Origin: Dehalococcoidia bacterium
GTDB lineage: Bacteria; Chloroflexota; Dehalococcoidia; SM23-28-2; RBG-16-64-32
NCBI GenBank assembly: GCA_040882565.1
Contig: JBBEAZ010000024.1
Coordinates: forward strand, 105,662-169,661
DNA: 64,000 nucleotides
Direction: 5' to 3'
Position numbers and translations under genes: made by a program. Below the pieces are notes generated by a model. The model made no database searches, was not told the DNA's origin, and worked only from the letters and a program-made list of their open reading frames with translations. Positions 1 to 64,000 of the stretch are shown in pieces. Positions within the stretch are counted from its first letter, which is position 1, and every line of letters starts with the position of its first letter.

Positions 1-440
1 GGGGTCGCCTCAGCCAGCCAGCCCCACTCACGGCCCAGGGGCGCCTCCGGCTTCGACCGCCACGCCACATCCGAGGCGATCACCCAGCCATCAGCCTTCG
101 TTACCCGCGCGAGCTCTCGCAGCGCCGGCTCCAGGCCGACGATCGACGGCGCGCCGATACAGTACGCGGCGTCCATTGCGCCGTCCCGCACCGGCAGGCG
201 CTGCCCGTTCGCCCGCACCAGCGTCACGAGATCGCGCAGGTTGAAATGCCAGAACTTGGCCGTCGCGATGTGCACGAAAGAATCGTAGGGCTCCACCGCG
301 ACAATCTGGCACGCGAACTCGCCCGCGAGGTGCGCCGCCGCCTCGCCCTTGCCCGCGCCCATGTCCAGCAGACGCGTGGCCTCGCCGGGCCGCACTCTCT
401 CCGTGATGATCCCGACCGTCCGCGCCGCGCCCGGCGTCAT
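1..440 (-). CDS. class I SAM-dependent methyltransferase. Partial: the N-terminus is at 440 and the C-terminus runs off the window start
   Basis: The minus-strand frame is open from ATG at 440 to the window edge. Translation MTPGAARTVGIITERVRPGEATRLLDMGAGKGEAAAHLAGEFACQIVAVEP contains the SAM motif I (LDxGxGxG-like). It is not in the ORF track because no stop lies in the window. Upstream in-frame GTG codons at 527 or 488 are possible alternative starts. Confidence 0.6.
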   Translation of the reverse strand, partial: MTPGAARTVGIITERVRPGEATRLLDMGAGKGEAAAHLAGEFACQIVAVEPYDSFVHIATAKFWHFNLRDLVTLVRANGQRLPVRDGAMDAAYCIGAPSIVGLEPALRELARVTKADGWVIASDVAWRSKPEAPLGREWGWLAEAT

Positions 441-560
441 GTACTCCTGCCGGGCGTAAATCCGCGCGAAGTCAGGCAATGATCGACACCGTCTGCAGCA
501 CGCGTTCGGCCAGGCGGGTGTCGCCACTGAGGTCTATGACGATCACTCGATCGAGCGGCT

Positions 561-1673
561 TCATTCGCCCGCGTATCCGGGGTAACCCGTCACCAGGATG
601 TCCTCGCCGAGCCGCTCCACCGTCACCTCGCGCAGACGGAGCGCGTCGGCCATGCGGTCAGCGCCCTCGCCCGCCACGGCGCTGGGAGCATCCGCAGCAC
701 CGACGATGATCGGCGCTATGACGGCGTGCACCTTGTCCACGAGACCGTTGTCGAAGAACGAGCCCAAGATGACACCGCCGCCCTCGACGAGGAGCGTTAC
801 AACATCCCGCCGGCCCAGCTCTTCCAGCAGCGTCCGCAGGTAAACGTGCTCGCCGTCGAGCGGCAACGCGAGCACTTCCGCGCCGCGGCCTTCGATCGCC
901 GCCCGCCAATCGGCCGGAGCGTCCGGACCGGTCGCGACCAGCGTGTTGGCCGGGCCGGCCAGCGCCTGCGCCATCGGCGGCGTGCGTCCACGTGTGTCAA
1001 CGACCACTCGCAGCGGCTGCCGTTCGGCGTCCTCGCCGCCCGGGCGCGCCGTCAGCTGCGGGTCGTCCACTACTACAGTCGAGGAGCCGACGAGGATCGC
1101 GTCGATGCGGGTCCGCAGCAGGTGCGCCCATTCGCGCGTCTCCGGCCCCGAGACCCAGCGCGAATCGCCCGACGCCGCCGCAATCTTGCCGTCGAGCGAG
1201 GCCGCGAACTTCGCGATCACAAACGGCAGGCCGGTCGTGCGGTGCTTGAAGAAGGCCTCGTTGATGCGCCGGGCTTCGGCGTCGCCTTCACCGGCGATAG
1301 TGCTGATCCCGGCGGCTTCCAGTGCCTTTTGACCGCGTCCATCTACTTTCTTGTCAGGATCGCCGATTGCGTAGTGCACCTCCACTACGCCCGCAGCGAT
1401 GATCGCCTCGGCGCAGGGCGACGTCTGCCCGTGGTGAGCGCACGGCTCGAGGGTCACGAACATCGTCGCGCCGCGCGCTCGCTCTCCCGCCGCCTCCAGC
1501 GCGACGACCTCCGCGTGCGGACCCGGCGGCGGCTGCGTCACGCCTTCACCGACCACAGTTCCGTCAGCGGCCACGACAACGGCTGCCACCAGCGGGTTCG
1601 GTGAGACGTACTGCGGGGCGTTCCGCGCCAGTTCGAGGGCGCGCTCCATTGGTTCGGGGGTCATCGCGGCCAT
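561..1673 (-). CDS. ribD: bifunctional riboflavin-biosynthesis deaminase / 5-amino-6-(5-phosphoribosylamino)uracil reductase RibD
   Basis: 370 aa. It has the CMP/dCMP-deaminase zinc motifs HAEVVAL and TLEPCAHHGQTSPC, followed by a RibD C-terminal reductase-like domain (KFAASLDGKIA, LLVEGGG). Confidence 0.9.
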   Translation of the reverse strand: MAAMTPEPMERALELARNAPQYVSPNPLVAAVVVAADGTVVGEGVTQPPPGPHAEVVALEAAGERARGATMFVTLEPCAHHGQTSPCAEAIIAAGVVEVHYAIGDPDKKVDGRGQKALEAAGISTIAGEGDAEARRINEAFFKHRTTGLPFVIAKFAASLDGKIAAASGDSRWVSGPETREWAHLLRTRIDAILVGSSTVVVDDPQLTARPGGEDAERQPLRVVVDTRGRTPPMAQALAGPANTLVATGPDAPADWRAAIEGRGAEVLALPLDGEHVYLRTLLEELGRRDVVTLLVEGGGVILGSFFDNGLVDKVHAVIAPIIVGAADAPSAVAGEGADRMADALRLREVTVERLGEDILVTGYPGYAGE

Positions 1674-1729
1674 TATCCAACCTCAGGCTCGCGCGCTGCT
1701 ATACTTTCGCTTGCGGAAGGAGCACGCCA

Positions 1730-2329
1730 ATGGCAGCAGTCAGCGAACGAATCGAGAAGATCATCCAGACGATCAAGGACGAGCGGCGACGCTTCTACGT
1801 GTTCTGCCTCTCGCTGAGCGATGAGGAACTAGCGCGGCCAGTCCCCAACAGCACGTGGACGGTAAAGGACTTCATCCCGCACCTCGGGACCCTCGATACG
1901 CAGATCATCCGCTGGTTCGAGGGCGTAGCCGCCGGCATCCCCGATGAGACGATCCGCGACTCGGAAGGCGCTCCCTTCAACATCGACAACTGGAACGACC
2001 GCGCCGTGGCCGAGCGCCGCGACTGGACAGTGGAGCAGACCCTCGACGAGGCAGAGGCCAACCGCGAGCAGTTGATTGCCACTCTTGAGAGGCTCACCGA
2101 CGAGAACATCGAGACGATCGTCCACTTCAGCGGCGACAACAAGCGCCCCGCCGCCAAGGTGCCGCTCAAGTTCTTCCTCTCCGGATGGGCGCACCACGAC
2201 GCCATCCACGTCGCGGACATGCTGAAAGCGCTCCCCGAGCGGGCCAACGACCCCGAGATGAGGGCCTGGCTCGACCACCCGGCCGTCACCTGGTACCAGA
2301 AGGCGATGGAGGGGCCGGCGGTCCGCTAG
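1730..2329 (+). CDS. DinB/MDMPI-like (DinB_2 superfamily) four-helix-bundle protein
   Basis: The start was chosen at ATG 1730 (MAAVSERIEKII), preceded by GGAAGGAG. The longer listed ORF from 1601 has a low-complexity Arg-rich leader. The W-T-V-K-D-F-I-P-H-L motif and conserved His residues are typical of DinB_2 / mycothiol maleylpyruvate isomerase N-terminal-like proteins. A paralog lies at 57375-57866. Confidence 0.6.
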   Translation: MAAVSERIEKIIQTIKDERRRFYVFCLSLSDEELARPVPNSTWTVKDFIPHLGTLDTQIIRWFEGVAAGIPDETIRDSEGAPFNIDNWNDRAVAERRDWTVEQTLDEAEANREQLIATLERLTDENIETIVHFSGDNKRPAAKVPLKFFLSGWAHHDAIHVADMLKALPERANDPEMRAWLDHPAVTWYQKAMEGPAVR

Positions 2330-2860
2330 GCACCAAGCGCATTCAATCGACGTTTCACAGCGTTCAATCGACGCTTTCGGCGGTCGTGTGTATCTGCGCT
2401 TTCGTTGTCCGGCGGGAACGGTTCGTCCGGGTCACAGTCATCGGGTTTCGTCGCCTGTCTCGACTCTGGGACTGTAGCCACCCTCATACCATACTTGCAA
2501 TTGTGGATATTCGTGACACTTTGAGAGCAATCACTTCGGACAGAGAATTGCGGAAGATGAGAGCGAAGAACTGAGCACGTATTTCGTTGAGACCGACCAA
2601 TGGCAGCGCATGTTCAAAGGTGAGGTCGGGTGCCGTTCTTGTACCGAGATGCGCTCGATATGGTTCAAGGAGCCGCCGAGTAGTGCGCGTGTCGGCTGTT
2701 ACAACGGTCAGAGCTGGTGATAATCGCTGACATTTTGACATCTGTGGCACGTAACCGCCCGACAGCCCATGGGAGCTGGCGGGAATGGCGAAGGATGAGA
2801 TTGACAGCACTCCTACAGCAGGTGCATTGTAGGGCCCACTAGGACCTAATGGGAGGACAC

Positions 2861-4027
2861 ATGTCATCTCTTACGCTGTTGGCGGGAACGAGCAATCAGG
2901 CCCAAAGTGAACGCTGTCCTTGGTGTGACAACCCGATAACCCACCGGCAGTTCGAGGAAATAAGAGCGAGAATAGCCTCCGAAGAGCGGAAGCGAGCGGC
3001 GGACGCGGCTGCCCAGTTAGAGGCGGAGCTCAACAGAGAGCGCGCGGAGGCCAAGAAGGTCGTGGAGTCAGAACGGGCCCGTCTAGCGAAGGAAGCCGAC
3101 GCCAGGGTGACCGCTGAGGTTAAGTCGGCCCGCGAAGAAGCGGCCGAGGCAAGCCGTCTCCAACTCGCCGAGATGGAGAAGGCGGCCATAGCCGCCGAGG
3201 CGCGCGTCGACGCTCTTGAAGCGGGCCAAGAAGATATGATTGCGGCCCGGCTCAAGGAGCAACGGACCGCCCTAGAGAAGGACAAGATTGACGCTTTGAA
3301 CGCCGAAAGGGCGCAGCGCTCAAAGGACGAGCTGAAGTTCAAAGAGAAGGTCGACCTCCTCCAACGTCAGCTCGAGAAGAAGACAGCGGAAGACCTAGGT
3401 GAGGGCGCAGAGGTCGACCTCTTCGAAACGCTGAGGGAGGCGTTCCCCGAGGACCTCATCACGCGAGTCGGGAAAGGTAAGGAAGGCGCCGACATTTTGC
3501 ACAGGGTCCGGGACTCTGGCGGCCACCAGTGCGGTTCAATCGTCTACGATTCCAAGAATCGCACGGCTTGGCGCAACGAATACGTAACAAAGCTTCGGAA
3601 GGATCAACTTGTAGCGAAAGCGGAGCACGCGATTCTCACATCTCTCGCGTTCCCAGCCGGCGCGAGGCAGCTTCACTTGCAGGATAGCGTGGTTGTATGC
3701 AATCCCGCGCGAGCTCGGGCAATCGTTGAATTGCTTCGCCGACATATCGTACAGACCCACACCATGCGGCTCAGCGCAGAGGCACGAGCCGAGAAGACTG
3801 CGCATCTGTACGATTTCGTAACATCAGATCAATGCGCTCAACTCCTAGAACAAATCGAGGCGCGTGCCGCAGACATTCTGACCCTTGACGTCACTGACAA
3901 GAAAGCGCACGAGTCGACCTGGAAGAAGCGTGGCGAAATGGTGCGCGCGATTGAGCGTGCTCACTTGGACCTTTCCACGGAGATTGATCGCATCATTGGT
4001 GGGCAATCGATTCGGCTCGTGAAATAG
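2861..4027 (+). CDS. zinc-ribbon / long coiled-coil protein with a C-terminal DUF2130-like region (possible PD-(D/E)xK nuclease fold)
   Basis: ATG 2861 follows GGGAGG. The N-terminus has a CPWC zinc ribbon. About 200 aa of E/K/A-rich coiled coil follow. The C-terminus has the conserved block GKGKEGADILHRV ... GSIVYDSKN ... W ... KLRKDQ, read by eye as a D / D-x-K catalytic-like arrangement. The DUF2130 assignment is from memory of the family architecture and was not searched. Confidence 0.75.
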   Translation: MSSLTLLAGTSNQAQSERCPWCDNPITHRQFEEIRARIASEERKRAADAAAQLEAELNRERAEAKKVVESERARLAKEADARVTAEVKSAREEAAEASRLQLAEMEKAAIAAEARVDALEAGQEDMIAARLKEQRTALEKDKIDALNAERAQRSKDELKFKEKVDLLQRQLEKKTAEDLGEGAEVDLFETLREAFPEDLITRVGKGKEGADILHRVRDSGGHQCGSIVYDSKNRTAWRNEYVTKLRKDQLVAKAEHAILTSLAFPAGARQLHLQDSVVVCNPARARAIVELLRRHIVQTHTMRLSAEARAEKTAHLYDFVTSDQCAQLLEQIEARAADILTLDVTDKKAHESTWKKRGEMVRAIERAHLDLSTEIDRIIGGQSIRLVK

Positions 4028-4028
4028 C

Positions 4029-4982
4029 ATGGGGGATCCGAAGGTGGTTCGCCTTGCTCCCAATCTAGACGCGTTGCAGGAACGTCGACTGGGTCGCACT
4101 GTACTTCGTACCTATCGGGCTACTCTGGACATCGACGACCTCATTCCCAACGAACGCCAACCTAGGCTAGGACCGAAGGAAGACGACGAACTACAGCGCC
4201 AAATTGAGGCCAATGAAGGAGTCTTCGAGCCCTTGCTGGTCGAACCTCACCCTGATGTGCCAGACAAATTCAGAATAATTGACGGCGAGCGACGTTGGAC
4301 GAACTCACTCGCGCTTGTGCACCAGGGGAAAGAACAGTATCGACAGCTGCCCGTCGAGATAACAGATAGAACACTCTCTGACGATGAACGATTGAGGGCG
4401 TGGATTTACATTCATCGCCAGCGCAAAGAATGGGACGCCAAAGAGAAAGAGATGGTGGCCTACAGACTCGTACAGTTAATGGGACGAGCCAGCGCCGCCA
4501 GTATATTGGGCATCACCGTTAGAGAACTGGATAAGCTGGTCGACATATTCGAGCTGTCTGAGCGGTTTGACAATCTGCGGGACCCGAGCGCAGCTATCAC
4601 CTGGGCACGTGAACTGAATGGCGTAAGCAAGAAGCTTCTAACCCCATCGATCGTTGATGCCGTCGTAGGCAAAGTCGGCGACAAGCGCATAACGAACTCT
4701 AAGGATATTCGCAAACTTCGTGTGATCCTTCGCGATCCAGTAGCCAAGGCGAACTTCCTGTCGGATGAGGGTGATATTGATTCCGCGTTGCTGCGAATTG
4801 CCCCGGACGAATCCAGTAAGGACGAACGTGACATCCTCACTCAGCTCGACTTCGCGATGGAGTCCATCCGACGTGCTCCGTGGACTACGCTTGAACAACA
4901 CCGAGGAGACGACCGCTTGATTCGACGCATCGATGAAGCCGAGGAGCTCCTTAGGGCGCTACGCGAGAAGTTGTCGAGGTAG
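4029..4982 (+). CDS. ParB/Srx (ParB N-terminal CTPase / nuclease-like) domain protein with a central HTH
   Basis: The start lies 1 nt after the upstream stop (TAG 4025-4027, ATG 4029), suggesting translational coupling. EPLLVEP ... FRIIDGERRWTNS matches the ParB box II GERRxRA arginine-finger motif. AASILGITVRELDKLV is HTH-like. The C-terminal 130 aa are helical and of unknown function. The gene has about 52 % GC. Confidence 0.8.
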   Translation: MGDPKVVRLAPNLDALQERRLGRTVLRTYRATLDIDDLIPNERQPRLGPKEDDELQRQIEANEGVFEPLLVEPHPDVPDKFRIIDGERRWTNSLALVHQGKEQYRQLPVEITDRTLSDDERLRAWIYIHRQRKEWDAKEKEMVAYRLVQLMGRASAASILGITVRELDKLVDIFELSERFDNLRDPSAAITWARELNGVSKKLLTPSIVDAVVGKVGDKRITNSKDIRKLRVILRDPVAKANFLSDEGDIDSALLRIAPDESSKDERDILTQLDFAMESIRRAPWTTLEQHRGDDRLIRRIDEAEELLRALREKLSR

Positions 4983-5054
4983 GGTCCCGCCGTTAGGAGC
5001 CGCCGGGCAATATGCGGCGCGTCAACTTACGCGAGCGTCAGCGTTTGAGAAAGA

Positions 5055-5225
5055 GACCGTCGAGGACGCCACGCAGGAGCTGTCGCATTGACAAGCCTTG
5101 GCGTCGAAGTTCCGGAGGGAGCGCGACTTGGCGGCCGCTGGTCCGCGAATCTTGCGGCCTGGTTGTCGCGGACTTAGAGTAGGGCGCGATGACGGGGAGA
5201 CCGGGGATTCCCCCTCGCGCAGAGG
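5055..5225 (+). repeat. copy A of an imperfect ~145-170 bp direct repeat (partner at 18186-18330)
   Basis: It aligns at about 85 % identity with 18186-18330. Shared blocks are GTCGCAT, AAGTTCCGGAGGGA, GCGACTT and GGTCCGCGAATCTTGCGGC..GTCGCGGACTTAG..GATGACGG. It has nested hairpins (GTCCGCGA/TCGCGGAC and CCGC-gaatctt-GCGG). Confidence 0.7.
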
Positions 5226-5390
5226 CTTCGGGCGCGAAGTCGAAAGGGGTATGTGGCACGGCCACGCCAGTGTCTCAGGACCCTCTCGGCGGCGAGGTGG
5301 TGGCAATGCGATGGGCTGGCTGTATCGCCCTCGGCCCAAGGGGGGTTACCTCGACCGGCTCATCCCCCGTTACCACTTGGACTGTCTGTC

Positions 5391-5756
5391 TTATGGAACG
5401 TCTTTCTTGGTTTGATTCAGCTTCTCCAATACCGCAGCGAGGGCGTCGATTGTTGCGTCGACGTCGAGAGCTCTGCGGCGGGCATTGTCGTGTATCCAAG
5501 CTAGAGCCTCGGACATTGGTTCACCCTCATCAACGCTGAATTCGTCAATCTGTACGCCCTGTTCGTTGGCGATGGACAAGGTATAGGTGGCACTAAAGGT
5601 AGATTTTAGATCACCGGTGATCCTGACCGAGGCAGGGCCAAAGTTGGCGTCGAAGATGCTATAGTCCGGTTTCGCAATTAGCGCGCGCCATTCTAGCTTG
5701 TCGCTGGCTTCAGCTAGATTCTTAACGATCGATTCGTATCTTGGTGGTATGGGCAT
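5391..5756 (-). CDS. hypothetical protein (121 aa)
   Basis: It is a clean ORF on the low-GC islet with no recognisable motifs (MPIPPRYESIVKNLAEASDKLEW...). Confidence 0.45.
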   Translation of the reverse strand: MPIPPRYESIVKNLAEASDKLEWRALIAKPDYSIFDANFGPASVRITGDLKSTFSATYTLSIANEQGVQIDEFSVDEGEPMSEALAWIHDNARRRALDVDATIDALAAVLEKLNQTKKDVP

Positions 5757-5766
5757 CCTATTTCCT

Positions 5767-6270
5767 TTACGCTTGGCGAGCGTCGAACTGCATTCTAGTC
5801 GATAGGGCGGTGAGAAAAGAAGAAAGTTGCGTTAGGGAGACATGCACGCTCGTCAGTTGTGAATCCTTGGGGTGCGACTCACCTAGTGTGGCCTTGAGTA
5901 GCAGTTTCTCCATATCCTCTACCTGCTCGATGTGCGAGTTGAATGTTTGGGTATCGTCTGCCGGGATGCCAGCTCCTGCGAGCTTTGCGAGGGCTTCCCT
6001 TAGATCGCTCATGCGACCGAGAGCGGCGCCATACTGCCGGTTTCGGACGTGCTCTTGGAGGTTAGTAATGATTCGAACAGCGTTAGTCAGGTCAGTCAGT
6101 TGAAGCTGGCGTGCGAGTTGTCGGGTTGTCGCGTAGACGGTTTCGGCTCTCTTTGCGACAGTATCGGCAGCACTGCGAATCTGCCAGACGGCAACTATCA
6201 GCGCGACGGCTGTCGCCCCTATCCCAGCCAATGCGATGATGTCACGCCAGCCGTCATTCAGAAATCCCAT
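5767..6270 (-). CDS. hypothetical membrane-anchored coiled-coil protein (about 167 aa)
   Basis: The start was moved to Met 6270 (MGFLNDGWRDIIALAGIGATAVALIVAVW, one TM helix). The upstream part of the listed ORF (to 6438) only translates the tRNA-like remnant (..GLEPPTPG..). Confidence 0.5.
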   Translation of the reverse strand: MGFLNDGWRDIIALAGIGATAVALIVAVWQIRSAADTVAKRAETVYATTRQLARQLQLTDLTNAVRIITNLQEHVRNRQYGAALGRMSDLREALAKLAGAGIPADDTQTFNSHIEQVEDMEKLLLKATLGESHPKDSQLTSVHVSLTQLSSFLTALSTRMQFDARQA

Positions 6271-6356
6271 TTCACCGTATGATAATGGTTTGTAGGCACC
6301 CGTGATCTTGGGCGCACAGCGCTCACAACCTGAGATACGGACGCACACCGCCAGCA

Positions 6357-6410
6357 GGATTAGGTTTCCTAAACCGGGTGTCGGCGGTTCGAGTCCGTCC
6401 CGGGGCACCA
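6357..6410 (+). pseudogene. tRNA-Arg(CCU)-like 3' fragment: anticodon arm to CCA, with no matching 5' half. Likely an att-site remnant
   Basis: TAGGT-TTCCTAA-ACCGG / GTGTC / GGCGG-TTCGAGT-CCGTC / CCGGGGC-A-CCA. It has a canonical T-arm and U33/A37 flanking the CCT anticodon. The required 5' acceptor strand GCCCCGG is absent upstream. Confidence 0.5.
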
Positions 6411-6618
6411 CAATTTCGTGCCTGTAGCGAAACCCCATCGACCTACGGTCGGCGCCGGTCCGGGCGAGCCCGCGACCCTCGGAGTGGAAGGAATATCTGC
6501 CCGCTATAAGTCAAGTTACGTTGATTGTGAGGTTGGTTTGGTCATACCCATTCGCGTTCATGACGTAGATCTCAGAGAGTTCGGGTCGGACTAGCGCGGC
6601 GCTTACAATACCCCTGAC

Positions 6619-7158
6619 TTGGCACCCATTACCTATCGCCCCTTTGTTCCCGCTGACCTCCCGCGCATCCGCGACATAGATCGCAGCGAGCGCATCGGCG
6701 TCCTCTATATCCAGCACGGAACACAGCCAGAGGAACGCCGCGGCGACTTCGACTCCCCCAACTGGCTCACGGAAGGCGACGGCGAGCACTCTCTTGCGGC
6801 CCAGCAAGCGCACGTCGAGGAGTTGCTGGCGTCAGGCGCTGTTGCCCTCGGCGCTTTCGATGGCGATCGCCTGGCTGGCATCGGCGTTCTTGTCCAGCAC
6901 CTGCGGCCCGGCGTCGCGCAGCTCGCCTACCTGCACGTGAGCAACGGCTATCGGGCCAGCGGCATCGGCCAGCGGCTGTCCGAGGACCTCGACCACATCG
7001 CCAGGGAAGGCGGCGACAGCGAGATCGTCGTCTCCGCTACGCCGTCACAGAACACCGTGCGTTTCTACACGGGCCGCGGCTACCAGCCGATGGCCGAGCC
7101 GCTCCCCGAACTCTTCGCGCTGGAGCCGGAGGACATCCACCTCCACAAGAAGCTGTAG
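6619..7158 (+). CDS. GNAT family N-acetyltransferase
   Basis: 179 aa, apparent TTG start. The acetyl-CoA motif region is GIGQRL .. VRFYTGRGY. Confidence 0.8.
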   Translation: MAPITYRPFVPADLPRIRDIDRSERIGVLYIQHGTQPEERRGDFDSPNWLTEGDGEHSLAAQQAHVEELLASGAVALGAFDGDRLAGIGVLVQHLRPGVAQLAYLHVSNGYRASGIGQRLSEDLDHIAREGGDSEIVVSATPSQNTVRFYTGRGYQPMAEPLPELFALEPEDIHLHKKL

Positions 7159-7258
7159 CCCGCCGAGGGCGGTATCATCGCAGCGATGAGACAACAAAAT
7201 GACCCTATTCTTCCGAGAAGTAGGGCCGTAAGCGAGGCAAGGCCCCGGCGAACGACGG

Positions 7259-7576
7259 TTAACGGGCTGTGATGGGCTCCACGCTGCCGTCGGCCGCGAT
7301 GCGCGACGCCAGGATGACCGTCGCCCCGAAGAGATCGCCGTCTTCTTCGATCGGTTCGCCGGCGTTGAGGCCGACGCGGACGTTCAGCGGCTCGCCCTCG
7401 CGGTCGGCAAAGGCGCGTTGGAGCCCGTTGGCGTCGCCTCCTCGGAGCCGTTGACAGTCGCCGGATCCCCCGCCAACGGACGAACCCCCAGGGCTGACGG
7501 CCGCGCTCCACCCACCGGCTGACGGTGCGCCGGTCGATCCCCAGCCTCCGTGCTGCTTCTGAAGCGTTCCCGCCAC
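7259..7576 (-). pseudogene. possible remnant of a class III adenylyl/guanylyl cyclase (C-terminal ~45 aa of the cyclase homology domain only)
   Basis: VRVGLNAGEPIEEDGDLFGATVILASRIAA resembles the C-terminal cyclase motif (IRIGIHTGEVV..GD.FG..VN.AARL). The N-terminal two-thirds of the domain are missing. Confidence 0.3.
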
Positions 7577-7752
7577 ACTCTCTTCAGGTTTCGATGATTT
7601 CTCGTATCTCTGTTCGCTGCATCCGTCATTCTAAGCACCTGTGCCATAAGTCGTGAGAGAACAAGAGTTAGTTGACTAATTCTGCGGCCACTCCTATACT
7701 TAACCCACTTCGGAAAAGGATCGAGGCTCGCGGGCCGGGGGAGGGGTTTAAG

Positions 7753-9480
7753 ATGCTCAGGTCGATTTCGCTCGGCGTTCTTGCCGTAGTACTTGTCGTT
7801 GTCGCCGCCTACTTGGACGGCGCCGGGGACAGAAGCGAGGCCGCTCCCGATCCTGACGTTATTCCGGGCCGCTACATTGTCACGCTGACGCCCGGTATCG
7901 CCGCTCATGCCTTCGCTCAAGAGACGGGTTCCCGGCTCGGTTTTCGAGCGGACGTCGTGTATTCCCACGCTCTCAACGGGTTTGCGGCCAACCTGCCAGC
8001 TCAGGCGGCGCAAGCCCTTGCCCGCGATTCCGGGGTTCTCTCCATCGAACCAGACCGCATCGCCCGCGTCACCGATCAGATTCTGCCAACGGGCATCGAC
8101 CGCATCGACGTAGACGAAAATAGCACTGCGGGAATCGCCGGCGACGGTGGTGCTATGGACGTTGATATCGCCATCATCGACACAGGCATCGACGTCGATC
8201 ACCCGGACCTGAACGTGGTTGGTGGCGCTCGATTCTCCGGGTCGGGGTTCGCCATCTTCTGGACTTGCGACAATGGCAGCGGCTCGTTTGACGACGATAA
8301 TGCGCACGGCACCCACGTCGCCGGCACCGCGGCTGCCAGGGACAACTCCGTGGGAGTAGTGGGAGTGGCGCCCGGCGCCCGCCTGCACGCGGTCAAGGTG
8401 CTGACATCGGGGGGCACAGGTGCCTACTCGTGCATCATTATGGGGATCGACTGGGTGACCGCGCGAGCCGACACGATCGATGTCGCGAACATGAGCCTCG
8501 GCGGCGGCAGCAGCAGCGCCCTCTGCAACGCCATCCAGAACTCGGTCAACGCCGGAGTCGTCTATGCCGTCGCCGCGGGCAATGAGATCGTAGACGCTGA
8601 AACCCGCAGCCCCGCGAACTGCGCCCCTGTGGTGACGGTGTCAGCTATCGCCGACTTTGACGGAAAGCCGGGAGGTCTGCAGGACGAGACGATCGCGTTC
8701 TCATCCTGCACGGAGACCGAAGACGACTCGTTTGCCTGTTTCAGTAACTTCGGTTCGACCATCGAGGTGGCGGCGCCGGGAGTGAAGATCCTGTCCACGC
8801 TCCCGGGCGGCGGCACCGGGACCGGCTCAGGTACAAGCATGGCCAGTCCCCATGTGGCAGGGGCGATCGCCCTGTACAAGGTCGCGAACCCCGCTTACAA
8901 CACCAGTCATGGTCCCACCGTCATCGCCGACATGACCGCGGACGGCTGGACGGTCCCGCAGGACAGCCCCTGTGGCTTTGACGGTGACCCGGACAGCTAC
9001 CCTGAGCCGCTGATCTACGGCGGCTCAAGCTGCCTCGGTGGCGCGACACCCACGCCCTCGCCGACTCCATCGCCCACGCCGACACCCACGGCGTCACCCG
9101 AGCCCACGCCGACGCCAACACCTACCGCGTCACCGGCACCCACACCAACACCGACGCCGGCGCCGGACGGAACGATGCACGTGGCAAGCCTCAGCGGCAT
9201 AAGCATCAGCCAGGGTTCAACCTGGGTCGCGCAGGTAACGATAACGGTCCACGATTCAGCCAACAACCCGGTGGCCGATGCAACTGTTTTCGGATCCTGG
9301 AGCCTGGGCTCGCCGTCCTCCGGCAACTGCACGACGAACGGCGCCGGGCAATGTACGCTCACTAGCGGCAGCATCCCTAAACGGAATTCGTCCGTCACGT
9401 TTACCGTCACAAACGTCACGTACACGACACTCGTCTACGATCCGAGTGGAACAACTTCAATAACCATCGCCAAGCCGTAG
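7753..9480 (+). CDS. secreted S8 subtilisin-like serine protease with I9 propeptide, Pro/Thr linker and C-terminal beta domain
   Basis: The start was chosen at ATG 7753 after GGGGAGGGG, followed by a signal peptide. The catalytic triad motifs are DTGIDVDHPDL, HGTHVAGT and GTSMASPHVAG. The linker is TPTPSPTPSPTPTPTASPEPTPTP. Confidence 0.9.
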   Translation: MLRSISLGVLAVVLVVVAAYLDGAGDRSEAAPDPDVIPGRYIVTLTPGIAAHAFAQETGSRLGFRADVVYSHALNGFAANLPAQAAQALARDSGVLSIEPDRIARVTDQILPTGIDRIDVDENSTAGIAGDGGAMDVDIAIIDTGIDVDHPDLNVVGGARFSGSGFAIFWTCDNGSGSFDDDNAHGTHVAGTAAARDNSVGVVGVAPGARLHAVKVLTSGGTGAYSCIIMGIDWVTARADTIDVANMSLGGGSSSALCNAIQNSVNAGVVYAVAAGNEIVDAETRSPANCAPVVTVSAIADFDGKPGGLQDETIAFSSCTETEDDSFACFSNFGSTIEVAAPGVKILSTLPGGGTGTGSGTSMASPHVAGAIALYKVANPAYNTSHGPTVIADMTADGWTVPQDSPCGFDGDPDSYPEPLIYGGSSCLGGATPTPSPTPSPTPTPTASPEPTPTPTPTASPAPTPTPTPAPDGTMHVASLSGISISQGSTWVAQVTITVHDSANNPVADATVFGSWSLGSPSSGNCTTNGAGQCTLTSGSIPKRNSSVTFTVTNVTYTTLVYDPSGTTSITIAKP

Positions 9481-10317
9481 ACAGCGGGACTTGGATTCGG
9501 GGCGGACTTCGGTCAGGGGCTTGGGGTGCTTCAGCCGAAATCGTATCTGGAGCGGGAGAGGGGCTCGCCCTACAGGTCCCGCCGCGGCGGAAACCCGCGA
9601 CCCTCTGCTTGGAAGGCTCGGACCTGGAAAAAGCGCCGAAAATGAGGATTTCAGATACGAAATTGCGACCAAGATGCCACACTCAGCGGGGTGGTAGCAG
9701 CGGTGTGCCCCTACCGAGGAGACTCACGCTATTTCGTTGTATTTGTCCTCCATTTCGTTCGAATTCGCAGGTGGATTCTAACATGCGCTAAAAGGACCCT
9801 TGCGCCAATCATGGCATCACGAACAGCCCGGCGCGTCCCGACTCCACCTGCGATTCATCTTGCGTCCGGGCTAGGCCGACCGTGCTAGCGCGACAAGCCC
9901 GCTGAGCGATTTGCACCGATCCTCGAAGAGTTCGCTAGTGGACGTTCGTGCGATCCCGCGCGCCGAGAGTTTCGCTTGAAGGTAACATCCGCCAATACAC
10001 CGGTGCCAACGGTTCCGGCGTGCAGTTGTTGATCACCGACCAGCTTCGTTGGGCTGGTCGTGATGTTCGTGGTAGAGAGCGCGAACTGCACGATGCTCGA
10101 CCCGTCCATGGCCTGGAAGTAGCAGCCAATCGCGGGGAGAGGTGGTACAGGGGCCCGTCGTGGCGCCGGTCAGAGGGCCGGCCCGCTGCCAGTTAGAATA
10201 CTTCGCGCAACACAAAGCAAGTAGGCCACAAGCAATGGTTGTAGCAGGCCAGCCGTTCCGGCTCGATCGCGGCTCAGTGCGACCGGTAGAAGGCTGCCCC
10301 CCGCTCCCCCACCATGT

Positions 10318-11388
10318 CTACTTCTCCAGCAAGAACAGTTGATGGTAGGGATGCTCGACGGGAAGCTTCTCGAAGTGAGAGAAGCCGGCCTCCCGCGCCA
10401 GCTCCCGGGCTGTTCCCTCCCCCACTACGTTGCCCAGCCCCTCGCCACCGTGGGCTAGCGAGACTGTCATGCAGTGCATAACGCTGGTGGCGTAGAGGAG
10501 TCGCCCCATGGGGTTGATGTTGTCCTCAAGGCGGTCGGACGCGTTGGCCTCCGACCACAGGAAGGCGCCGTCGGGTTTGAGGGCCCGGCAGACGCCGGCC
10601 AGGGCACCGCGCGGGTTGGCCATGTCGTGGATGCAGTTGAAGGCGATGATGAGATCGAAGTGGCCCTTGTGGGGGATATCCTCCGCCGCCGTGAACTCGA
10701 ACGATACCCGTTCGCCGAGGTCGGCATTGGCGGCGTGTCGCCGTGCCCGGCGGATAGACTCCTCATCGATGTCATAGCCAACAAAGCGTGAGTTGAGGTA
10801 GGCCTTGGCGAAGGGGATGAGGGCCTGACCGGCGCCGCAGCCGACTTCCGCGACGTCCGCCCCGGCCTTGACCCTCTCGAACACCTCTCCAAGGGCCGGG
10901 AGCCACTGGGTCGCCACCGCGCTCTCGTAGCCGGGCGCGAAGAGGCGTTGGATGGCCTCGACGATCTCGGGTCCAAACTCGGCAAAGGCGATGCCGCCAC
11001 CGTTCTTGAAAGCTTCCATCAGTCTCGGCAGTTGCCGGACGCACGCTTGGGCGTAGAGGAAACCACCGCCCATGAAGCGGGGACTATCATCGTCTGCCAG
11101 CACCGCCACCTGTTCAGGACTGAGCCGGAAGGTGTGATCCCGAGGATTGTAGTCGATATATTCCGATGCGGCCATGGCGGCGGCCCACTCGCGTATGTAG
11201 CGCTCGTTCAGGCCGGTGCGGTCCGCCAGGTCCTGCGAGGTCATTGGCACGCCGTCAGCCAGCGCCCGGAAGATGCCCAGCCGGTCGCCGATGTAGGCGA
11301 GCGCGATGATGTGGGCGCCGCCCCAGTCCTGGAGCACGCGGGTGGCAAACTGGGCGACCTTGCCAGGATCTGCGGATCGCTGTGACAC
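10318..11388 (-). CDS. class I SAM-dependent O-methyltransferase with an N-terminal dimerisation (wHTH) domain
   Basis: EVGCGAGQALIPFA is the SAM motif. The N-terminal helix is VLQDWGGAHIIALAYIGDRLGIF. The start was set at GTG 11388 to avoid a 130-nt overlap with the upstream gene. The listed 11541 start adds a low-complexity leader. Confidence 0.8.
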   Translation of the reverse strand: MSQRSADPGKVAQFATRVLQDWGGAHIIALAYIGDRLGIFRALADGVPMTSQDLADRTGLNERYIREWAAAMAASEYIDYNPRDHTFRLSPEQVAVLADDDSPRFMGGGFLYAQACVRQLPRLMEAFKNGGGIAFAEFGPEIVEAIQRLFAPGYESAVATQWLPALGEVFERVKAGADVAEVGCGAGQALIPFAKAYLNSRFVGYDIDEESIRRARRHAANADLGERVSFEFTAAEDIPHKGHFDLIIAFNCIHDMANPRGALAGVCRALKPDGAFLWSEANASDRLEDNINPMGRLLYATSVMHCMTVSLAHGGEGLGNVVGEGTARELAREAGFSHFEKLPVEHPYHQLFLLEK

Positions 11389-11410
11389 GGGACCGTTATG
11401 CCAGGCGGCC

Positions 11411-12562
11411 TTAGCGGGGCGTCCCGGCAGTCGCTGGCTGGCGCTCGATCCTGTCCGCGAAGTAGGGCATGACCAGGCGCCCGAAGCGCTCCGCCTCCTC
11501 GTCGTGGGGATAGCCGGAGAGGCAGAACTCCGTGCAGCCAAGGTCGATGAATTCCTGGATGGTCTCGGCTACCTGCTCCGGGTTGCCCACGATGGCGACG
11601 CCGGCGCCTGGCCGCACAGTGGCGACGCCGCTCCAGAGGTGCTTGCCAATCCGGAGGTCTTCAGTCTGCGCCAGCTCCTTCATCCTAGTGTTCGCCTGCG
11701 ACTCCCTCCACATATTTTGAACGACGTCCTTTAGCAATTGAGGCGCACCGGCGATGAGGGCGTCGGCGTCCCGCCACGCCTTTTCCTCCGTCTCGCGGAC
11801 CAGCACCTGGAGTCGCATGCCGAAAGCGAGGTCGTCCCCGCGGCCGTACTTTGCGGCAACGCGCTTCACTTCGGCGACCTCTTCGGCGATCCGCTCGGGA
11901 GTGTCGCCCCAGAAGAGGTAGACGTCGGCGTGCCTGGCGCCGACCTCTCTGGCGGCGGGCGAGATACCGCCGATGTAGAAGCGCGGATGGGGCTTCTGGT
12001 AGGGACGGGGCTGGACGACGGCGTTCTCCACCTGGTAGTACTTGCCTTTGTGGGTCACGGGCCCGTCTTCAGTCCAGAGCCGCTTCATCAGCGTCACCGT
12101 CTCGTCCATGACTTCGTAGCGCTCGTCGTGTTCGTAGAAGAGGCCTTCGGCGGCCTGCTCGGCGCCGCCGGGCCCGGCGATGAGGTTGATACAGACGCGC
12201 CCCTGGGTGAGCTGGTCGAAGGTGGTGAACATCTTGGCCATGAGCGTGGGCAGCATGTAGCCGGCGCGCACCGCCACCAGCGGCTTCAGGCGCTCCGTGC
12301 GGGCCGCGACCATGGCGCAGGCGATCCAGGCCTCGTAGCACATGGTCTGGACGGGAACGAGGGCGTACTCGAAGCCGGCGCTCTCGGCCGCCTGCGCGAC
12401 CTTTGTGAAGTGGTCCAGGCTGGGCGGGATGTTTGCGGCGCCATCGCCGAACGCCCTCGTGTCACCAGCGGTCGGGATGAACCAGCCGAAGCGAAGGCGG
12501 CCGTTGTCCTTTGTTCCCGTGTCGTCTACCGATGGGTGAACCATAGCTCCACGTTCAGCCAT
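11411..12562 (-). CDS. LLM-class flavin-dependent monooxygenase (luciferase-like; SsuD/alkanesulfonate-monooxygenase-like)
   Basis: The start was set at Met 12562 (MAERGAMVHPS), 13 nt after the tauD stop. The TIM-barrel LLM signature regions are FGWFIPTAGD and GGAEQAAE. The upstream 70 aa of the listed ORF are Arg/Ser low-complexity. Confidence 0.85.
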   Translation of the reverse strand: MAERGAMVHPSVDDTGTKDNGRLRFGWFIPTAGDTRAFGDGAANIPPSLDHFTKVAQAAESAGFEYALVPVQTMCYEAWIACAMVAARTERLKPLVAVRAGYMLPTLMAKMFTTFDQLTQGRVCINLIAGPGGAEQAAEGLFYEHDERYEVMDETVTLMKRLWTEDGPVTHKGKYYQVENAVVQPRPYQKPHPRFYIGGISPAAREVGARHADVYLFWGDTPERIAEEVAEVKRVAAKYGRGDDLAFGMRLQVLVRETEEKAWRDADALIAGAPQLLKDVVQNMWRESQANTRMKELAQTEDLRIGKHLWSGVATVRPGAGVAIVGNPEQVAETIQEFIDLGCTEFCLSGYPHDEEAERFGRLVMPYFADRIERQPATAGTPR

Positions 12563-12575
12563 AAGAGCTGACCGG

Positions 12576-13406
12576 TCAGCCGGCCAGGTAGGGGCGCTCG
12601 CCCACGGTGGTGACGCGGTAGCCGGTGCGAGTCTCGGGGAAGTAGTCCCAACTGGCGTAATGCTGGACGCAGCGGTTGTCCCATAGCGCCACAGAGTTCT
12701 CCTCCCAGCGGAAGCGCACCTGGCACTCGACCTCGTACGCGACGTGGTCAAACAGCATCTTGAGGATCGCGTCACTCTCCCGTCTGGTGACGCCTTTGAT
12801 GCGGGTGGTGAACCCGGAATTTATGTATAGCGCCCGCCGACCGGTCAACGGGTGGGTGCGCACCGCGGGATGAATGGCCGAGGGGGTCTTCGTGTCGTTC
12901 ATGCTATAGCGTCCGCCGTACACCTGATCCGAGGTGTGGATAGCCTGGCGGGCAGAGAGGAATTCCTTCATCGGGTCTGAGAGCAGGTCGTAGGCGGCGT
13001 ACATGCTGGACCAGAGCGTGTCGCCGCCGACCGAAGGGATAACCTCGACTCGCAGCATAGACAGCGCTGGTGGTTGCTCCTCGCAAGAGACATCGGTGTG
13101 CCAGGTTTCCCCCGCCGTGTACTTTGAGTCGGCGTCGGTGTGAACCAGCAGCACCTCAGGGTAGCCCTCTGGGCCCTTCGCTGCCGGGTGTACGTGCAGG
13201 GTACCCAAGCGCCGGCCAAGTTCCACCTGCTGATCCAGCGTCATCGCCTGATCACGGAAGAATAGTACGCCCCGTTCGGCTGCCAACTGCCTGATCTCCT
13301 CGATAGCCGCGTCGTCCAGATCGAGCAGGCGCAAGCCTCGCAGTTCGGTGCCGATGTGGTGGTTATAGTCAATGCGTTCAACACGAGTCAGGATGCCCGT
13401 CGTCAT
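12576..13406 (-). CDS. tauD: TauD/TfdA-family Fe(II)/2-oxoglutarate-dependent dioxygenase (taurine dioxygenase-like)
   Basis: Start ATG 13406 is preceded by AAGGAGG. It has the HTDVS (HxD) motif and WDNRCVQH. Confidence 0.85.
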   Translation of the reverse strand: MTTGILTRVERIDYNHHIGTELRGLRLLDLDDAAIEEIRQLAAERGVLFFRDQAMTLDQQVELGRRLGTLHVHPAAKGPEGYPEVLLVHTDADSKYTAGETWHTDVSCEEQPPALSMLRVEVIPSVGGDTLWSSMYAAYDLLSDPMKEFLSARQAIHTSDQVYGGRYSMNDTKTPSAIHPAVRTHPLTGRRALYINSGFTTRIKGVTRRESDAILKMLFDHVAYEVECQVRFRWEENSVALWDNRCVQHYASWDYFPETRTGYRVTTVGERPYLAG

Positions 13407-13923
13407 TTCAACCTCCTTAGGGAAACTCCGCGATGCGGACGGTATCACACAGGTGCGCAGGTGTCCAGCGAATGTACTCGTTCGGTACATATCCCACAGT
13501 CTTTGCCCTCCGGCGCCGGACTCGAGAAGTACGACTCTATGCGAGACAATCCTCCGCTGTTCCGACATGGCCCAGAGATCGCTTGGCAGCGGGGCCGCTG
13601 GCGGGCCGTAGGCCTTCAAGTCCGCACGCGTCCAAGACGCCAAACCAAACGCCCTGGGCGAGTCGATGCGGGCCGATATACGGGCTTGCGTTGGGGGAGC
13701 GGATTGAGTTTTGGTTAAGGGCTAGACACCACTGGCGAAGAGCATCTGTTTCGTAGGTGGCACCGGCCGGCTGGCCGTCTCGGCTGGGTAACGCTTCCGA
13801 AGGGTTAACGTCTACCTCTACATGCAAGCATCAACGGGTTATTCTCCGCGGGTCAGGCCACCAGCGTTCCATGGGCGCAACCAGCACGACCCGATATTCC
13901 AGCTGAAGGGCAATCTTTAACTA

Positions 13924-16900
13924 GTGCAGTCACGCGTTCAGCATCGCTCCGAGGCTGGCATCGACGAAGCCGCTACCGACAAGGTATTCGCGGCCGAGAC
14001 CGATATCACCTTCGTGCGCCTGGCGGTCATCGCGTTTAGCACCGTCGTTTATGTCTTCCTCTTCGACAAATCCGGTTCCATCCAGTGGCTTGCGTACGGC
14101 ACACTCGCCATCGCCTGGATCTACGGAGTGTCGGTGCTGGCGCTTCAGCCGCATCGGCGCCACCCGGCGCTGTTGTCGAGCTACTTCACATCGACATCCG
14201 ACGCAGCCCTGATCACAGCCTGGATCATCGCCACCGGCGGATACGATTCACCCTTTTACGTTCTGTGGTATGTATCGATCGTCGCAATTGCTTACCGATA
14301 CACCCCAAGGGAGACGATGATCGTCTCGTGTCTGTACGCGGCTTCGTATCTCGCTCTCGTGGCTGCCTTAGGTGAGACCTCTGACCGCACCACCGACTTG
14401 GTCGTTCGCATTGGCTATATCTTCCTCGTCGGTGCGATGAGTTCGTTGCTCTCGCGGGAGGCCCTTGGTCAGTCAAGGGCGAGAGTGGAGGCGCGCCGGG
14501 CGGCAGAGCTTGCGGCCGCCGCAGAAGCGCGGTTTCGCGAGCTCCTCGAATCGGCACCGGACCCGGTCATCATCGTGAACGAGCAGGGGTCTGTGGCTCT
14601 GGTCAACGCGGAGGCGGAGAGGGCCTTCGGCTACTCGAAAGAGGATATCCTGGGCGGCGGCGTGTTGATGCTCATACGCCAAACAGACCACGAGCGGGCG
14701 AGAGCCGAGTGGAGTGCATACACATCTGGGGTGCCAAGGCCGCAGACCATTGGTGGGATAGATCTCGTGGCGAGGCGAAAGGATGGAAGCGAGTTTGTGG
14801 TCGACGTCCGGCTGAGCCCGCTCAAAACCGAAGAGGGGATACTTTTCACGATCGTGATGCGCGACATCAGCGAGCGAAAGCGGGCCGAGGAGGCGCTCCA
14901 CGAAAGCGAGGCTCGCTTCCGTGCCCTCACCGAGAACGCTTCTGACTTTATCTTGATCCTTGACCCCCACGGCGTTCTTCAATACACGAGCCCATCCGTG
15001 GGCAGAATGCTAGGTTATGGCGAAGACGAGTTGTTAGGGAAAAATGGGTTCGAATTCGTACACCCAGATGACGCCTCAGAACTGGCGCAAATCCTCGCGA
15101 TGAGACTCCAGACGCGGGGGATCGGGGAGCCGATCGAATTTCGTGTTCTGCACAGCAACGGAGCCTGGCGCCTGTTCGAGGCGATCGGCAACTTCGACCT
15201 GCTGGACGACCCTGCGGTCGGCGGAATCGTCCTCAACGCCAGGGACATTACGGAGCGCCGACGGGCGGAGGAGGCATTGCGGGACTCCGAGACTCAGTAC
15301 CGTACCTTGGTGGAGGGCGCCAGCGACCACATTTTGATCCTTCAAAATGGGAAGACGGTATATCGAAACCCCGCATATGAAAGGCTGATCGGCTACAGCT
15401 CTACCGAAACAGCTGGCCGCAGCTTCCTGGAGTTCGTCGCCCCCGAGGACCGCGCCATAGTGGAAGAAAAATACCGGAAGCGGCTCCGGGGGGAACCCGC
15501 AACAGAGCAATATGAAGTGCACATCATGACCAGGGATGGCGGCAGGGCGCTTATGGAGGTTAAACCACGGGTCATCCAGTACCACGGTGAGCCAGCCACA
15601 ATGGTGCTGATGCGCGACATCACCGAGCGGAGGCAGGCCGAGGAGACGATCAGACGCCTCGCGCATCATGACGCGCTGACCGGCCTGCCGAACCGCATGC
15701 TCTTCGAGGACCGCCTCAACGTGGCTCTGGCCCAGGCGCGACGCAGCAAGGAGATGCTGGCCGTGCTGTTCCTGGACCTCGACCGTTTCAAGCTAGTGAA
15801 CGACACGATCGGCCACGCCGGAGGAGACGAACTGCTGCGGCAAGTCGCCGCGGACCTCGAAGAGGTAGTGCGCGACGGGGACACGGTAGCACGCAACGGC
15901 GGCGACGAGTTCACGTTGCTGCTTCCACGCATCCACTCCAAGCAAGATGCGATAGAAATCGCAGAGCGCATTCTGCGGGTCCTGGGCGAGCCCAAGTGTC
16001 TGCGTGGCCAGGAATTCACGGTCACGACGAGCATCGGCATCAGCATGTATCCCAAGGACGGCAGGACTGAGCAGGAACTGATGGCGAACGCGGACACCGC
16101 GATGTACCGGGTCAAGGAGCGGGGGCGCAACAACTACCAGCTGTACACGCCAGCGATGAAGGCAGACGTTCTTGGCCGGCTCGCTCTTGAGAGAGACCTT
16201 AGACGTGCTCTGGAGCATGAGGAATTCGTGTTGCATTACCAGCCGATCCTTGACGTGGGGACCGGCGAAATCGTCGCCGCGGAAGCACTCCTCCGCTGGC
16301 GGCACCCGACCCGCGGGCTGGTTTACCCGAACGATTTCATTCCGTTCGCCGAGGAGCACCGGCTCCTGGCCGAAATCGAAGAATGGGTCCTGTCCGAAGC
16401 GTGCAGGCAGAGGCGGCATTGGCGGCAGGAAGGATATCCCGAAGTCCGCATGAGCGTGAACCTATCGGCGCAGCAACTGCAGCGGAAGGAGTTGCCCGCC
16501 CTGGTGTCGCGGATACTGAAGCAATCCGGACTCGCCGGGGTGCACTTGCAGATTGAAATTACGGAAGGTGCGATGCTGGACAATGCCGACCCTGTCATCA
16601 GGACCCTCCGGCACCTGCGAGGGATGGGCGTGCGAATCTCAGTCGACGACTTCGGGACGGGATACTCGTCGCTCAGCTACCTTAAGAGATTTCCGATCGA
16701 CGAGGTGAAGATCGATAGGTCCTTCGTGAGAGACCTGACGGTGGATCCGAAAGACGCCACAATCGTCTCCACTATCATCACGATGGCCCACGACCTCGAA
16801 CTCGACGTCGTTGGCGAGGGGGTCGAATCAGAAGACCAGCTCCGCTTCCTCAAAGATCGCGGCTGTGACGCATGTCAGGGCTATCTGTTCAGTAAACCTG

Positions 16901-17001
16901 TGCCGGCAGCGGAGTTTGAACAGTTGCTCCGCGAGAGCATCGCGACAGTCGTCGGTGCACTCGGGGCAGGGGCCGGACGAAATAGCAGCCGCAACTCATA
17001 A
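13924..17001 (+). CDS. membrane sensor PAS(x4)-GGDEF-EAL c-di-GMP turnover protein
   Basis: 1025 aa. The N-terminus is multi-TM. Four PAS blocks follow. The GGDEF motif is RNGGDEFTLLL. The EAL domain has EALLRWRHP and DDFGTGYSSLSYLKRFPIDEVKID. Confidence 0.9.
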   Translation: MQSRVQHRSEAGIDEAATDKVFAAETDITFVRLAVIAFSTVVYVFLFDKSGSIQWLAYGTLAIAWIYGVSVLALQPHRRHPALLSSYFTSTSDAALITAWIIATGGYDSPFYVLWYVSIVAIAYRYTPRETMIVSCLYAASYLALVAALGETSDRTTDLVVRIGYIFLVGAMSSLLSREALGQSRARVEARRAAELAAAAEARFRELLESAPDPVIIVNEQGSVALVNAEAERAFGYSKEDILGGGVLMLIRQTDHERARAEWSAYTSGVPRPQTIGGIDLVARRKDGSEFVVDVRLSPLKTEEGILFTIVMRDISERKRAEEALHESEARFRALTENASDFILILDPHGVLQYTSPSVGRMLGYGEDELLGKNGFEFVHPDDASELAQILAMRLQTRGIGEPIEFRVLHSNGAWRLFEAIGNFDLLDDPAVGGIVLNARDITERRRAEEALRDSETQYRTLVEGASDHILILQNGKTVYRNPAYERLIGYSSTETAGRSFLEFVAPEDRAIVEEKYRKRLRGEPATEQYEVHIMTRDGGRALMEVKPRVIQYHGEPATMVLMRDITERRQAEETIRRLAHHDALTGLPNRMLFEDRLNVALAQARRSKEMLAVLFLDLDRFKLVNDTIGHAGGDELLRQVAADLEEVVRDGDTVARNGGDEFTLLLPRIHSKQDAIEIAERILRVLGEPKCLRGQEFTVTTSIGISMYPKDGRTEQELMANADTAMYRVKERGRNNYQLYTPAMKADVLGRLALERDLRRALEHEEFVLHYQPILDVGTGEIVAAEALLRWRHPTRGLVYPNDFIPFAEEHRLLAEIEEWVLSEACRQRRHWRQEGYPEVRMSVNLSAQQLQRKELPALVSRILKQSGLAGVHLQIEITEGAMLDNADPVIRTLRHLRGMGVRISVDDFGTGYSSLSYLKRFPIDEVKIDRSFVRDLTVDPKDATIVSTIITMAHDLELDVVGEGVESEDQLRFLKDRGCDACQGYLFSKPVPAAEFEQLLRESIATVVGALGAGAGRNSSRNS

Positions 17002-17271
17002 GAAGTTGGTTTGTTCTCGGCTCTGTCCGGTCGGCGCGCGGTTTCTCCCGGTTTGAAATACAGCTTCTACGCCAACGCGATCCCGACAGATTGGACGTGC
17101 AGTACGATGGCCGCAGCGCCGCGGAGGCGGGCGTCCCCAACCAGAGCGGATGTGAGACGCAAACTTCCTCCGGCGCTTCTGTTTGTCTAACTGTCTTCTT
17201 CTCAGAGCCAGCGAGCGGTGGGTCCGCCGGCCACCCGCTATACTTTTGGGCCAGCGCTCTGATTCCAGGAG

Positions 17272-17769
17272 GTGCTCTTGCCAGACAAACTTACCTCAGC
17301 GCAAGTTGAACGCTTCCTGCGGGGCCGCCACATAGCTGTGCTCACTACCGTCAACCCCAACGGCGCGCCGCTTCAGACCCCCGTCTGGTATCTCTACCGC
17401 GACGGGCTCATTTACATTCGCACCAACTCTCTAAGTGCCAAGGTGCGCAATGTTCGGCGCGATCCCCGAGTCAGCCTCTGCGTCCAGGATGAGCGGCCAC
17501 CGTACCGCGGCGTAACAGTCACAGGTGTCGTCGCAAGGATTGAGCCAGACCGGCGAGAGATATCGACGGTGATGTCTCGGAATTACCTCGGCATGGTCGC
17601 GGGCTTCTTCTATTTGCGACTTCGCACTCGCAACGAGATCGAGGACGATCCTGACATGATGCTAGTGATCAAAGCGCAGCGAAAACACGGCTGGGACTAT
17701 CGCCCACGCACTCCCCTGGTCGGCCGCGTCTGGCTGGCCTTCAAGCGCGTGCTGCCGCCTTGGCTGTAA
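17272..17769 (+). CDS. pyridoxamine 5'-phosphate oxidase family protein (likely PPOX-class F420-dependent)
   Basis: GTG start after CCAGGAGG. HIAVLTTVNPNGAPLQTPVWY is the PNPOx-like split-barrel signature. Confidence 0.8.
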   Translation: MLLPDKLTSAQVERFLRGRHIAVLTTVNPNGAPLQTPVWYLYRDGLIYIRTNSLSAKVRNVRRDPRVSLCVQDERPPYRGVTVTGVVARIEPDRREISTVMSRNYLGMVAGFFYLRLRTRNEIEDDPDMMLVIKAQRKHGWDYRPRTPLVGRVWLAFKRVLPPWL

Positions 17770-17775
17770 CGCGAC

Positions 17776-17940
17776 GGATTGGAAGAGGCGAAGGACGTCG
17801 TTGTACCACTTGATCGTCTTTACCGACTTGCCCTCGGTCTGGTTGTGGAACTCCCAGTACTCTTTCAGTTCGTCAAGCGTGAGCTTGTTCACTGTCTTCC
17901 TCCACTTGAGAGCGGAGTTGCGCTTCTCTAGCTTCAGCAT
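17776..17940 (-). pseudogene. tyrosine recombinase (phage integrase) N-terminal SAM-like domain fragment, truncated after about 55 aa
   Basis: MLKLEKRNSALKWRKTVNKLTLDELKEYWEFHNQTEGKSVKTIKWYNDVLRLF matches the integrase N-terminal pattern LT..EL.E.WLE.....G.S..TI..Y...L. The frame then runs into the antisense of the PNPOx gene. GC is lower here (about 52 %). Confidence 0.55.
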
Positions 17941-18122
17941 TTCCGGCGTGCCTCCTACGAGTCAAACTTGAGTGAGATCGAGATGAGATGCGGGTGATGC
18001 TTGCGTGATCTCGACTCGGCCAGGCACGCTCTGCAAAAGAGAGGGTGGCAGCGGTTCACCAGACGACTAAACGGGTCACCCCGTTTGCGCCAAACCGCGA
18101 ATTCGTATCTGAAAATGGGGTT

Positions 18123-18198
18123 TGGCGCCCCCGGAAGGACTCGAACCTGCAACCCGCTGCTTAGAAGGCAGATGGTCTTTCGGTCATTAACGCGTCGC
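18123..18198 (-). pseudogene. tRNA-Arg(UCU)-like sequence: the 3' two-thirds are canonical, the 5' part is degenerate. Pseudo-tRNA / att remnant
   Basis: Minus-strand reading: TCTGC-CTTCTAA-GCAGC / GGGTT / GCAGG-TTCGAGT-CCTTC / CGGGGGC-G-CCA. The 5' 26 nt (GCGACGCGTTAATGACC..) cannot form an acceptor or D-arm. Confidence 0.55.
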
Positions 18199-18330
18199 AT
18201 CAACCGGCCTTAGCGCCAAGTTCCGGAGGGACGCGACTTAGCTGCCGCGGGTCCGCGAATCTTGCGGCTTCGCTGTCGCGGACTTAGTGAGGGGCGCCAT
18301 GACGGGACGAGACCGGTGATTCCGCTACAG
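18186..18330 (+). repeat. copy B of the imperfect ~145 bp direct repeat (partner at 5055-5225)
   Basis: See copy A. Its left end overlaps the degenerate 5' part of the pseudo-tRNA. Confidence 0.7.
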
Positions 18331-18434
18331 CCCTTCGGCCGGACGGGGCACACGAGCACCCGCATCGTCTTCGGCGCCACCCTCAGTCACGCCACCGCAG
18401 GTCAGAAATCCGTTACGCTCTCGTCTCAGTCCTT

Positions 18435-19049
18435 CTATTTCTTTGCGGGCTGATACTTGATGTGCGTGACGGTGTCGGAAGCGACCACGCGGGCGGGCTT
18501 CAGTTCGATCGTCTTACCCATGCCGTTGAACAGCGGCCGTCCTCCACCGAGCAGCACGGGAGCGATGTGCACCTGCAGTTCGTCGAGGAGGCCCAGCGTC
18601 AGCAGTTGCTGGATGATGCTCGCGCCGCCGGCCACTGAGATGTGCTGGTTGCCGGCAGCCCCCTCCGCCTGCTTGAGCGCCTCTTCGATCGAGCTGACGA
18701 AGTGGAAGGTCGTGCCGCCCTCCTTCAGGAGTGGCTCTCGCGGGCGGTGAGTAACGACGAATACGTCGTTGTGGAACGGCGGGTTAATGCCCCACGGCTC
18801 CTCGGCGAAGTCGAACATCCGGCGGCCCATGATCGTCGCACCAACTCCCTCAATCGACTCCGCCATTACGTCCGAGTCGGGGCCTTCCTTGCCGCCCGTC
18901 ATGCCGTGCGGCTCGCGCCAGGCCTTGAGCCCGTACACCCACTGGTGCAGGCGCTCGCCGCCGTCCCCCAACCCGTTGTCCGGACTGTCGTTCGGGCCGG
19001 CGATGAACCCGTCCAGGGACATCGAGATGTCTGCTCTTAGCTTACCCAT
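18435..19049 (-). CDS. dihydrofolate reductase family protein (RibD C-terminal domain-like, YwjB/YyaP type)
   Basis: 204 aa. SMSLDGFIAG ... VAGGASIIQQLL..GLLDELQVHIAPVLLGGGRPLF. Confidence 0.8.
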   Translation of the reverse strand: MGKLRADISMSLDGFIAGPNDSPDNGLGDGGERLHQWVYGLKAWREPHGMTGGKEGPDSDVMAESIEGVGATIMGRRMFDFAEEPWGINPPFHNDVFVVTHRPREPLLKEGGTTFHFVSSIEEALKQAEGAAGNQHISVAGGASIIQQLLTLGLLDELQVHIAPVLLGGGRPLFNGMGKTIELKPARVVASDTVTHIKYQPAKK

Positions 19050-19059
19050 GGCTTACCCA

Positions 19060-19353
19060 TCACTTTCCATCCTTCCCCGGCTGGTACGTGAGTAGCACCA
19101 CGCCGGTCTTGTACGTCTTCGAGTCGACGAGACGCAGCTTCGGGATTGTGGCGTCATCGCGGAACAGGCGCAGGCCACTGCCAAGCACGATCGGGAACAC
19201 CATCAGGTCGTACTCGTCGACCAGGTCGTGCTTCACCAGCGTCTGGACCAGGTCACCGCTGCCGTACACGAGGATGTTGCCGAGGTCCTGCTTCTTGAGG
19301 TCGGCCATGCGGGCGAACCCGTCGATGATCACGAGGCGTGATATCTCGTCCAA
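19060..19353 (-). pseudogene. C-terminal half of a second RibD_C/DHFR-family gene (N-terminal half missing)
   Basis: LVYGSGDLVQTLVKHDLVDEYDLMVFPIVLGSGLRLF corresponds only to the C-terminal ~95 aa of the fold. Confidence 0.5.
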
Positions 19354-19399
19354 GTGTCGCGCCGCAAAGGCTATGATGGCAAGCGTCGCTGTAGCGATG

Positions 19400-19741
19400 C
19401 TGGCGAGTGCAAATTGGGAAACAGCCTGCGCGCTTCAGCACGGCTTCCACATCTAGCACAAAGTCATCAAGCTGCCGGGCCTGGGTGCGGTCGGACAGTC
19501 CCGTCCCGCGAAGATCGAAGCGAATCAATGTGTTTGTTCGCGCGAGCTCGCCGAGGAGGGTGCCGAGCACCGGATTCGAACACTCGAGCTGCACATGGCT
19601 GGCTGTGGACTCCATGGCGAAGATGAGCGGCGGGCCCTCGCCGGTCACCGTGTACGCGATGCGCACGCCATCGCTCGTCATGCAGTAGCGGACTTCGGGC
19701 TCCATGAGGCGGATTGTACAACCAGAGTCGTGGCTGGACAC
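19400..19741 (-). pseudogene. alpha/beta-hydrolase N-terminal fragment (nucleophile elbow missing)
   Basis: MTSDGVRIAYTVTGEGPPLIFAMEST...FDLRGTGLSDR is a typical hydrolase N-terminus. The frame degenerates before any GxSxG motif. Confidence 0.45.
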
Positions 19742-19762
19742 GAAGCCGCCGGGGCGCGGAGT

Positions 19763-21415
19763 CTACTGCAGCTCGAAGCCCTCGTAGGCGTTGGCGGCGA
19801 TCTCGTCGCAGCGTTGGCGGTAATTGGGGGCGCCGCCGGCGTAGGCCATGAACGTGCGCTTCTGCCGGGTGGATACGTTGCTGTTGATGCCGGTCATCCA
19901 GGAGTCGACCTGGGTCAGGAGAAGGTACCGGCCGGTCTCGTAGACGTGTGCGGTCCAGGCGTCCTGCGCCTCCACGGTCGGTACGACGCGCTGGTGGTTG
20001 TGCTCTCGCATGTATGCGATGAGGCCGGCGACCCAGTCGACGTTTTGCTCGGCGCAGCGGGGGATGTTGCAGAAGGTGGCGGCGTTGTGCGGGCCGATCA
20101 GCGTCAAGAAGTTCGGGAACCCGGCGATCATCAGGCCGAGGTAGGTCTGCGGGCCGTCCGCCCAGGCGTCCCTCAGCGCGCGGCCGCCGACGCCGCGAAT
20201 GTCGATGCGGTCGAAGGCGCCGGTGATGGCATCGAAGCCGGTGGCGTAAATGATCATGTCGAAGGGGTATTCGGCGTCGCTGGTCTTGATGCCGGTCAGG
20301 GTGATGCGCTCGATGGGCGTCTCGTTGATATCGACGAGGGTGACGTTGTCCTCGTTGTAGACCTCGTAGTAGCCGCTTTCGAGAGGGACGCGGCGAGTAC
20401 CGAAGCCGTGGTTCGTCGGGATCAGCTTTTGCGCGACCTGCGGGTCGTTGACGCGCTCGCGGATCTTCCGGCTCATGAACTCCGTGATGGTGGCGTTGGC
20501 CGCAGGCACGACCATCAGGTCGCGGAAGTTGCCCATCCAGATGCCGAAACCGGGCTGGGCGTACAGCTTCTCGTAGAAGGCTTCGCGCTCCTCCGGGCTG
20601 ACGTCCATAGCGTGGCGCTCGTCAGCCTGGTGGATGAAGCCGCCCCACGTTTCTTTGCACAGGGCGAAGATCTCGGGATACCGCGACCTGATGCTCTGCA
20701 TCTCTTCGCGGCCGATGGGAGCGTTGCGGAGCGGGGCGCAGAAGTTAGGCGTGCGCTGGAAGACGGTGAGTGTGCCCGCTGTCTTGGCGACTTCGGTGAT
20801 GGTCTGCACGCCGGTGGCGCCGGTGCCGATCACGGCCACGCGCTTGCCTTCGAAGGTCACCGGTTCGTGGGGCCAGCGGGCTGTGTGGAACGATTCGCCG
20901 ACGAAGCTGTCGACACCGGGGATGTTCGGCATTGTGTAGGCGGACAACGGGCCGACTGCGGTGATGAGGAACTGCGCGCGGGCACGGCGGCCGTCGTCGG
21001 TCTCGATCTGCCAGCGGTTGTCGGCTTCGTCGAAGGTCGCGGAGAGGACGCGGGTGGCGAAGGTGATGTCGCGGCGGAGGTGCAGCTTGTCGGCGACGAA
21101 ATTGCAGTAGCGCAGGGTCTCCGGCTGGCCTGCGAAGTGCTCGCTCCACTCCCACTCCTGGAGGATCTCGTCGTCGAAGGAATAGCCGTACGTCCAGCTC
21201 TCGGAATCGAAGCGGGCGCCGGGGTAGCGGTTCCAGTACCAGGTGCCGCCGACGCCCGTGCCGGCTTCGAACACGCGCACCGAGAGGCCGAGGCTGCGCA
21301 GACGGTGGAGCTGGTACATGCCGGAGATGCCGGCGCCGATGACGATGGCGTCGTATTGCTCGACCGGTCCCTGGGCGCCGGCCGGACGTTCGGAGGTGGT
21401 GGTTTTGGCTGACAT
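19763..21415 (-). CDS. Baeyer-Villiger (flavin-containing) monooxygenase
   Basis: 550 aa. It has GAGISG FAD binding, the BVMO fingerprint FVGESFHTARWP, and a second Rossmann fold GTGATG. Confidence 0.9.
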   Translation of the reverse strand: MSAKTTTSERPAGAQGPVEQYDAIVIGAGISGMYQLHRLRSLGLSVRVFEAGTGVGGTWYWNRYPGARFDSESWTYGYSFDDEILQEWEWSEHFAGQPETLRYCNFVADKLHLRRDITFATRVLSATFDEADNRWQIETDDGRRARAQFLITAVGPLSAYTMPNIPGVDSFVGESFHTARWPHEPVTFEGKRVAVIGTGATGVQTITEVAKTAGTLTVFQRTPNFCAPLRNAPIGREEMQSIRSRYPEIFALCKETWGGFIHQADERHAMDVSPEEREAFYEKLYAQPGFGIWMGNFRDLMVVPAANATITEFMSRKIRERVNDPQVAQKLIPTNHGFGTRRVPLESGYYEVYNEDNVTLVDINETPIERITLTGIKTSDAEYPFDMIIYATGFDAITGAFDRIDIRGVGGRALRDAWADGPQTYLGLMIAGFPNFLTLIGPHNAATFCNIPRCAEQNVDWVAGLIAYMREHNHQRVVPTVEAQDAWTAHVYETGRYLLLTQVDSWMTGINSNVSTRQKRTFMAYAGGAPNYRQRCDEIAANAYEGFELQ

Positions 21416-21847
21416 TGGCTTTGCCTTCTGACTTAGGCTACCCGAGAATCTTGTTGAACGCAGCTGTTATCGCCATGCGTGGGTTCGCTGGAGGAGAGGG
21501 AACGCCACGCGATGAAGCGGTCAGGCCGCACCAGTATAGCGCCGTCCGGACCGATCTCTCGTGGCTACAGCTAGCTTTACCTGGCAGGACCATCGGCCGG
21601 CGATTTCAATCTGACTGGACCTGGCAATCGCGTTTTCAGGCCATCCTGGCCAGATGGCCGTTTGAACCAAACGCCCGCCTCGCGCGTTTGTATTGCTATG
21701 AAACCACGCAGACAGCGGAGCTTCCTCCGCTTGCTCGAGGAGCGATACAGCCGCCTGCGGCGGGGGAACAGCAGGGGCGGCGGGCCGGTGGTGTATCCGG
21801 TGGTCAACCGGCCGGCGGGCGCGCAGCCACTCGCCGGGGGGTTTGGG

Positions 21848-22216
21848 ATGAGCTTCGATCAGGTGGTTGTGGCCGGGCTCATCTTCGTCATGATCGCCTG
21901 GGCAGGGGCGGGCGCGGTCGCCTGGGGGGTTGTCGAGCTTTCGGGCGGCGGCGAGCAGGGAGAGCAGGGCGTCGCCGGACCGCAGGGCGAGCAGGGTGAG
22001 GCGGGCGATATCGGGCCGCAGGGCCCAGCCGGCAACGACGCGGCAATGGAAATGATAAAACGCCTCGGCGCCATGTTCGCGGTGCAGCAGAAGTCCGCCT
22101 TAAACGGCGGCGCGTTCGTCGCGTTCAACGACACTGACATCGGCGCGTGCGTAAAGTACATCATCACCGGGGAGCCGGGAGTCTCCGCTTGTCCGGGATT
22201 CTCGGGCGGCCAGTGA
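21848..22216 (+). CDS. small membrane-anchored collagen-like (G-x-x repeat) protein
   Basis: A TM helix (VVVAGLIFVMIAWAGAGAVAW) precedes GEQGEQGVAGPQGEQGEAGDIGPQGPAGN. Alternative upstream starts are at 21698 or 21662. Confidence 0.55.
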   Translation: MSFDQVVVAGLIFVMIAWAGAGAVAWGVVELSGGGEQGEQGVAGPQGEQGEAGDIGPQGPAGNDAAMEMIKRLGAMFAVQQKSALNGGAFVAFNDTDIGACVKYIITGEPGVSACPGFSGGQ

Positions 22217-22259
22217 GCGGCGGGCGGTGTTCCCCTACGAATATGCCTTGGTATAATCG

Positions 22260-22751
22260 GTGCGTATGACCTCGATATCACACGTCGAGAACGCCCAGGA
22301 GTACGCTCCCCCTCTCCCTTACGCCAGTCTTTCACTACGCATCGTAGCCACGATCCTTGACGGCATCTTTATCCTCTCCCTCGCCGCGCTCGTCAGTGCC
22401 GTCGCCGGATTCTACCTGCTCGCCCGCACGAGCTGGGGCGACGTCGATCCTTCCGACGAGGTCGCCGCGACCTCGGCTGCGATCCTCTGCGGATATCTGG
22501 TGCTCGCTCCTCTTTACTTCATGCTGCTGTGGTACTGGCGCGGCCAGACCCTCGGCCAGATGGCCGTTCGTATCGCCGTCACTGACCGCGACGGTTACCA
22601 TCTCCATTTCTGGCAGGCGATCCTGCGGATGATCCTCTGGCCGCTCAGCGTCCTGCCGCTGGGCATCGGCGTGACGACGATGTTCTTCGACCGCGAGCAC
22701 CGCATGCTACACGACATGCTCTCCGGCACCGTCGTCGTCGAGCTTCCCTGA
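22260..22751 (+). CDS. RDD family membrane protein
   Basis: RIVATILDGIFI .. three TM helices .. RDGYHLHF .. HRMLHDMLSGTVVV, the RDD signature arrangement. Confidence 0.7.
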   Translation: MRMTSISHVENAQEYAPPLPYASLSLRIVATILDGIFILSLAALVSAVAGFYLLARTSWGDVDPSDEVAATSAAILCGYLVLAPLYFMLLWYWRGQTLGQMAVRIAVTDRDGYHLHFWQAILRMILWPLSVLPLGIGVTTMFFDREHRMLHDMLSGTVVVELP

Positions 22752-23570
22752 GTGTCCGCGCTGCGTGCCGTCTCTGTCTGGATCGTCGCTTTTGCCCTGG
22801 CCGTCGCCCTGGCCGCACTCTTCGCCACCCTCACCGTTTACCAGCTGACCTCTGAGGACACCGGGGAGCGCATCCTCCGCCGCTCCATTGCCGCGACCAC
22901 CGACATCGATGCGGCTCTGCCGCGGATCGAGGCCGACCTCGACCGCCTGACGACCGGCGACTCGCCCGAGACGGCCACCGTTCCCAACTTCCCGATCCAG
23001 GCCGAGCTGACGCGCGAAGAGGCGACGACCCTGCGGGGCGGCGAACTGCGCGACGTGATCCTGGATCGCGCCGCGCACAAACTCTACACAGTTGGTGGTG
23101 ACGCCTGGACCGAAGGCGATCCACAGGCGAACCGGAACATCGAACGCGTCTCCACAACCGGCGCGATCGACTACGGTCTCGGCTTCGTCCGTGACTCCAC
23201 GAACGCCGTCTTCCTGGTCCTCGCCGTCATCCTCGCCGTTGTCGCCATCGGCATGACCGCGGTACTGCTGGTCGTTCTTCCCTGGGACATGCGGCTGCTC
23301 GGCGCGGGCAGTGTCGCCGTTGTAGCGGGACTGCCGGGGCTCGCCGCCGCTGTTGCCGTGCGTTTCGTGTTCCGCACCGCCGACGACGAAGGCGACCCCT
23401 TCGTCAAGGCGATGCTGGACCTCGGTGTCGATAGCATGTGGGTGCCCATTCGCAACTTCGCCGTACTCAGCCTCTTCGGTTTTCTGCTGATCATCATCGC
23501 TACCACGCTCCTCTGGTGGGGTGCGCGCCATCGCCCGGCAGGGAGTCCCGCGCTGGATACACAGAGCTAG
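22752..23570 (+). CDS. hypothetical polytopic membrane protein
   Basis: GTG start overlapping the upstream stop. N- and C-terminal TM segments flank a soluble loop. Confidence 0.6.
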   Translation: MSALRAVSVWIVAFALAVALAALFATLTVYQLTSEDTGERILRRSIAATTDIDAALPRIEADLDRLTTGDSPETATVPNFPIQAELTREEATTLRGGELRDVILDRAAHKLYTVGGDAWTEGDPQANRNIERVSTTGAIDYGLGFVRDSTNAVFLVLAVILAVVAIGMTAVLLVVLPWDMRLLGAGSVAVVAGLPGLAAAVAVRFVFRTADDEGDPFVKAMLDLGVDSMWVPIRNFAVLSLFGFLLIIIATTLLWWGARHRPAGSPALDTQS

Positions 23571-23598
23571 GACGCTCGTATAATTCCCGGGTAGAGAG

Positions 23599-23964
23599 AT
23601 GACCGGCGACGTGTTCTCGCGCAATCGATTCGTTCGCTCCGTAGCGAGGTTCATCTTGCTCGGCGTGCTGCTTCCTAACTTCGTCTATCTCGGCCACTGG
23701 ACCACGACCGGCACTGAAGCCCATGAGACGACCCACCATCACCGACAACCGGACGCGGCAGCAGACGACGCCCACACGCTCCACTGCCACACCGGCATCT
23801 CGAAGTGTGGCGGCGCGCAGGCGATGGTCGGCGCGCTCTGGGTTGGCGAAGACGCGGGTCTCTTTGCGCCGGATGACGCGCCAAAGCCTATCCTCCTAGC
23901 GCCGGCCGCAATCGCTCCGGAACCACCGACGCTCCTCCTCCTCCAACCTCCTAAGGCTGCCTGA
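23599..23964 (+). CDS. small His-rich membrane protein (HETTHHHRQ ... HTLHCHTGISKCGG), possibly metal-binding
   Basis: An N-terminal TM helix is followed by a His/Cys cluster. It lies upstream of the copper locus. Confidence 0.5.
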   Translation: MTGDVFSRNRFVRSVARFILLGVLLPNFVYLGHWTTTGTEAHETTHHHRQPDAAADDAHTLHCHTGISKCGGAQAMVGALWVGEDAGLFAPDDAPKPILLAPAAIAPEPPTLLLLQPPKAA

Positions 23965-24030
23965 CCGGCCTGCCTTATCGATTCCGGCGTCCAATACGGC
24001 GCCGGTGGCGTTATTACTTGAGGAGGACAG

Positions 24031-24564
24031 ATGAATCCACGAATCCGGCTGCTATTCGCCGGCCTCGCTGCCGTCGCGCTACTCGCCCTCGTCCTGGTCG
24101 CGGCCTGCGACGACGACGACGATGACAGCGGCGGCAGTGACAATAGCGCGGAACTGGCCGAGCTGACAACGCGCCTGGAGCGGGTCGAGGTGGAGACCGC
24201 GCTCAACACGCTTGACGCCGCCGCGTTCCACACCATCGACGACGAACTACAGGCCGCCAGCGAGATCCCGAGCGGCACTTCCGGTACGATCGAACGGGCT
24301 CATGCCATCGCTGCTGCGACCCACTGGCCGGACGACCTCAGCGAGCTGGCCGCGACGCTCGTCCAAACTATGGACGACTTCCTAGCGGCACTCGGAGCGG
24401 AGGACCTCGAGGCGTCAAAGGGTCTGGCGACAGACGCCCACGACGCCTGGCACGAGCTTCAGCATTCCGCGTACGACTGGGTCGCGGGCGAGGAGCTCGC
24501 CGACGAAGGAGAAGACGACCACGGCGCTGAAGAATCGCCCGCAGCCGAGGAAACCGGTAGCTAG
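24031..24564 (+). CDS. acidic lipoprotein, hypothetical
   Basis: It has a signal peptide with a lipobox (LVAAC) and a poly-Asp segment. Confidence 0.6.
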   Translation: MNPRIRLLFAGLAAVALLALVLVAACDDDDDDSGGSDNSAELAELTTRLERVEVETALNTLDAAAFHTIDDELQAASEIPSGTSGTIERAHAIAAATHWPDDLSELAATLVQTMDDFLAALGAEDLEASKGLATDAHDAWHELQHSAYDWVAGEELADEGEDDHGAEESPAAEETGS

Positions 24565-24565
24565 A

Positions 24566-25153
24566 GTGACGTTCGCGGCACGTGTGAGCGGGGTGGCGGC
24601 GCTGGCCGTCGCCCTGCTCGCGGCCGTCCTGGTTTCGGCGTCTGGAGCCTCGGCTCACGCGCGCTACGTCAGCTCGACACCGGCCGACGGCGCGACGGTC
24701 GCCGAGTCTCCGGCTCAGATCGAAGCCGTGTTCGCAGAAGAGATGGGGCGCAGCGGCGGACTGCCGACGATGGTGCTCGTCAACGAGTCCGGCGACGTGA
24801 TCGCCGATGGCCCCGTGCTCAACGACGCAGACCGCACGAAAATGACCCTCGACCTGCCGCCCTCGCTTCCCGAGGGGCGCTACACAGTGATCTGGCACAA
24901 CATCTCGGACGACGACGGGGATGAGGCCCAGGGCGCGTTCGTTTTCTTCGTCGGCGGCGGCTCTTCTCAGACTCCGGGCCCCTCCGACACCGCCGCGGCC
25001 ACGGCCGCGCCAACGACCGTCATTACCAACCCCGGCACGAGTGACGACGGCAGTAACGACATCCCGCTCTGGGCACTGATCGCAGGCGTTGCGGTCGGGC
25101 TCTGTGCCGGCGCCTCGGCAGGCGTCGTCCTCGGAAGCAGGCGCGACACCTGA
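24566..25153 (+). CDS. copC: CopC-family periplasmic copper-binding protein with a C-terminal TM anchor
   Basis: The mature N-terminus is HARYVSSTPADGATV. YTVIWHNISDDDGDEAQG parallels the CopC YxVxWxxxSxDGH motif. Confidence 0.75.
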   Translation: MTFAARVSGVAALAVALLAAVLVSASGASAHARYVSSTPADGATVAESPAQIEAVFAEEMGRSGGLPTMVLVNESGDVIADGPVLNDADRTKMTLDLPPSLPEGRYTVIWHNISDDDGDEAQGAFVFFVGGGSSQTPGPSDTAAATAAPTTVITNPGTSDDGSNDIPLWALIAGVAVGLCAGASAGVVLGSRRDT

Positions 25154-26202
25154 TGCGATTCCGGCGGCTGCTGCTCATGGTCTTCGTGATATGCCTTACC
25201 GCGGGCGTTTGGGCCTGCGGCAGCGGTGACGACGACGGCGGCGAGACGAACGCGCCGACTGGCACAGAGAGCGCGGCTCCCGGAGCGGCGTATATCCTCT
25301 ACCGGGACGCCAGCGGCAACATCATCGCCAGTAATCTCGCCACCGCCGAGACCTTCCGGCAGCCCGTCGACTTCGAATCTGAGGTCGTCATCTCTGCCAT
25401 GTGCTCTCCCGACAGCAAGCGAGTCGCCTTGCTCAAGCAACGTTTCACCGTCACTAACCGCGAACTCGTGATCCTCGGCGAAGACGCACCTGATGAAGAG
25501 ATACCGCTCTCCGCCGCCGTCCAGGGCATGGACTGGTCCCCTGATGGGACCCACCTCGTCTATACCGAATACGATGGCTTCGAAAACATCCACAAGGTGG
25601 GTATCCTCGACATCGCAGCGGGCGAGGCAACCGAGCTTGGTGCCGCAGACAACCTCGCCGGCTCGCCATCCTGGTCTCCCGACGGGTCGACCATCGCCTA
25701 CAACGTGCAGGACGCGATTGGCAACTTCTCGGATGTCTTGTTGCTCGACGCGTCGGGCGGGGAACCGCAGAAGCTCCAGATCGGCTCCGGCGGCCTCTGG
25801 TATGACCCAGAGTGGACTCCCGATGGCGAGTCGCTCCTCGTCTCCGGTATCAGCGAAGGCGAATCCCAGTTGTACCTGGTCAGTGCGGACGGCGGCGAGC
25901 CTGCTGCGATCACCAATTCCGACATCTTCAAACGCTCACCGGAGTACTCCCCGGACGGCGCTCAAATCGCGTACACCGGTTCGATCGTCATTCAGACCGT
26001 GTCCTTGAACGCACTCCACTCCTTTGGCATCTTCCTCATGAACAGCGACGGCAGCGATGAGCGCGCTTTGACCGCCGACCCGCGCCTCAACCCCGGCGCC
26101 GCGGTCGATCCCTACCTCGATGCCTTCCTGCTTGGCTGGTGCCTGCCCGGTCCCTGGCTGGACGATTCCTGGGAGCCGGTCGCGGCGCTGCCCACGCCAT
26201 GA
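25153..26202 (+). CDS. TolB-like beta-propeller lipoprotein (PD40/WD40-like repeats)
   Basis: Repeated WSPDG, EWTPDG and YSPDG blocks. Lipobox near the N-terminus (VWACGSG). Confidence 0.8.
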   Translation: MRFRRLLLMVFVICLTAGVWACGSGDDDGGETNAPTGTESAAPGAAYILYRDASGNIIASNLATAETFRQPVDFESEVVISAMCSPDSKRVALLKQRFTVTNRELVILGEDAPDEEIPLSAAVQGMDWSPDGTHLVYTEYDGFENIHKVGILDIAAGEATELGAADNLAGSPSWSPDGSTIAYNVQDAIGNFSDVLLLDASGGEPQKLQIGSGGLWYDPEWTPDGESLLVSGISEGESQLYLVSADGGEPAAITNSDIFKRSPEYSPDGAQIAYTGSIVIQTVSLNALHSFGIFLMNSDGSDERALTADPRLNPGAAVDPYLDAFLLGWCLPGPWLDDSWEPVAALPTP

Positions 26203-27167
26203 TCCTCCACATCGGCGGCGCGAGCACCGGCACCGTTCTCATTACCGTCATCGGCATCTTCCTCCTCATCTTCGCGATGAGTTTCGCCATCGGGCCGATC
26301 CCCGAAGGCAAGCGCCGTTACAGCCGCGCCTGGTGCACCGCCTGGCTGCGCGCCTCCACACCCAGGCTGATCATCGCCGGGACTTTTTCCGCATTGGTCT
26401 TCACCGGCTCCGCTCTCTCCGGTGACGGCAAGAGCGACGCGCAAATCGCCGCCGACTGCGAATCGGCCGTGACTCCGCTCACCGGTAACGCTGTTACAGA
26501 GCCGCGCCTGCTCGTCGCCATCTCCGGGACGCGTGACATCGCCACCGCTGCCCGGAACGGCGATCCCGGCGGCGCGCAGACGCTCTTCTTCACCACCGAC
26601 GCCCACAACGTCACGCACGACATCGATGCGCAGCTTCGCCTCGGCAGCCCGACGTTGGCCCAAGATCTCTGCATCAGCGTGGTCAAGCTCGAAAACGAGA
26701 TCGCGGGAGACCTTCGGCCAGCCGTGATCGCCACGGAATCCGACAAGATCGCCGGCTACCTGGACCAAGCGAGTGACGAAATCGACTTTGCGGCAGAGCC
26801 CTCGCCGGTGCCGGGAGCCTCTGGCGTCTGCGCCTATCCGATCGGCGCTGTCAGCGACCGTCCGCTCACCGAGGAACGCCTGCGGTCTGCAATCGCGGCG
26901 ATGCGCGAGGTCTCAGCGCTTGCCGGCGCCGGCGACGTGCCAGCCGCTGCCGAGGCCTTTGGCGGCGACGCGCACAACATCACCCATGACATCGACCTGC
27001 CGCTCCGCAACGCCGACCCGCAGCTCGGCGTCGACCTCTGCGAGAGCGTTCTCGAGCTCGAGCTCGAGTTCGGAGGTAAGCGAGACGCGGGCATCATCGC
27101 CGCCGAGGCGACGACTAGCGCCGGCCTCCTCGAGGACTCCGGGCGGGTGCTGGGCCTCCTGCGATGA
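26199..27167 (+). CDS. membrane-anchored protein with two tandem 'DAHNxTHDID' repeat domains, unknown function
   Basis: The start was set at ATG 26199 (MILHIGG.. TM helix). Internal repeats are FFTTDAHNVTHDIDAQLRLGSPTLAQDLCISVVKLENE and FGGDAHNITHDIDLPLRNADPQLGVDLCESVLELELE. Confidence 0.65.
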   Translation: MILHIGGASTGTVLITVIGIFLLIFAMSFAIGPIPEGKRRYSRAWCTAWLRASTPRLIIAGTFSALVFTGSALSGDGKSDAQIAADCESAVTPLTGNAVTEPRLLVAISGTRDIATAARNGDPGGAQTLFFTTDAHNVTHDIDAQLRLGSPTLAQDLCISVVKLENEIAGDLRPAVIATESDKIAGYLDQASDEIDFAAEPSPVPGASGVCAYPIGAVSDRPLTEERLRSAIAAMREVSALAGAGDVPAAAEAFGGDAHNITHDIDLPLRNADPQLGVDLCESVLELELEFGGKRDAGIIAAEATTSAGLLEDSGRVLGLLR

Positions 27168-29467
27168 CGCGGCGCGGGGTACTCCCTCCGCTTGTTCTCG
27201 CCCTCGTGGCGGTAGTGCTTGTGGGCTGGCTGTCGTCCGCCCCGGGCGCTTCCGCGCATGCCATCCTCGTGAGGGCGGACCCGGCGATCAACGGCCAGCT
27301 CCAGTCGTCCCCGGCGATCGTGACCGGGTTCTTCAGCGAAACGGTCGATCAGCGGCTCTCAAACATGGAGGTCTTCGCCGGCACCGGGGAACGCGTCGAC
27401 AACGGCGAGCTGACGTTCGGCCCGGAGCGCGAACGGATGGCCGTCGGCGTCGACGACGAGCTCGGCCCCGGCTTCTACACGGTGGTCTGGGAGACGCTCT
27501 CCGGCGTCGACGGCCACCTGCTGAGGGGCTCTTTTCCCTTCACCATCCTCAACGCCGACGGCTCGCAACCCAGCGGCCCGCGTTTCACCGCCGAAGGCAC
27601 CGGTTCAACCCTCAAGCCGCAGAACGTTAGCGTGAAATGGACCCAGATTCTCTTCTCGACATTACTCGTCGGCAGCCTTGCCTTCGTCGCCCTCGTCGCG
27701 AACCCGGCAGCGTCCGTCTCAAGCGAACCGGCCCGCGCAGAAGCCCGCCTCGCCGCGCGCCGCCGCGCCCTCAACACGGCCTGGATAGCGGTCGGCGGCC
27801 TCGTCCTCGTCGCCGGGGGCGAGCTGTTTGTGCAGGCCGACCAACTGGGCGGCCTCAAGTACATTGACGACGTCCTCAGCAACAACTGGGGTGAGCGATT
27901 CATCCAGCGCCAGGCCGTGCTGGTTTGTATCGCCTCTGTGCTTGTGATGGTGCCCGCCTTTGCTCGCGGTAATCGCGAACGCCTCGCCGATTCCGCGACC
28001 TGGGTCGCCCTCGCCGGTGGCCTCGGTTACCTCCTGCTCATCGCGATGGTCGGCCACGCCAACGCTGTGCCCGGCTCCTTCTGGGCAGTTGCCGCCGACT
28101 TCCTCCACCTCGTGGCCACTGCCGTCTGGGTCGGCATGCTTGTCCAGCTCGGCCTCTTCCTCCTGTGGGTGCGACAGGAGCCGGACGCACGCTCCGACCT
28201 CCAGACCGCTCACCTCGAACGCTTCTCGCTGATCGCCGCCACGAGCGTCGTCGTTCTCCTCGCGACCGGCACCATTAACGCACTCGTCCAGGTACCGAGC
28301 TTCAACGCCCTGGTCGACACGGCATACGGGCGGGCGCTGCTCATCAAGCTCGGCGTCGTCACTACCGTTCTTGGCGTGGCCGGCGTCAACGCGTTCTATT
28401 TGCGCGAACGCACGATCGAGGAAGCCGAAGCTCCGGAGACTGGTTCAAGAGTCCGTCATTGGCTTCGGCGCGCCGTGTGGGCGGAGGCGGCTTTGGGCAT
28501 CGCAGTCATGCTCGCCGCCGCCATTCTCTTTCAGTACCCGACGTCGCGCCAGGCGGAGGACGCCGAACGGGCGGCCGAGGAGGCCTCGCGCACACAGGCG
28601 GTGGTGGGCTATGACGAGATTCAGCCCGCGGGTGACCTCACCGTCAACCTCACGATCTCTCCCAACGCGATCGGCAACAACTCCTTCCGAGTGTTCCTCT
28701 TCCCGCAGCAGGGTGGGGACATTGGCGACATCCTCCGCGTGCGCCTCCGCTTCGTGCCGCCGTCCGGGGACGCTGCCCCGTCGGAGATCGACATGGAGCC
28801 CGCCGAACTGACTGCGTACCGCGCGGTCGGCCCCTTCATCAGCGAGCCCGGCAGCTGGGTCGTCCACGTCGACATCCGCCGCAGCGGCGCCGACGACATC
28901 ACGGCCGATTTCCCTGTGGCGATTGACTCCCCGGGCGGCGGTGGTCAGTTCGATCTGCCTCTCGCCTCAGGAGGCTGGCTCACGGTCGGCGCCATTGGTC
29001 TGCTGGTCGCCGCGTTGCTCCTCGCTGCCTGGTCGCCACGGCTGCCGGAGCTTCCGGCGCCCGGCCCCCGGCTAATGCGGGTTGGCACCGCGGCGTTCAC
29101 GGTGATCGGCACCGGAGTGATCGCGATCAGCCTGCTGCCGGGGGAAGCCGAGACGATCGGCAACCCGATCGCCGCCGATCCACAGTCGATTGCGATGGGT
29201 CGCTCGTTATACACGGCGAACTGCCAGCAGTGCCACGGCCCGGACGGGCGCGGCGACGGGCCGGTGGCGCGTGACCTGGAGACGCCGCCCGCCGACTTCC
29301 GCATCCATCTCCCCTACCATAAGGACGAGTTCTTCTTCCACGTCATCAGCAACGGTCTGACCGTGATGCCCTCCTTCGGCGACCGGCTCACCGAGGATGA
29401 GATCTGGCACCTGATAAACTTCCTGCAATCGGAGTTTGGGATTGACGCTCAAGAGCCCGGCAGCTAG
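27164..29467 (+). CDS. copCD: CopC-CopD fusion with a C-terminal cytochrome c domain
   Basis: The N-terminus is CopC-like (HAILVRADPA ... YTVVWETLSGVDGH). A multi-TM CopD-like core follows. The C-terminus has CQQCHG (CxxCH) and a downstream Met, typical of a mono-haem cytochrome c domain. Confidence 0.85.
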   Translation: MTRRGVLPPLVLALVAVVLVGWLSSAPGASAHAILVRADPAINGQLQSSPAIVTGFFSETVDQRLSNMEVFAGTGERVDNGELTFGPERERMAVGVDDELGPGFYTVVWETLSGVDGHLLRGSFPFTILNADGSQPSGPRFTAEGTGSTLKPQNVSVKWTQILFSTLLVGSLAFVALVANPAASVSSEPARAEARLAARRRALNTAWIAVGGLVLVAGGELFVQADQLGGLKYIDDVLSNNWGERFIQRQAVLVCIASVLVMVPAFARGNRERLADSATWVALAGGLGYLLLIAMVGHANAVPGSFWAVAADFLHLVATAVWVGMLVQLGLFLLWVRQEPDARSDLQTAHLERFSLIAATSVVVLLATGTINALVQVPSFNALVDTAYGRALLIKLGVVTTVLGVAGVNAFYLRERTIEEAEAPETGSRVRHWLRRAVWAEAALGIAVMLAAAILFQYPTSRQAEDAERAAEEASRTQAVVGYDEIQPAGDLTVNLTISPNAIGNNSFRVFLFPQQGGDIGDILRVRLRFVPPSGDAAPSEIDMEPAELTAYRAVGPFISEPGSWVVHVDIRRSGADDITADFPVAIDSPGGGGQFDLPLASGGWLTVGAIGLLVAALLLAAWSPRLPELPAPGPRLMRVGTAAFTVIGTGVIAISLLPGEAETIGNPIAADPQSIAMGRSLYTANCQQCHGPDGRGDGPVARDLETPPADFRIHLPYHKDEFFFHVISNGLTVMPSFGDRLTEDEIWHLINFLQSEFGIDAQEPGS

Positions 29468-29966
29468 CACCTTTTTCTCCCGCCGCCGGCGTGCGCAGGC
29501 GGCGCGCCAGGACGCCCTTCCGGACTGGGTCTGGGGCGCCGGCCTGGGCGTTCTCGTCCTGATCTTCGTCGGCGCTTTCTTCTTGGTTCGCCAGGTCAGC
29601 GGCGGTGGTGGTGACGATACCTGCGACAAGGCGCTCGTTCCCCTCGGCCAGAGCGAGATCAGTGCCGACGCGTTCGTCACTGAGGAAGCAGCGCTTACCC
29701 GCGTCATCGACTTCCTGAACGGAGGCGATCGCCAGGCGGCGGAGGCCGCTTTCTTCGGCCCCGCTCACAACTTCACCCACAATGTCGACCCGGAAGTCCG
29801 TGAGAAGGACGAGAGCCTCGCCAGAGACCTCTGCCACGCCGTCGTTACCCTCGAGGACGACCTCGCGACCAACGGTTCGAACCAGGCAATCGCCGCAGAG
29901 GTGGACCGAGTGCGCCTACTGTTGCGTGACATCGCGGAGACCCTCGGCTACCCTCGACCCGGATAG
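29436..29966 (+). CDS. membrane-anchored protein with one 'AHNxTH' domain (paralog of the 26199-27167 repeats)
   Basis: A TM helix is followed by FFGPAHNFTHNVDPEVREKDESLARDLCHAVVTLEDD. The start codon is uncertain because the gene overlaps the copCD 3' end. Confidence 0.55.
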   Translation: MGLTLKSPAASTFFSRRRRAQAARQDALPDWVWGAGLGVLVLIFVGAFFLVRQVSGGGGDDTCDKALVPLGQSEISADAFVTEEAALTRVIDFLNGGDRQAAEAAFFGPAHNFTHNVDPEVREKDESLARDLCHAVVTLEDDLATNGSNQAIAAEVDRVRLLLRDIAETLGYPRPG

Positions 29967-29976
29967 GAGCAGACTA

Positions 29977-30765
29977 GTGGGACAACTTGACGGCAGAGTC
30001 GCGATCGTGACAGGCGCCAGCCGCGGCATTGGCAAGGAGATCGCCGTGCTCTTCGCCGGCGAAGGCGCGAAGGTCATCGCCGCCGCGCGTACGGAGCACG
30101 AAGGCGACCACCAGCTCCCCGGTGGCATCCACGTGACAGTCGACGAGATCCGTCGTAATGGCGGCGAGGCGACCGCTGTCCGCGCCGACGTCTCAGACCC
30201 CAAGGAGATCGAGCGTCTCGTCGCTACGACGCGCGACACCTATGGACCGGTTAGCGTGCTTGTGAACAATGCTGCCCTGACCTACTACCTGCCGATAAAG
30301 GACTTCCCGCTCCGGCGCTTTCAGAAGATGATCGACGTCGACCTCACCGGGCCCTTCCTCCTCGCCCAGGCGGTAGTTCCCGACATGCTGAACGCCGGCC
30401 ACGGGCACATCATCAATATCTCTTCGCGCGCCGCCTTTCACCCCGAAGGGCCGCCATACGAACTGCCACCGCGCGGCGGCACCGTTTACGGCCTGGTCAA
30501 GGCCGGCATCGAGCGTTTCAGCAGCGGCCTCGCGCACGAGCTGTACGATTCCGGGATCGCCGTCAACTCCCTCGCCCCGACGGGCATCGTCGCCTCACCC
30601 GGCGTCCTCTTCCACAAGCTCATCCAGAGCGGAGACGACCCGCGCGCCGAGCCGATTGAGTACATGGCAAGCGCCGCCCTCATCCTTGCCACCTGTGACG
30701 CGAAGACGCTAACGGGGCGCATCACCTTCAGCCAGCCGCTCCTCAAAGAACACGGCCTTCTGTAG
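29977..30765 (+). CDS. SDR family short-chain dehydrogenase/reductase
   Basis: GTG start after GGAG. TGASRGIG Rossmann motif and NNAA..Y...K catalytic region. Confidence 0.85.
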   Translation: MGQLDGRVAIVTGASRGIGKEIAVLFAGEGAKVIAAARTEHEGDHQLPGGIHVTVDEIRRNGGEATAVRADVSDPKEIERLVATTRDTYGPVSVLVNNAALTYYLPIKDFPLRRFQKMIDVDLTGPFLLAQAVVPDMLNAGHGHIINISSRAAFHPEGPPYELPPRGGTVYGLVKAGIERFSSGLAHELYDSGIAVNSLAPTGIVASPGVLFHKLIQSGDDPRAEPIEYMASAALILATCDAKTLTGRITFSQPLLKEHGLL

Positions 30766-30767
30766 CG

Positions 30768-31190
30768 TCAGCCTGACGGCTCAGCGCCCTCGTTCCCGAC
30801 GATCCGCCCCTCAGCGTCGGTCACCAGCCGTCCCTTGCTCATGTCCAGCATCACCAGGACGTTGGCGAACGGGTCCATCACCACGGCGCACAGCCCAATC
30901 TGAATCTCGAACGGCCCCCTGATCAGACGACCGCCGGCGACGACAAAGCGCTCCACAGCCTCACCTACCGACTCCACCAGCAGGTCCGTCTCAGCTTCCG
31001 GACGCTCTGTTTGCAACACCAACTCGCTGTCGCCGCCCGGCATCCGTAGTCCGGCTGCCGTCTCGGAACGCCAGACGAGTTCGTGCCCCAGTGCGTCGCG
31101 GTAGAAACGGAGCGCCGCGTCGAGGTCATTTACAGACAACTGGTAGCAGTCGACCTTAACGAACAGTGGATATTTCGGCGCCTCACTCAT
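30768..31190 (-). CDS. VOC family (glyoxalase/bleomycin-resistance fold) protein
   Basis: 140 aa with the beta-alpha-beta-beta-beta pattern and a conserved HELVW. Confidence 0.75.
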   Translation of the reverse strand: MSEAPKYPLFVKVDCYQLSVNDLDAALRFYRDALGHELVWRSETAAGLRMPGGDSELVLQTERPEAETDLLVESVGEAVERFVVAGGRLIRGPFEIQIGLCAVVMDPFANVLVMLDMSKGRLVTDAEGRIVGNEGAEPSG

Positions 31191-31302
31191 CGCCGCATCA
31201 GTATACGGCGCGTCTTAACCATCCCTCTCTCCTCATAGGGCAACACACGCGTTGCCCTGCCGTCATCCGTTATGGAAAGCGCTCAAGAAGGAGACCCGCC
31301 CC

Positions 31303-32271
31303 ATGAAAGTACCAGGAAAGCTGATCGTTGCCGCCTGCGCAGCGACCGCCGCCATCTTCGCCGTAGTGATCGCCGCCGGCCCCGCTGCTGATACTACATC
31401 GGCGACGACGATCCTCGATTCGGAGGAACAGATCTTCGTTACGCTGATCAACGACTATCGCGCGCAGAACGGCAAAGGCCCGCTACTCGTCGATGCCAAT
31501 ATCACGGAAGCCGCCCGGTGGATGGACGCCGACATGGGCGCCTACAACTACTTCAGCCACACCGACCACCTTGGACAAAGCCCCTGGACCCGCATGTGCA
31601 ACTTTGGCTACTGCTGGTCTACGCCCAAGGGCGAGAACATCGCCGCCGGCTATACGACTGGCCTCAGCGTCTTCAATGCCTGGAAGGCGTCTTCCGGCCA
31701 CAACGCCAATATGCTCAACGGCAATTTCAAGGTGATGGGCATCGACCGCACCTACACGGCCGGCAGCACCTACGGCTGGTACTGGACGAACGACTTCGGC
31801 GGCTACATCCCGCCCGCCGGTCCGACCAACACGCCGGCGCCGAGTAACACGCAGGCCCCCACGGCCACACCAACGCCATCGGCGGCGCCTACAGCCACTC
31901 CGGCCCCGACTGCCACTCCGGCCCCGACTGCCACTCCGGTGCCGACTGCCAGCCCTACGCCGACACCGCCACCCGGCTGCACGAATGACACCGACTGCGA
32001 TGGCTTCCTGAACAGTGTCGAGGCCGTGATGGGCACGGACCCCGTCAAGCGCTGTCCGACGACCGTCCTGGCCAATGATGAGAACCCTGACTCCTGGCCG
32101 CCGGACTTCGACGACAACCGCATGGTGAACATCTCGGACGTGCTCAGCTACAAGCCGGTGTTCGGGACCGGTGGGTACAGCGGGCGCTATGACCTGAACG
32201 GCGACGCGCTCATCAACATCATGGACGTCAACACGATCAGGTTCATCTTCGGGTCCACCTGCACGCCGTAA
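31303..32271 (+). CDS. secreted CAP/SCP/PR-1-like domain protein with Pro/Thr linker and C-terminal dockerin-like module
   Basis: ATG 31303 after AAGGAGA. Signal peptide. The CAP region has HTDHLGQ .. GENIAAGY .. GHNANML. The linker is APTATPAPTATPAPTATPVPT. The C-terminus has paired DxNxDxxxN-like loops (DTDCDGFLNSVE, DLNGDALINIMDVNTIRFIFG). Confidence 0.8.
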   Translation: MKVPGKLIVAACAATAAIFAVVIAAGPAADTTSATTILDSEEQIFVTLINDYRAQNGKGPLLVDANITEAARWMDADMGAYNYFSHTDHLGQSPWTRMCNFGYCWSTPKGENIAAGYTTGLSVFNAWKASSGHNANMLNGNFKVMGIDRTYTAGSTYGWYWTNDFGGYIPPAGPTNTPAPSNTQAPTATPTPSAAPTATPAPTATPAPTATPVPTASPTPTPPPGCTNDTDCDGFLNSVEAVMGTDPVKRCPTTVLANDENPDSWPPDFDDNRMVNISDVLSYKPVFGTGGYSGRYDLNGDALINIMDVNTIRFIFGSTCTP

Positions 32272-32348
32272 GCGAAACAGGGACCGTCGATTTGACGGTC
32301 CCTGTGTAAGAGCAATTCCGAAGGCCGGGCGCAGCGCCCGGCTTTCCC

Positions 32349-33503
32349 CTAGTCGAGGCGTTCGATGATCGTGGCTGTGCCGAGGCCGCCGCCGCAGCAC
32401 ATCAGCTGCATGCCGTAGCGGCCGCCGGCGCGCTCAAGCTCATGGAGCATCGTCGTCATCAGGCGGGCGCCGGTGGCACCGAGCGGGTGGCCGAGGGCGA
32501 TCGCCCCGCCGTTGACGTTGACCTTCGACATGTCGGGCGAGCACTCGCGCTTCCAGGCCAGGATGACGGAGGCGAAGGCTTCGTTGATCTCGATCAGGTC
32601 GATGTCCTTCATCTCGAGGCCGGCGTGCTTCAGCACCTTCGGCGTCGCCGTGATCGGCCCGGTCAGCATCAGGACCGGGTCGGAGCCGACGACTGCCTGC
32701 CCGACGATGCGTGCCCGCGGCTTCTTGCCGAGCTCTTCGGCCTTCTCGCGAGACATCAGCAGCACGGCCGATGAGCCGTCGGTGATCTGCGATGAGTTGC
32801 CGGCGTGGTGGATGCCGTTCGGACGGAAGGACGGCTGGAGGCTGGCGAGCTTCTCCAGCGAGGTGTCGCGGATGCCCTCGTCGGTCTTGACCGTGTGGTC
32901 GAGGCCTTCGAGCTTGACGTCGATCTGGAGCATCTCGCGGTCGAAGCGGCCCTCGTCACGCGCCGTCTTGGCCTTCTCATAGCTGCCGAGCGCCCACTCG
33001 TCGGCTTCCTGGCGGTCGATGCCCCACTTCACGGCGATCTCCTCGGCGGAGATGCCCTGCGGGGTGAGCGGGTACTTGTCCATCAACGCCGGGGTGAACG
33101 GCGCGCCGGGGCCCTGCATCATGTTGACGCCAAGCGGCACGCGTGACATCGACTCGACGCCGCCGCCGATCGTTATGTCGCAAACGCCGGAGGAAATGAG
33201 GTTGGCTGCGAAGTGGATCGCCTGCTGGCCGCTGCCGCACTGGCGGTCGACGCTCGTCGCCGGCACGGTGTACGGGAAGTCGGCGGTCAGCAGGACATTG
33301 CGCGCCACGTTCGCCGCCTGCTCGCCGACCTGGTCGACGCAGCCGAAGACGACGTCTTCGACCATCCCGGCCTCGATCCCGGAGCGCTTCACCAGCTCGT
33401 TGAGCACCTTCGCGCCCAGCTCGTTCGGGTGAATCCCGGAAAGCACGCCGCCGCGCCGTCCCATCGGCGTCCGTACCGCTTCAACAATTACAACTTCTCG
33501 CAT
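32349..33503 (-). CDS. acetyl-CoA C-acetyltransferase (thiolase II)
   Basis: Start ATG 33503 after AAGGAGG. MREVVIVEAVRTPMGR and the active-site regions CGSGQQAI and GGGLG. Confidence 0.9.
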   Translation of the reverse strand: MREVVIVEAVRTPMGRRGGVLSGIHPNELGAKVLNELVKRSGIEAGMVEDVVFGCVDQVGEQAANVARNVLLTADFPYTVPATSVDRQCGSGQQAIHFAANLISSGVCDITIGGGVESMSRVPLGVNMMQGPGAPFTPALMDKYPLTPQGISAEEIAVKWGIDRQEADEWALGSYEKAKTARDEGRFDREMLQIDVKLEGLDHTVKTDEGIRDTSLEKLASLQPSFRPNGIHHAGNSSQITDGSSAVLLMSREKAEELGKKPRARIVGQAVVGSDPVLMLTGPITATPKVLKHAGLEMKDIDLIEINEAFASVILAWKRECSPDMSKVNVNGGAIALGHPLGATGARLMTTMLHELERAGGRYGMQLMCCGGGLGTATIIERLD

Positions 33504-33762
33504 GGAAAGCATCCTCCTTCTCGGTTCGGCTCAATTCTAGCAGACGCTTGGCTACGCCAATAATCAAGGCATCGTGCAAACAAGGGCCGGGCTCCTGCTG
33601 TCTGCACGGCTGGGCGCTTGCTTGTTCGGGAGCCCGGGACCACCGGAACGCTAACGCGCTTCAGGCGACAGAGAAGTGGGCGCGATTGGGCGGCCCCCGC
33701 GTGGGACCACTGCGCTGGCGCCAGGGCTGCGAAATGTAGCGCATATTGTAGCTCGAGCGAGC

Positions 33763-33797
<35 letters not shown>

Positions 33798-33854
33798 GCG
33801 ACTATGAACGACCTTGACACTGACGCGTAGTATATGAGCGTCAGGGGGAACACG

Positions 33855-34565
33855 ATGCGCCGGAACGCTGGTTTCCGCAGCTCTTCACGGATGGGCCTTG
33901 CGCTTGGCTTCCTCGCAATCTACGCGGCAGCGGTATTCGTCGCGTGCAACGAGGGTGAGGAGGAGGTGCCCCAGCAGCCGCCTCCGGAAGCGTCAGGTAC
34001 TCGACCATCGCCTCCGCCGGAGGACGACCTTACACAACCGCCCCCGGGAGAACCACCGCCCCTCTGCCCGAGCCCGGACGCTGCAGCCGCGGCGAGGCCC
34101 CCGGGACAGACCTTCGAGCTCCCGGGAGGCACCACTATTCCCATCCCAACGGGCGCCTCGACAGATTCATATACTCTCAATTCAACCACGTTCTACCGCG
34201 TCTCGCTGGGGCTCTCCCTCCTTGCCTTCGACGCGCAAGGTGTGATGAGCGCCATCGGAGTTCACACCGAGCACTGCGAGGTGTTCGAGCCCACGTTCGC
34301 GGCCTTGGCTGCCCTGCGGGCGCAGATCCCGCCACCTCCGCTTGTGGTTGAGGGCGTGAGCATCCCAATACCGCCCGGCGGTCACTATTCAGGGCCCCCG
34401 ATTGGAGCGGGCGTGCCTCGCAGTTATGGGATTTATCGCGGCGACTCGTTTGTTCGGTTCAGTACAGCCGGAGTCATCCAGAGCGACATTTCTCAGGCGG
34501 ACTCTGCAGATTTCCAGCCAGTCCTCGAAGCCATCGAGCGACTTGCCGCAAGAGAATCCCAATGA
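33855..34565 (+). CDS. Pro-rich lipoprotein, hypothetical
   Basis: ATG 33855 after AGGGGG. Lipobox FVAC. PPPEASGTRPSPPPEDD Pro-rich segment. Confidence 0.6.
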   Translation: MRRNAGFRSSSRMGLALGFLAIYAAAVFVACNEGEEEVPQQPPPEASGTRPSPPPEDDLTQPPPGEPPPLCPSPDAAAAARPPGQTFELPGGTTIPIPTGASTDSYTLNSTTFYRVSLGLSLLAFDAQGVMSAIGVHTEHCEVFEPTFAALAALRAQIPPPPLVVEGVSIPIPPGGHYSGPPIGAGVPRSYGIYRGDSFVRFSTAGVIQSDISQADSADFQPVLEAIERLAARESQ

Positions 34566-34705
34566 GAGTTGCACGTTACCTGGCCGTGGTACTCGCCCTT
34601 AAAGCGCAGTCCATCATGTAGAGGAGTTGCTCGATAACGGATCTGCCCCGTAACCACGATCGATTCTAGCGCAGGTGGCCTCAGGGCACAGAGGCTAGAC
34701 GCGGT

Positions 34706-35533
34706 TCAATCTCCAGACGGCGCCCCCGGGCTTCCGGCGAAGTCGATGAACGCCACCGGCACGCCGCAGGCGCCCGATTGGTGCACCGAGACGATCCGCC
34801 CGCCTTGCAGCGCCGGGTGCGGCTCGCCCACCGGGTAGCCCTTCGCTTTCAGGTCAGCCGTCAGCTCGTCGATGCCCGTCACTTCGAATGCCAGCCCTGC
34901 GATGTTCCCCGGCCGGGGCTCGGCTGGCGCTTGGGTCGGCCCGATGACCTCGATCACCACATCCCCCGGGCGCATGAAGGCGAAGGTGGATTCGCCGCGC
35001 TCGAACGTGCGCTTGGTCCCGACGGCGAACCACGCCGCCATTCGCTCGCACACCGTCTTCGGGCTCGGCGCCCGCAGCACGACGTGGTCGATACGCGAGA
35101 TCGGGCCGGGGGTCGGGTTGGCGCCGGCGAAGGCGGCTTCCGGCTGCACGACCTCGATCTGCACGCCGTCGAACGCTTCGGGCGCGAGGTAGCACAGCCG
35201 GCCCGTGAAGCCCTCCCGTGGTTCAGCATCGGTGAGCGGCACACCCAGTCTGCTCAAGGTCGCCACGTCGCCTTCGATATCGTCGCTCCACAGGGCCACG
35301 TGGTGCAGGCCTTCGCCACGCTCTTCGATGAACGACGTGAACGGCGACGACGCCTCGACCGGCTGGATCACCTCAAGGTAGCCGCGTCCGGCGGCCAGCA
35401 TCGCCACGCGGACGCCGCGCGCCCGCATCTCGCCTTCCTTCACGCAGGGCAGCGAAAGGGCGTCGCGGTAGAAGGCGAGCGCCGCGTCGAGGTCGCGCAC
35501 GGCGATGCCGATGTGGTGCACGTCGCTGATCAT
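34706..35533 (-). CDS. tandem VOC-domain protein (methylmalonyl-CoA epimerase / glyoxalase-like)
   Basis: Two VOC modules (HHIGIAVRDLD.., HVVLRAP..). 275 aa. Confidence 0.75.
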   Translation of the reverse strand: MISDVHHIGIAVRDLDAALAFYRDALSLPCVKEGEMRARGVRVAMLAAGRGYLEVIQPVEASSPFTSFIEERGEGLHHVALWSDDIEGDVATLSRLGVPLTDAEPREGFTGRLCYLAPEAFDGVQIEVVQPEAAFAGANPTPGPISRIDHVVLRAPSPKTVCERMAAWFAVGTKRTFERGESTFAFMRPGDVVIEVIGPTQAPAEPRPGNIAGLAFEVTGIDELTADLKAKGYPVGEPHPALQGGRIVSVHQSGACGVPVAFIDFAGSPGAPSGD

Positions 35534-35600
35534 GGCCGCGATTGTACACGGTAAGGCCGCGGAGGCCGCTGGACCGCACCGGCGCGTGTATCATCATCCC

Positions 35601-35852
35601 ATGACTGAATACCCGAAGCTGCCCTCAGCCGAACCGGCAGACTATGAACACGCGCTCGAGGGTATCGCCTTCCCCGCCGCTAAGGACGGTATCGTCCGCC
35701 ACGCGGCGGATATCGGCGGCCTCGACAGCGAAGTCGGCGACATCCTGCACCGGCTACCGCGCGAGGGCTATGAGACCCGTGAGGAACTGATCGCCGGCAT
35801 CCGGGCGATCTACCTGGCGGACGGCTTCCCGCCCGATTCCTTGCCAGTCTGA
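35601..35852 (+). CDS. DUF2795-like small protein
   Basis: MTEYPKLPS..YEHALEGIAFPAAKDGIVRHAA ... ILHRLP matches the remembered DUF2795 pattern. Confidence 0.55.
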   Translation: MTEYPKLPSAEPADYEHALEGIAFPAAKDGIVRHAADIGGLDSEVGDILHRLPREGYETREELIAGIRAIYLADGFPPDSLPV

Positions 35853-36082
35853 GCCCGCCGCGAGCGGCCGAAGTACGGCGTGCCGCAGTGGCGGCAGAAC
35901 CGCGCCGCCAGCAACTCCGACGAATCATCCGGCATCGGCTCTTTGCATTTAGCGCAGTGCCAGACCATCGGGTTGCCACACTCCGCGCAGAAGTCATAGG
36001 GCTCCTCTGGCCGCGTGGGGTAGCCGTATGATCCGGGGTGATCGTTCTTGCACTTGCCTACCCCTCGCTCGCCTTCAGCCAT
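35810..36082 (-). CDS. small Cys-rich zinc-ribbon protein
   Basis: CAECGNPMVWHCAKC ... CRHCG, i.e. three CxxC pairs. The start was set at Met 36082. Confidence 0.5.
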   Translation of the reverse strand: MAEGERGVGKCKNDHPGSYGYPTRPEEPYDFCAECGNPMVWHCAKCKEPMPDDSSELLAARFCRHCGTPYFGRSRRAQTGKESGGKPSAR

Positions 36083-37136
36083 TCTTAGCCTCCTCGGTGT
36101 CGGGGGCAGTTCGCTCGTCCAGCGCAGTCGACATGGCCGGCGTACCACTCCGCTTCTCAAGATAGTAGTCCAAACCGACGCGGGCGACGGCTGCTGCGGG
36201 CAGCGCCAGCAAGACGCCAACGATGCCGGCCAATGCGCCGCCGATCATCACCGCCACCAGCACGATCACGGGCGGCAGGTTGAGGGTGTGGCCGTACACG
36301 CGCGGCGCAAGTATCCGGTCCTCGAACTGCTGATACACAAGTAGCGCCACGATGACGCCGAGTCCCTGTGCCGGGGACTCCTGGAACGCGGCGATCGCCG
36401 GCATCACCACGGCAATCACTGCGCCAACGATCGGGATGATGTCCACGAACCCGGCGAGGATGGCGAAGGCGATCGCGTTCGGCACCCCGGCGATCGACAA
36501 CACGACGAAGGTGACGACGGTGATGGACGCCGTCGTGATCACCTGGCCGCGGATGTAGCCACCGACCACTCGCCGCAGAGCGAAGAGCCAGCGCTCCAAC
36601 TCCGGCTCGTAGCCCGGCTTCACAAACTGGTAGAGGAACCGGTTCATCCGTGGCGTATCCAACAGCAAGTAGGCTGTCAGAAAGAAGATCGTGAACACCG
36701 CGAGGCCGAAGGATAGCGCCCGCTGCCCGTAGTCGATCGCGGTGTCGCCGGAGACCACCCGATCCCAGTTGATGTCGCGCGCCCGGTCCTCCAGCTCAAC
36801 GTTTATGCCGACATCGGCGAGGAAGTCCTCCATCTCGCGCGCGTCTTCAGGAAGGTTGTCCTTGAGGTCTGCGATCTCGTCGATCGTGGCCGGCACGACC
36901 AGCGCCGCGAGCGCTCCCAGCACCAGCAGGATCGCCAGCATGATCATCACGACCGCGGCCGTACGCGGAACGCGGTGCGCCGTGAGCCACTCGACGTAGG
37001 GCAGGAGCGCCGCCATGAAGATGAACGAGGTGACGACGATGACGATGATCGGCCACAGGCTGAGCAGCGCCCAGGCGGCGAGCAGGGCGACGATGATCAG
37101 GACGATGCCGCGGTACGAGACTTCGAGTCGCAGCAC
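36075..37136 (-). CDS. AI-2E family transporter (PerM/YhhT-like)
   Basis: 353 aa with eight predicted TM helices and a central soluble loop. Confidence 0.85.
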   Translation of the reverse strand: MLRLEVSYRGIVLIIVALLAAWALLSLWPIIVIVVTSFIFMAALLPYVEWLTAHRVPRTAAVVMIMLAILLVLGALAALVVPATIDEIADLKDNLPEDAREMEDFLADVGINVELEDRARDINWDRVVSGDTAIDYGQRALSFGLAVFTIFFLTAYLLLDTPRMNRFLYQFVKPGYEPELERWLFALRRVVGGYIRGQVITTASITVVTFVVLSIAGVPNAIAFAILAGFVDIIPIVGAVIAVVMPAIAAFQESPAQGLGVIVALLVYQQFEDRILAPRVYGHTLNLPPVIVLVAVMIGGALAGIVGVLLALPAAAVARVGLDYYLEKRSGTPAMSTALDERTAPDTEEAKNG

Positions 37137-37275
37137 CGCTTATCGACCTCGGGAGTTTATGAGGGGCGGGCAGGCCTGATCTGATGGGCGAATAATCACT
37201 GACTCGCAGTTTTACGCGCGGATACTTCATACGAGCATAGCGCAGCCTGTCTTCGGTATACCAATTTTATCGCAG

Positions 37276-37351
37276 CCCAGACGGGCGCCCAGACGGGCGA
37301 CGGACGGGTGCGGCCCGTAGCCCGTCGCCCAGACGGGCGCCTGACGGCGCG
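37276..37351. repeat. cluster of three CGCCCAGACGGGCG hairpin-forming units around a longer palindrome
   Basis: cccagacgggcg x2, then gacgggtgcggcccgtagcccgtc, then cagacgggcgcc. It lies in the divergent promoter region between the AI-2E transporter and the F420 LLM genes. Confidence 0.6.
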
Positions 37352-37403
37352 CGCAGCATCCGCTAGACTTGGCCTCGATACGCCCAACAGAGGAGCGCCC
37401 GCC

Positions 37404-38432
37404 ATGCAAGTCGAGACCACGATCATCGCCTCCAACATCCAGGGCTATGCCGAGCAGGCCCGCCGCCTCGAAGAGATCGGCTACGACGTCATCGTCACGC
37501 CGGAAGCGGGCCACGACCCCTTCCTGCCGCTGATGACCGTCGCCGAGCACACGCAGCGGCTGAAGTTCGGCACCGCCGTCGCGATCGCCTTCCCGCGCAG
37601 CCCGATGGTGACGGCGCAGATCGCCTGGGACCTCCAGCGCTTCTCCGGCGGGCGGTTCATTCTCGGGCTCGGCACGCAGGTCAAGGGCCACAACGAGCGC
37701 CGCTACTCCACCGCCTGGCCGTCGCCGCCGGGGCCGCGCCTCAAGGACTACATCCTGACGCTGAAGGCGATCTTCAAGACGTTCCAGACCAACGAGCGTC
37801 CGGCGCACCAGGGGCCGCACTACCAGTTCACGCTGATCTCGCCGTTCTTCAACCCCGGCGGCAACACAGCCCCCGGCGACGACGTGCCGATCTACATCTC
37901 GGCGGTCAACCGCTACAACTGCCGCCTCGTCGGCGAGGTCTGCGACGGGATCCGCATGCACGGCTTCAACACGGTCAAGTACACGAAGGAAGTGATCATC
38001 CCGGAGATCGAGGCCGGCGCGAAGAAGGCGGGCCGCGATCCGAAGGAGGTCGACATCGTCGGCGGCGCGTTCATCATTACCGGCAAGAACGAGGAAGAGG
38101 TGGAGCGCGCGAAGGCGCCCGTCCGCCAACAGCTCTCGTTCTACGCCTCGACCCGCGCCTACCACCCGGTCCTCGACGTCCACGGCTGGCAGGAGACCGG
38201 CGACCGTCTCTTCCGCCTGTCGATGGAAGGCAAGTGGCAGGACATGGCGAACGGCATCACCGACGAGATGCTGGAGCAGTTCGCGATCATCGGCACGTAC
38301 GACGAACTGCTCCCGAAGATCAAGGAGCGCTACTCGGGGCTCGTCTCGACACTCGACTTCGGCTTCGGCGTGCGCTCGCCGGAGGACCACGAGCGCCTCG
38401 CGTTCATCGTCCAGGAACTGAAGAAAGTCTAG
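37404..38432 (+). CDS. LLM-class F420-dependent oxidoreductase
   Basis: ATG 37404 after AGGAG. The luciferase-like TIM-barrel regions are FILGLGTQ and GHNERRY. Confidence 0.85.
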   Translation: MQVETTIIASNIQGYAEQARRLEEIGYDVIVTPEAGHDPFLPLMTVAEHTQRLKFGTAVAIAFPRSPMVTAQIAWDLQRFSGGRFILGLGTQVKGHNERRYSTAWPSPPGPRLKDYILTLKAIFKTFQTNERPAHQGPHYQFTLISPFFNPGGNTAPGDDVPIYISAVNRYNCRLVGEVCDGIRMHGFNTVKYTKEVIIPEIEAGAKKAGRDPKEVDIVGGAFIITGKNEEEVERAKAPVRQQLSFYASTRAYHPVLDVHGWQETGDRLFRLSMEGKWQDMANGITDEMLEQFAIIGTYDELLPKIKERYSGLVSTLDFGFGVRSPEDHERLAFIVQELKKV

Positions 38433-38433
38433 C

Positions 38434-39291
38434 GTGCCGACGGTCGAAGGCACGTTCGTCCACCTGCCCGGCCGCGGGCTGCGACTGCACTACCGCGACT
38501 GGGGCGGCGACGGCCCGCCGCTGATCCTCCTGCACGGCCTCTCGTCGGGCAGCCGCATCTGGGACTGGACCGCGCCGCTCCTCGCGCAGCGCTTCCGCGT
38601 GATCGCGCTCGACCAGCGCAGCCACGGCCTCAGCGACGCCCCGGACGACGGCTACGGCTTCGACGACGTCACGGCGGACCTCGATGCCTTCATCGAAGCG
38701 CTCGGCCTCGAGCGGCCTGCCCTCGCCGGCCACTCGTGGGGCGCCAGCGTGGCGCTCACCTACGCGGTTGCGCACCCGGCGCGCGCAGTCGTGCTCATCG
38801 ACGGCGGCGTCATCGAGCTTTCGAGCCGGGGCACATGGGAAGACGCCGAGGCGCGCATGCGCCCGCCGGACATCGACGGCACGCCGGTCGAGACCTTCCT
38901 CGGCTTCATGCGCCGCTGGCCGAACCTCCAGGACATGTGGAAGGAGGACCTTCCCGACATGGTGCTCTCCAACTTCGAGGTCCGCGACGACAAGGTCTAC
39001 CGGCGGCTGGCGATCCCCAACCACATGAAGATCGCGCGGGCCATCTTCGACCTCAAGCCTTCCGAGTTGCTGCCGGAGATCGCCTGCCCGCTGATGATCA
39101 TCTCCTGCCACCAGGAGCCGAAGACCGAACTCGAGCAGTCGTGGCTCGACGTGCGGCTCGAAGGCATCGAGGCTGCGCGCCGGTTGGTGGCCCGCGCGCG
39201 CGTCCTGATCATGGAGGACACGATCCACGACGTGCCGATCCAGCGCCCCGCCGAGCTGGCCGCCGCGATCAGCGACTTCCTGACGGAGTAG
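38434..39291 (+). CDS. alpha/beta hydrolase
   Basis: The oxyanion region is HGLSSGSRIW. The nucleophile elbow is GHSWG. Confidence 0.85.
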   Translation: MPTVEGTFVHLPGRGLRLHYRDWGGDGPPLILLHGLSSGSRIWDWTAPLLAQRFRVIALDQRSHGLSDAPDDGYGFDDVTADLDAFIEALGLERPALAGHSWGASVALTYAVAHPARAVVLIDGGVIELSSRGTWEDAEARMRPPDIDGTPVETFLGFMRRWPNLQDMWKEDLPDMVLSNFEVRDDKVYRRLAIPNHMKIARAIFDLKPSELLPEIACPLMIISCHQEPKTELEQSWLDVRLEGIEAARRLVARARVLIMEDTIHDVPIQRPAELAAAISDFLTE

Positions 39292-39546
39292 GGCCTTCGC
39301 CGGCGACCATGCCCCCGCGTATGGCCGGTCAGGCGTTGCCCGCGTGCTGCAACTCGGGGGTTAAGTGTCTCCACCAAAAGGTCTTTGGCAGCCAAGGAGC
39401 GTTGGTCTCGCCGCTTGCCGCCCTGATCGCGTCATTGTCAGCGTGCTCGCGGAGTGTGGATCGAAATCCTTGCTCCAGCGTATGGAACCTCCGCTTCACG
39501 GCGGAACGCACATTCGGGCCACCGGGTGCCCGCTGGCTTCCTGTCG

Positions 39547-39771
39547 CTAGACAGGCAGTTGCTTCCTGGGCTGACAACGCGGCGGCATGGCAATGATAGC
39601 AATTGCTTCTCGTCCAGCTACTACTTCTGATAACCGCCCTTGAACCGTGGGCAGATCCGGTGAGGCTGCCTTGATGAAGTCGACGTCCCTGCAGAACTCC
39701 GCTCGGTAGTTGTCGAGCTTAGCAACCGACTCTTCAATTGTGCATTCAAGAGGACCCCAGACCCAACTCAT
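39547..39771 (-). CDS. cassette ORF 1, hypothetical small protein (74 aa)
   Basis: Low-GC ORF starting at Met 39771, directly downstream of repeat R1. Confidence 0.4.
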   Translation of the reverse strand: MSWVWGPLECTIEESVAKLDNYRAEFCRDVDFIKAASPDLPTVQGRLSEVVAGREAIAIIAMPPRCQPRKQLPV

Positions 39772-39786
39772 GTCAACATTGACTCC

Positions 39787-39865
39787 ACCACAAACCCGCC
39801 ACCGCCTTGCTCGATGGCGAACGCGCCATCCGTGGTCTGCCACGCCCCGCAAACTTGCGTCTTGT
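39787..39865 (+). repeat. cassette-array repeat R1 (slightly 5'-truncated copy)
   Basis: ACAAACCCGCCACCGCCTTGCTCGATGGCGAACGCGCCATCCGTGGTCTGCCACGCCCCGCAAACTTGCGTCTTG. Contains the hairpins GATGGCG/CGCCATC and CGCAA-ac-TTGCG. Confidence 0.8.
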
Positions 39866-39957
39866 CGCAGGTCTCGCGCCCCGTCGTGCGCTCCGTCTGC
39901 AACCGCGGCCGACGACGCGGTTCATGGCCGCGATTGTGGCCACGTTGGCTCGCACGT

Positions 39958-40350
39958 CTAGGCGATGGGCGTGCCGTGCGTGGCACTGCGATTGTAGGCA
40001 GCATCTCGCCTGCGCTTGGTCGAGAGGATCCCTCCCACGAGCCCATGTAAGAACGCGCCGACAGGAAAGACAATCCACGCAGCAACGAAGATGGGTCCCC
40101 CGAAAAAGAAAAGCGGCTCGGTGGCAAGAACGACCATGGTGGCCGATATTCCAAGCAGCGTCCCCACAGGCAAATTTCTGGTCGACGCGAGAAGAAGACC
40201 CACCAGCCAACCGCCAATCCAAGCTCCAACGAAAGGAACTTGGAGAAACCACGGCATTACAGCAATCACGAATGCTATCAACAATCCGATGATGCAGAAA
40301 AGTATGAACGTGCCCAGTCCGTATTGATGAGCCGCGCGAGCCATAATCAC
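39958..40350 (-). CDS. cassette ORF 2, four-TM membrane protein (130 aa)
   Basis: Hydrophobic segments FILFCIIGLLIAFVIAV, VGAWIGGWLVGLLLA, etc. Confidence 0.5.
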   Translation of the reverse strand: MIMARAAHQYGLGTFILFCIIGLLIAFVIAVMPWFLQVPFVGAWIGGWLVGLLLASTRNLPVGTLLGISATMVVLATEPLFFFGGPIFVAAWIVFPVGAFLHGLVGGILSTKRRRDAAYNRSATHGTPIA

Positions 40351-40380
40351 AGTTTACCTTGGGGCGGGTTTCGCCCCCCT

Positions 40381-40470
40381 ACTCGAACGCCCCATCCACG
40401 ACAAACCCGCCGCCTTGCTCGATGGCGAGCGTGCCATCCGTAGTCTGCCACGCCCCGCAAACTTGCGTCT
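40381..40470 (+). repeat. cassette-array repeat R2
   Basis: ACTCGAACGCCCCATCCACGACAAACCCGCCGCCTTGCTCGATGGCGAGCGTGCCATCCGTAGTCTGCCACGCCCCGCAAACTTGCGTCTCG. Confidence 0.8.
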
Positions 40471-40486
40471 CGTGCGCGCCACGCTG

Positions 40487-40732
40487 TCACACGACCGCCC
40501 ATACATTCGCTGCGACCGCCGCAGTTCCGACAAGCAAGAACGATCCCGGCATGATCCAGCGGGCATAGCGACGCCACAGGTCACGTCGTCGCTTCTGCTC
40601 GTCGGGAGGTAGCTGTGGGGGAATAATTGCAGGATTCTTCAGCGTGGAATCGGCCACGATGTCAAAGATGGGCTTCACAGCAGTTAGCAACCCGGCTGCG
40701 ATGAAGCATGCCCCCAATATCAGCATCACCAT
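40487..40732 (-). CDS. cassette ORF 3, two-TM small membrane protein (81 aa)
   Basis: MVMLILGACFIAAGLLTAV .. SFLLVGTAAVAANVWAVV. Confidence 0.45.
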   Translation of the reverse strand: MVMLILGACFIAAGLLTAVKPIFDIVADSTLKNPAIIPPQLPPDEQKRRRDLWRRYARWIMPGSFLLVGTAAVAANVWAVV

Positions 40733-40736
40733 TGCT

Positions 40737-40830
40737 TCCCCCTACTCACGGCCCACCCACGACAGACCCGCCACCGCCTTGCTCGATGGCGACCGTGCCA
40801 TCCGTAGTCTGCCACGCCGCGCAAAGCTTG
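40737..40830 (+). repeat. cassette-array repeat R3
   Basis: CTCACGGCCCACCCACGACAGACCCGCCACCGCCTTGCTCGATGGCGACCGTGCCATCCGTAGTCTGCCACGCCGCGCAAAGCTTGCG. Confidence 0.8.
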
Positions 40831-40839
40831 CGATCGGAT

Positions 40840-41328
40840 CTAGAACGGGCACTCAGGAACCTCGGTCAGTAGCCACGAACCGTCGTCCTGGCGTGCCACA
40901 CCCCACTCATAGGCAACCGTCTTCACATTGGCACCAGCCCTCGCGACGAACTGTCCGCGAACGACCGCCTCGCCATCGCGCCCCGGAGTGATCTCCGCGG
41001 GGTCGTCTAATTCGATGCCTGCACCCACGGGAGCACACCCAACGAAGGAGGAAAGCTGATCGTCCTCAATTCGGTCGTCAATTAGTGGCCGAAGCAAGCG
41101 CTCCGACGGAATGAAAGCCCTGTTCATCACATCGCTAACGAGAGAGTTGATGTCCTCTTCGTCCCTCTGAGAAAGCAAAGTGACACCCGGAGTTGCCGTT
41201 GGGTCAATCCGCACGGGCGACGTTTCCGTGAAGGTGTCGGAGAACTGAACGTCCGTTCCAGCGGACAGCAAATACAGCACGATCAACGCGACTACTATAG
41301 CTACAACCAGAAATACGATCTTTCTCAT
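40840..41328 (-). CDS. cassette ORF 4, secreted/membrane-anchored protein (about 162 aa)
   Basis: Start ATG 41328 (MRKIVFLVVAIVVALIVLYLL signal-anchor). Confidence 0.5.
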   Translation of the reverse strand: MRKIVFLVVAIVVALIVLYLLSAGTDVQFSDTFTETSPVRIDPTATPGVTLLSQRDEEDINSLVSDVMNRAFIPSERLLRPLIDDRIEDDQLSSFVGCAPVGAGIELDDPAEITPGRDGEAVVRGQFVARAGANVKTVAYEWGVARQDDGSWLLTEVPECPF

Positions 41329-41354
41329 GTGCAAATCAGAAAGTCCGACGAATC

Positions 41355-41455
41355 ACCCCTACTCGAACGGCCCATCCGCGACAAGCCCGCCGCCGGCTTG
41401 CTCGATGGCGAACGCCGCCATCCGTAGTCTGCCACGCCCCGCAAACTTGCGTCTC
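41355..41455 (+). repeat. cassette-array repeat R4
   Basis: CCCCTACTCGAACGGCCCATCCGCGACAAGCCCGCCGCCGGCTTGCTCGATGGCGAACGCCGCCATCCGTAGTCTGCCACGCCCCGCAAACTTGCGTCTCGG. Confidence 0.8.
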
Positions 41456-41785
41456 GGTGCGGGTCGCGGTTCCCGAACCCAGCGGCGGCCACCATCGTTG
41501 TCCTAGCAACCGTGCGCGCCTTCCATCCACAGCCTCGCCACTGGTCCGTCTTGATGTCAGCTCTCGTGTCGTTCGCCTTGGCGATGGCGCTGATGAGTTT
41601 CACGTACTTAGTGGTGCTCGCAGCAAACGAGTTTGCCAGCACGCCTACCTCGTGTGATCGGAGATGGGCGGGGCTTCCAGACCCGAGCACGAGCATCGCA
41701 TCCGAATATGTGAGGGAATTTAGCGAACTTGATAAGGCGGGCTGCAGTCCTCGCTCCTATTTCTACTGATTCAAACTGAACCATT

Positions 41786-42154
41786 TCACGATTCGCGGCC
41801 TTCGTTCTCCTTGGTCCATATCGCGTTCATCACCGCCATGCCGTGATCTGTGATGGCGAACTCGACAAACTCATGATCTGGTGACTCTGAGCCAGCCCAA
41901 TTATCCGGATTCGCGAGGACATCATTGATGTCTTCGGCGGGGATCGGTCGGGCGTCGGATGGGTCGTGTTTCGCAAAGACCAGCCTGACAAGTCCTTTGG
42001 CAAGGAGGCTCTGTAGCGTTGGTTCAGTTGATCCGCTGACCTCGACTCCAGTGGGAGAGAGCGTGATCGTGAAACTGGGGTTGAACTCCTGAAGGCCAAA
42101 CGAGTCGTCGTACGAAATTTCTAACAGGGCCCGTTCCTGATCCGTCAGATCCAT
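41786..42154 (-). CDS. cassette ORF 5, soluble hypothetical protein (about 122 aa)
   Basis: Start at Met 42154 (MDLTDQERALLEISYDD..). The upstream part of the listed ORF merely translates repeat R5. Confidence 0.45.
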   Translation of the reverse strand: MDLTDQERALLEISYDDSFGLQEFNPSFTITLSPTGVEVSGSTEPTLQSLLAKGLVRLVFAKHDPSDARPIPAEDINDVLANPDNWAGSESPDHEFVEFAITDHGMAVMNAIWTKENEGRES

Positions 42155-42198
42155 CACGCAGCGATTATAGACTTCACGCCGCGCGCGCCGACGGCTCG

Positions 42199-42290
42199 CC
42201 ACTCGACGGCCCACCCACGACAAACCCGCCACCGTCTTGCTCGATGGCGGACGTGCCATCCGTAGTCTGCCACGCCCCGCAAACTTCGCC
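42199..42290 (+). repeat. cassette-array repeat R5
   Basis: CCACTCGACGGCCCACCCACGACAAACCCGCCACCGTCTTGCTCGATGGCGGACGTGCCATCCGTAGTCTGCCACGCCCCGCAAACTTCGCC. Confidence 0.8.
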
Positions 42291-42312
42291 TCGTTGAGCG
42301 CGTTGGGTCGTC

Positions 42313-42760
42313 TCAAGCCAACGCGAAACGAGGGACGGCGTGGCCAACTTGGCGCAATCTAAGCAAGAGGTGGTCGCGGTTCGGGGGTTGCGCGTGCAAT
42401 GCGAATCGCAGCCTTCCGGGTCGGGAACCGCGATAACGCACTCCTTCAAGAGCGAGAATCGATAAGACCTCCATGAATTGCCGGAAGCGATCCCGGTCGG
42501 GAAGAAGCCTGTCCGCGTCCGAAACGAGTGCCACGTATTGGGAAGCTGGCAGCCAACTGAGATCCCTCATCCAATCTACGAGCGAATTCCAATTGTTGCT
42601 GACGGTCGGGAAATCGAATGCGAAGCTCCAAGCAGCCAGAAGGGCATCCTCGTCATCTCCGCTATCGCCAGGTACGGTTCGAACAACCAAGTCTGCTGCT
42701 GGCTGCGCCTCAAGAAAGCGATCCAGCTGACCGCGACTGCCCACCAAGACACTGAGCCAT
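42313..42760 (-). CDS. barstar-like (barnase-inhibitor family) putative immunity protein. Start codon uncertain
   Basis: LVVRTVPGDSGDDEDALLAAWSFAFDFPTVSNNWNSLVDWMRDLSWL follows the barstar pattern (.. F.FP.Y.G.N.DAL.D.L.DL ..). The N-terminal part of the listed 208-aa ORF overlaps a partial repeat copy. Confidence 0.5.
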
Positions 42761-42875
42761 GGCGCTTCAGGTGCGAGAAGCGTCGCCCAGCTGATCTTCG
42801 GGTCTTCTTGAACCGTCAATTGACTAGCAGTCCTGAGTGAATGCGTCACCCAATATACACGCGTGGGGCCATCCC

Positions 42876-42905
42876 TAGCCGGCCCGCCCATCCACGAAGG
42901 AAAGA
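42876..42905 (+). repeat. partial cassette-array repeat copy R6'
   Basis: GGCCCGCCCATCCACGAAGG resembles the CGGCCCATCCACGACAA block of R2-R5. Confidence 0.4.
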
Positions 42906-42949
42906 GCGGGCCCGATGGCCCGCTCTTAATGCCAAACACAGGGTCTGGT

Positions 42950-44479
42950 CTAGAAATCTTCGTCCAGTTCCGCTTCGTCCACGTCAGCCTCGTTCTCCAC
43001 GAACAAGGCGAACACGCGATCGAATGAGTCGCGGCTGAGAACCGGCTTAGCGCCGTCGAAACTCGCGCTCTCGATCAGGATCTCCACGAGGTCGCGGGCG
43101 TAGCTCGCCCTGGGCTGCAGGCCGGGCTCGTCGTAAATCTTGCGCACCGCGTGCTCGATCGCGTCATCTTCCACCGGAACGTGCTTCGTGCGGCACTCGC
43201 GGCGCATGATCTCCCCGAAGTTGGCCTCGTCCGGATTGGGCATTCGCACCTTGTAGAGAATACGCCGGAGCAGCGAGTCGTCGGCGACGTCGCGGACCCG
43301 CGCGTTCGTGCCGAACAACAGCTGCAAGCGGAACGGCACCGTCAGTTTCTCGCCGGTGGCGAGGCTGAGCGAGTCCCAGCCGCGCTCCAGCGGGATCAGC
43401 CAGCGTGTGAGCAGGTCGGTCGTCGTTACGCGCTGCCGGCCGAAGTCGTCGACGATCAACGCGCCGTTCTGCGCCTTGATGTGCGCCGGCGCCTGGTAGA
43501 ACTTTGACTGCGGGTCGTAGCCCAGGTCGAGGGCGTCGCGGTCCATCTCCGCGCCGAGTATGATAGCCGGCCGCTTCACCTTGACCCAGCGCCTGTCCAG
43601 AAGCGAGTCGTCCTTGAACGAGCTTGAGTCCTCGTTCTGGTCCGGCGTCTCAAGCGGCTGGTGGATCGACGCGTCGAACACGCGGATCACCTGCCCGTAG
43701 GCGTAGATCGCGTAGGGCATCACGGAGTGGCCTTCCAGTGCCTTCGCAAAGCGTTCGAGGACGACGGTCTTCCCGTTGCCCGATGGCCCGTAAAGCAGCG
43801 TCGTCTTCCCCGAATACAGCGCCCGCGCTGTCGCGTCCGACACCTCACTTGTCAGGACCAGGTCCTTGAGTGCTTCTGTGATCTCGTTGCGGCTGACGGC
43901 CGGCTTCTCTTCGAGCAGCTTCGTCATCACCCGCGTGTATTGTTCGGCCGTCACCGGTGCCGGACCCGCGTACCGCGTGCGCTCCAGCGCTTCCGCTACC
44001 CGCGTCTGTCCGCGCTCCGAAAGGCGGTAGCGGTAGTTGCCGGTGTAGAGGTCAGACTGGCTCAGGATGTCCACCAGCCGCTCTTCCTGAAGCGCCTGCA
44101 GAATCTGTCCCACGATCTCCGTGTGCAGGCCCAGGCGCTTCGAGAGCTGCGCCAATGAAGGCGTGCCCGAGTAGTGCATGATCTTCATCGTCAGGTCCGT
44201 CAGGAACGCCTTCGAAAGACCAACCTCAGTGAACGTCCGTGGCGCGTTGGGGATCAGACCTTCATCCGCCGGGTCGTCTTTGTCCGCGACCGTGGCCATC
44301 GTCCGCGAGATGAACTGCGACATGGAATCGCTGTGTTGCTCCTCCGGCGCTGCCGACCCCTCGCGGGCGAAGAGCGACGGCACGTAGCCGCCATTCATCA
44401 CGCCGCCGGGCGGTCCGCCTGGGGCGGACTCGCCTGCGACGTCCGGTTCATCGTCTCGGAACACTGGTTCGGTCTCCAT
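42950..44479 (-). CDS. AAA+ ATPase with an N-terminal winged-helix domain and an acidic C-terminal tail; function unknown
   Basis: 509 aa. The wHTH region is PSLAQLSKRLGLHTEIVGQILQALQEERLVDI. Walker A is LYGPSGNGKT. Walker B is ALIVDDFGRQ. The sensor-1 region is LLFGTNAR. The C-terminus is ENEADVDEAELDEDF. Confidence 0.8.
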   Translation of the reverse strand: METEPVFRDDEPDVAGESAPGGPPGGVMNGGYVPSLFAREGSAAPEEQHSDSMSQFISRTMATVADKDDPADEGLIPNAPRTFTEVGLSKAFLTDLTMKIMHYSGTPSLAQLSKRLGLHTEIVGQILQALQEERLVDILSQSDLYTGNYRYRLSERGQTRVAEALERTRYAGPAPVTAEQYTRVMTKLLEEKPAVSRNEITEALKDLVLTSEVSDATARALYSGKTTLLYGPSGNGKTVVLERFAKALEGHSVMPYAIYAYGQVIRVFDASIHQPLETPDQNEDSSSFKDDSLLDRRWVKVKRPAIILGAEMDRDALDLGYDPQSKFYQAPAHIKAQNGALIVDDFGRQRVTTTDLLTRWLIPLERGWDSLSLATGEKLTVPFRLQLLFGTNARVRDVADDSLLRRILYKVRMPNPDEANFGEIMRRECRTKHVPVEDDAIEHAVRKIYDEPGLQPRASYARDLVEILIESASFDGAKPVLSRDSFDRVFALFVENEADVDEAELDEDF

Positions 44480-44597
44480 CGCTACCTCGCGGTCTTTCTC
44501 GTATGCATGCTCACCCCGCGCAATGCGGGCCTACACGTAAGACGCTGTACGCGAGCCGCTGTTACCTCAACCTGAACCGTGAAGCGTGGTCAACAGG

Positions 44598-44617
44598 TTT
44601 GTAATTTTCGGCACAAA
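44598..44617. promoter_or_regulatory. putative Rex operator (inverted repeat TTGTAA-N6-GCACAA) in the rex promoter region
   Basis: TTTGTAATTTTCGGCACAAA sits in the AT-rich stretch about 90 nt upstream of rex. It resembles the Rex box consensus TTGTGAA-N4-TTCACAA with mismatches. Confidence 0.3.
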
Positions 44618-44706
44618 CTATTGACCTTAAAACACGTCGGGCGCTATAACTAATCCAAGTCATCATTCGCCATTGAAAACATCAATAGGCAACATAGGAC
44701 GTAGTT

Positions 44707-45339
44707 ATGGAAATACCGCCAGTCGTCATCGACCGCTTGCCACTCTACGCGCGCGCCCTCGCCGCCCTCGAGTCCCTGGGACGCGAAGTCGTCAGCTCCC
44801 AGGAACTGGGACAGCAGCTCAACGTCACGCCCGCCCAGATCCGCAAGGACCTCAGCTATTTCGGGCGTTTCGGCAAGCAAGGCCGCGGCTACAACGTCCG
44901 TAAGCTGCTGGAAGAGCTGCGCAGCATCCTCGGGCTCAACCGCCAGTGGCGCATGGCGCTCGTCGGCACCGGCCGCCTCGGCCGCGCGATCCTCGGCTAC
45001 GAGGGCTTCGCGCCGCAGGGCTTCCGCATCGTCGAGACGTTCGACTCGGACCCTCAGTGGATCGGCAAGGCGGTCAACGGCCTGACCATCGCCAGCACCG
45101 ACGACCTCGAGACGATCCTCGGTGGGGATCCCGTTGACATCGGCATCGTCGCCGTCCCCGCCGAGACCGCCCAGCAAGTGATCGACCGCCTCGTGCGCTG
45201 CGGCGTCCAGGCGATCCTCAACTACGCCCCCATCGCCGCCCACGTCCCGCCCAACGTCCACATCAAGCGCATCGACCCGGTGCTGGCGCTCCAGGGGATG
45301 ACGTACTACCTCAAGGCGGACGCAGCTTCGCCCAAGTAA
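44707..45339 (+). CDS. rex: redox-sensing transcriptional repressor Rex
   Basis: The N-terminal wHTH has IRKDLSYFGRFGKQGRGYNV. The Rossmann fold has ALVGTGRLG and a CoA/NAD-binding C-terminus. Confidence 0.85.
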   Translation: MEIPPVVIDRLPLYARALAALESLGREVVSSQELGQQLNVTPAQIRKDLSYFGRFGKQGRGYNVRKLLEELRSILGLNRQWRMALVGTGRLGRAILGYEGFAPQGFRIVETFDSDPQWIGKAVNGLTIASTDDLETILGGDPVDIGIVAVPAETAQQVIDRLVRCGVQAILNYAPIAAHVPPNVHIKRIDPVLALQGMTYYLKADAASPK

Positions 45340-45487
45340 GCGCACGGCGAACGCTCCCCGCGCCCTCCGGTGGCTGTCCGCGCGCAAAATAGCGGAACCA
45401 AAGGGCCGACTTAACCGTTTGATGGCTAGAAGTAGCCATTGACTTCCTCCAAAGCAGGACTACGATACAGCCAAACCGAAGGGTATC

Positions 45488-46138
45488 TTGAGTGGATCCC
45501 TCGATCACGTAACAACGATCCGCGGCCGCTTTGTCGAATTGCGGCCGATCAGCCGCGAGGACTATCCCACCTTATTCCGCTGGCGCTCGAGCTTCAGCAC
45601 GATCCACGCCCTTAACTTCCGGCGCAGTGTTTCCACGTACGAGGAGTTTGTCCGCGAGTTGGAACAGATGCTCCCGAACGTGATCCTTCTCCTGATCCGC
45701 GATCGCAAGACCGCCGCGCCAATTGGTTACACCCTCGGTTACAACATTCAGCCTTGGGACCGATACATGGGCGGCTCGATCTTCATCGAGCCGGGCCGCC
45801 GAATGCGCGTCTACGGCGGCGAAGCGCTTGTTCACTCCATCGATTTCTTTTTCTCCCTCTTCCCCATCAACAAGATCGTGGTTGAGCCATACGAATTCGC
45901 GACGACGCTCCGCGCGATGCTGGAAAGAATGGGCTTCGAGGAGTGCGGCGTCTACACCGACCATTACTGGCACGACGGCAAAAGTTGGGCGCTCCACGTC
46001 ATGGCGCTGCACCGGGAGCGGTGGGGGATAGAGCGAGAGAGGTACTTGAGTCTGATCGATACGGAAAACTTCCTCTCCAGTCATGACGAAAACGGCGCCC
46101 GTGGAGATGATCAGATCGGAAGTGAGGTCGCTATATGA
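45488..46138 (+). CDS. GNAT family acetyltransferase (RimJ/RimL-like)
   Basis: 216 aa. FVELRPISREDYPTLFRW ... acetyltransferase core. Confidence 0.7.
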   Translation: MSGSLDHVTTIRGRFVELRPISREDYPTLFRWRSSFSTIHALNFRRSVSTYEEFVRELEQMLPNVILLLIRDRKTAAPIGYTLGYNIQPWDRYMGGSIFIEPGRRMRVYGGEALVHSIDFFFSLFPINKIVVEPYEFATTLRAMLERMGFEECGVYTDHYWHDGKSWALHVMALHRERWGIERERYLSLIDTENFLSSHDENGARGDDQIGSEVAI

Positions 46139-46779
46139 TGAAGCAAGGGCTGGTCTTGGTCGGCGGAACCGCAGCGGTTGCCCTCCTGATCTTCCTAATC
46201 CTGACGGTGGGTGGAGTCGACTTGCGTGAAGAGGGAACCGCGCAGGAGTCGGGGGGATTCACCGGGGACTTACTAATTTGGAGTGGACGCCAGGAACTCG
46301 CAGTGTGCGTTGAGGTCGCTGGATCCGCGAAGAATGAACAACAGGTCGTCGCAAGCGAGGCCGTCGAATCCGTATCGCCAGCCTTGCTGATTGTGAGCCA
46401 GGACGAGGCATTCACGGCCTCCGAGCGACTTCAGACGGCGGCCAGTTCGGTCGTCGTCGAAGCAGAGTGCCCTGGAGATGCCCAACTCGATTGTCCAGCG
46501 TATCCGTACGACCCGCCAATATTGTGCCCGGACGGCTACGAGATAGTGAAGGAGCCAAGTAAGTACCGGGTCTTCGTCTACGTGGTTTCCGATGCAGATC
46601 TAGAGCAGATCCTTGGCGGCGCGACTCAGCGTCGGGGTGGCGGAGAACACTTGTGCAGCGGAGACAGTTGCTCGGAAGTCACGTCGGCGGTGTATGTGAG
46701 CGTTAACGAATTGAACGACACCCAAGTACTGGCTGGCATACTCCGTGAGGGACTTGGGTTTGGCGGTCACAGGGAGTGA
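46135..46779 (+). CDS. hypothetical secreted/membrane-anchored Cys-containing protein
   Basis: ATGA overlap with the GNAT stop. Signal-anchor LVLVGGTAAVALLIFLILTV. Confidence 0.55.
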   Translation: MMKQGLVLVGGTAAVALLIFLILTVGGVDLREEGTAQESGGFTGDLLIWSGRQELAVCVEVAGSAKNEQQVVASEAVESVSPALLIVSQDEAFTASERLQTAASSVVVEAECPGDAQLDCPAYPYDPPILCPDGYEIVKEPSKYRVFVYVVSDADLEQILGGATQRRGGGEHLCSGDSCSEVTSAVYVSVNELNDTQVLAGILREGLGFGGHRE

Positions 46780-47639
46780 CGCCACGGGAAACCTCCCACC
46801 AATGGCGCATCGTGCGCGTGGCTTTAAGCGCGGCCGTCGGTACCACGCTTGCTTTGGCAGCCCGGCTCGCGACCTCTGAACCCGGGAAAGCCAGTCACCC
46901 CTACTGGTTTCCAATCCAAGATCCTGGGCACATAGAGTCCATCAACTTTTCCGACATACCGGAAGCGGTCTGCGTCGATATCCAGACACAGCCGGCCATT
47001 GACTATCAGACCGCGTGGTACAGGATTGGGGATGCCCTCTACTACGCTGTACCTGACGGCGAGGATAGCTGGGACGGGCTTAACAACGACAAAATCAACT
47101 TCACATTTGCCCACCATAAAGAATATGAGATGCTCGGGCAGGGCTGCTTCGCCCCCCCGCCGGCCGACCCCTTGGTTTGGGAGATCCGAATCGCCGTTAA
47201 GGATGACGTGACGAGCAACTGCAACGGAAACTCTCGGGGATGCGCGTTTCGGAACGGCCCCATGTACGGGGACCCGTCGACTTCTGGGCACTCCTATGGC
47301 GAATACCAGAACAGTCAAATCTACATCGCGACAGGCGAGCTTCTAAGTGACTCCTACCTCTTCATAATAAATCATGAGGTCGGTCACGCGCTTGGTCTGG
47401 CCGACGGCGGGCCCGACGCGCCCGATGAACAGAACGCGAATGGTACTCAAATTCCCTTGCCATCCCAAACACAGAATCCATTGTCCTGCTCACCAATTAG
47501 TATCATGCATGTCTACGGTTGCGATGAGACGGACTGGCCGTCCGCAGTTGACAGGGCGGCCCTCGAGTTTCACATTCCCAACGGGCAACCGGCCGGCGGT
47601 GGGGGCAGTGGAGCCACCGCCAACAAGGGGTTCTTCTAG
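46776..47639 (+). CDS. secreted zinc metalloprotease (HExxH zincin)
   Basis: HEVGHALGLADGG is an HExxHxxGxxD-type motif. N-terminal signal-like region. Confidence 0.75.
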   Translation: MTPRETSHQWRIVRVALSAAVGTTLALAARLATSEPGKASHPYWFPIQDPGHIESINFSDIPEAVCVDIQTQPAIDYQTAWYRIGDALYYAVPDGEDSWDGLNNDKINFTFAHHKEYEMLGQGCFAPPPADPLVWEIRIAVKDDVTSNCNGNSRGCAFRNGPMYGDPSTSGHSYGEYQNSQIYIATGELLSDSYLFIINHEVGHALGLADGGPDAPDEQNANGTQIPLPSQTQNPLSCSPISIMHVYGCDETDWPSAVDRAALEFHIPNGQPAGGGGSGATANKGFF

Positions 47640-47643
47640 ATAC

Positions 47644-49908
47644 ATGAGAGTATTGATCGGCGCCCTCGCCGTAGTTGCCGCTCTTGCCGCTCTTACGCTA
47701 ATCACGTATCGCGAAGCCTTCGCCGCAGGCACATATGGGCCTACTCTAACCGTCGAACACTGCAACGGCCTCGCTGCCAACTTCCCCGCGAGCGGGACCT
47801 CAACTGATCCCGACCTTGCCGGCAACCCATCGTGCACCACCGGTGCCACTCCGCTTGCGTTGAACACCGCAACAAACTTGACGTTCAAGCAAGCGGTGCC
47901 CATTGGCCACATGAATCCTGGCACGGCTCTGTTCGTGACCGGGCCCGGTGACGATTACGTGGCGCCGGACGCATCAATTGCGAACGGAACCAAGGCTGGT
48001 GGCGTGACGGCCACCATGACCATCAGCGTGGCAAATGGCGCGTGCTCGACAGCGATCAACGTAGATTACATCCTCTACGAATCAACGACCAGCAACTCTG
48101 TGCTCATCGATCCGTTGGACCCAGGCACCGCCGACCACCTCTCGAACCTCGCCACGGATTCCGGCTTGGATGGATTCGCCGACTACAATTCGCCATTCCG
48201 CAACTCCAACCCGAGCTTTTACCCTCCCATCTTTGACCCCGATTTGGACGCCTTACTGGGGATCAACGGCCCAGTTGCGCCCTTGCTACCAATCGCACGT
48301 TATACGGGCATGTCGCGTGTCATTCCTACCGGGTCCGGGGAGTGGTCGATGCTTTCTGTTTTCGTCTTCAACAGCAGCGCTCTCGCCCCGTTCGCCGCCT
48401 ATGAACACAATATTCCTCATTCATTCTCCCGTCTTGGCCGTTCGCCGGCCGACGGGCGTGTCTACTTCGCGGTTTTTGACGATCCGCTCGAAGCAGCTTA
48501 TGGGCAGTCGAGGCTCCTCGAGACGTGCAGTCCGCTTACCACCACAGCGATGCTTCTCGGCACCCTACCGAATGCCGAGGTGCGCGCGCGAACGCCAACG
48601 ACTTCAGGGACGCGTGCGTATAGCGCGTGGAGCTACAGCGCCCGCAACGCCGACAGCGACACGCTGGACAATTGGCTCGACAGTTGCCCGCTAGTCGCCA
48701 ACGCCGGTACCGACGCAGACAACGATGGCATCGACGGCGCGTGCGATCCCACACCTTCCGTCAACACCGGCTTCGGCGACCACGACGGCGACGGCTTCAA
48801 CAACCGCGAAGACAATTGCCCGCTAGAGGCCAACTGGCCGCAGTCCTCGGAGCGCGAGGGCGAGATGTACTACATCACCACCGCCCCGGACGGCGGCCCC
48901 CGCGGCGACGGCATCGGCAACCACTGCGACCCGCACCAGTTCAACGGTTACTCGGAGGGCGATTTCATCGAAAGCTACGTCATGGTGCCCAAGTGCTTCG
49001 GCGGCACAGACGGGGACGGAGATCGCTACTGCTCTACGCAGGACCTCAACGACAGCAGCGCCTCGACGCCCGGCTACACGCTGAACAGGGGCCCCGACAC
49101 GGACGGCCTGCCCATCGGCGATGGTCATGGCTCAAACCTGGAGAAGTACGTCGGCACCGATCCGCTCAAGGCTTGCAACAAGACCACGGCAACTGATGAT
49201 GAATCAGCGGGCGCGGACGCCTGGCCGGTGGATCTCAACGACTCAGGGCACGTCAACATTACAGACATACTCGGGATGAAGCCGTTTATCGGTTCGGCGG
49301 TGCCGCCGAACCAGCGCTATGACATTGTCCCGAGCAAGACCATCAACATTCAGGACGTGCTCGCGATAAAGCCTTCAATCGGCTTGACGTGCGGGATTAC
49401 AACCAGGATCGATGCTGAAATTGCCTACGAGATTGCGAACGCAGCAACGTTGATCGGCTCCCCCGAGACGTGCACGGAGATGAACGTTGGCAACAGCATC
49501 CAAATTGATATCACAGCGAGCGCGATTCCGGCCTATACCGGTGGCCAAAACGGCCTCACCGGCTTCGAGTTCACGTTCAAGTACATCAGCAGCAAAATCA
49601 AAGTCACCGCGCTCGACGTCGACCTGCTTCTCAAGGCGAACCTGAACTCCAGTCTGCTCAGCATCGGCGACGCTCCGCCGAATACTGACGGCACGTTCTT
49701 CGTCTCAGTGGGCGATATTGGCACTGGGCAGCCGGAACAGGGCGCCGGCGTATTGGCCCGCATCACCGTCGAGGCGCTGGCCTCAGGCACTACAGCGGTG
49801 GAACTCACCAACATGGTCCTGACCGGAAGGACGGTGGGCGGCGGCGACTTCGAATACCCGGCGCGGGCCGTCAACGCGAACCTGGCCATCGGCACCACCT
49901 GCCCCTAG
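47644..49908 (+). CDS. large secreted protein with thrombospondin type-3-like Ca-binding repeats and C-terminal dockerin-like / beta-sandwich regions
   Basis: The start was set at ATG 47644 (MRVLIGALAVVAALAAL signal). The longer listed ORF from 47374 overlaps the previous gene in a different frame. The TSP3-like repeats are DADNDGIDGACD, DHDGDGFNNREDNC and GDGIGNHCD. Dockerin-like pairs are DLNDSGHVNITDILGMKPFIG and TINIQDVLAIKPSIG. Confidence 0.8.
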   Translation: MRVLIGALAVVAALAALTLITYREAFAAGTYGPTLTVEHCNGLAANFPASGTSTDPDLAGNPSCTTGATPLALNTATNLTFKQAVPIGHMNPGTALFVTGPGDDYVAPDASIANGTKAGGVTATMTISVANGACSTAINVDYILYESTTSNSVLIDPLDPGTADHLSNLATDSGLDGFADYNSPFRNSNPSFYPPIFDPDLDALLGINGPVAPLLPIARYTGMSRVIPTGSGEWSMLSVFVFNSSALAPFAAYEHNIPHSFSRLGRSPADGRVYFAVFDDPLEAAYGQSRLLETCSPLTTTAMLLGTLPNAEVRARTPTTSGTRAYSAWSYSARNADSDTLDNWLDSCPLVANAGTDADNDGIDGACDPTPSVNTGFGDHDGDGFNNREDNCPLEANWPQSSEREGEMYYITTAPDGGPRGDGIGNHCDPHQFNGYSEGDFIESYVMVPKCFGGTDGDGDRYCSTQDLNDSSASTPGYTLNRGPDTDGLPIGDGHGSNLEKYVGTDPLKACNKTTATDDESAGADAWPVDLNDSGHVNITDILGMKPFIGSAVPPNQRYDIVPSKTINIQDVLAIKPSIGLTCGITTRIDAEIAYEIANAATLIGSPETCTEMNVGNSIQIDITASAIPAYTGGQNGLTGFEFTFKYISSKIKVTALDVDLLLKANLNSSLLSIGDAPPNTDGTFFVSVGDIGTGQPEQGAGVLARITVEALASGTTAVELTNMVLTGRTVGGGDFEYPARAVNANLAIGTTCP

Positions 49909-50126
49909 CGCCATTTCCCCTTTAGGACTTCGCGCTCGAACCCGCTACGCTATCCCCATGGCTATCAGCCTGGCTGTGTCACCCCGCCCGCGCGCTTGCC
50001 CGCTCGCCCGTCTGGGTCTGGGCCGCGCCGCTGCAGCCGAAGGTGCTCCGACCTCAAAACGAGGCGCAATCATCTTGAACCCAATCAAGAGTTTGGCGCC
50101 GCGTCAGACACGAAAAAGCGCTCCCC

Positions 50127-50164
50127 CAGAAAAAATCGAAAAACGCAATCAAGTTGTCTTGATT
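50127..50164 (-). terminator. Rho-independent terminator candidate downstream of mreB
   Basis: Minus-strand hairpin CAATCAAGACAACTTGATTG, followed by CGTTTTTCGATTTTTT. Confidence 0.5.
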
Positions 50165-50174
50165 GTCCCGACCG

Positions 50175-51203
50175 TCAGAACGAGACGAGCCATTCGCCCT
50201 CGGCGGGCTGAGCGCGCTTGATCAGCGGCAGGTAGTCCAGCGCGATCCCCGCGCCCATGGCCACGCACTCCATCGGGCTGTCCGCCACGTAGCACGGGAT
50301 GCCGATCTCCTGCGTGATCAGCCGGTCGAGGTTGCGCAGCATCCCGGTACCCCCCGAGAGGACGATGCCCCGATCCACGACGTCCGAGGCCAGCTCCGGC
50401 GGGGTGCGCTCCAGGACGGACCGCGCCGCGCCGACGATCGACGCCAGCGGGTCCTGGATCGCCTGCGTCACATCGGTTGACGTTACGGTGATCGTGCGCG
50501 GCAGCCCGGTGATCTGGTCGCGGCCGCGCACCTGGTACGTGATCTCTTCGTCGAGCGGCAAGGCGCTGCCGATCGCGATCTTCAGCTCTTCCGCTGTCCG
50601 GTCGCCGACGACGAGGTTGTGGCGCCGCTTCACGTAGGCCGCGATCGCGTCGTCGAGCCGGTCCCCGGCCACGCGGACGCTTTCGCTGACAACGATCCCG
50701 TACATCGAGATCACGGCCGCTTCCGTGCGCCCGCCGCCGATGTCTACGATCATGTGCCCCTGCGGCACGTGCACGGGTATCCGCGCGCCGATCGCTGCCG
50801 CCAGTGGTTCCGGGATCAGGTGCGCCGGCCGCCGCGCTCCCGCCGCTTCCGCGGCGTCCTGCACGGCGCGCTGCTCGACGCCTGTGACGCCCGCCGGCAC
50901 GCAGATCATCACTTCCGGCTTCACGAACGAGACCCGGCCCAGCACCCGGCTGATGAAGTGGCGCAGCATCGCTTCTGTGGTCACGTAGTCTGCGATCACC
51001 CCTTCGCGCATCGGCCGGATCACCTGGATAGCGCCCGGCGTGCGGCCCAGCATCTCGCGCGCCTCAGTGCCCACGGCGACGATGCTGTTGTCACGCTGCG
51101 CCACGGCGACCACGGAAGGCTCGGCGATGACGATGCCGCGGCCCTTCACGTACACGAGTACGTTCGCAGTCCCCAGGTCAACGCCGATTCGTTTGCCGAA
51201 CAT
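50175..51203 (-). CDS. mreB: rod shape-determining protein MreB
   Basis: [19 protein letters not shown] .. actin-like ATPase motifs. Confidence 0.95.
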
Positions 51204-52474
51204 TAAACCCTCTCGATATCAGCCCCGAGTGAGCGGAGCTTATCGTCGATTCGCTCGTAGCCGCGGTCCACGTGATAGATGCCGGAGATATCCGTACGGC
51301 CCCTCGCCGCGAGCCCTGCCAGTATAAACGCAGCGCCGGCCCGGACATCCAGCGCGCGTAGGGCAGCTCCGGTCAGGGGAGCAGGCCCGGTAATGATAGC
51401 AACGGTGGCACCGGTCGTCACTATTTCCGCACCCATCTTGCGTAGCTCGCTGATATAGCCCAGGCGGTTGTCGAACACCCGCTCGTGCACGTAACTCACG
51501 CCGTGCGCCTGCGTCAGGAGCGCCGCGATCGGCGCCTGCAGGTCGGTTGGGAATCCCGGATACGGTAACGCCTGCACCGTCATAGCGTTCAGGTCACCGC
51601 CGCCGGTGACGTACATCCGGTCGCCTTCTGTCTCTACGCTGACGCCCAGCTGCCGCAGCTTCGCGATCACAGCCTGCATGTGCGCTGCGTTCACGCCGCG
51701 CACTTCGACGTCGCCGCCGGTGATCGCCGCCGCGATCGCGTACGTACCGGCTTCGAGGCGGTCCGGGATGATCGCGTAAGTGGTGCCGTTAAGCTTCTCG
51801 ACGCCGTCCACCGTGATCGTGTGAGTCCCGGCGCCGCTGATCCGCGCACCCATGCCGGTCAGCATCTCGGCGAGGCCCTGCACTTCTGGCTCGGCGGCGG
51901 CGTTGACGATGGTTGTTGTGCCCTTCGCAGTCGCCGCCGCCATCATCGTGTTCTGCGTGCCCAGCACGCTTGGGTAGTCGGCGAAGAACACCGACCCGCG
52001 CAGTTCGTCTGCCCGAGCGTGGAACATCTCCTGGCTGACGCCGGTCTCGGCGCCCAGCGCGCGGAACCCCGCGAGGTGCACGTCGATCGGCCGCTGGCCG
52101 ATCACGTCACCGCCCGGCGGCGGGCAGGCAGCTTCGCCGAGGCGCCCGAGCAGGGCGCCCATCACGAGGAAGCTCCCACGCAACGTTCCCACGAGGTCCT
52201 TGTCGGGGCACGATGAGGTGATCTCGCCCGCGTTCAGGCGCAGCTTGTGCTCTTCCGCCCACTCCACTATGCACCCGAGGCTGCGCAGGACGAGCGCCAT
52301 CTGGTCGACATCGTCGATGTGAGGGACGTTCTCGAGGATGCAATCGTCAGGGACGAGCAATGCGGCCGCCATCGCGCCCAGAGTCGCGTTCTTAGAGCCG
52401 CCGATTTCGACGGTCCCGGACAGGCGCTTTCCGCCTTCGAGGACGAACGTCTGCTCGCGAAGCTGAAGGGCCAT
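51203..52474 (-). CDS. murA: UDP-N-acetylglucosamine 1-carboxyvinyltransferase MurA
   Basis: 423 aa. [13 protein letters not shown] and active-site Cys region. Confidence 0.95.
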
Positions 52475-52485
52475 TCGCCCTTAGG

Positions 52486-52938
52486 TTACACCTCAGGCGG
52501 GCTGGACGGCCCGGACGGCCTTCGCGTGGTGCGCCTGCGCCCGCGTTCGGCCGCGCGCAGACGCAGCAACGCCCGCTGCAGCGAAGCGGCAGCCAGGGCG
52601 AGGTCTTCGGTGCTCTCGCGCTCCTCGAGGGCGCGCTCGGCGCGCCGGCGGGCCTCTTCGGCGGCCACAGTGTCGATCTCTTCGGCCCGTTCGGCGTCGT
52701 CAGCGAGGATCGTGACACGGTCGTCGCGCACTTCGAGGAAGCCGCCCGTGATCGCGACGTCTGTCTCGTCGTTGCCCTTGATCAAGCGCATGATGCCGGG
52801 CTTGATCATCGTCAGCAGCGGCGCGTGGCTGGGCAGCACCGTCAGCTCGCCTTCGATGCCGGGCACTACGACCTCGTCCACACCTGAGTCGGTGTAGACT
52901 TCGCGCTCCGCCGTGACTACGTGTACTGAAAGTGGCAT
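52486..52938 (-). CDS. atpC: F1 ATP synthase epsilon subunit
   Basis: VVTAEREVYTDSGVDEVVVPGIEGELTVLPSHAPLLT. Confidence 0.9.
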   Translation of the reverse strand: MPLSVHVVTAEREVYTDSGVDEVVVPGIEGELTVLPSHAPLLTMIKPGIMRLIKGNDETDVAITGGFLEVRDDRVTILADDAERAEEIDTVAAEEARRRAERALEERESTEDLALAAASLQRALLRLRAAERGRRRTTRRPSGPSSPPEV

Positions 52939-52940
52939 AT

Positions 52941-54474
<1,534 letters not shown>

Positions 54475-54480
<6 letters not shown>

Positions 54481-54942
54481 TTCGTGTTCTTCGCTCGCGT
54501 AGTACGGCTCATGTCCATCGGAAATGCCGTTCCGGTTCCAGTCCGGTTGCTGCTTCGCCTTGTTGCGCAGTGCTTTGATGAGGCCCGAGAGAGTCGCAGC
54601 TGCCTCAGACCGAATGGGCTCAATCGCTGCGATGTCCGCCTCGGTCAGGATCTCTACATCCAGCATGAATTCGAGCAGATACTCCACCTCACTGATCGAA
54701 GTGCTCGCAGTTTCCAGGAAACGCAGGAAATCTCGAGTCGTACCACGCCCGTGACCTTCTACGATGTTCAGAGGAGCGGAAACTGCCGCTCTCGACAGCT
54801 GACTGGCCAACCAACCATCGGTTTTGGCGACCTTTTTACTGAGCGCGTAGGCTCTTTTCGCCAGGAGGTCTGCCTTGCGAAATGCGATGACCCGCCGGTA
54901 GCCCTTGCTACTTGCTCCTTGCTCCTTGCTCCTCGTCGTCAT
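54475..54942 (-). CDS. four-helix-bundle protein (TIGR02436 / 23S-rRNA-intervening-sequence-type protein) inserted between atpD and atpG
   Basis: IAFRKADLLAKRAYALSKKV ... LASQLSRAAVSAPLNIVEGHGRGTTRDFLRFLETASTSISEVEYLLEFMLD matches the remembered family pattern (..FP..E.Y.L.SQLRRAA.SI..NIAEG..R....DF..FL.IA.GS..E....L). Confidence 0.75.
54902..54932. repeat. TTGCTCC-rich tandem/inverted repeat at the 5' end of the four-helix-bundle gene
   Basis: CCCTTGCTACTTGCTCCTTGCTCCTTGCTCC. Its reverse complement, GGAGCAAGGAGCAAGGAGCAAGTAGCAAGGG, pairs with AGTAGCAAGGAGCC at 54411-54424. Confidence 0.65.
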
Positions 54943-55811
54943 GTCATTGCCTCGACGCCGCCGACGATGTCCAGCAGCTCGTTTGTGATGCTCTCTTGAC
55001 GCGCCTTGTTGTAGACCAAGGTCAAGTCCCGCATCAACTCGTTTGCACTGTCAGTTGCGTTGCGCATCGCTACCATGCGCGCCGATTGCTCGCTCGCCGC
55101 TGCCTCGAGGATCGCGTCGTAGATGAGGCGCTCCACGTAGCGAGGGAGGAGTTCAGCGAGCACGGCCTCGCGGCTCGGCTCGTAGATGTAGTCAACGCCT
55201 GCGGTCTCTGCATCGGTAGGTGGTTCGATCGGCAGCAGCTTTGAGACTACCGGACGCTGCGTCACCATGTTCACGAACTCGGCGTAGAGGACATACACCT
55301 CGTCCGCCGCGCCGCTGATGAAGTCCTCCATCGCGACCTGCGCGACCGGCCGCACGTCGGTGTATGCCGGGTAGTCGCCGATCTCAAGAAACTCCGCGAC
55401 GATCTCTTGTCCCGTCCGCCGCATGAAGTCGCGGCCCTTGCGGCCAACGGCGATCACGCGTACCGGCTTGCCTTCCGCCATAATGTACTGCGCCGCCCGA
55501 CGGTTCAGGTTCGACGGCAGGCCGCCGGAAAGACCGCGGTTCGGCGTCACGATGATCAGCTCAACCGTCTTCACCTCACCGCGCACACGGATCAAGGGGT
55601 GCCGGTCTTCGTCGTCGATCTGCGGCAACGTCTCGGCGAGGTCAGCCAACACCCAGCGCAGGCGCTCGGCGTAGGGACGCGCCGCCAGCGCGTTCAGTTG
55701 GGCGCGGCGCATCTTCGAAGCCGCCACCAGCTCCATCGCCCGCGTGATCTTCGCGGTGCTCTGGATCGAGCGGATGCGGCGGCGTGTCTGCCTTAGCTGT
55801 CCTGCGCCCAT
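54939..55811 (-). CDS. atpG: F1 ATP synthase gamma subunit
   Basis: RRRIRSIQSTAKITRAMELVAASKMRRAQ. Confidence 0.9.
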   Translation of the reverse strand: MGAGQLRQTRRRIRSIQSTAKITRAMELVAASKMRRAQLNALAARPYAERLRWVLADLAETLPQIDDEDRHPLIRVRGEVKTVELIIVTPNRGLSGGLPSNLNRRAAQYIMAEGKPVRVIAVGRKGRDFMRRTGQEIVAEFLEIGDYPAYTDVRPVAQVAMEDFISGAADEVYVLYAEFVNMVTQRPVVSKLLPIEPPTDAETAGVDYIYEPSREAVLAELLPRYVERLIYDAILEAAASEQSARMVAMRNATDSANELMRDLTLVYNKARQESITNELLDIVGGVEAMT

Positions 55812-55817
55812 ATCGTC

Positions 55818-57353
55818 CTAGTACGCACCAGTCTGTTTGAACGCTTCGATAGCCTTCTTCAACTTCTCCTCGGTGTCGTCGTCGAGCAGTCCGCTGTCGT
55901 CGATAGCCTTCAGGATTTCTGGGTTGTTCGACGCGATGAAGCGGTGGAAAGCCGTCTCGAAGTCGAACACTTTGCCAGGCTCGACATCGTTCAGGTGACC
56001 GTTCACGACCGCGTAAATGATCGTTACCTCTTCGCCCGGGGTCAGCGGGCTGTACTGTGGCTGCTTGAGGATCTCGACCAGGCGCTGACCCAGCTCGAGT
56101 TGGCGTCGCGTGGCCGGGTCCAGCTCTGCAGTGCCGAACTGGGCGAAGGCCTGCAGCTCGCGGTACTGGGCGAGCCCGAGGCGCATGCCGCCGGCGACTT
56201 TGCGCATCGCCTTGGTTTGAGCGGCGCCACCCACGCGTGACACCGAAAGGCCGGCGTTGATCGCCGGCCGGATGCCGGACGCGAAGAGGTCCGCCTCCAG
56301 GTAGATCTGGCCGTCGGTAATCGAAATCACGTTCGTCGGCACGTAGGCCGAAACGTCGCCTGCCTGTGTCTCGATGATCGGCAGCGCCGTTAGCGAGCCG
56401 CCGCCGTACTCGGGCGCGAGCTTGGCCGCCCGCTCCAACAAGCGACTGTGCAGGTAGAACACGTCGCCCGGGTAGGCTTCGCGTCCCGGCGGACGGCGCA
56501 GTAGCAGCGACATCTGGCGGTAGGCCCAGGCGTGCTTGGAGAGGTCGTCGTAGATGATGAGACAGTCCTTGCCCTGGTCCATGAACTCTTCACCGATCGC
56601 GCAGCCCGCGTAAGGGGCGATGTACTGGAGGGCGGCCGGGTCCGCGGCGTTGGCACAGACGATTACCGTGTGCTCCATCGCGCCGTTCTCCTCCAGGATG
56701 CCGACGACCTGGGCGATTTTCGAGGCCTGCTGGCCGATGCCCACGTAGATGCAGATGACGTCGCGGCCCTTCTGCGAAATGATCGTGTCGAGGCAGATCG
56801 CGGTCTTGCCTGTGAAGCGATCGCCGATCACCAGCTCGCGCTGACCACGGCCGATCGGCACCATGGCGTCAATCGCCTTGACGCCGGTGTGCAGTGACTG
56901 GTTCACGCTCTGCCGCATCACCACACCCGGCGCAATCTTCTCGACAGGCCGCGCCTTGTCCGATGGAACCGGGCCTTTGCCGTCGAGCGGCTGGCCCAGC
57001 GGGTCGACCACGCGGCCGATCAGCGCGTCGCCGACCGGCACCTCGATGATGCGCCCGGTGGAGCGGACCTCGTCGCCTTCTTTGATGTCTGTGAATTCGC
57101 CGAGGACGATCGCGCCGACGGTGTCTTCTTCGAGGTTCAGCGCCAGGCCCATGATCGTCTTCGCCGCACCCTTGTCGTCCTTCGTGCGGAACTCCAGCAG
57201 CTCGCTGTAGACAGCATTGCGCAGGCCGTACACCCGCACGATGCCGTCACCGGCCGCGACGACGCTGCCGACGTCGACGGCCGTTACCTCGCCGCCGAAC
57301 TGCTCGATCTGCTGACGGATTATTGATGCGATCTCTTCTGGTTTTACCGCCAT
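55818..57353 (-). CDS. atpA: F1 ATP synthase alpha subunit
   Basis: Walker [10 protein letters not shown]. 511 aa. Confidence 0.95.
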
Positions 57354-57374
57354 AGCGTCCTCCCGTAGCTCGCG

Positions 57375-57866
57375 CTACGCTTCTGTCGTCTCCAACGCCC
57401 GCAGCCAGTCGCGGATGTGCTCGGCGTGTTGTCGGTAGTGTTCATATGTGTCGTAGCCGAACTCGGTGATCAGGGGCTGGCCGCGCAGTTCTTGCCCCAG
57501 GACCTCTTCGGGGGTGTCGTCAAGTGCGCGCGTGGCGTTCTGGTGATTACGCATCCACTCGACCCGCACTTCCGTGAAGGGGTGGTCTTTGCGCGCGTTG
57601 TACTCGCGCTCGTTCCACTCGTCCACCCAGTTGTCGCCCTCACCGATCGGGATGGCATCGAAGCGCCCGGCGGTCGCACAACGCAACGTCTCGCAAGCAC
57701 GGCCGCTCCAGAAGGCGATGTGGCCGAGCAGGTCTTTGAGCGACCAGTTCTCGACGACGCCGGGCTGCGTCACCGCCGCGCTCGGCACCGATTCCACGAT
57801 CGTCAATAGCTCCGCCCAAGCCCTGTCCAACTCGGTCTCGGCTAACGATTTCGTTACTGTTGTCAT
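57375..57866 (-). CDS. DinB/MDMPI-like (DinB_2 superfamily) protein embedded in the atp operon
   Basis: WSLKDLLGHIAFW .. conserved His residues. The start overlaps the atpH stop by 4 nt (ATGA). Paralogous to 1730-2329. Confidence 0.65.
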   Translation of the reverse strand: MTTVTKSLAETELDRAWAELLTIVESVPSAAVTQPGVVENWSLKDLLGHIAFWSGRACETLRCATAGRFDAIPIGEGDNWVDEWNEREYNARKDHPFTEVRVEWMRNHQNATRALDDTPEEVLGQELRGQPLITEFGYDTYEHYRQHAEHIRDWLRALETTEA

Positions 57867-58402
57867 GACCGCGCTCCCGCCAGCTTCTGCTTTAGCGCCA
57901 TCAGGCGACTGCGCGTGCTGCCATCGATCAACCGGTCGCCGATGCGCACGATCAGGCCGCCGATGATGCTCTCATCGACTTCCGTCTGCACTTCGACCTC
58001 GCCGCCGGTAATCTCGGCCAGCCGCTTCTTCACGGCAGCCAGCTCCGCGTTCGTCAGCGGTACGGCCGTCGTTACCATCGCATGCGAGATGCCCTTTGCC
58101 GCGTCCAGTAGCTCCTGGTACGCCTCGGCGATCTCCGGGCCGAGGGCGGTGCGCCCGCGGCTCATCAGCAGAAGCGCGAGGTTGAGCGTCTCCTTCTGGA
58201 CCCCGGCCAGCGACTTCTCGATCAGCTCACGCTTCGCCTTCGGTGTCACGCGCGAGTTGCCGAGGAACGCCGCCGCCTGTGGGTCGCCGTACAGCGCGGC
58301 CATCGCCCAGAGCCCATCCGCCCACTGCTGTTCCGTCCCGTCTTCCCTGGCAATGAGGTACGCGGCCTCCGCGTAGCGCTTGGCGGCGATGTTCCGGATC
58401 AA
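57863..58402 (-). CDS. atpH: F1 ATP synthase delta (OSCP) subunit
   Basis: 179 aa. AKRYAEAAY ... IIGGLIVRIGDRLIDGS. Confidence 0.85.
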   Translation of the reverse strand: MIRNIAAKRYAEAAYLIAREDGTEQQWADGLWAMAALYGDPQAAAFLGNSRVTPKAKRELIEKSLAGVQKETLNLALLLMSRGRTALGPEIAEAYQELLDAAKGISHAMVTTAVPLTNAELAAVKKRLAEITGGEVEVQTEVDESIIGGLIVRIGDRLIDGSTRSRLMALKQKLAGARS

Positions 58403-58935
58403 TTCGGGGAACGTCCTCCGCCGTCGCCTATTGGCGCGTCTGCGAGCACCTCTTCGATGATCTCGCCGTGCGCCTTGCGGTCGAGGGTGCGCTTGATCAC
58501 GCGTTCCGCCGCCGTCACGGTCAGGTCCGCGAACTCGCGCCGCAGATCGGCGATCGCGCTGTCGCGTTCCAGCTGGATCTCCTGCCGTGCTCGCTCAAGG
58601 ATCTGCTCTTGCTCCGCGCGGGCCGCCGCGCGCCCTTCTTCCTGGATCCGCGACGAAGCCTGCTGCGCCTGCGTGATGATGCCTTGCGCTTCCTGGCGCG
58701 CCCGCGTCATCTCCGCCGCCACTTCTTGCTCCGTTTGGGTGAGCCGCGCCTTCGCCTCATCCGAGGCCTGCAGGCCCTCTTCGATACGCTTCTTGCGTTC
58801 GTCGAGGATCCGCAGGAGCGGCTTGTACAGGAACAGCCGGAAGACGATCAGCAGCAGCGTGAAGTTGATCAGCTGCGCGATCAGAGCCGGCAGGTTCAGG
58901 CCTAGCGCCCCGATGCCGAGGATCACCGGTTCCAT
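58399..58935 (-). CDS. atpF: Fo ATP synthase subunit b
   Basis: N-terminal TM helix, then a long charged helix (LDERKKRIEEGL...). Confidence 0.85.
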   Translation of the reverse strand: MEPVILGIGALGLNLPALIAQLINFTLLLIVFRLFLYKPLLRILDERKKRIEEGLQASDEAKARLTQTEQEVAAEMTRARQEAQGIITQAQQASSRIQEEGRAAARAEQEQILERARQEIQLERDSAIADLRREFADLTVTAAERVIKRTLDRKAHGEIIEEVLADAPIGDGGGRSPN

Positions 58936-59001
58936 ATCACCACGTCCATTTCCGGGTACGGGTCGCGCCCCAGAGGCGCGACTTCAATCCCTGGGGCCAA
59001 C

Positions 59002-59319
59002 CTAAAACACGAAGCCGATCATCACCGCGGTGACCAGCGCGTAAATGCCGATCGCCTCGGCGAAAGCCAGGCCCAAGATCATGTTTGTCTGGATCACCGG
59101 CTGCGCCTCCGGGTTGCGGCCGAGAGCGTCGAGCGCCCGGCCGACAAGGTTACCGATGGCGATGGCAGGGCCGAACGAACCAAGACCCATCGCCAAGCCG
59201 GCGCCCAGGAACTTGATGCCGTCGTCAGTGATCGCGAATGTTGTCTGCCCGCCGCCTTCCTGGGCGACGTTGCGCATCGCCTCCACAGCCGGTGGGATTA
59301 CTGCCAGTAGCAGGTCCAT
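59002..59319 (-). CDS. atpE: Fo ATP synthase subunit c (N-terminally extended)
   Basis: GLGSFGPAIAIGNLVGRALDALGRNPEAQ .. AFAEAIGIYALV. The hairpin has its carboxylate in the second helix. Confidence 0.85.
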   Translation of the reverse strand: MDLLLAVIPPAVEAMRNVAQEGGGQTTFAITDDGIKFLGAGLAMGLGSFGPAIAIGNLVGRALDALGRNPEAQPVIQTNMILGLAFAEAIGIYALVTAVMIGFVF

Positions 59320-59371
59320 TTAGGGGTTCCTCCTTGTGTTTGAACGCCAGTGTCGTTGAATTGCAGTCACG

Positions 59372-60457
59372 CTATGAAACTCCATGTGCAACAGCGCCTT
59401 CGCTCGCGCCCTCTACGTGTTCCTTGTGCTCCTCGTGCCCGTTCCCGTGGTGCGTAACGGCCGAGACGCCGAAGACCAGCGTCAGCATCGCGAATATGAA
59501 CGCCTGGATCACGCCGACGAACAGCTCGAGGCCGTAGAACACCACGGTGATGAGCAAGGGCGTCATGAACGTGAACATGAGGATCACGACCTCGCCGGCA
59601 AACATGTTGCCGAAAAGGCGCGCCGTGAAGCTCAGCAGCCGCACGATCTCCGAGACAAACTCGAGACCGCCGACGAACGCATCGATCATCCCCTCGAGGA
59701 TCATTCCCGGATTCAGCTTGACGATGCCTCGCCCGATTCCTCCCAGCCGGATGAACTTGCTGCCGTACGTGAAGAGGCCAAGCGTGCTGATGCCCCAGGC
59801 CTCCACGAAAATCGCCGAGACGATGGCCAGCGCAAGCGTTGTGTTCAGGTCTGTGTTCGGGCCACGGAAGTACGGGAACAGTTCGCCGACGACCTTACCC
59901 TCGGCTATCGCTTCCTCGTAAAGCTCCTCGTGGTTTGGATCATCGTCCTCGATCGCGTCTCCGCTCAGGGCGCCCGGGCCGGACAGCGGCACGTAGTTCA
60001 CGTCGAACGGGCCGGCGGACCCCTTGTCCAGCACGAACCCGTGCTCTTCCTCGTGCACCTCGCCGATCACGTTGAAGACAGGCAAGAGCGAGAGCCAGTT
60101 GGAGGCCAGGACGAAGAAGAAGATCGTCGCCACCACCGGAAAGAACCGCCGGCCGTTCTTCTCGCCGGCAACGCCGACGACCAGGTTGTAGAAGGCTTCG
60201 ACGATGCCCTCGACCGTGTTCTGGACGCCGCCGGGCACGAGGTCCCAGCGCCGCGTCGTCAGCAGCACCGTGATGATCATCGTCGCCACCACCAGCCACG
60301 ACGTCAGCATCGTGTTCGTGATGTCGACAGGCCCGACGGTCGCAATCGTCTCAGGCTTGATCGAAATGTGAGGGGTCGGCCCGCGGAGGAAGACGAAGCC
60401 AACAAGCGTCACAGCGATCGCCAGGACGGCGAAAATGAGGAGGTTACGCTTGTTCAT
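59372..60457 (-). CDS. atpB: Fo ATP synthase subunit a (enlarged, 361 aa)
   Basis: The C-terminal helices carry the conserved Arg region (LSFTARLFGNMFAGEV). About 90 aa of extra acidic insert lie in the periplasmic loop. Confidence 0.85.
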   Translation of the reverse strand: MNKRNLLIFAVLAIAVTLVGFVFLRGPTPHISIKPETIATVGPVDITNTMLTSWLVVATMIITVLLTTRRWDLVPGGVQNTVEGIVEAFYNLVVGVAGEKNGRRFFPVVATIFFFVLASNWLSLLPVFNVIGEVHEEEHGFVLDKGSAGPFDVNYVPLSGPGALSGDAIEDDDPNHEELYEEAIAEGKVVGELFPYFRGPNTDLNTTLALAIVSAIFVEAWGISTLGLFTYGSKFIRLGGIGRGIVKLNPGMILEGMIDAFVGGLEFVSEIVRLLSFTARLFGNMFAGEVVILMFTFMTPLLITVVFYGLELFVGVIQAFIFAMLTLVFGVSAVTHHGNGHEEHKEHVEGASEGAVAHGVS

Positions 60458-60737
60458 CGGTTCCTGTCGTCTCCGTAGTCACCGCTATTGCCTGCATCAG
60501 CAGCTTGTATCCCCCAAGAAAGGCCGTCGCCAGGCCGATGATGAGACCGGCCATCGTTAGCAACGGGTCGGTGTTTAGCCATCCGTCCGCGAGCACTCCC
60601 AGCACGATACCACCGACTATGCAGAAGGCCAAATACCATCCCAACCCCAACAATCTGACGGCCCGGGGAAGCCGCTGCATCATGCCTTGATCAGGCTCGT
60701 GGGTGTGCGGTTTTTCTCGCATTGAGAAGAATATCAC
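60444..60737 (-). CDS. atpZ: AtpZ/AtpI-family small membrane protein
   Basis: LLGLGWYLAFCIVGGIVLGVLADGWLNTDPLLTMAGLIIGLATAF. It is the first gene of the operon. Confidence 0.6.
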   Translation of the reverse strand: MIFFSMREKPHTHEPDQGMMQRLPRAVRLLGLGWYLAFCIVGGIVLGVLADGWLNTDPLLTMAGLIIGLATAFLGGYKLLMQAIAVTTETTGTDEQA

Positions 60738-60901
60738 AAAGTTTCGCTAGGGCAAACAAAGGCTGCTTTCGCGTTTGAACACTTGAACAACGAAACAACG
60801 CCGCAACCTTTGTTCCCTTGTTCAAACTGTTCAAGTTCGCGCACCCCCGGCCCACAAAAAATCCAGGCCCCCCCGCCTGGATTACCGCCGCCTTACCGCT
60901 C

Positions 60902-61432
60902 CTAGCTCTTCTTCCCGAAGTCCTCCAGGTCCAACCCCTCGATCACGTCGCGGAAAGGACTGAGCTTCTTCAGTTCTTCTTCCGATACTTCTGTCGTTTC
61001 TTCCGTCCCATCGGTGACGCCTTCGAGACCGCCGCCCTCTTCGTCGAGCCGTACGCCCGCCTTCTCCAAGACCGCCTCGTCCGCGAAGATCGGCACCTCT
61101 GCCCGTACCGCCAGCGCGATCGCGTCACTCGGCCGCGAGTCGATGTCCAGCGTGCGCCCGTCGACCTGCACGACGATTCGCGCGAAGAAGGTGTCGTTGG
61201 AGAGATCGCTGACGACGATGTGCTCGATCGTTCCGCCCAGCTGGTCGATGATCCCCCGCAGGAGATCATGGGTGAGCGGCCGGGCGACCTGCACATCCTG
61301 CAGGCGGACCGCGATCGCATCGGCCTCTGCCGGCCCGATCCAGATGGGCAAGTAGCGATCCGAGTCCTTCTCCTTCAAGATGACCACGCGCTGGTAATTC
61401 ATGAGGCTGACGCGGATGCTTTCGATGGTCAT
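60902..61432 (-). CDS. bifunctional nuclease (BFN / DUF151) family protein
   Basis: YLPIWIGPAEADAIAVRL .. ARPLTHDLL is the BFN signature. Start at Met 61432. Confidence 0.75.
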   Translation of the reverse strand: MTIESIRVSLMNYQRVVILKEKDSDRYLPIWIGPAEADAIAVRLQDVQVARPLTHDLLRGIIDQLGGTIEHIVVSDLSNDTFFARIVVQVDGRTLDIDSRPSDAIALAVRAEVPIFADEAVLEKAGVRLDEEGGGLEGVTDGTEETTEVSEEELKKLSPFRDVIEGLDLEDFGKKS

Positions 61433-61498
61433 CTCGACCACTACTGCCACCTCCAATATCTAGGCAATTTCGATACTATCCCCCGTGGTACGTCACAA

Positions 61499-62842
61499 TC
61501 AAGTATGAACGCGCTCGCGTTCTCGTGTCGCGGCCTCGTCCTTGTCCTCCTCAGCCCGTCCCACGGTCTCGCTCAGGAACGCGATCCCCCCTACGATCGC
61601 AGCCAATAGAACCAGCACAATCGTGATGTCCAGCACGTCCGTGATCGCGCCCACGAGGAGCAGCGGGATCAGGGAGATGAAGTTTGCCGACACCACCTGC
61701 GTCGCGAAAATGCGGCCGCGCATCTCCGGCGGCGCTCGTTCGTGGAGCACCGTCTGCGCCGGCGCGTTCAGCAGCGCGTAGAAGAACCCCATCGGCGCAG
61801 CGAACGCCATCACCAGCGCCTGCAAAAGCGAGATTCGCAGGATCTGCGTGGGGTCCAACTCGTCCGGCCCCCTCTCCCAGAGGTTCTCGATCGGTTGCAC
61901 GAGCGCTAGCAAGACCAGGCAGACCGCGATCCCCGTCAGGCCGATGACCACTGTCCGGTTCTTCCCGTAGCGCGTGAACGAGGAAAGGAAGCGCAAACCG
62001 ACCAGCGCGCCGATTCCCGTCGGCGCGAAGACGAACGCCGCGCTGTCCGCCGGCACGTCCAGCACGTCCCGCATGTAGCGCGGGATCAGGATCGCGAACA
62101 GGAGCACCAGCGTGCTACTCAGGATCAGCTGCGAGAGAGCGATCGCCGAGCGGCGGTCCGAGGCCAGCGCCTTCCAGCTCTCCCGGAACTCCGCCTGGAA
62201 GCCGCCGAACATCGCGCCCTGCGGCAGCTCAACCTTCGAGGTGTCCTTCCAGACGTTCACCCGCGCCGCGAAGAACGCGGCGGCCACGAACATGACCGCC
62301 GCCGCCAGGAACATCCCGTCGGCGCCGACTCCCTTCAGTAGAACGGGCGCCACGAAGACGATGCCCAGCAGCTGTGATCCAGTCAGCGTGAAGTTGTAGA
62401 GGCTGTTCGCCTGCACCAGCTTGTCCCGGGAAACGATCGAGGGGATCAGGGAGACGACCGCCGGATTGAAGAACAGGCCTGCCGTCGCCACCGCGATGCT
62501 GATCCCGTAGATGGTCCATTCGTCACTGTGGAAGAAGAAGAACAGCATGCAGCCGCCGGCCCGCAGGAGGTTCGTCACGATCAGCACCGGTTCCTTGTTC
62601 ACCCGGTCCAAAATGACGCCGACGATGAACCCCAGCGGGATCGAAGGCAGGATGAAGCAGAAGACGAGGATACTCGTGTGGATCGATGAGTTCGTGATGT
62701 TGAGCACCACGACCAGCAGGCTGAACAACAGCGCGTTCTGGGCCGTCTGCGCGATGCCCTGGCTCAGCCAGAGGCTGAGGACCCGCCGGTCACCAAGCAG
62801 GGCCCTTGAGCGGACGACCTCGCGGACGTTCGGTTCGTACAA
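61499..62842 (-). CDS. MFS transporter
   Basis: 447 aa with 12-14 TM helices and MFS motif-A-like regions. Confidence 0.85.
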   Translation of the reverse strand: MYEPNVREVVRSRALLGDRRVLSLWLSQGIAQTAQNALLFSLLVVVLNITNSSIHTSILVFCFILPSIPLGFIVGVILDRVNKEPVLIVTNLLRAGGCMLFFFFHSDEWTIYGISIAVATAGLFFNPAVVSLIPSIVSRDKLVQANSLYNFTLTGSQLLGIVFVAPVLLKGVGADGMFLAAAVMFVAAAFFAARVNVWKDTSKVELPQGAMFGGFQAEFRESWKALASDRRSAIALSQLILSSTLVLLFAILIPRYMRDVLDVPADSAAFVFAPTGIGALVGLRFLSSFTRYGKNRTVVIGLTGIAVCLVLLALVQPIENLWERGPDELDPTQILRISLLQALVMAFAAPMGFFYALLNAPAQTVLHERAPPEMRGRIFATQVVSANFISLIPLLLVGAITDVLDITIVLVLLAAIVGGIAFLSETVGRAEEDKDEAATRERERVHT

Positions 62843-62845
62843 CGC

Positions 62846-63061
62846 CTAGCTCTCCGCCTGCACGTCGGCCTCGGGGCCGCGGGTCAGGAACGTCTTCAGG
62901 CGCTTCTCCAAGTCGCTACGCGCCAGCAGTACGCGCCGCTTGCAACTCAGGCAGCGCAGGCCGATGTCGGCTCCCAGGCGCACCACCTCCCAGTCGTAGC
63001 TTCCGCAGGGATGTTTTTTCCGGAGGCGCACCGTGTCGCCCAGGCGGATTTCGAGCACCAT
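62846..63061 (-). CDS. DUF951-like small protein
   Basis: GDTVRLRKKHPCGSYDWEVVRLGADIGLRCLSCKRRVLL. Confidence 0.55.
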   Translation of the reverse strand: MVLEIRLGDTVRLRKKHPCGSYDWEVVRLGADIGLRCLSCKRRVLLARSDLEKRLKTFLTRGPEADVQAES

Positions 63062-63065
63062 GCGG

Positions 63066-63875
63066 CTACCGCCCGGCGAGGAGCGCCTCGCGCATCGTGT
63101 TGATGCGGGTCCGCAGCCCCTGCGCAGCCCGTCGCGCGTTGCCGGCGTAGTCCCCGGCCCGCGACGCGTACACGACCGCCCGCGACGCAGCGATCAGAAA
63201 TCCCTCGCCGCGCGCATCCGCGGCCGCTTGCACAGCTGCCTCTAGCTCCCCCTCTTGCGCGCCGACTCCCGGCACCAGGATCAACTGGTCGGGGCAGATC
63301 TCCCGGACCCGCTCGATTTGCTCCGGCCACGTCGCCCCGGCCACGAGTCCGACGTTCCCATGTTCGTTCCAGGCCCGCGCGCTCTCGGCTACCTTCTCGT
63401 AGAGCATGCCGCCCTCGGCCGTCCGCACGTCCTGCACGTCGGCGGCGCCCGGGTTCGAGCTCCGGCACCAGATCAACACGCCGCGCTCGGCGTAGTCGGC
63501 GAAGGGTTGCACAGCATCCCGGCCTCCGTACCCATTGACCGTAGCCGCGTCGAAGTCATACACATCGAACAGCGCTTTTGCATAGAAGCGCGCGGTGTTC
63601 CCGATGTCCCCACGCTTGGCATCGGCGATGACAGGAATGCTGGCTGGGACGGCGCGCAGCGACTCCATCAGCGTTTGCATTCCCCCGGGGCCCAGCGCCT
63701 CGAAGAACGCCAGGTTCGGCTTGTAGGCGCACACGAGGTCCTTCGTCGCCTCAATGATCTCGGTCAGGAAGAACGCGACGTCTGGATGGGGCATTAACTC
63801 CGGGTCGGGGTCGAGGCCCACGCACAGGAAGGTGTGGTTCTTGTCCTGGGCCGCCCGGAGCTTTTCAACGAACAT
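63066..63875 (-). CDS. pyrF: orotidine 5'-phosphate decarboxylase (type 2 PyrF)
   Basis: HTFLCVGLDPDPELMP. 269 aa, typical of long-form ODCase. Confidence 0.85.
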   Translation of the reverse strand: MFVEKLRAAQDKNHTFLCVGLDPDPELMPHPDVAFFLTEIIEATKDLVCAYKPNLAFFEALGPGGMQTLMESLRAVPASIPVIADAKRGDIGNTARFYAKALFDVYDFDAATVNGYGGRDAVQPFADYAERGVLIWCRSSNPGAADVQDVRTAEGGMLYEKVAESARAWNEHGNVGLVAGATWPEQIERVREICPDQLILVPGVGAQEGELEAAVQAAADARGEGFLIAASRAVVYASRAGDYAGNARRAAQGLRTRINTMREALLAGR

Positions 63876-64000
63876 GCGCGAGCCTGCTCCTTCGTCTTAC
63901 TTCTGGGAGGCCGCTCTGGGGCGTTGTATTGTCCCGCTTCCCGTCCTATGGATCCGCCGGATGATGTCCAATGGCTTAGCGGCATAATATAGACCAGCAT

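Follow-up and report, generated by a model that had tools for sequence, protein, structure and literature searches.

A winged-helix AAA+ ATPase conserved in Dehalococcoidia belongs to a widespread, unnamed family and is independent of the repeat array beside it

The window, a 64 kb stretch of Dehalococcoidia DNA, encodes a winged-helix AAA+ ATPase on its reverse strand (42950-44479). The gene is a conserved chromosomal core gene of the Dehalococcoidia lineage, not island cargo, and the array of repeats that adjoins it is an independent insertion: the ATPase neither arrived with this array nor is dedicated to it. As for what the protein does, the reading that we prefer, and to which we would give roughly even chances, is that of a hexameric ATPase with a housekeeping role, which has no protease domain and works as a remodeller or switch.

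Architecture of the ATPase

The gene runs from an ATG to a stop codon at 42950-42952 and encodes 509 amino acids, the choice of start being backed by an N-terminus (METEP or METD...) that is kept in close homologues. Its product is 100% identical to a protein from a Dehalococcoidia MAG (WD904_04385, GCA_040876785.1), and no paralogue was found in the 64 kb window by tblastn. The structural features described below come from an AlphaFold2 (AF2) model built on a 53-sequence alignment (mean pLDDT 85.6, pTM 0.79), which replaced an earlier run with 28 close homologues in which the ATPase core was poor (pLDDT 66).

The first 50 residues (44330-44479, reverse strand, as for all parts of the protein) form a disordered extension rich in Gly, Pro and Glu (pLDDT <50 at residues 1-4, 8-35 and 37-50), with a short conserved motif, VPSFF; in alignments A1 and A3 this extension is seen in the Dehalococcoidia subfamily only. 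A winged-helix domain follows (aa 83-167, 43979-44233), predicted with pLDDT >90 in the order helix-helix-helix-strand-strand-helix, to which Pfam offers a weak TFIIE_alpha match alone (E=0.0025). The AAA+ alpha/beta domain occupies aa 195-415 (43235-43897). An earlier note, made from the sequence alone, had read a winged helix N-terminal to an AAA+ core, with a GPSGNGKT motif, an hhhhDDFG motif and an FGTN sensor, and both this order of domains and the three motifs are borne out (aa 231-238, 340-347 and 389-392).

Conservation within the AAA+ domain follows its catalytic motifs and also a region between them. In the Walker A motif GPSGNGKT (43766-43789), residues G231, G234, G236 and K237 do not vary in A2, the family-wide alignment, and N235 is invariant in A3 and A4 and nearly so in A2. 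Between Walker A and Walker B lies a beta-rich insert of ~80 residues that defines the family (aa 256-335, 43475-43714; strands from the AF2 model) carrying the motifs GQxIRVFDxxxH, DxRW..RP and YxAP..KA.GG, in which D269, H273, R297 and P304 are invariant in A2 and D295 and P331 nearly invariant. No conserved aromatic pore-loop motif is evident in the protein, and the YAYG stretch at aa 259-262 is conserved only within the Dehalococcoidia subfamily. The second acidic residue of the Walker B motif ALIVDDFG (aa 340-347, 43439-43462) is Asp, not Glu; D344, D345 and G347 are invariant, as are R348 and Q349 directly after the motif. A predicted beta-hairpin (aa 368-382, 43334-43378), with strands at 368-372 and 378-382 modelled at pLDDT >90, precedes the sensor-1 strand (386-391). 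The segment from sensor 1 (FGTN, aa 389-392) to an arginine pair, R405-R406 (43262-43315), includes the nearly invariant T391 and N392; the two arginines are candidate arginine fingers, R405 being invariant family-wide and R406 invariant in A3 and A4 and nearly so in A2. The helical lid (aa 416-504, 42968-43234; AF2 helices 418-504) contains a conserved Arg-Asp pair, R462-D463, a candidate sensor 2; the stretch is ARD in the window protein, whereas the consensus of the family has PRD. Core residues of this kind are invariant or nearly so across 43 diverse members, and GPSGNGKT, IVDDFG, T391-N392, R405-R406 and R462 together place the protein in the AAA+ superfamily. It stops 5 residues past the lid helix, and a protease domain is absent.

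The protein ends in an acidic tail, ENEADVDEAELDEDF (aa 495-509, 42953-42997), delimited from the sequence and from tail statistics. A net acidic charge of at least 3 in the last 15 residues is found in 107 of the 120 close homologues, with DFDD, DEDY and DEDF as frequent ends in the close subfamily and DYDD also among the ends of the closest relatives; the wider family lacks the tail (median net charge 1), which is specific to the Dehalococcoidia subfamily. The earlier note had likened it to the tails with which SSB docks on partner proteins. Like the C-terminal tip of SSB (DDDIPF), it is short, strongly acidic and disordered with an aromatic end (...ELDEDF), and its composition is conserved in the subfamily; however, it is not DDDIPF, it varies among orthologues (an aromatic residue is last in only 23/120 close homologues), and the ATPase has neither an OB fold nor a Pro-Phe tip. 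The likeness to SSB is one of composition.

Synteny, rex and the adjacent array

More than 120 full-length homologues, 56-79% identical to the window protein, are present in Dehalococcoidia and Chloroflexi assemblies, and among the 120 listed, which are 56-100% identical over their full length, all those with a name come from Dehalococcoidia or Chloroflexi. In the orthologous loci the genes lie in a recurring order: ATP synthase, murA, mreB, a variable stretch, rex (divergent), the ATPase, then a hydrolase and an LLM oxidoreductase (both convergent). The gene for the redox-sensing repressor Rex (44707-45339, forward strand; Pfam Put_DNA-bind_N and CoA_binding) is divergent and upstream of the ATPase in each of the eight orthologous loci for which sequence on that side is available (L001-L008), and the convergent hydrolase lies downstream of it in six loci, including L003, L005, L006 and L007. 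In L003 and L005, whose ATPases are 70% and 68% identical to that of the window, the alpha/beta-hydrolase and LLM oxidoreductase genes converge on the ATPase gene ~50-60 nt after its end. The neighbours in the window are rex and an ORF with a Barstar domain, and the rex-ATPase pair is flanked by variable islands. The rex, mreB and murA neighbourhood in Dehalococcoidia points to no direct functional partner for the ATPase, and a tblastn search of the 64 kb window for Tad and Clp genes found none.

The divergent intergenic region between rex and the ATPase contains a putative Rex operator, TTGTGCCGAAAATTACAA (44599-44616, reverse strand). TTGTG-N9-ACAA is matched here and nowhere else in the 64 kb window, against an expectation of 0.14, and the match belongs to a block conserved in L003 and L005. 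The consensus for Rex binding is TTGTGA-N6-TCACAA, and the candidate box, a single motif match, departs from it in two places. From these sequence features, Rex probably controls the ATPase in Dehalococcoidia.

The variable islands around the rex-ATPase pair might recall a defence locus, and the earlier note had entertained a stand-alone defence ATPase. An anti-phage or anti-plasmid ATPase resembling IetA/IteA or McrB could also appeal to weak IetA/IteA matches (PADLOC, E=3.7e-4, aa 171-249 only; NCBIfam, 18.4 bits), which in some relatives are stronger though partial (up to 33 bits), and to a match with a PHROG of unknown function (E=5e-6). The IteA cut-off of 510, however, is 15-30 times higher than these scores, which come from short segments only, either the P-loop, as in the window protein, or the sensor-1 region. 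The partner effector in the IetA/IteA system is the IetS protease, and the ATPase is not accompanied by a protease like IetS or by a nuclease partner. Defence cargo, moreover, would not be expected to keep a fixed synteny and 56-79% identity over many Dehalococcoidia, and because the presence of the ATPase is uniform here, a defence role is disfavoured and seems to us highly improbable.

On the other side of the gene, the window holds a ~3.6 kb strain-specific insertion (39292-42901, reverse strand), not part of the ATPase system, which carries small ORFs and five direct repeats of ~95 nt (39776-42313). It sits between the convergent hydrolase gene and a terminator-like hairpin (42902-42927, reverse strand; an 11-bp perfect stem, AAGAGCGGGCC/GGCCCGCTCTT, with a 4-nt loop) that begins 23 nt past the ATPase stop codon and separates this codon from the first ORF of the array. 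In L003 and L005 an equivalent GC-rich hairpin is all that separates the ATPase gene from the convergent hydrolase gene, and the hairpin is the ancestral end of the ATPase transcription unit.

The position of the gene at the head of the array had led the earlier note to propose that it might act in the recombination or the regulation of the array, and to call for a check of whether the linkage to the ~95-bp repeats is conserved in other genomes. The ATPase gene does physically adjoin the array, whose first ORF begins no more than 60 nt away from the stop codon, but adjacency is all that speaks for a factor dedicated to it, and the conserved terminator hairpin stands between the two. The linkage is not conserved, since the array is present only in the window's genome among the compared loci (L003 and L005 lack it), the repeat core occurs in 0 of the 84 other loci carrying a family member, and the 40-nt repeat pattern has no match in JGI metagenome contigs. 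A 22-nt repeat core has one match in those contigs (L086), which is a chance match because its flanks do not align. Among the called genes within 10 kb on either side, no integrase family is on record. Contradicted by synteny, a role dedicated to the array is extremely improbable. The repeats themselves were considered as classical attC sites and rejected: their single-strand folding z-scores range from +0.06 to -1.2 and there is no nearby integrase. They have no match in Rfam.

Family and fold relatives

At E<1e-3 the family to which the ATPase belongs comprises 3202 cluster representatives, and at the stricter E<1e-30 still 704, with a common core at aa ~80-497. Its members share a module formed of the winged helix and an AAA+ domain with the conserved beta-rich insert and the predicted pre-sensor-1 hairpin. 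They are spread over Chloroflexota, Acidobacteriota, Gemmatimonadota, Myxococcota, Nitrospirota and Armatimonadota, and are also found in Desulfuromonadales (Geobacteraceae, Geomonas), Melainabacteria and Elusimicrobia; the source names given in the clusters say little, being for instance 'hypothetical protein', 'predicted ATPase with chaperone activity' and 'ArsR family regulator'. For the window protein as a whole, Pfam returns AAA_16 only, below its cut-off, and holds no model of the family, NCBIfam has nothing near any cut-off, and PDB searches with the whole protein (as a single sequence or as a close-family profile) give matches at the level of the P-loop only. The view that the protein fits no named AAA+ clade is therefore correct at the family level. 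The orthologues are conserved, but the clear orthology to a named housekeeping ATPase that the earlier note had set against its own reading is not seen.

The gene contexts of the relatives differ from the one in Dehalococcoidia. Tad genes (T2SSE/T2SSF) lie near the ATPase in 20 of 80 relative loci, and in most of these it is the last gene after secretin-TadG-TadZ-TadA-TadB-TadC, overlapping tadC by 4 nt in L039, L042 and L052; in L077 it is divergent from the Tad genes. We found no papers on a Tad pilus with a winged-helix AAA+ ATPase, and the paper on the Myxococcus Kil/Tad system makes no mention of such an AAA+ component. In a further context, seen in nine of the 80 loci (all Anaerolineae), the ATPase follows tig-clpP-clpX, in the slot usually occupied by lon. 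Some relatives carry input domains: FHA in P0177, P0150 and P0181, HDOD in P0262, and the MshEN c-di-GMP motif in relatives from Geomonas, where it scores 58 bits and the cut-off is 38. FrgA of M. xanthus and PA3740 were both considered as possible characterised MshEN-fused relatives and rejected, FrgA being listed as MshEN-UNK-HEAT, outside the ATPase family.

A Foldseek search with the full protein, as suggested by the earlier note, gave P. furiosus 8P49 as the best match to the AF2 model (E 4e-15), followed by LonB, RuvB, a sigma-54 activator and ClpB. The same structure is the sole PDB match to a profile running from the insert to sensor 1 (E=7.3e-6); the diverse A2 profile matches midasin, spastin and p97, via the Walker A region only. 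8P49 (Q8U0N8) is a hexamer determined by cryo-EM, to which Pfam assigns no family. In it a flexible N-terminal domain is joined to an AAA+-like ring, and it has the insert motifs VLIP..LE..IIRxFD..xHE and YxAPL.L+A.GG in common with the ATPase family. It differs in being archaeal, about 380-400 aa long and 14-15% identical to the window protein, in having ...LILTE, and no DDFGRQ block, where Walker B is aligned, and in having neither the disordered N-terminal extension nor the acidic tail. As an uncharacterised protein it offers a precedent for quaternary structure, not for mechanism.

The nearest characterised folds are LonB, RuvB, ClpB-NBD2 and HslU, and the predicted hairpin, shared with the HslU/ClpX/Lon/RuvB group, places the modelled structure in the pre-sensor-1 hairpin superclade. 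As in LonB of Thermococcus onnurineus (3K1J/4ZPX), the window protein has extra sequence between Walker A and Walker B, and the nine Anaerolineae relatives hold a position typical of Lon. In archaeal LonB, however, a membrane anchor lies between the two motifs, whereas the insert of the window protein is a soluble beta-rich element; unlike LonB, the window protein has a DD rather than a DE Walker B and lacks the protease domain, and its N-terminal winged helix is not a feature of Lon. Similarity to Lon at the sequence level is not detectable, spore_lonB reaching E=0.0035 for one relative only. The hallmark of Lon proteases is a C-terminal protease domain with a Ser-Lys dyad, fused to the AAA+ module; assignment to Lon (LonA/LonB) was rejected, as neither Pfam nor NCBIfam gives a Lon_C match.

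The hairpin also bears on a replication-related reading, under which the protein would be an initiator-clade ATPase, a loader of the DnaC/IstB/Orc type with an acidic tail contacting the replisome or SSB-interacting proteins. Read from the sequence, Walker B is similar to DDxG and the TN of sensor 1 recalls motifs of DnaC/IstB, and the tail ends in an aromatic residue. The initiator clade (DnaA/Orc/Cdc6/DnaC/IstB) is recognised by its helix 2 motif, by the lack of a pre-sensor-1 hairpin and by a replication or transposition context. The window protein appears to fall outside it: its hairpin, although predicted, is an element that the established AAA+ classification does not allow in this clade, and TniB and Hda matches in Pfam and NCBIfam cover the P-loop only. 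Furthermore, 8P49 and LonB are better fold matches, relatives are found beside Tad or Clp genes instead of replication genes, and the tail is missing from most of the family, so that we consider an initiator very improbable.

It is also conceivable, if doubtful, that the protein is an ATP-dependent transcription regulator whose winged helix binds DNA and whose AAA+ ring serves for oligomerisation or as a nucleotide switch, in the manner of the enhancer-binding proteins FleQ or VpsR or of Orc/Cdc6-type regulators. MshEN, FHA and HDOD would gate such a regulator in other phyla, and in Dehalococcoidia it might control the neighbouring envelope or energy genes. The modelled winged-helix fold beside the AAA+ domain suits this reading, as does the naming of some members as ArsR- or PadR-family regulators by JGI annotators; sensor fusions at the N-terminus are typical of one-component regulators, and a dedicated regulator could well stand last in a Tad operon or, as in L077, be divergent from the Tad genes. 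The c-di-GMP-sensing proteins FleQ and VpsR likewise combine a modular input domain with AAA+ and HTH domains, and some members of the ATPase family carry MshEN, a motif for c-di-GMP binding. The order of the domains is nevertheless reversed in the window protein, with the HTH before the ATPase, and its HTH is a winged helix. In winged helices of the DNA-binding MarR/TrmB type, DNA is contacted by the wing and by a basic or polar recognition helix; per-column charge analysis shows the 'recognition' helix of the window protein (aa 120-132) to be acidic and hydrophobic. Family-wide, this helix has the same character and no conserved basic residue, the only ones in the winged helix being K99 and R160. 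Of the protein's surface, it is the beta-rich insert within the ATPase and not the winged helix that is conserved most, and in fold 8P49 and LonB come closer than enhancer-binding proteins. Sigma-54 enhancer-binding proteins are marked by a GAFTGA loop that contacts sigma-54, a Sigma54_activat domain and a C-terminal Fis-type HTH; membership of this group was rejected, there being no Sigma54_activat match, no GAFTGA and an N-terminal instead of a C-terminal HTH.

Possible working and significance

A housekeeping remodeller or switch, the reading that we prefer, would assemble as a hexameric ring like its only solved relative, from P. furiosus, and ATP binding followed by slow hydrolysis would remodel or gate a protein partner. 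A switch role fits because Walker B is invariantly DD, not DE, and the candidate-finger arginine pair is conserved. The winged helix, the disordered N-terminal extension and the acidic tail may serve as partner-docking modules and not as a sequence-specific reader of DNA. In other phyla the same module would be wired to MshEN, FHA and HDOD inputs and to Tad operons, or placed in the 'lon slot'; in Dehalococcoidia it would act as a stand-alone housekeeping version, probably controlled by Rex. The remodelling part of this scheme draws on analogy of fold and on gene neighbourhoods, which differ between clades. More broadly, and only tentatively, the family might represent a widespread, unnamed class of hexameric ATPases, related to Q8U0N8 and Lon-like but devoid of the protease, with the winged helix and the conserved beta-rich insert as their defining parts. 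In many phyla they would work as signal-gated accessory motors or switches, some with inputs for c-di-GMP (MshEN) or phospho-threonine (FHA) or with HDOD, others within or beside Tad operons or clpP-clpX, the Dehalococcoidia version being linked to Rex and recruiting partners through its SSB-like tail.

The separation of the ATPase from its neighbouring insertion removes a false lead, as the protein should not be used to interpret the repeat array. It also brings to light a large AAA+ family that has escaped curation, with hundreds of 50%-identity clusters in at least nine phyla and no Pfam or NCBIfam model. Translational coupling to tadC, the fusions with c-di-GMP, FHA and HDOD modules and the position after tig-clpP-clpX are all testable as hypotheses, and together they suggest an accessory ATPase, under regulation, that serves the machinery of the envelope or of proteostasis. 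In Dehalococcoidia, a poorly understood and mostly uncultured class, the very high conservation of the ATPase suggests that it has an important cellular role.

The ATPase gene and the downstream repeat array

The ATPase gene (42950-44479, minus strand, 509 aa) is real, as its product is 100% identical to a hypothetical protein of the Dehalococcoidia MAG GCA_040876785.1 and has more than 120 full-length homologues at 56-79% identity. All the motifs quoted for it in the earlier note are found in the translated ORF: Walker A (GPSGNGKT, aa 231-238), Walker B (ALIVDDFG, aa 340-347), the FGTN sensor motif (aa 389-392) and the C-terminus ENEADVDEAELDEDF.

Directly downstream lie five direct repeats of ~95 nt spanning 39776-42313 (39776-39883, 40384-40491, 40748-40825, 41367-41475 and 42206-42313), within a ~3.6 kb block at about 39292-42901. 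At two orthologous Dehalococcoidia loci, L003 (ATPase 70% identical) and L005 (68%), convergent alpha/beta-hydrolase and LLM oxidoreductase genes are located ~50-60 nt past the ATPase gene, the short spacer containing a GC-rich hairpin. The same genes are found in the window beyond the far side of the array, and the equivalent terminator hairpin is at 42902-42927, 23 nt past the ATPase stop codon. Judging from this gene order and the shared hairpin, the array was inserted between the hydrolase gene and the terminator that belongs to the ATPase gene. None of the 84 other fetched loci contains the repeat core, and JGI metagenome contigs yielded nothing beyond one chance 22-mer match. With the array missing at orthologous loci and the repeat core absent elsewhere, linkage of the ATPase to the repeats is not conserved, which by the earlier note's own standard refutes the functional link it suggested; that the ATPase is a recombination or regulation factor for the array is highly improbable.

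The array itself looks cassette-like, each repeat sitting downstream of one small minus-strand ORF, yet the repeats show neither attC-like folding nor a match in Rfam, and no integrase family match is on record among genes called within 10 kb of the ATPase gene. Its ORFs encode a Barstar-domain protein, a 176-aa product and three small putative membrane proteins with hydrophobic stretches. The Barstar (barnase-inhibitor) domain is found in ORF 42313-42939 (minus strand; Pfam E=3.6e-9), beside which no barnase-like toxin gene was identified. The mechanically called GTG start at 42939 would put the ATPase terminator hairpin within this ORF; an ATG start at 42891 (192 aa) is likelier, and agrees with the gene call on the orthologous contig L002.

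Conserved neighbourhood in Dehalococcoidia

The eight orthologous Dehalococcoidia loci (ATPase 55-100% identical) share the gene order ATP synthase operon, murA, mreB, a variable stretch, rex and the divergent ATPase gene, with rex upstream of the latter in 8/8. The Rex consensus is TTGTGA-N6-TCACAA. The rex/ATPase intergenic region holds TTGTGCCGAAAATTACAA at 44599-44616, the single match to TTGTG-N9-ACAA in the 64 kb window (0.14 expected by chance), and the block around it is kept in L003 and L005. By its resemblance to the consensus it is a plausible candidate Rex operator, and the ATPase gene may be under Rex control.

A second strain-variable block (45488-49908, plus strand) separates rex from mreB, an interval holding just 1-2 small ORFs in L003 and L005. 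It encodes a GNAT acetyltransferase and two ORFs without Pfam match, one with a zinc-protease-like HEVGHALG motif. The long ORF at 47374-49908 (844 aa by mechanical call, 754 aa as called in L001/L002) contains Asp-rich motifs (DADNDGIDG, DHDGDGF) resembling calcium-binding repeats. Taken together, this block and the array mark both flanks of the rex-ATPase pair as insertion hot spots.

An unnamed AAA+ family and its predicted structure

No curated Pfam, NCBIfam or PADLOC model names the ATPase, which the earlier note had likewise been unable to place. Its sole Pfam AAA match (AAA_16) is sub-threshold, its TFIIE_alpha winged-helix match is weak, and the whole sequence found no specific match in the PDB. 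NCBIfam and PADLOC matches are at P-loop level only and far under cut-offs, and a stand-alone defence ATPase, also proposed in that note, is accordingly a very remote prospect. A profile search against 1.84 billion cluster representatives recovered 3202 family representatives at E<1e-3 (704 at E<1e-30), sharing a core that corresponds to aa ~80-497. Scanning the GTDB species genomes turned up members in Chloroflexota, Acidobacteriota, Gemmatimonadota, Desulfuromonadales (Geobacteraceae, Geomonas), Myxococcota, Nitrospirota, Armatimonadota, Melainabacteria and Elusimicrobia. Invariant or nearly invariant are Walker A, Walker B with its following residues (IDDFGRQ), the motifs GQxIRVFDxxxH, DxRW..RP and YxAP..KA.GG of a long insert, R359-W360, the sensor-1 TN, R405-R406 and the pair R462-D463, which reads ARD in this protein and PRD in the family consensus. 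The acidic tail likened to that of SSB is a genuine feature of the Dehalococcoidia subfamily, to which it is confined along with the disordered first 50 residues; the wider family lacks it.

An AlphaFold2 model (53-sequence alignment; mean pLDDT 85.6, pTM 0.79) bears out a winged helix (aa 83-167) N-terminal to the AAA+ core, followed by a linker. In the model a beta-rich insert (aa ~256-335) replaces helix 2 of the alpha/beta domain, a beta-hairpin (aa 368-382) precedes the sensor-1 strand, and a helical lid (aa 418-504) ends the protein. The insert-to-sensor-1 profile retrieved a single PDB sequence, 8P49 (P. furiosus Q8U0N8; E=7.3e-6), with motifs in common, which argues for kinship beyond generic AAA+ similarity; the two proteins are likely homologous. 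Solved by cryo-EM, 8P49 forms a hexamer whose N-terminal domain is flexible.

Domain fusions and gene neighbours of the family, and a possible mode of action

Relatives carry N-terminal fusions to FHA (P0150, P0177, P0181) or HDOD (P0262), and P0212 has a weak N-terminal PAS match. Tad genes (T2SSE/T2SSF) are present in the fetched flanks of the family gene at 20/80 loci, in most of which it ends the operon secretin, TadG, TadZ/CpaE, TadA/CpaF, TadB, TadC, overlapping tadC by 4 nt in L039, L042 and L052. In Geomonas paludis (NZ_BLXY01000003.1; locus L077, 252-12638) a family gene fused at its N-terminal end to an MshEN-type c-di-GMP-binding motif (58 bits, cut-off 38) has divergent Tad genes (secretin, RcpC/CpaB, TadE) and a sigma-54 activator on its upstream side and, downstream, a cluster for an extracellular contractile injection system (Pvc16_N, sheath, tube); it may serve either machine. 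At nine Anaerolineae loci the family gene follows tig-clpP-clpX, a slot commonly occupied by lon.

A Ser/Thr protein kinase gene is immediately upstream in Chloroflexaceae (L016, 4112-5689; L029, 4366-5946) and a receiver-domain (response-regulator) gene immediately downstream in Aggregatilineales (L033, 7259-8296), which suggests a phospho-signalling input, consistent with the FHA-fused variants. Tandem duplicates of the family gene in Desulfuromonas sp. and Chloroflexota MAGs (L055, 4333-7257; L084, 3049-5811; L056, 412-3920) hint at possible hetero-oligomeric rings. A ~50% identical subgroup (L087, 8001-9476; L088, 8001-9446; 481-495 aa) may be either orthologous genes of another lineage or paralogues, and has a different, internally conserved context: PGA_cap, a CoA transferase and a protein that combines sigma-70 region 4 with a weak zf-HC2 (anti-sigma-type) match.

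Most likely, the ATPase is a protease-less, Lon-like hexameric remodeller or switch acting on a protein partner. It would form a hexameric ring with a pre-sensor-1 hairpin and, driven by ATP, remodel or switch its partner, with the winged helix and both disordered tails serving as docking elements; the invariant DD of Walker B would suit slow, switch-like hydrolysis. The main rival, an ATP-dependent transcription regulator, is rather unlikely: the 'recognition' helix of the winged helix is acidic and hydrophobic with no conserved basic residues, which weakens the case for sequence-specific DNA binding. A replication loader is very improbable. The sole solved relative of this AAA+ family, 8P49, is itself uncharacterised, and the ATPase stands as a well-conserved representative of a widespread family that has no name, not as an array-associated factor.
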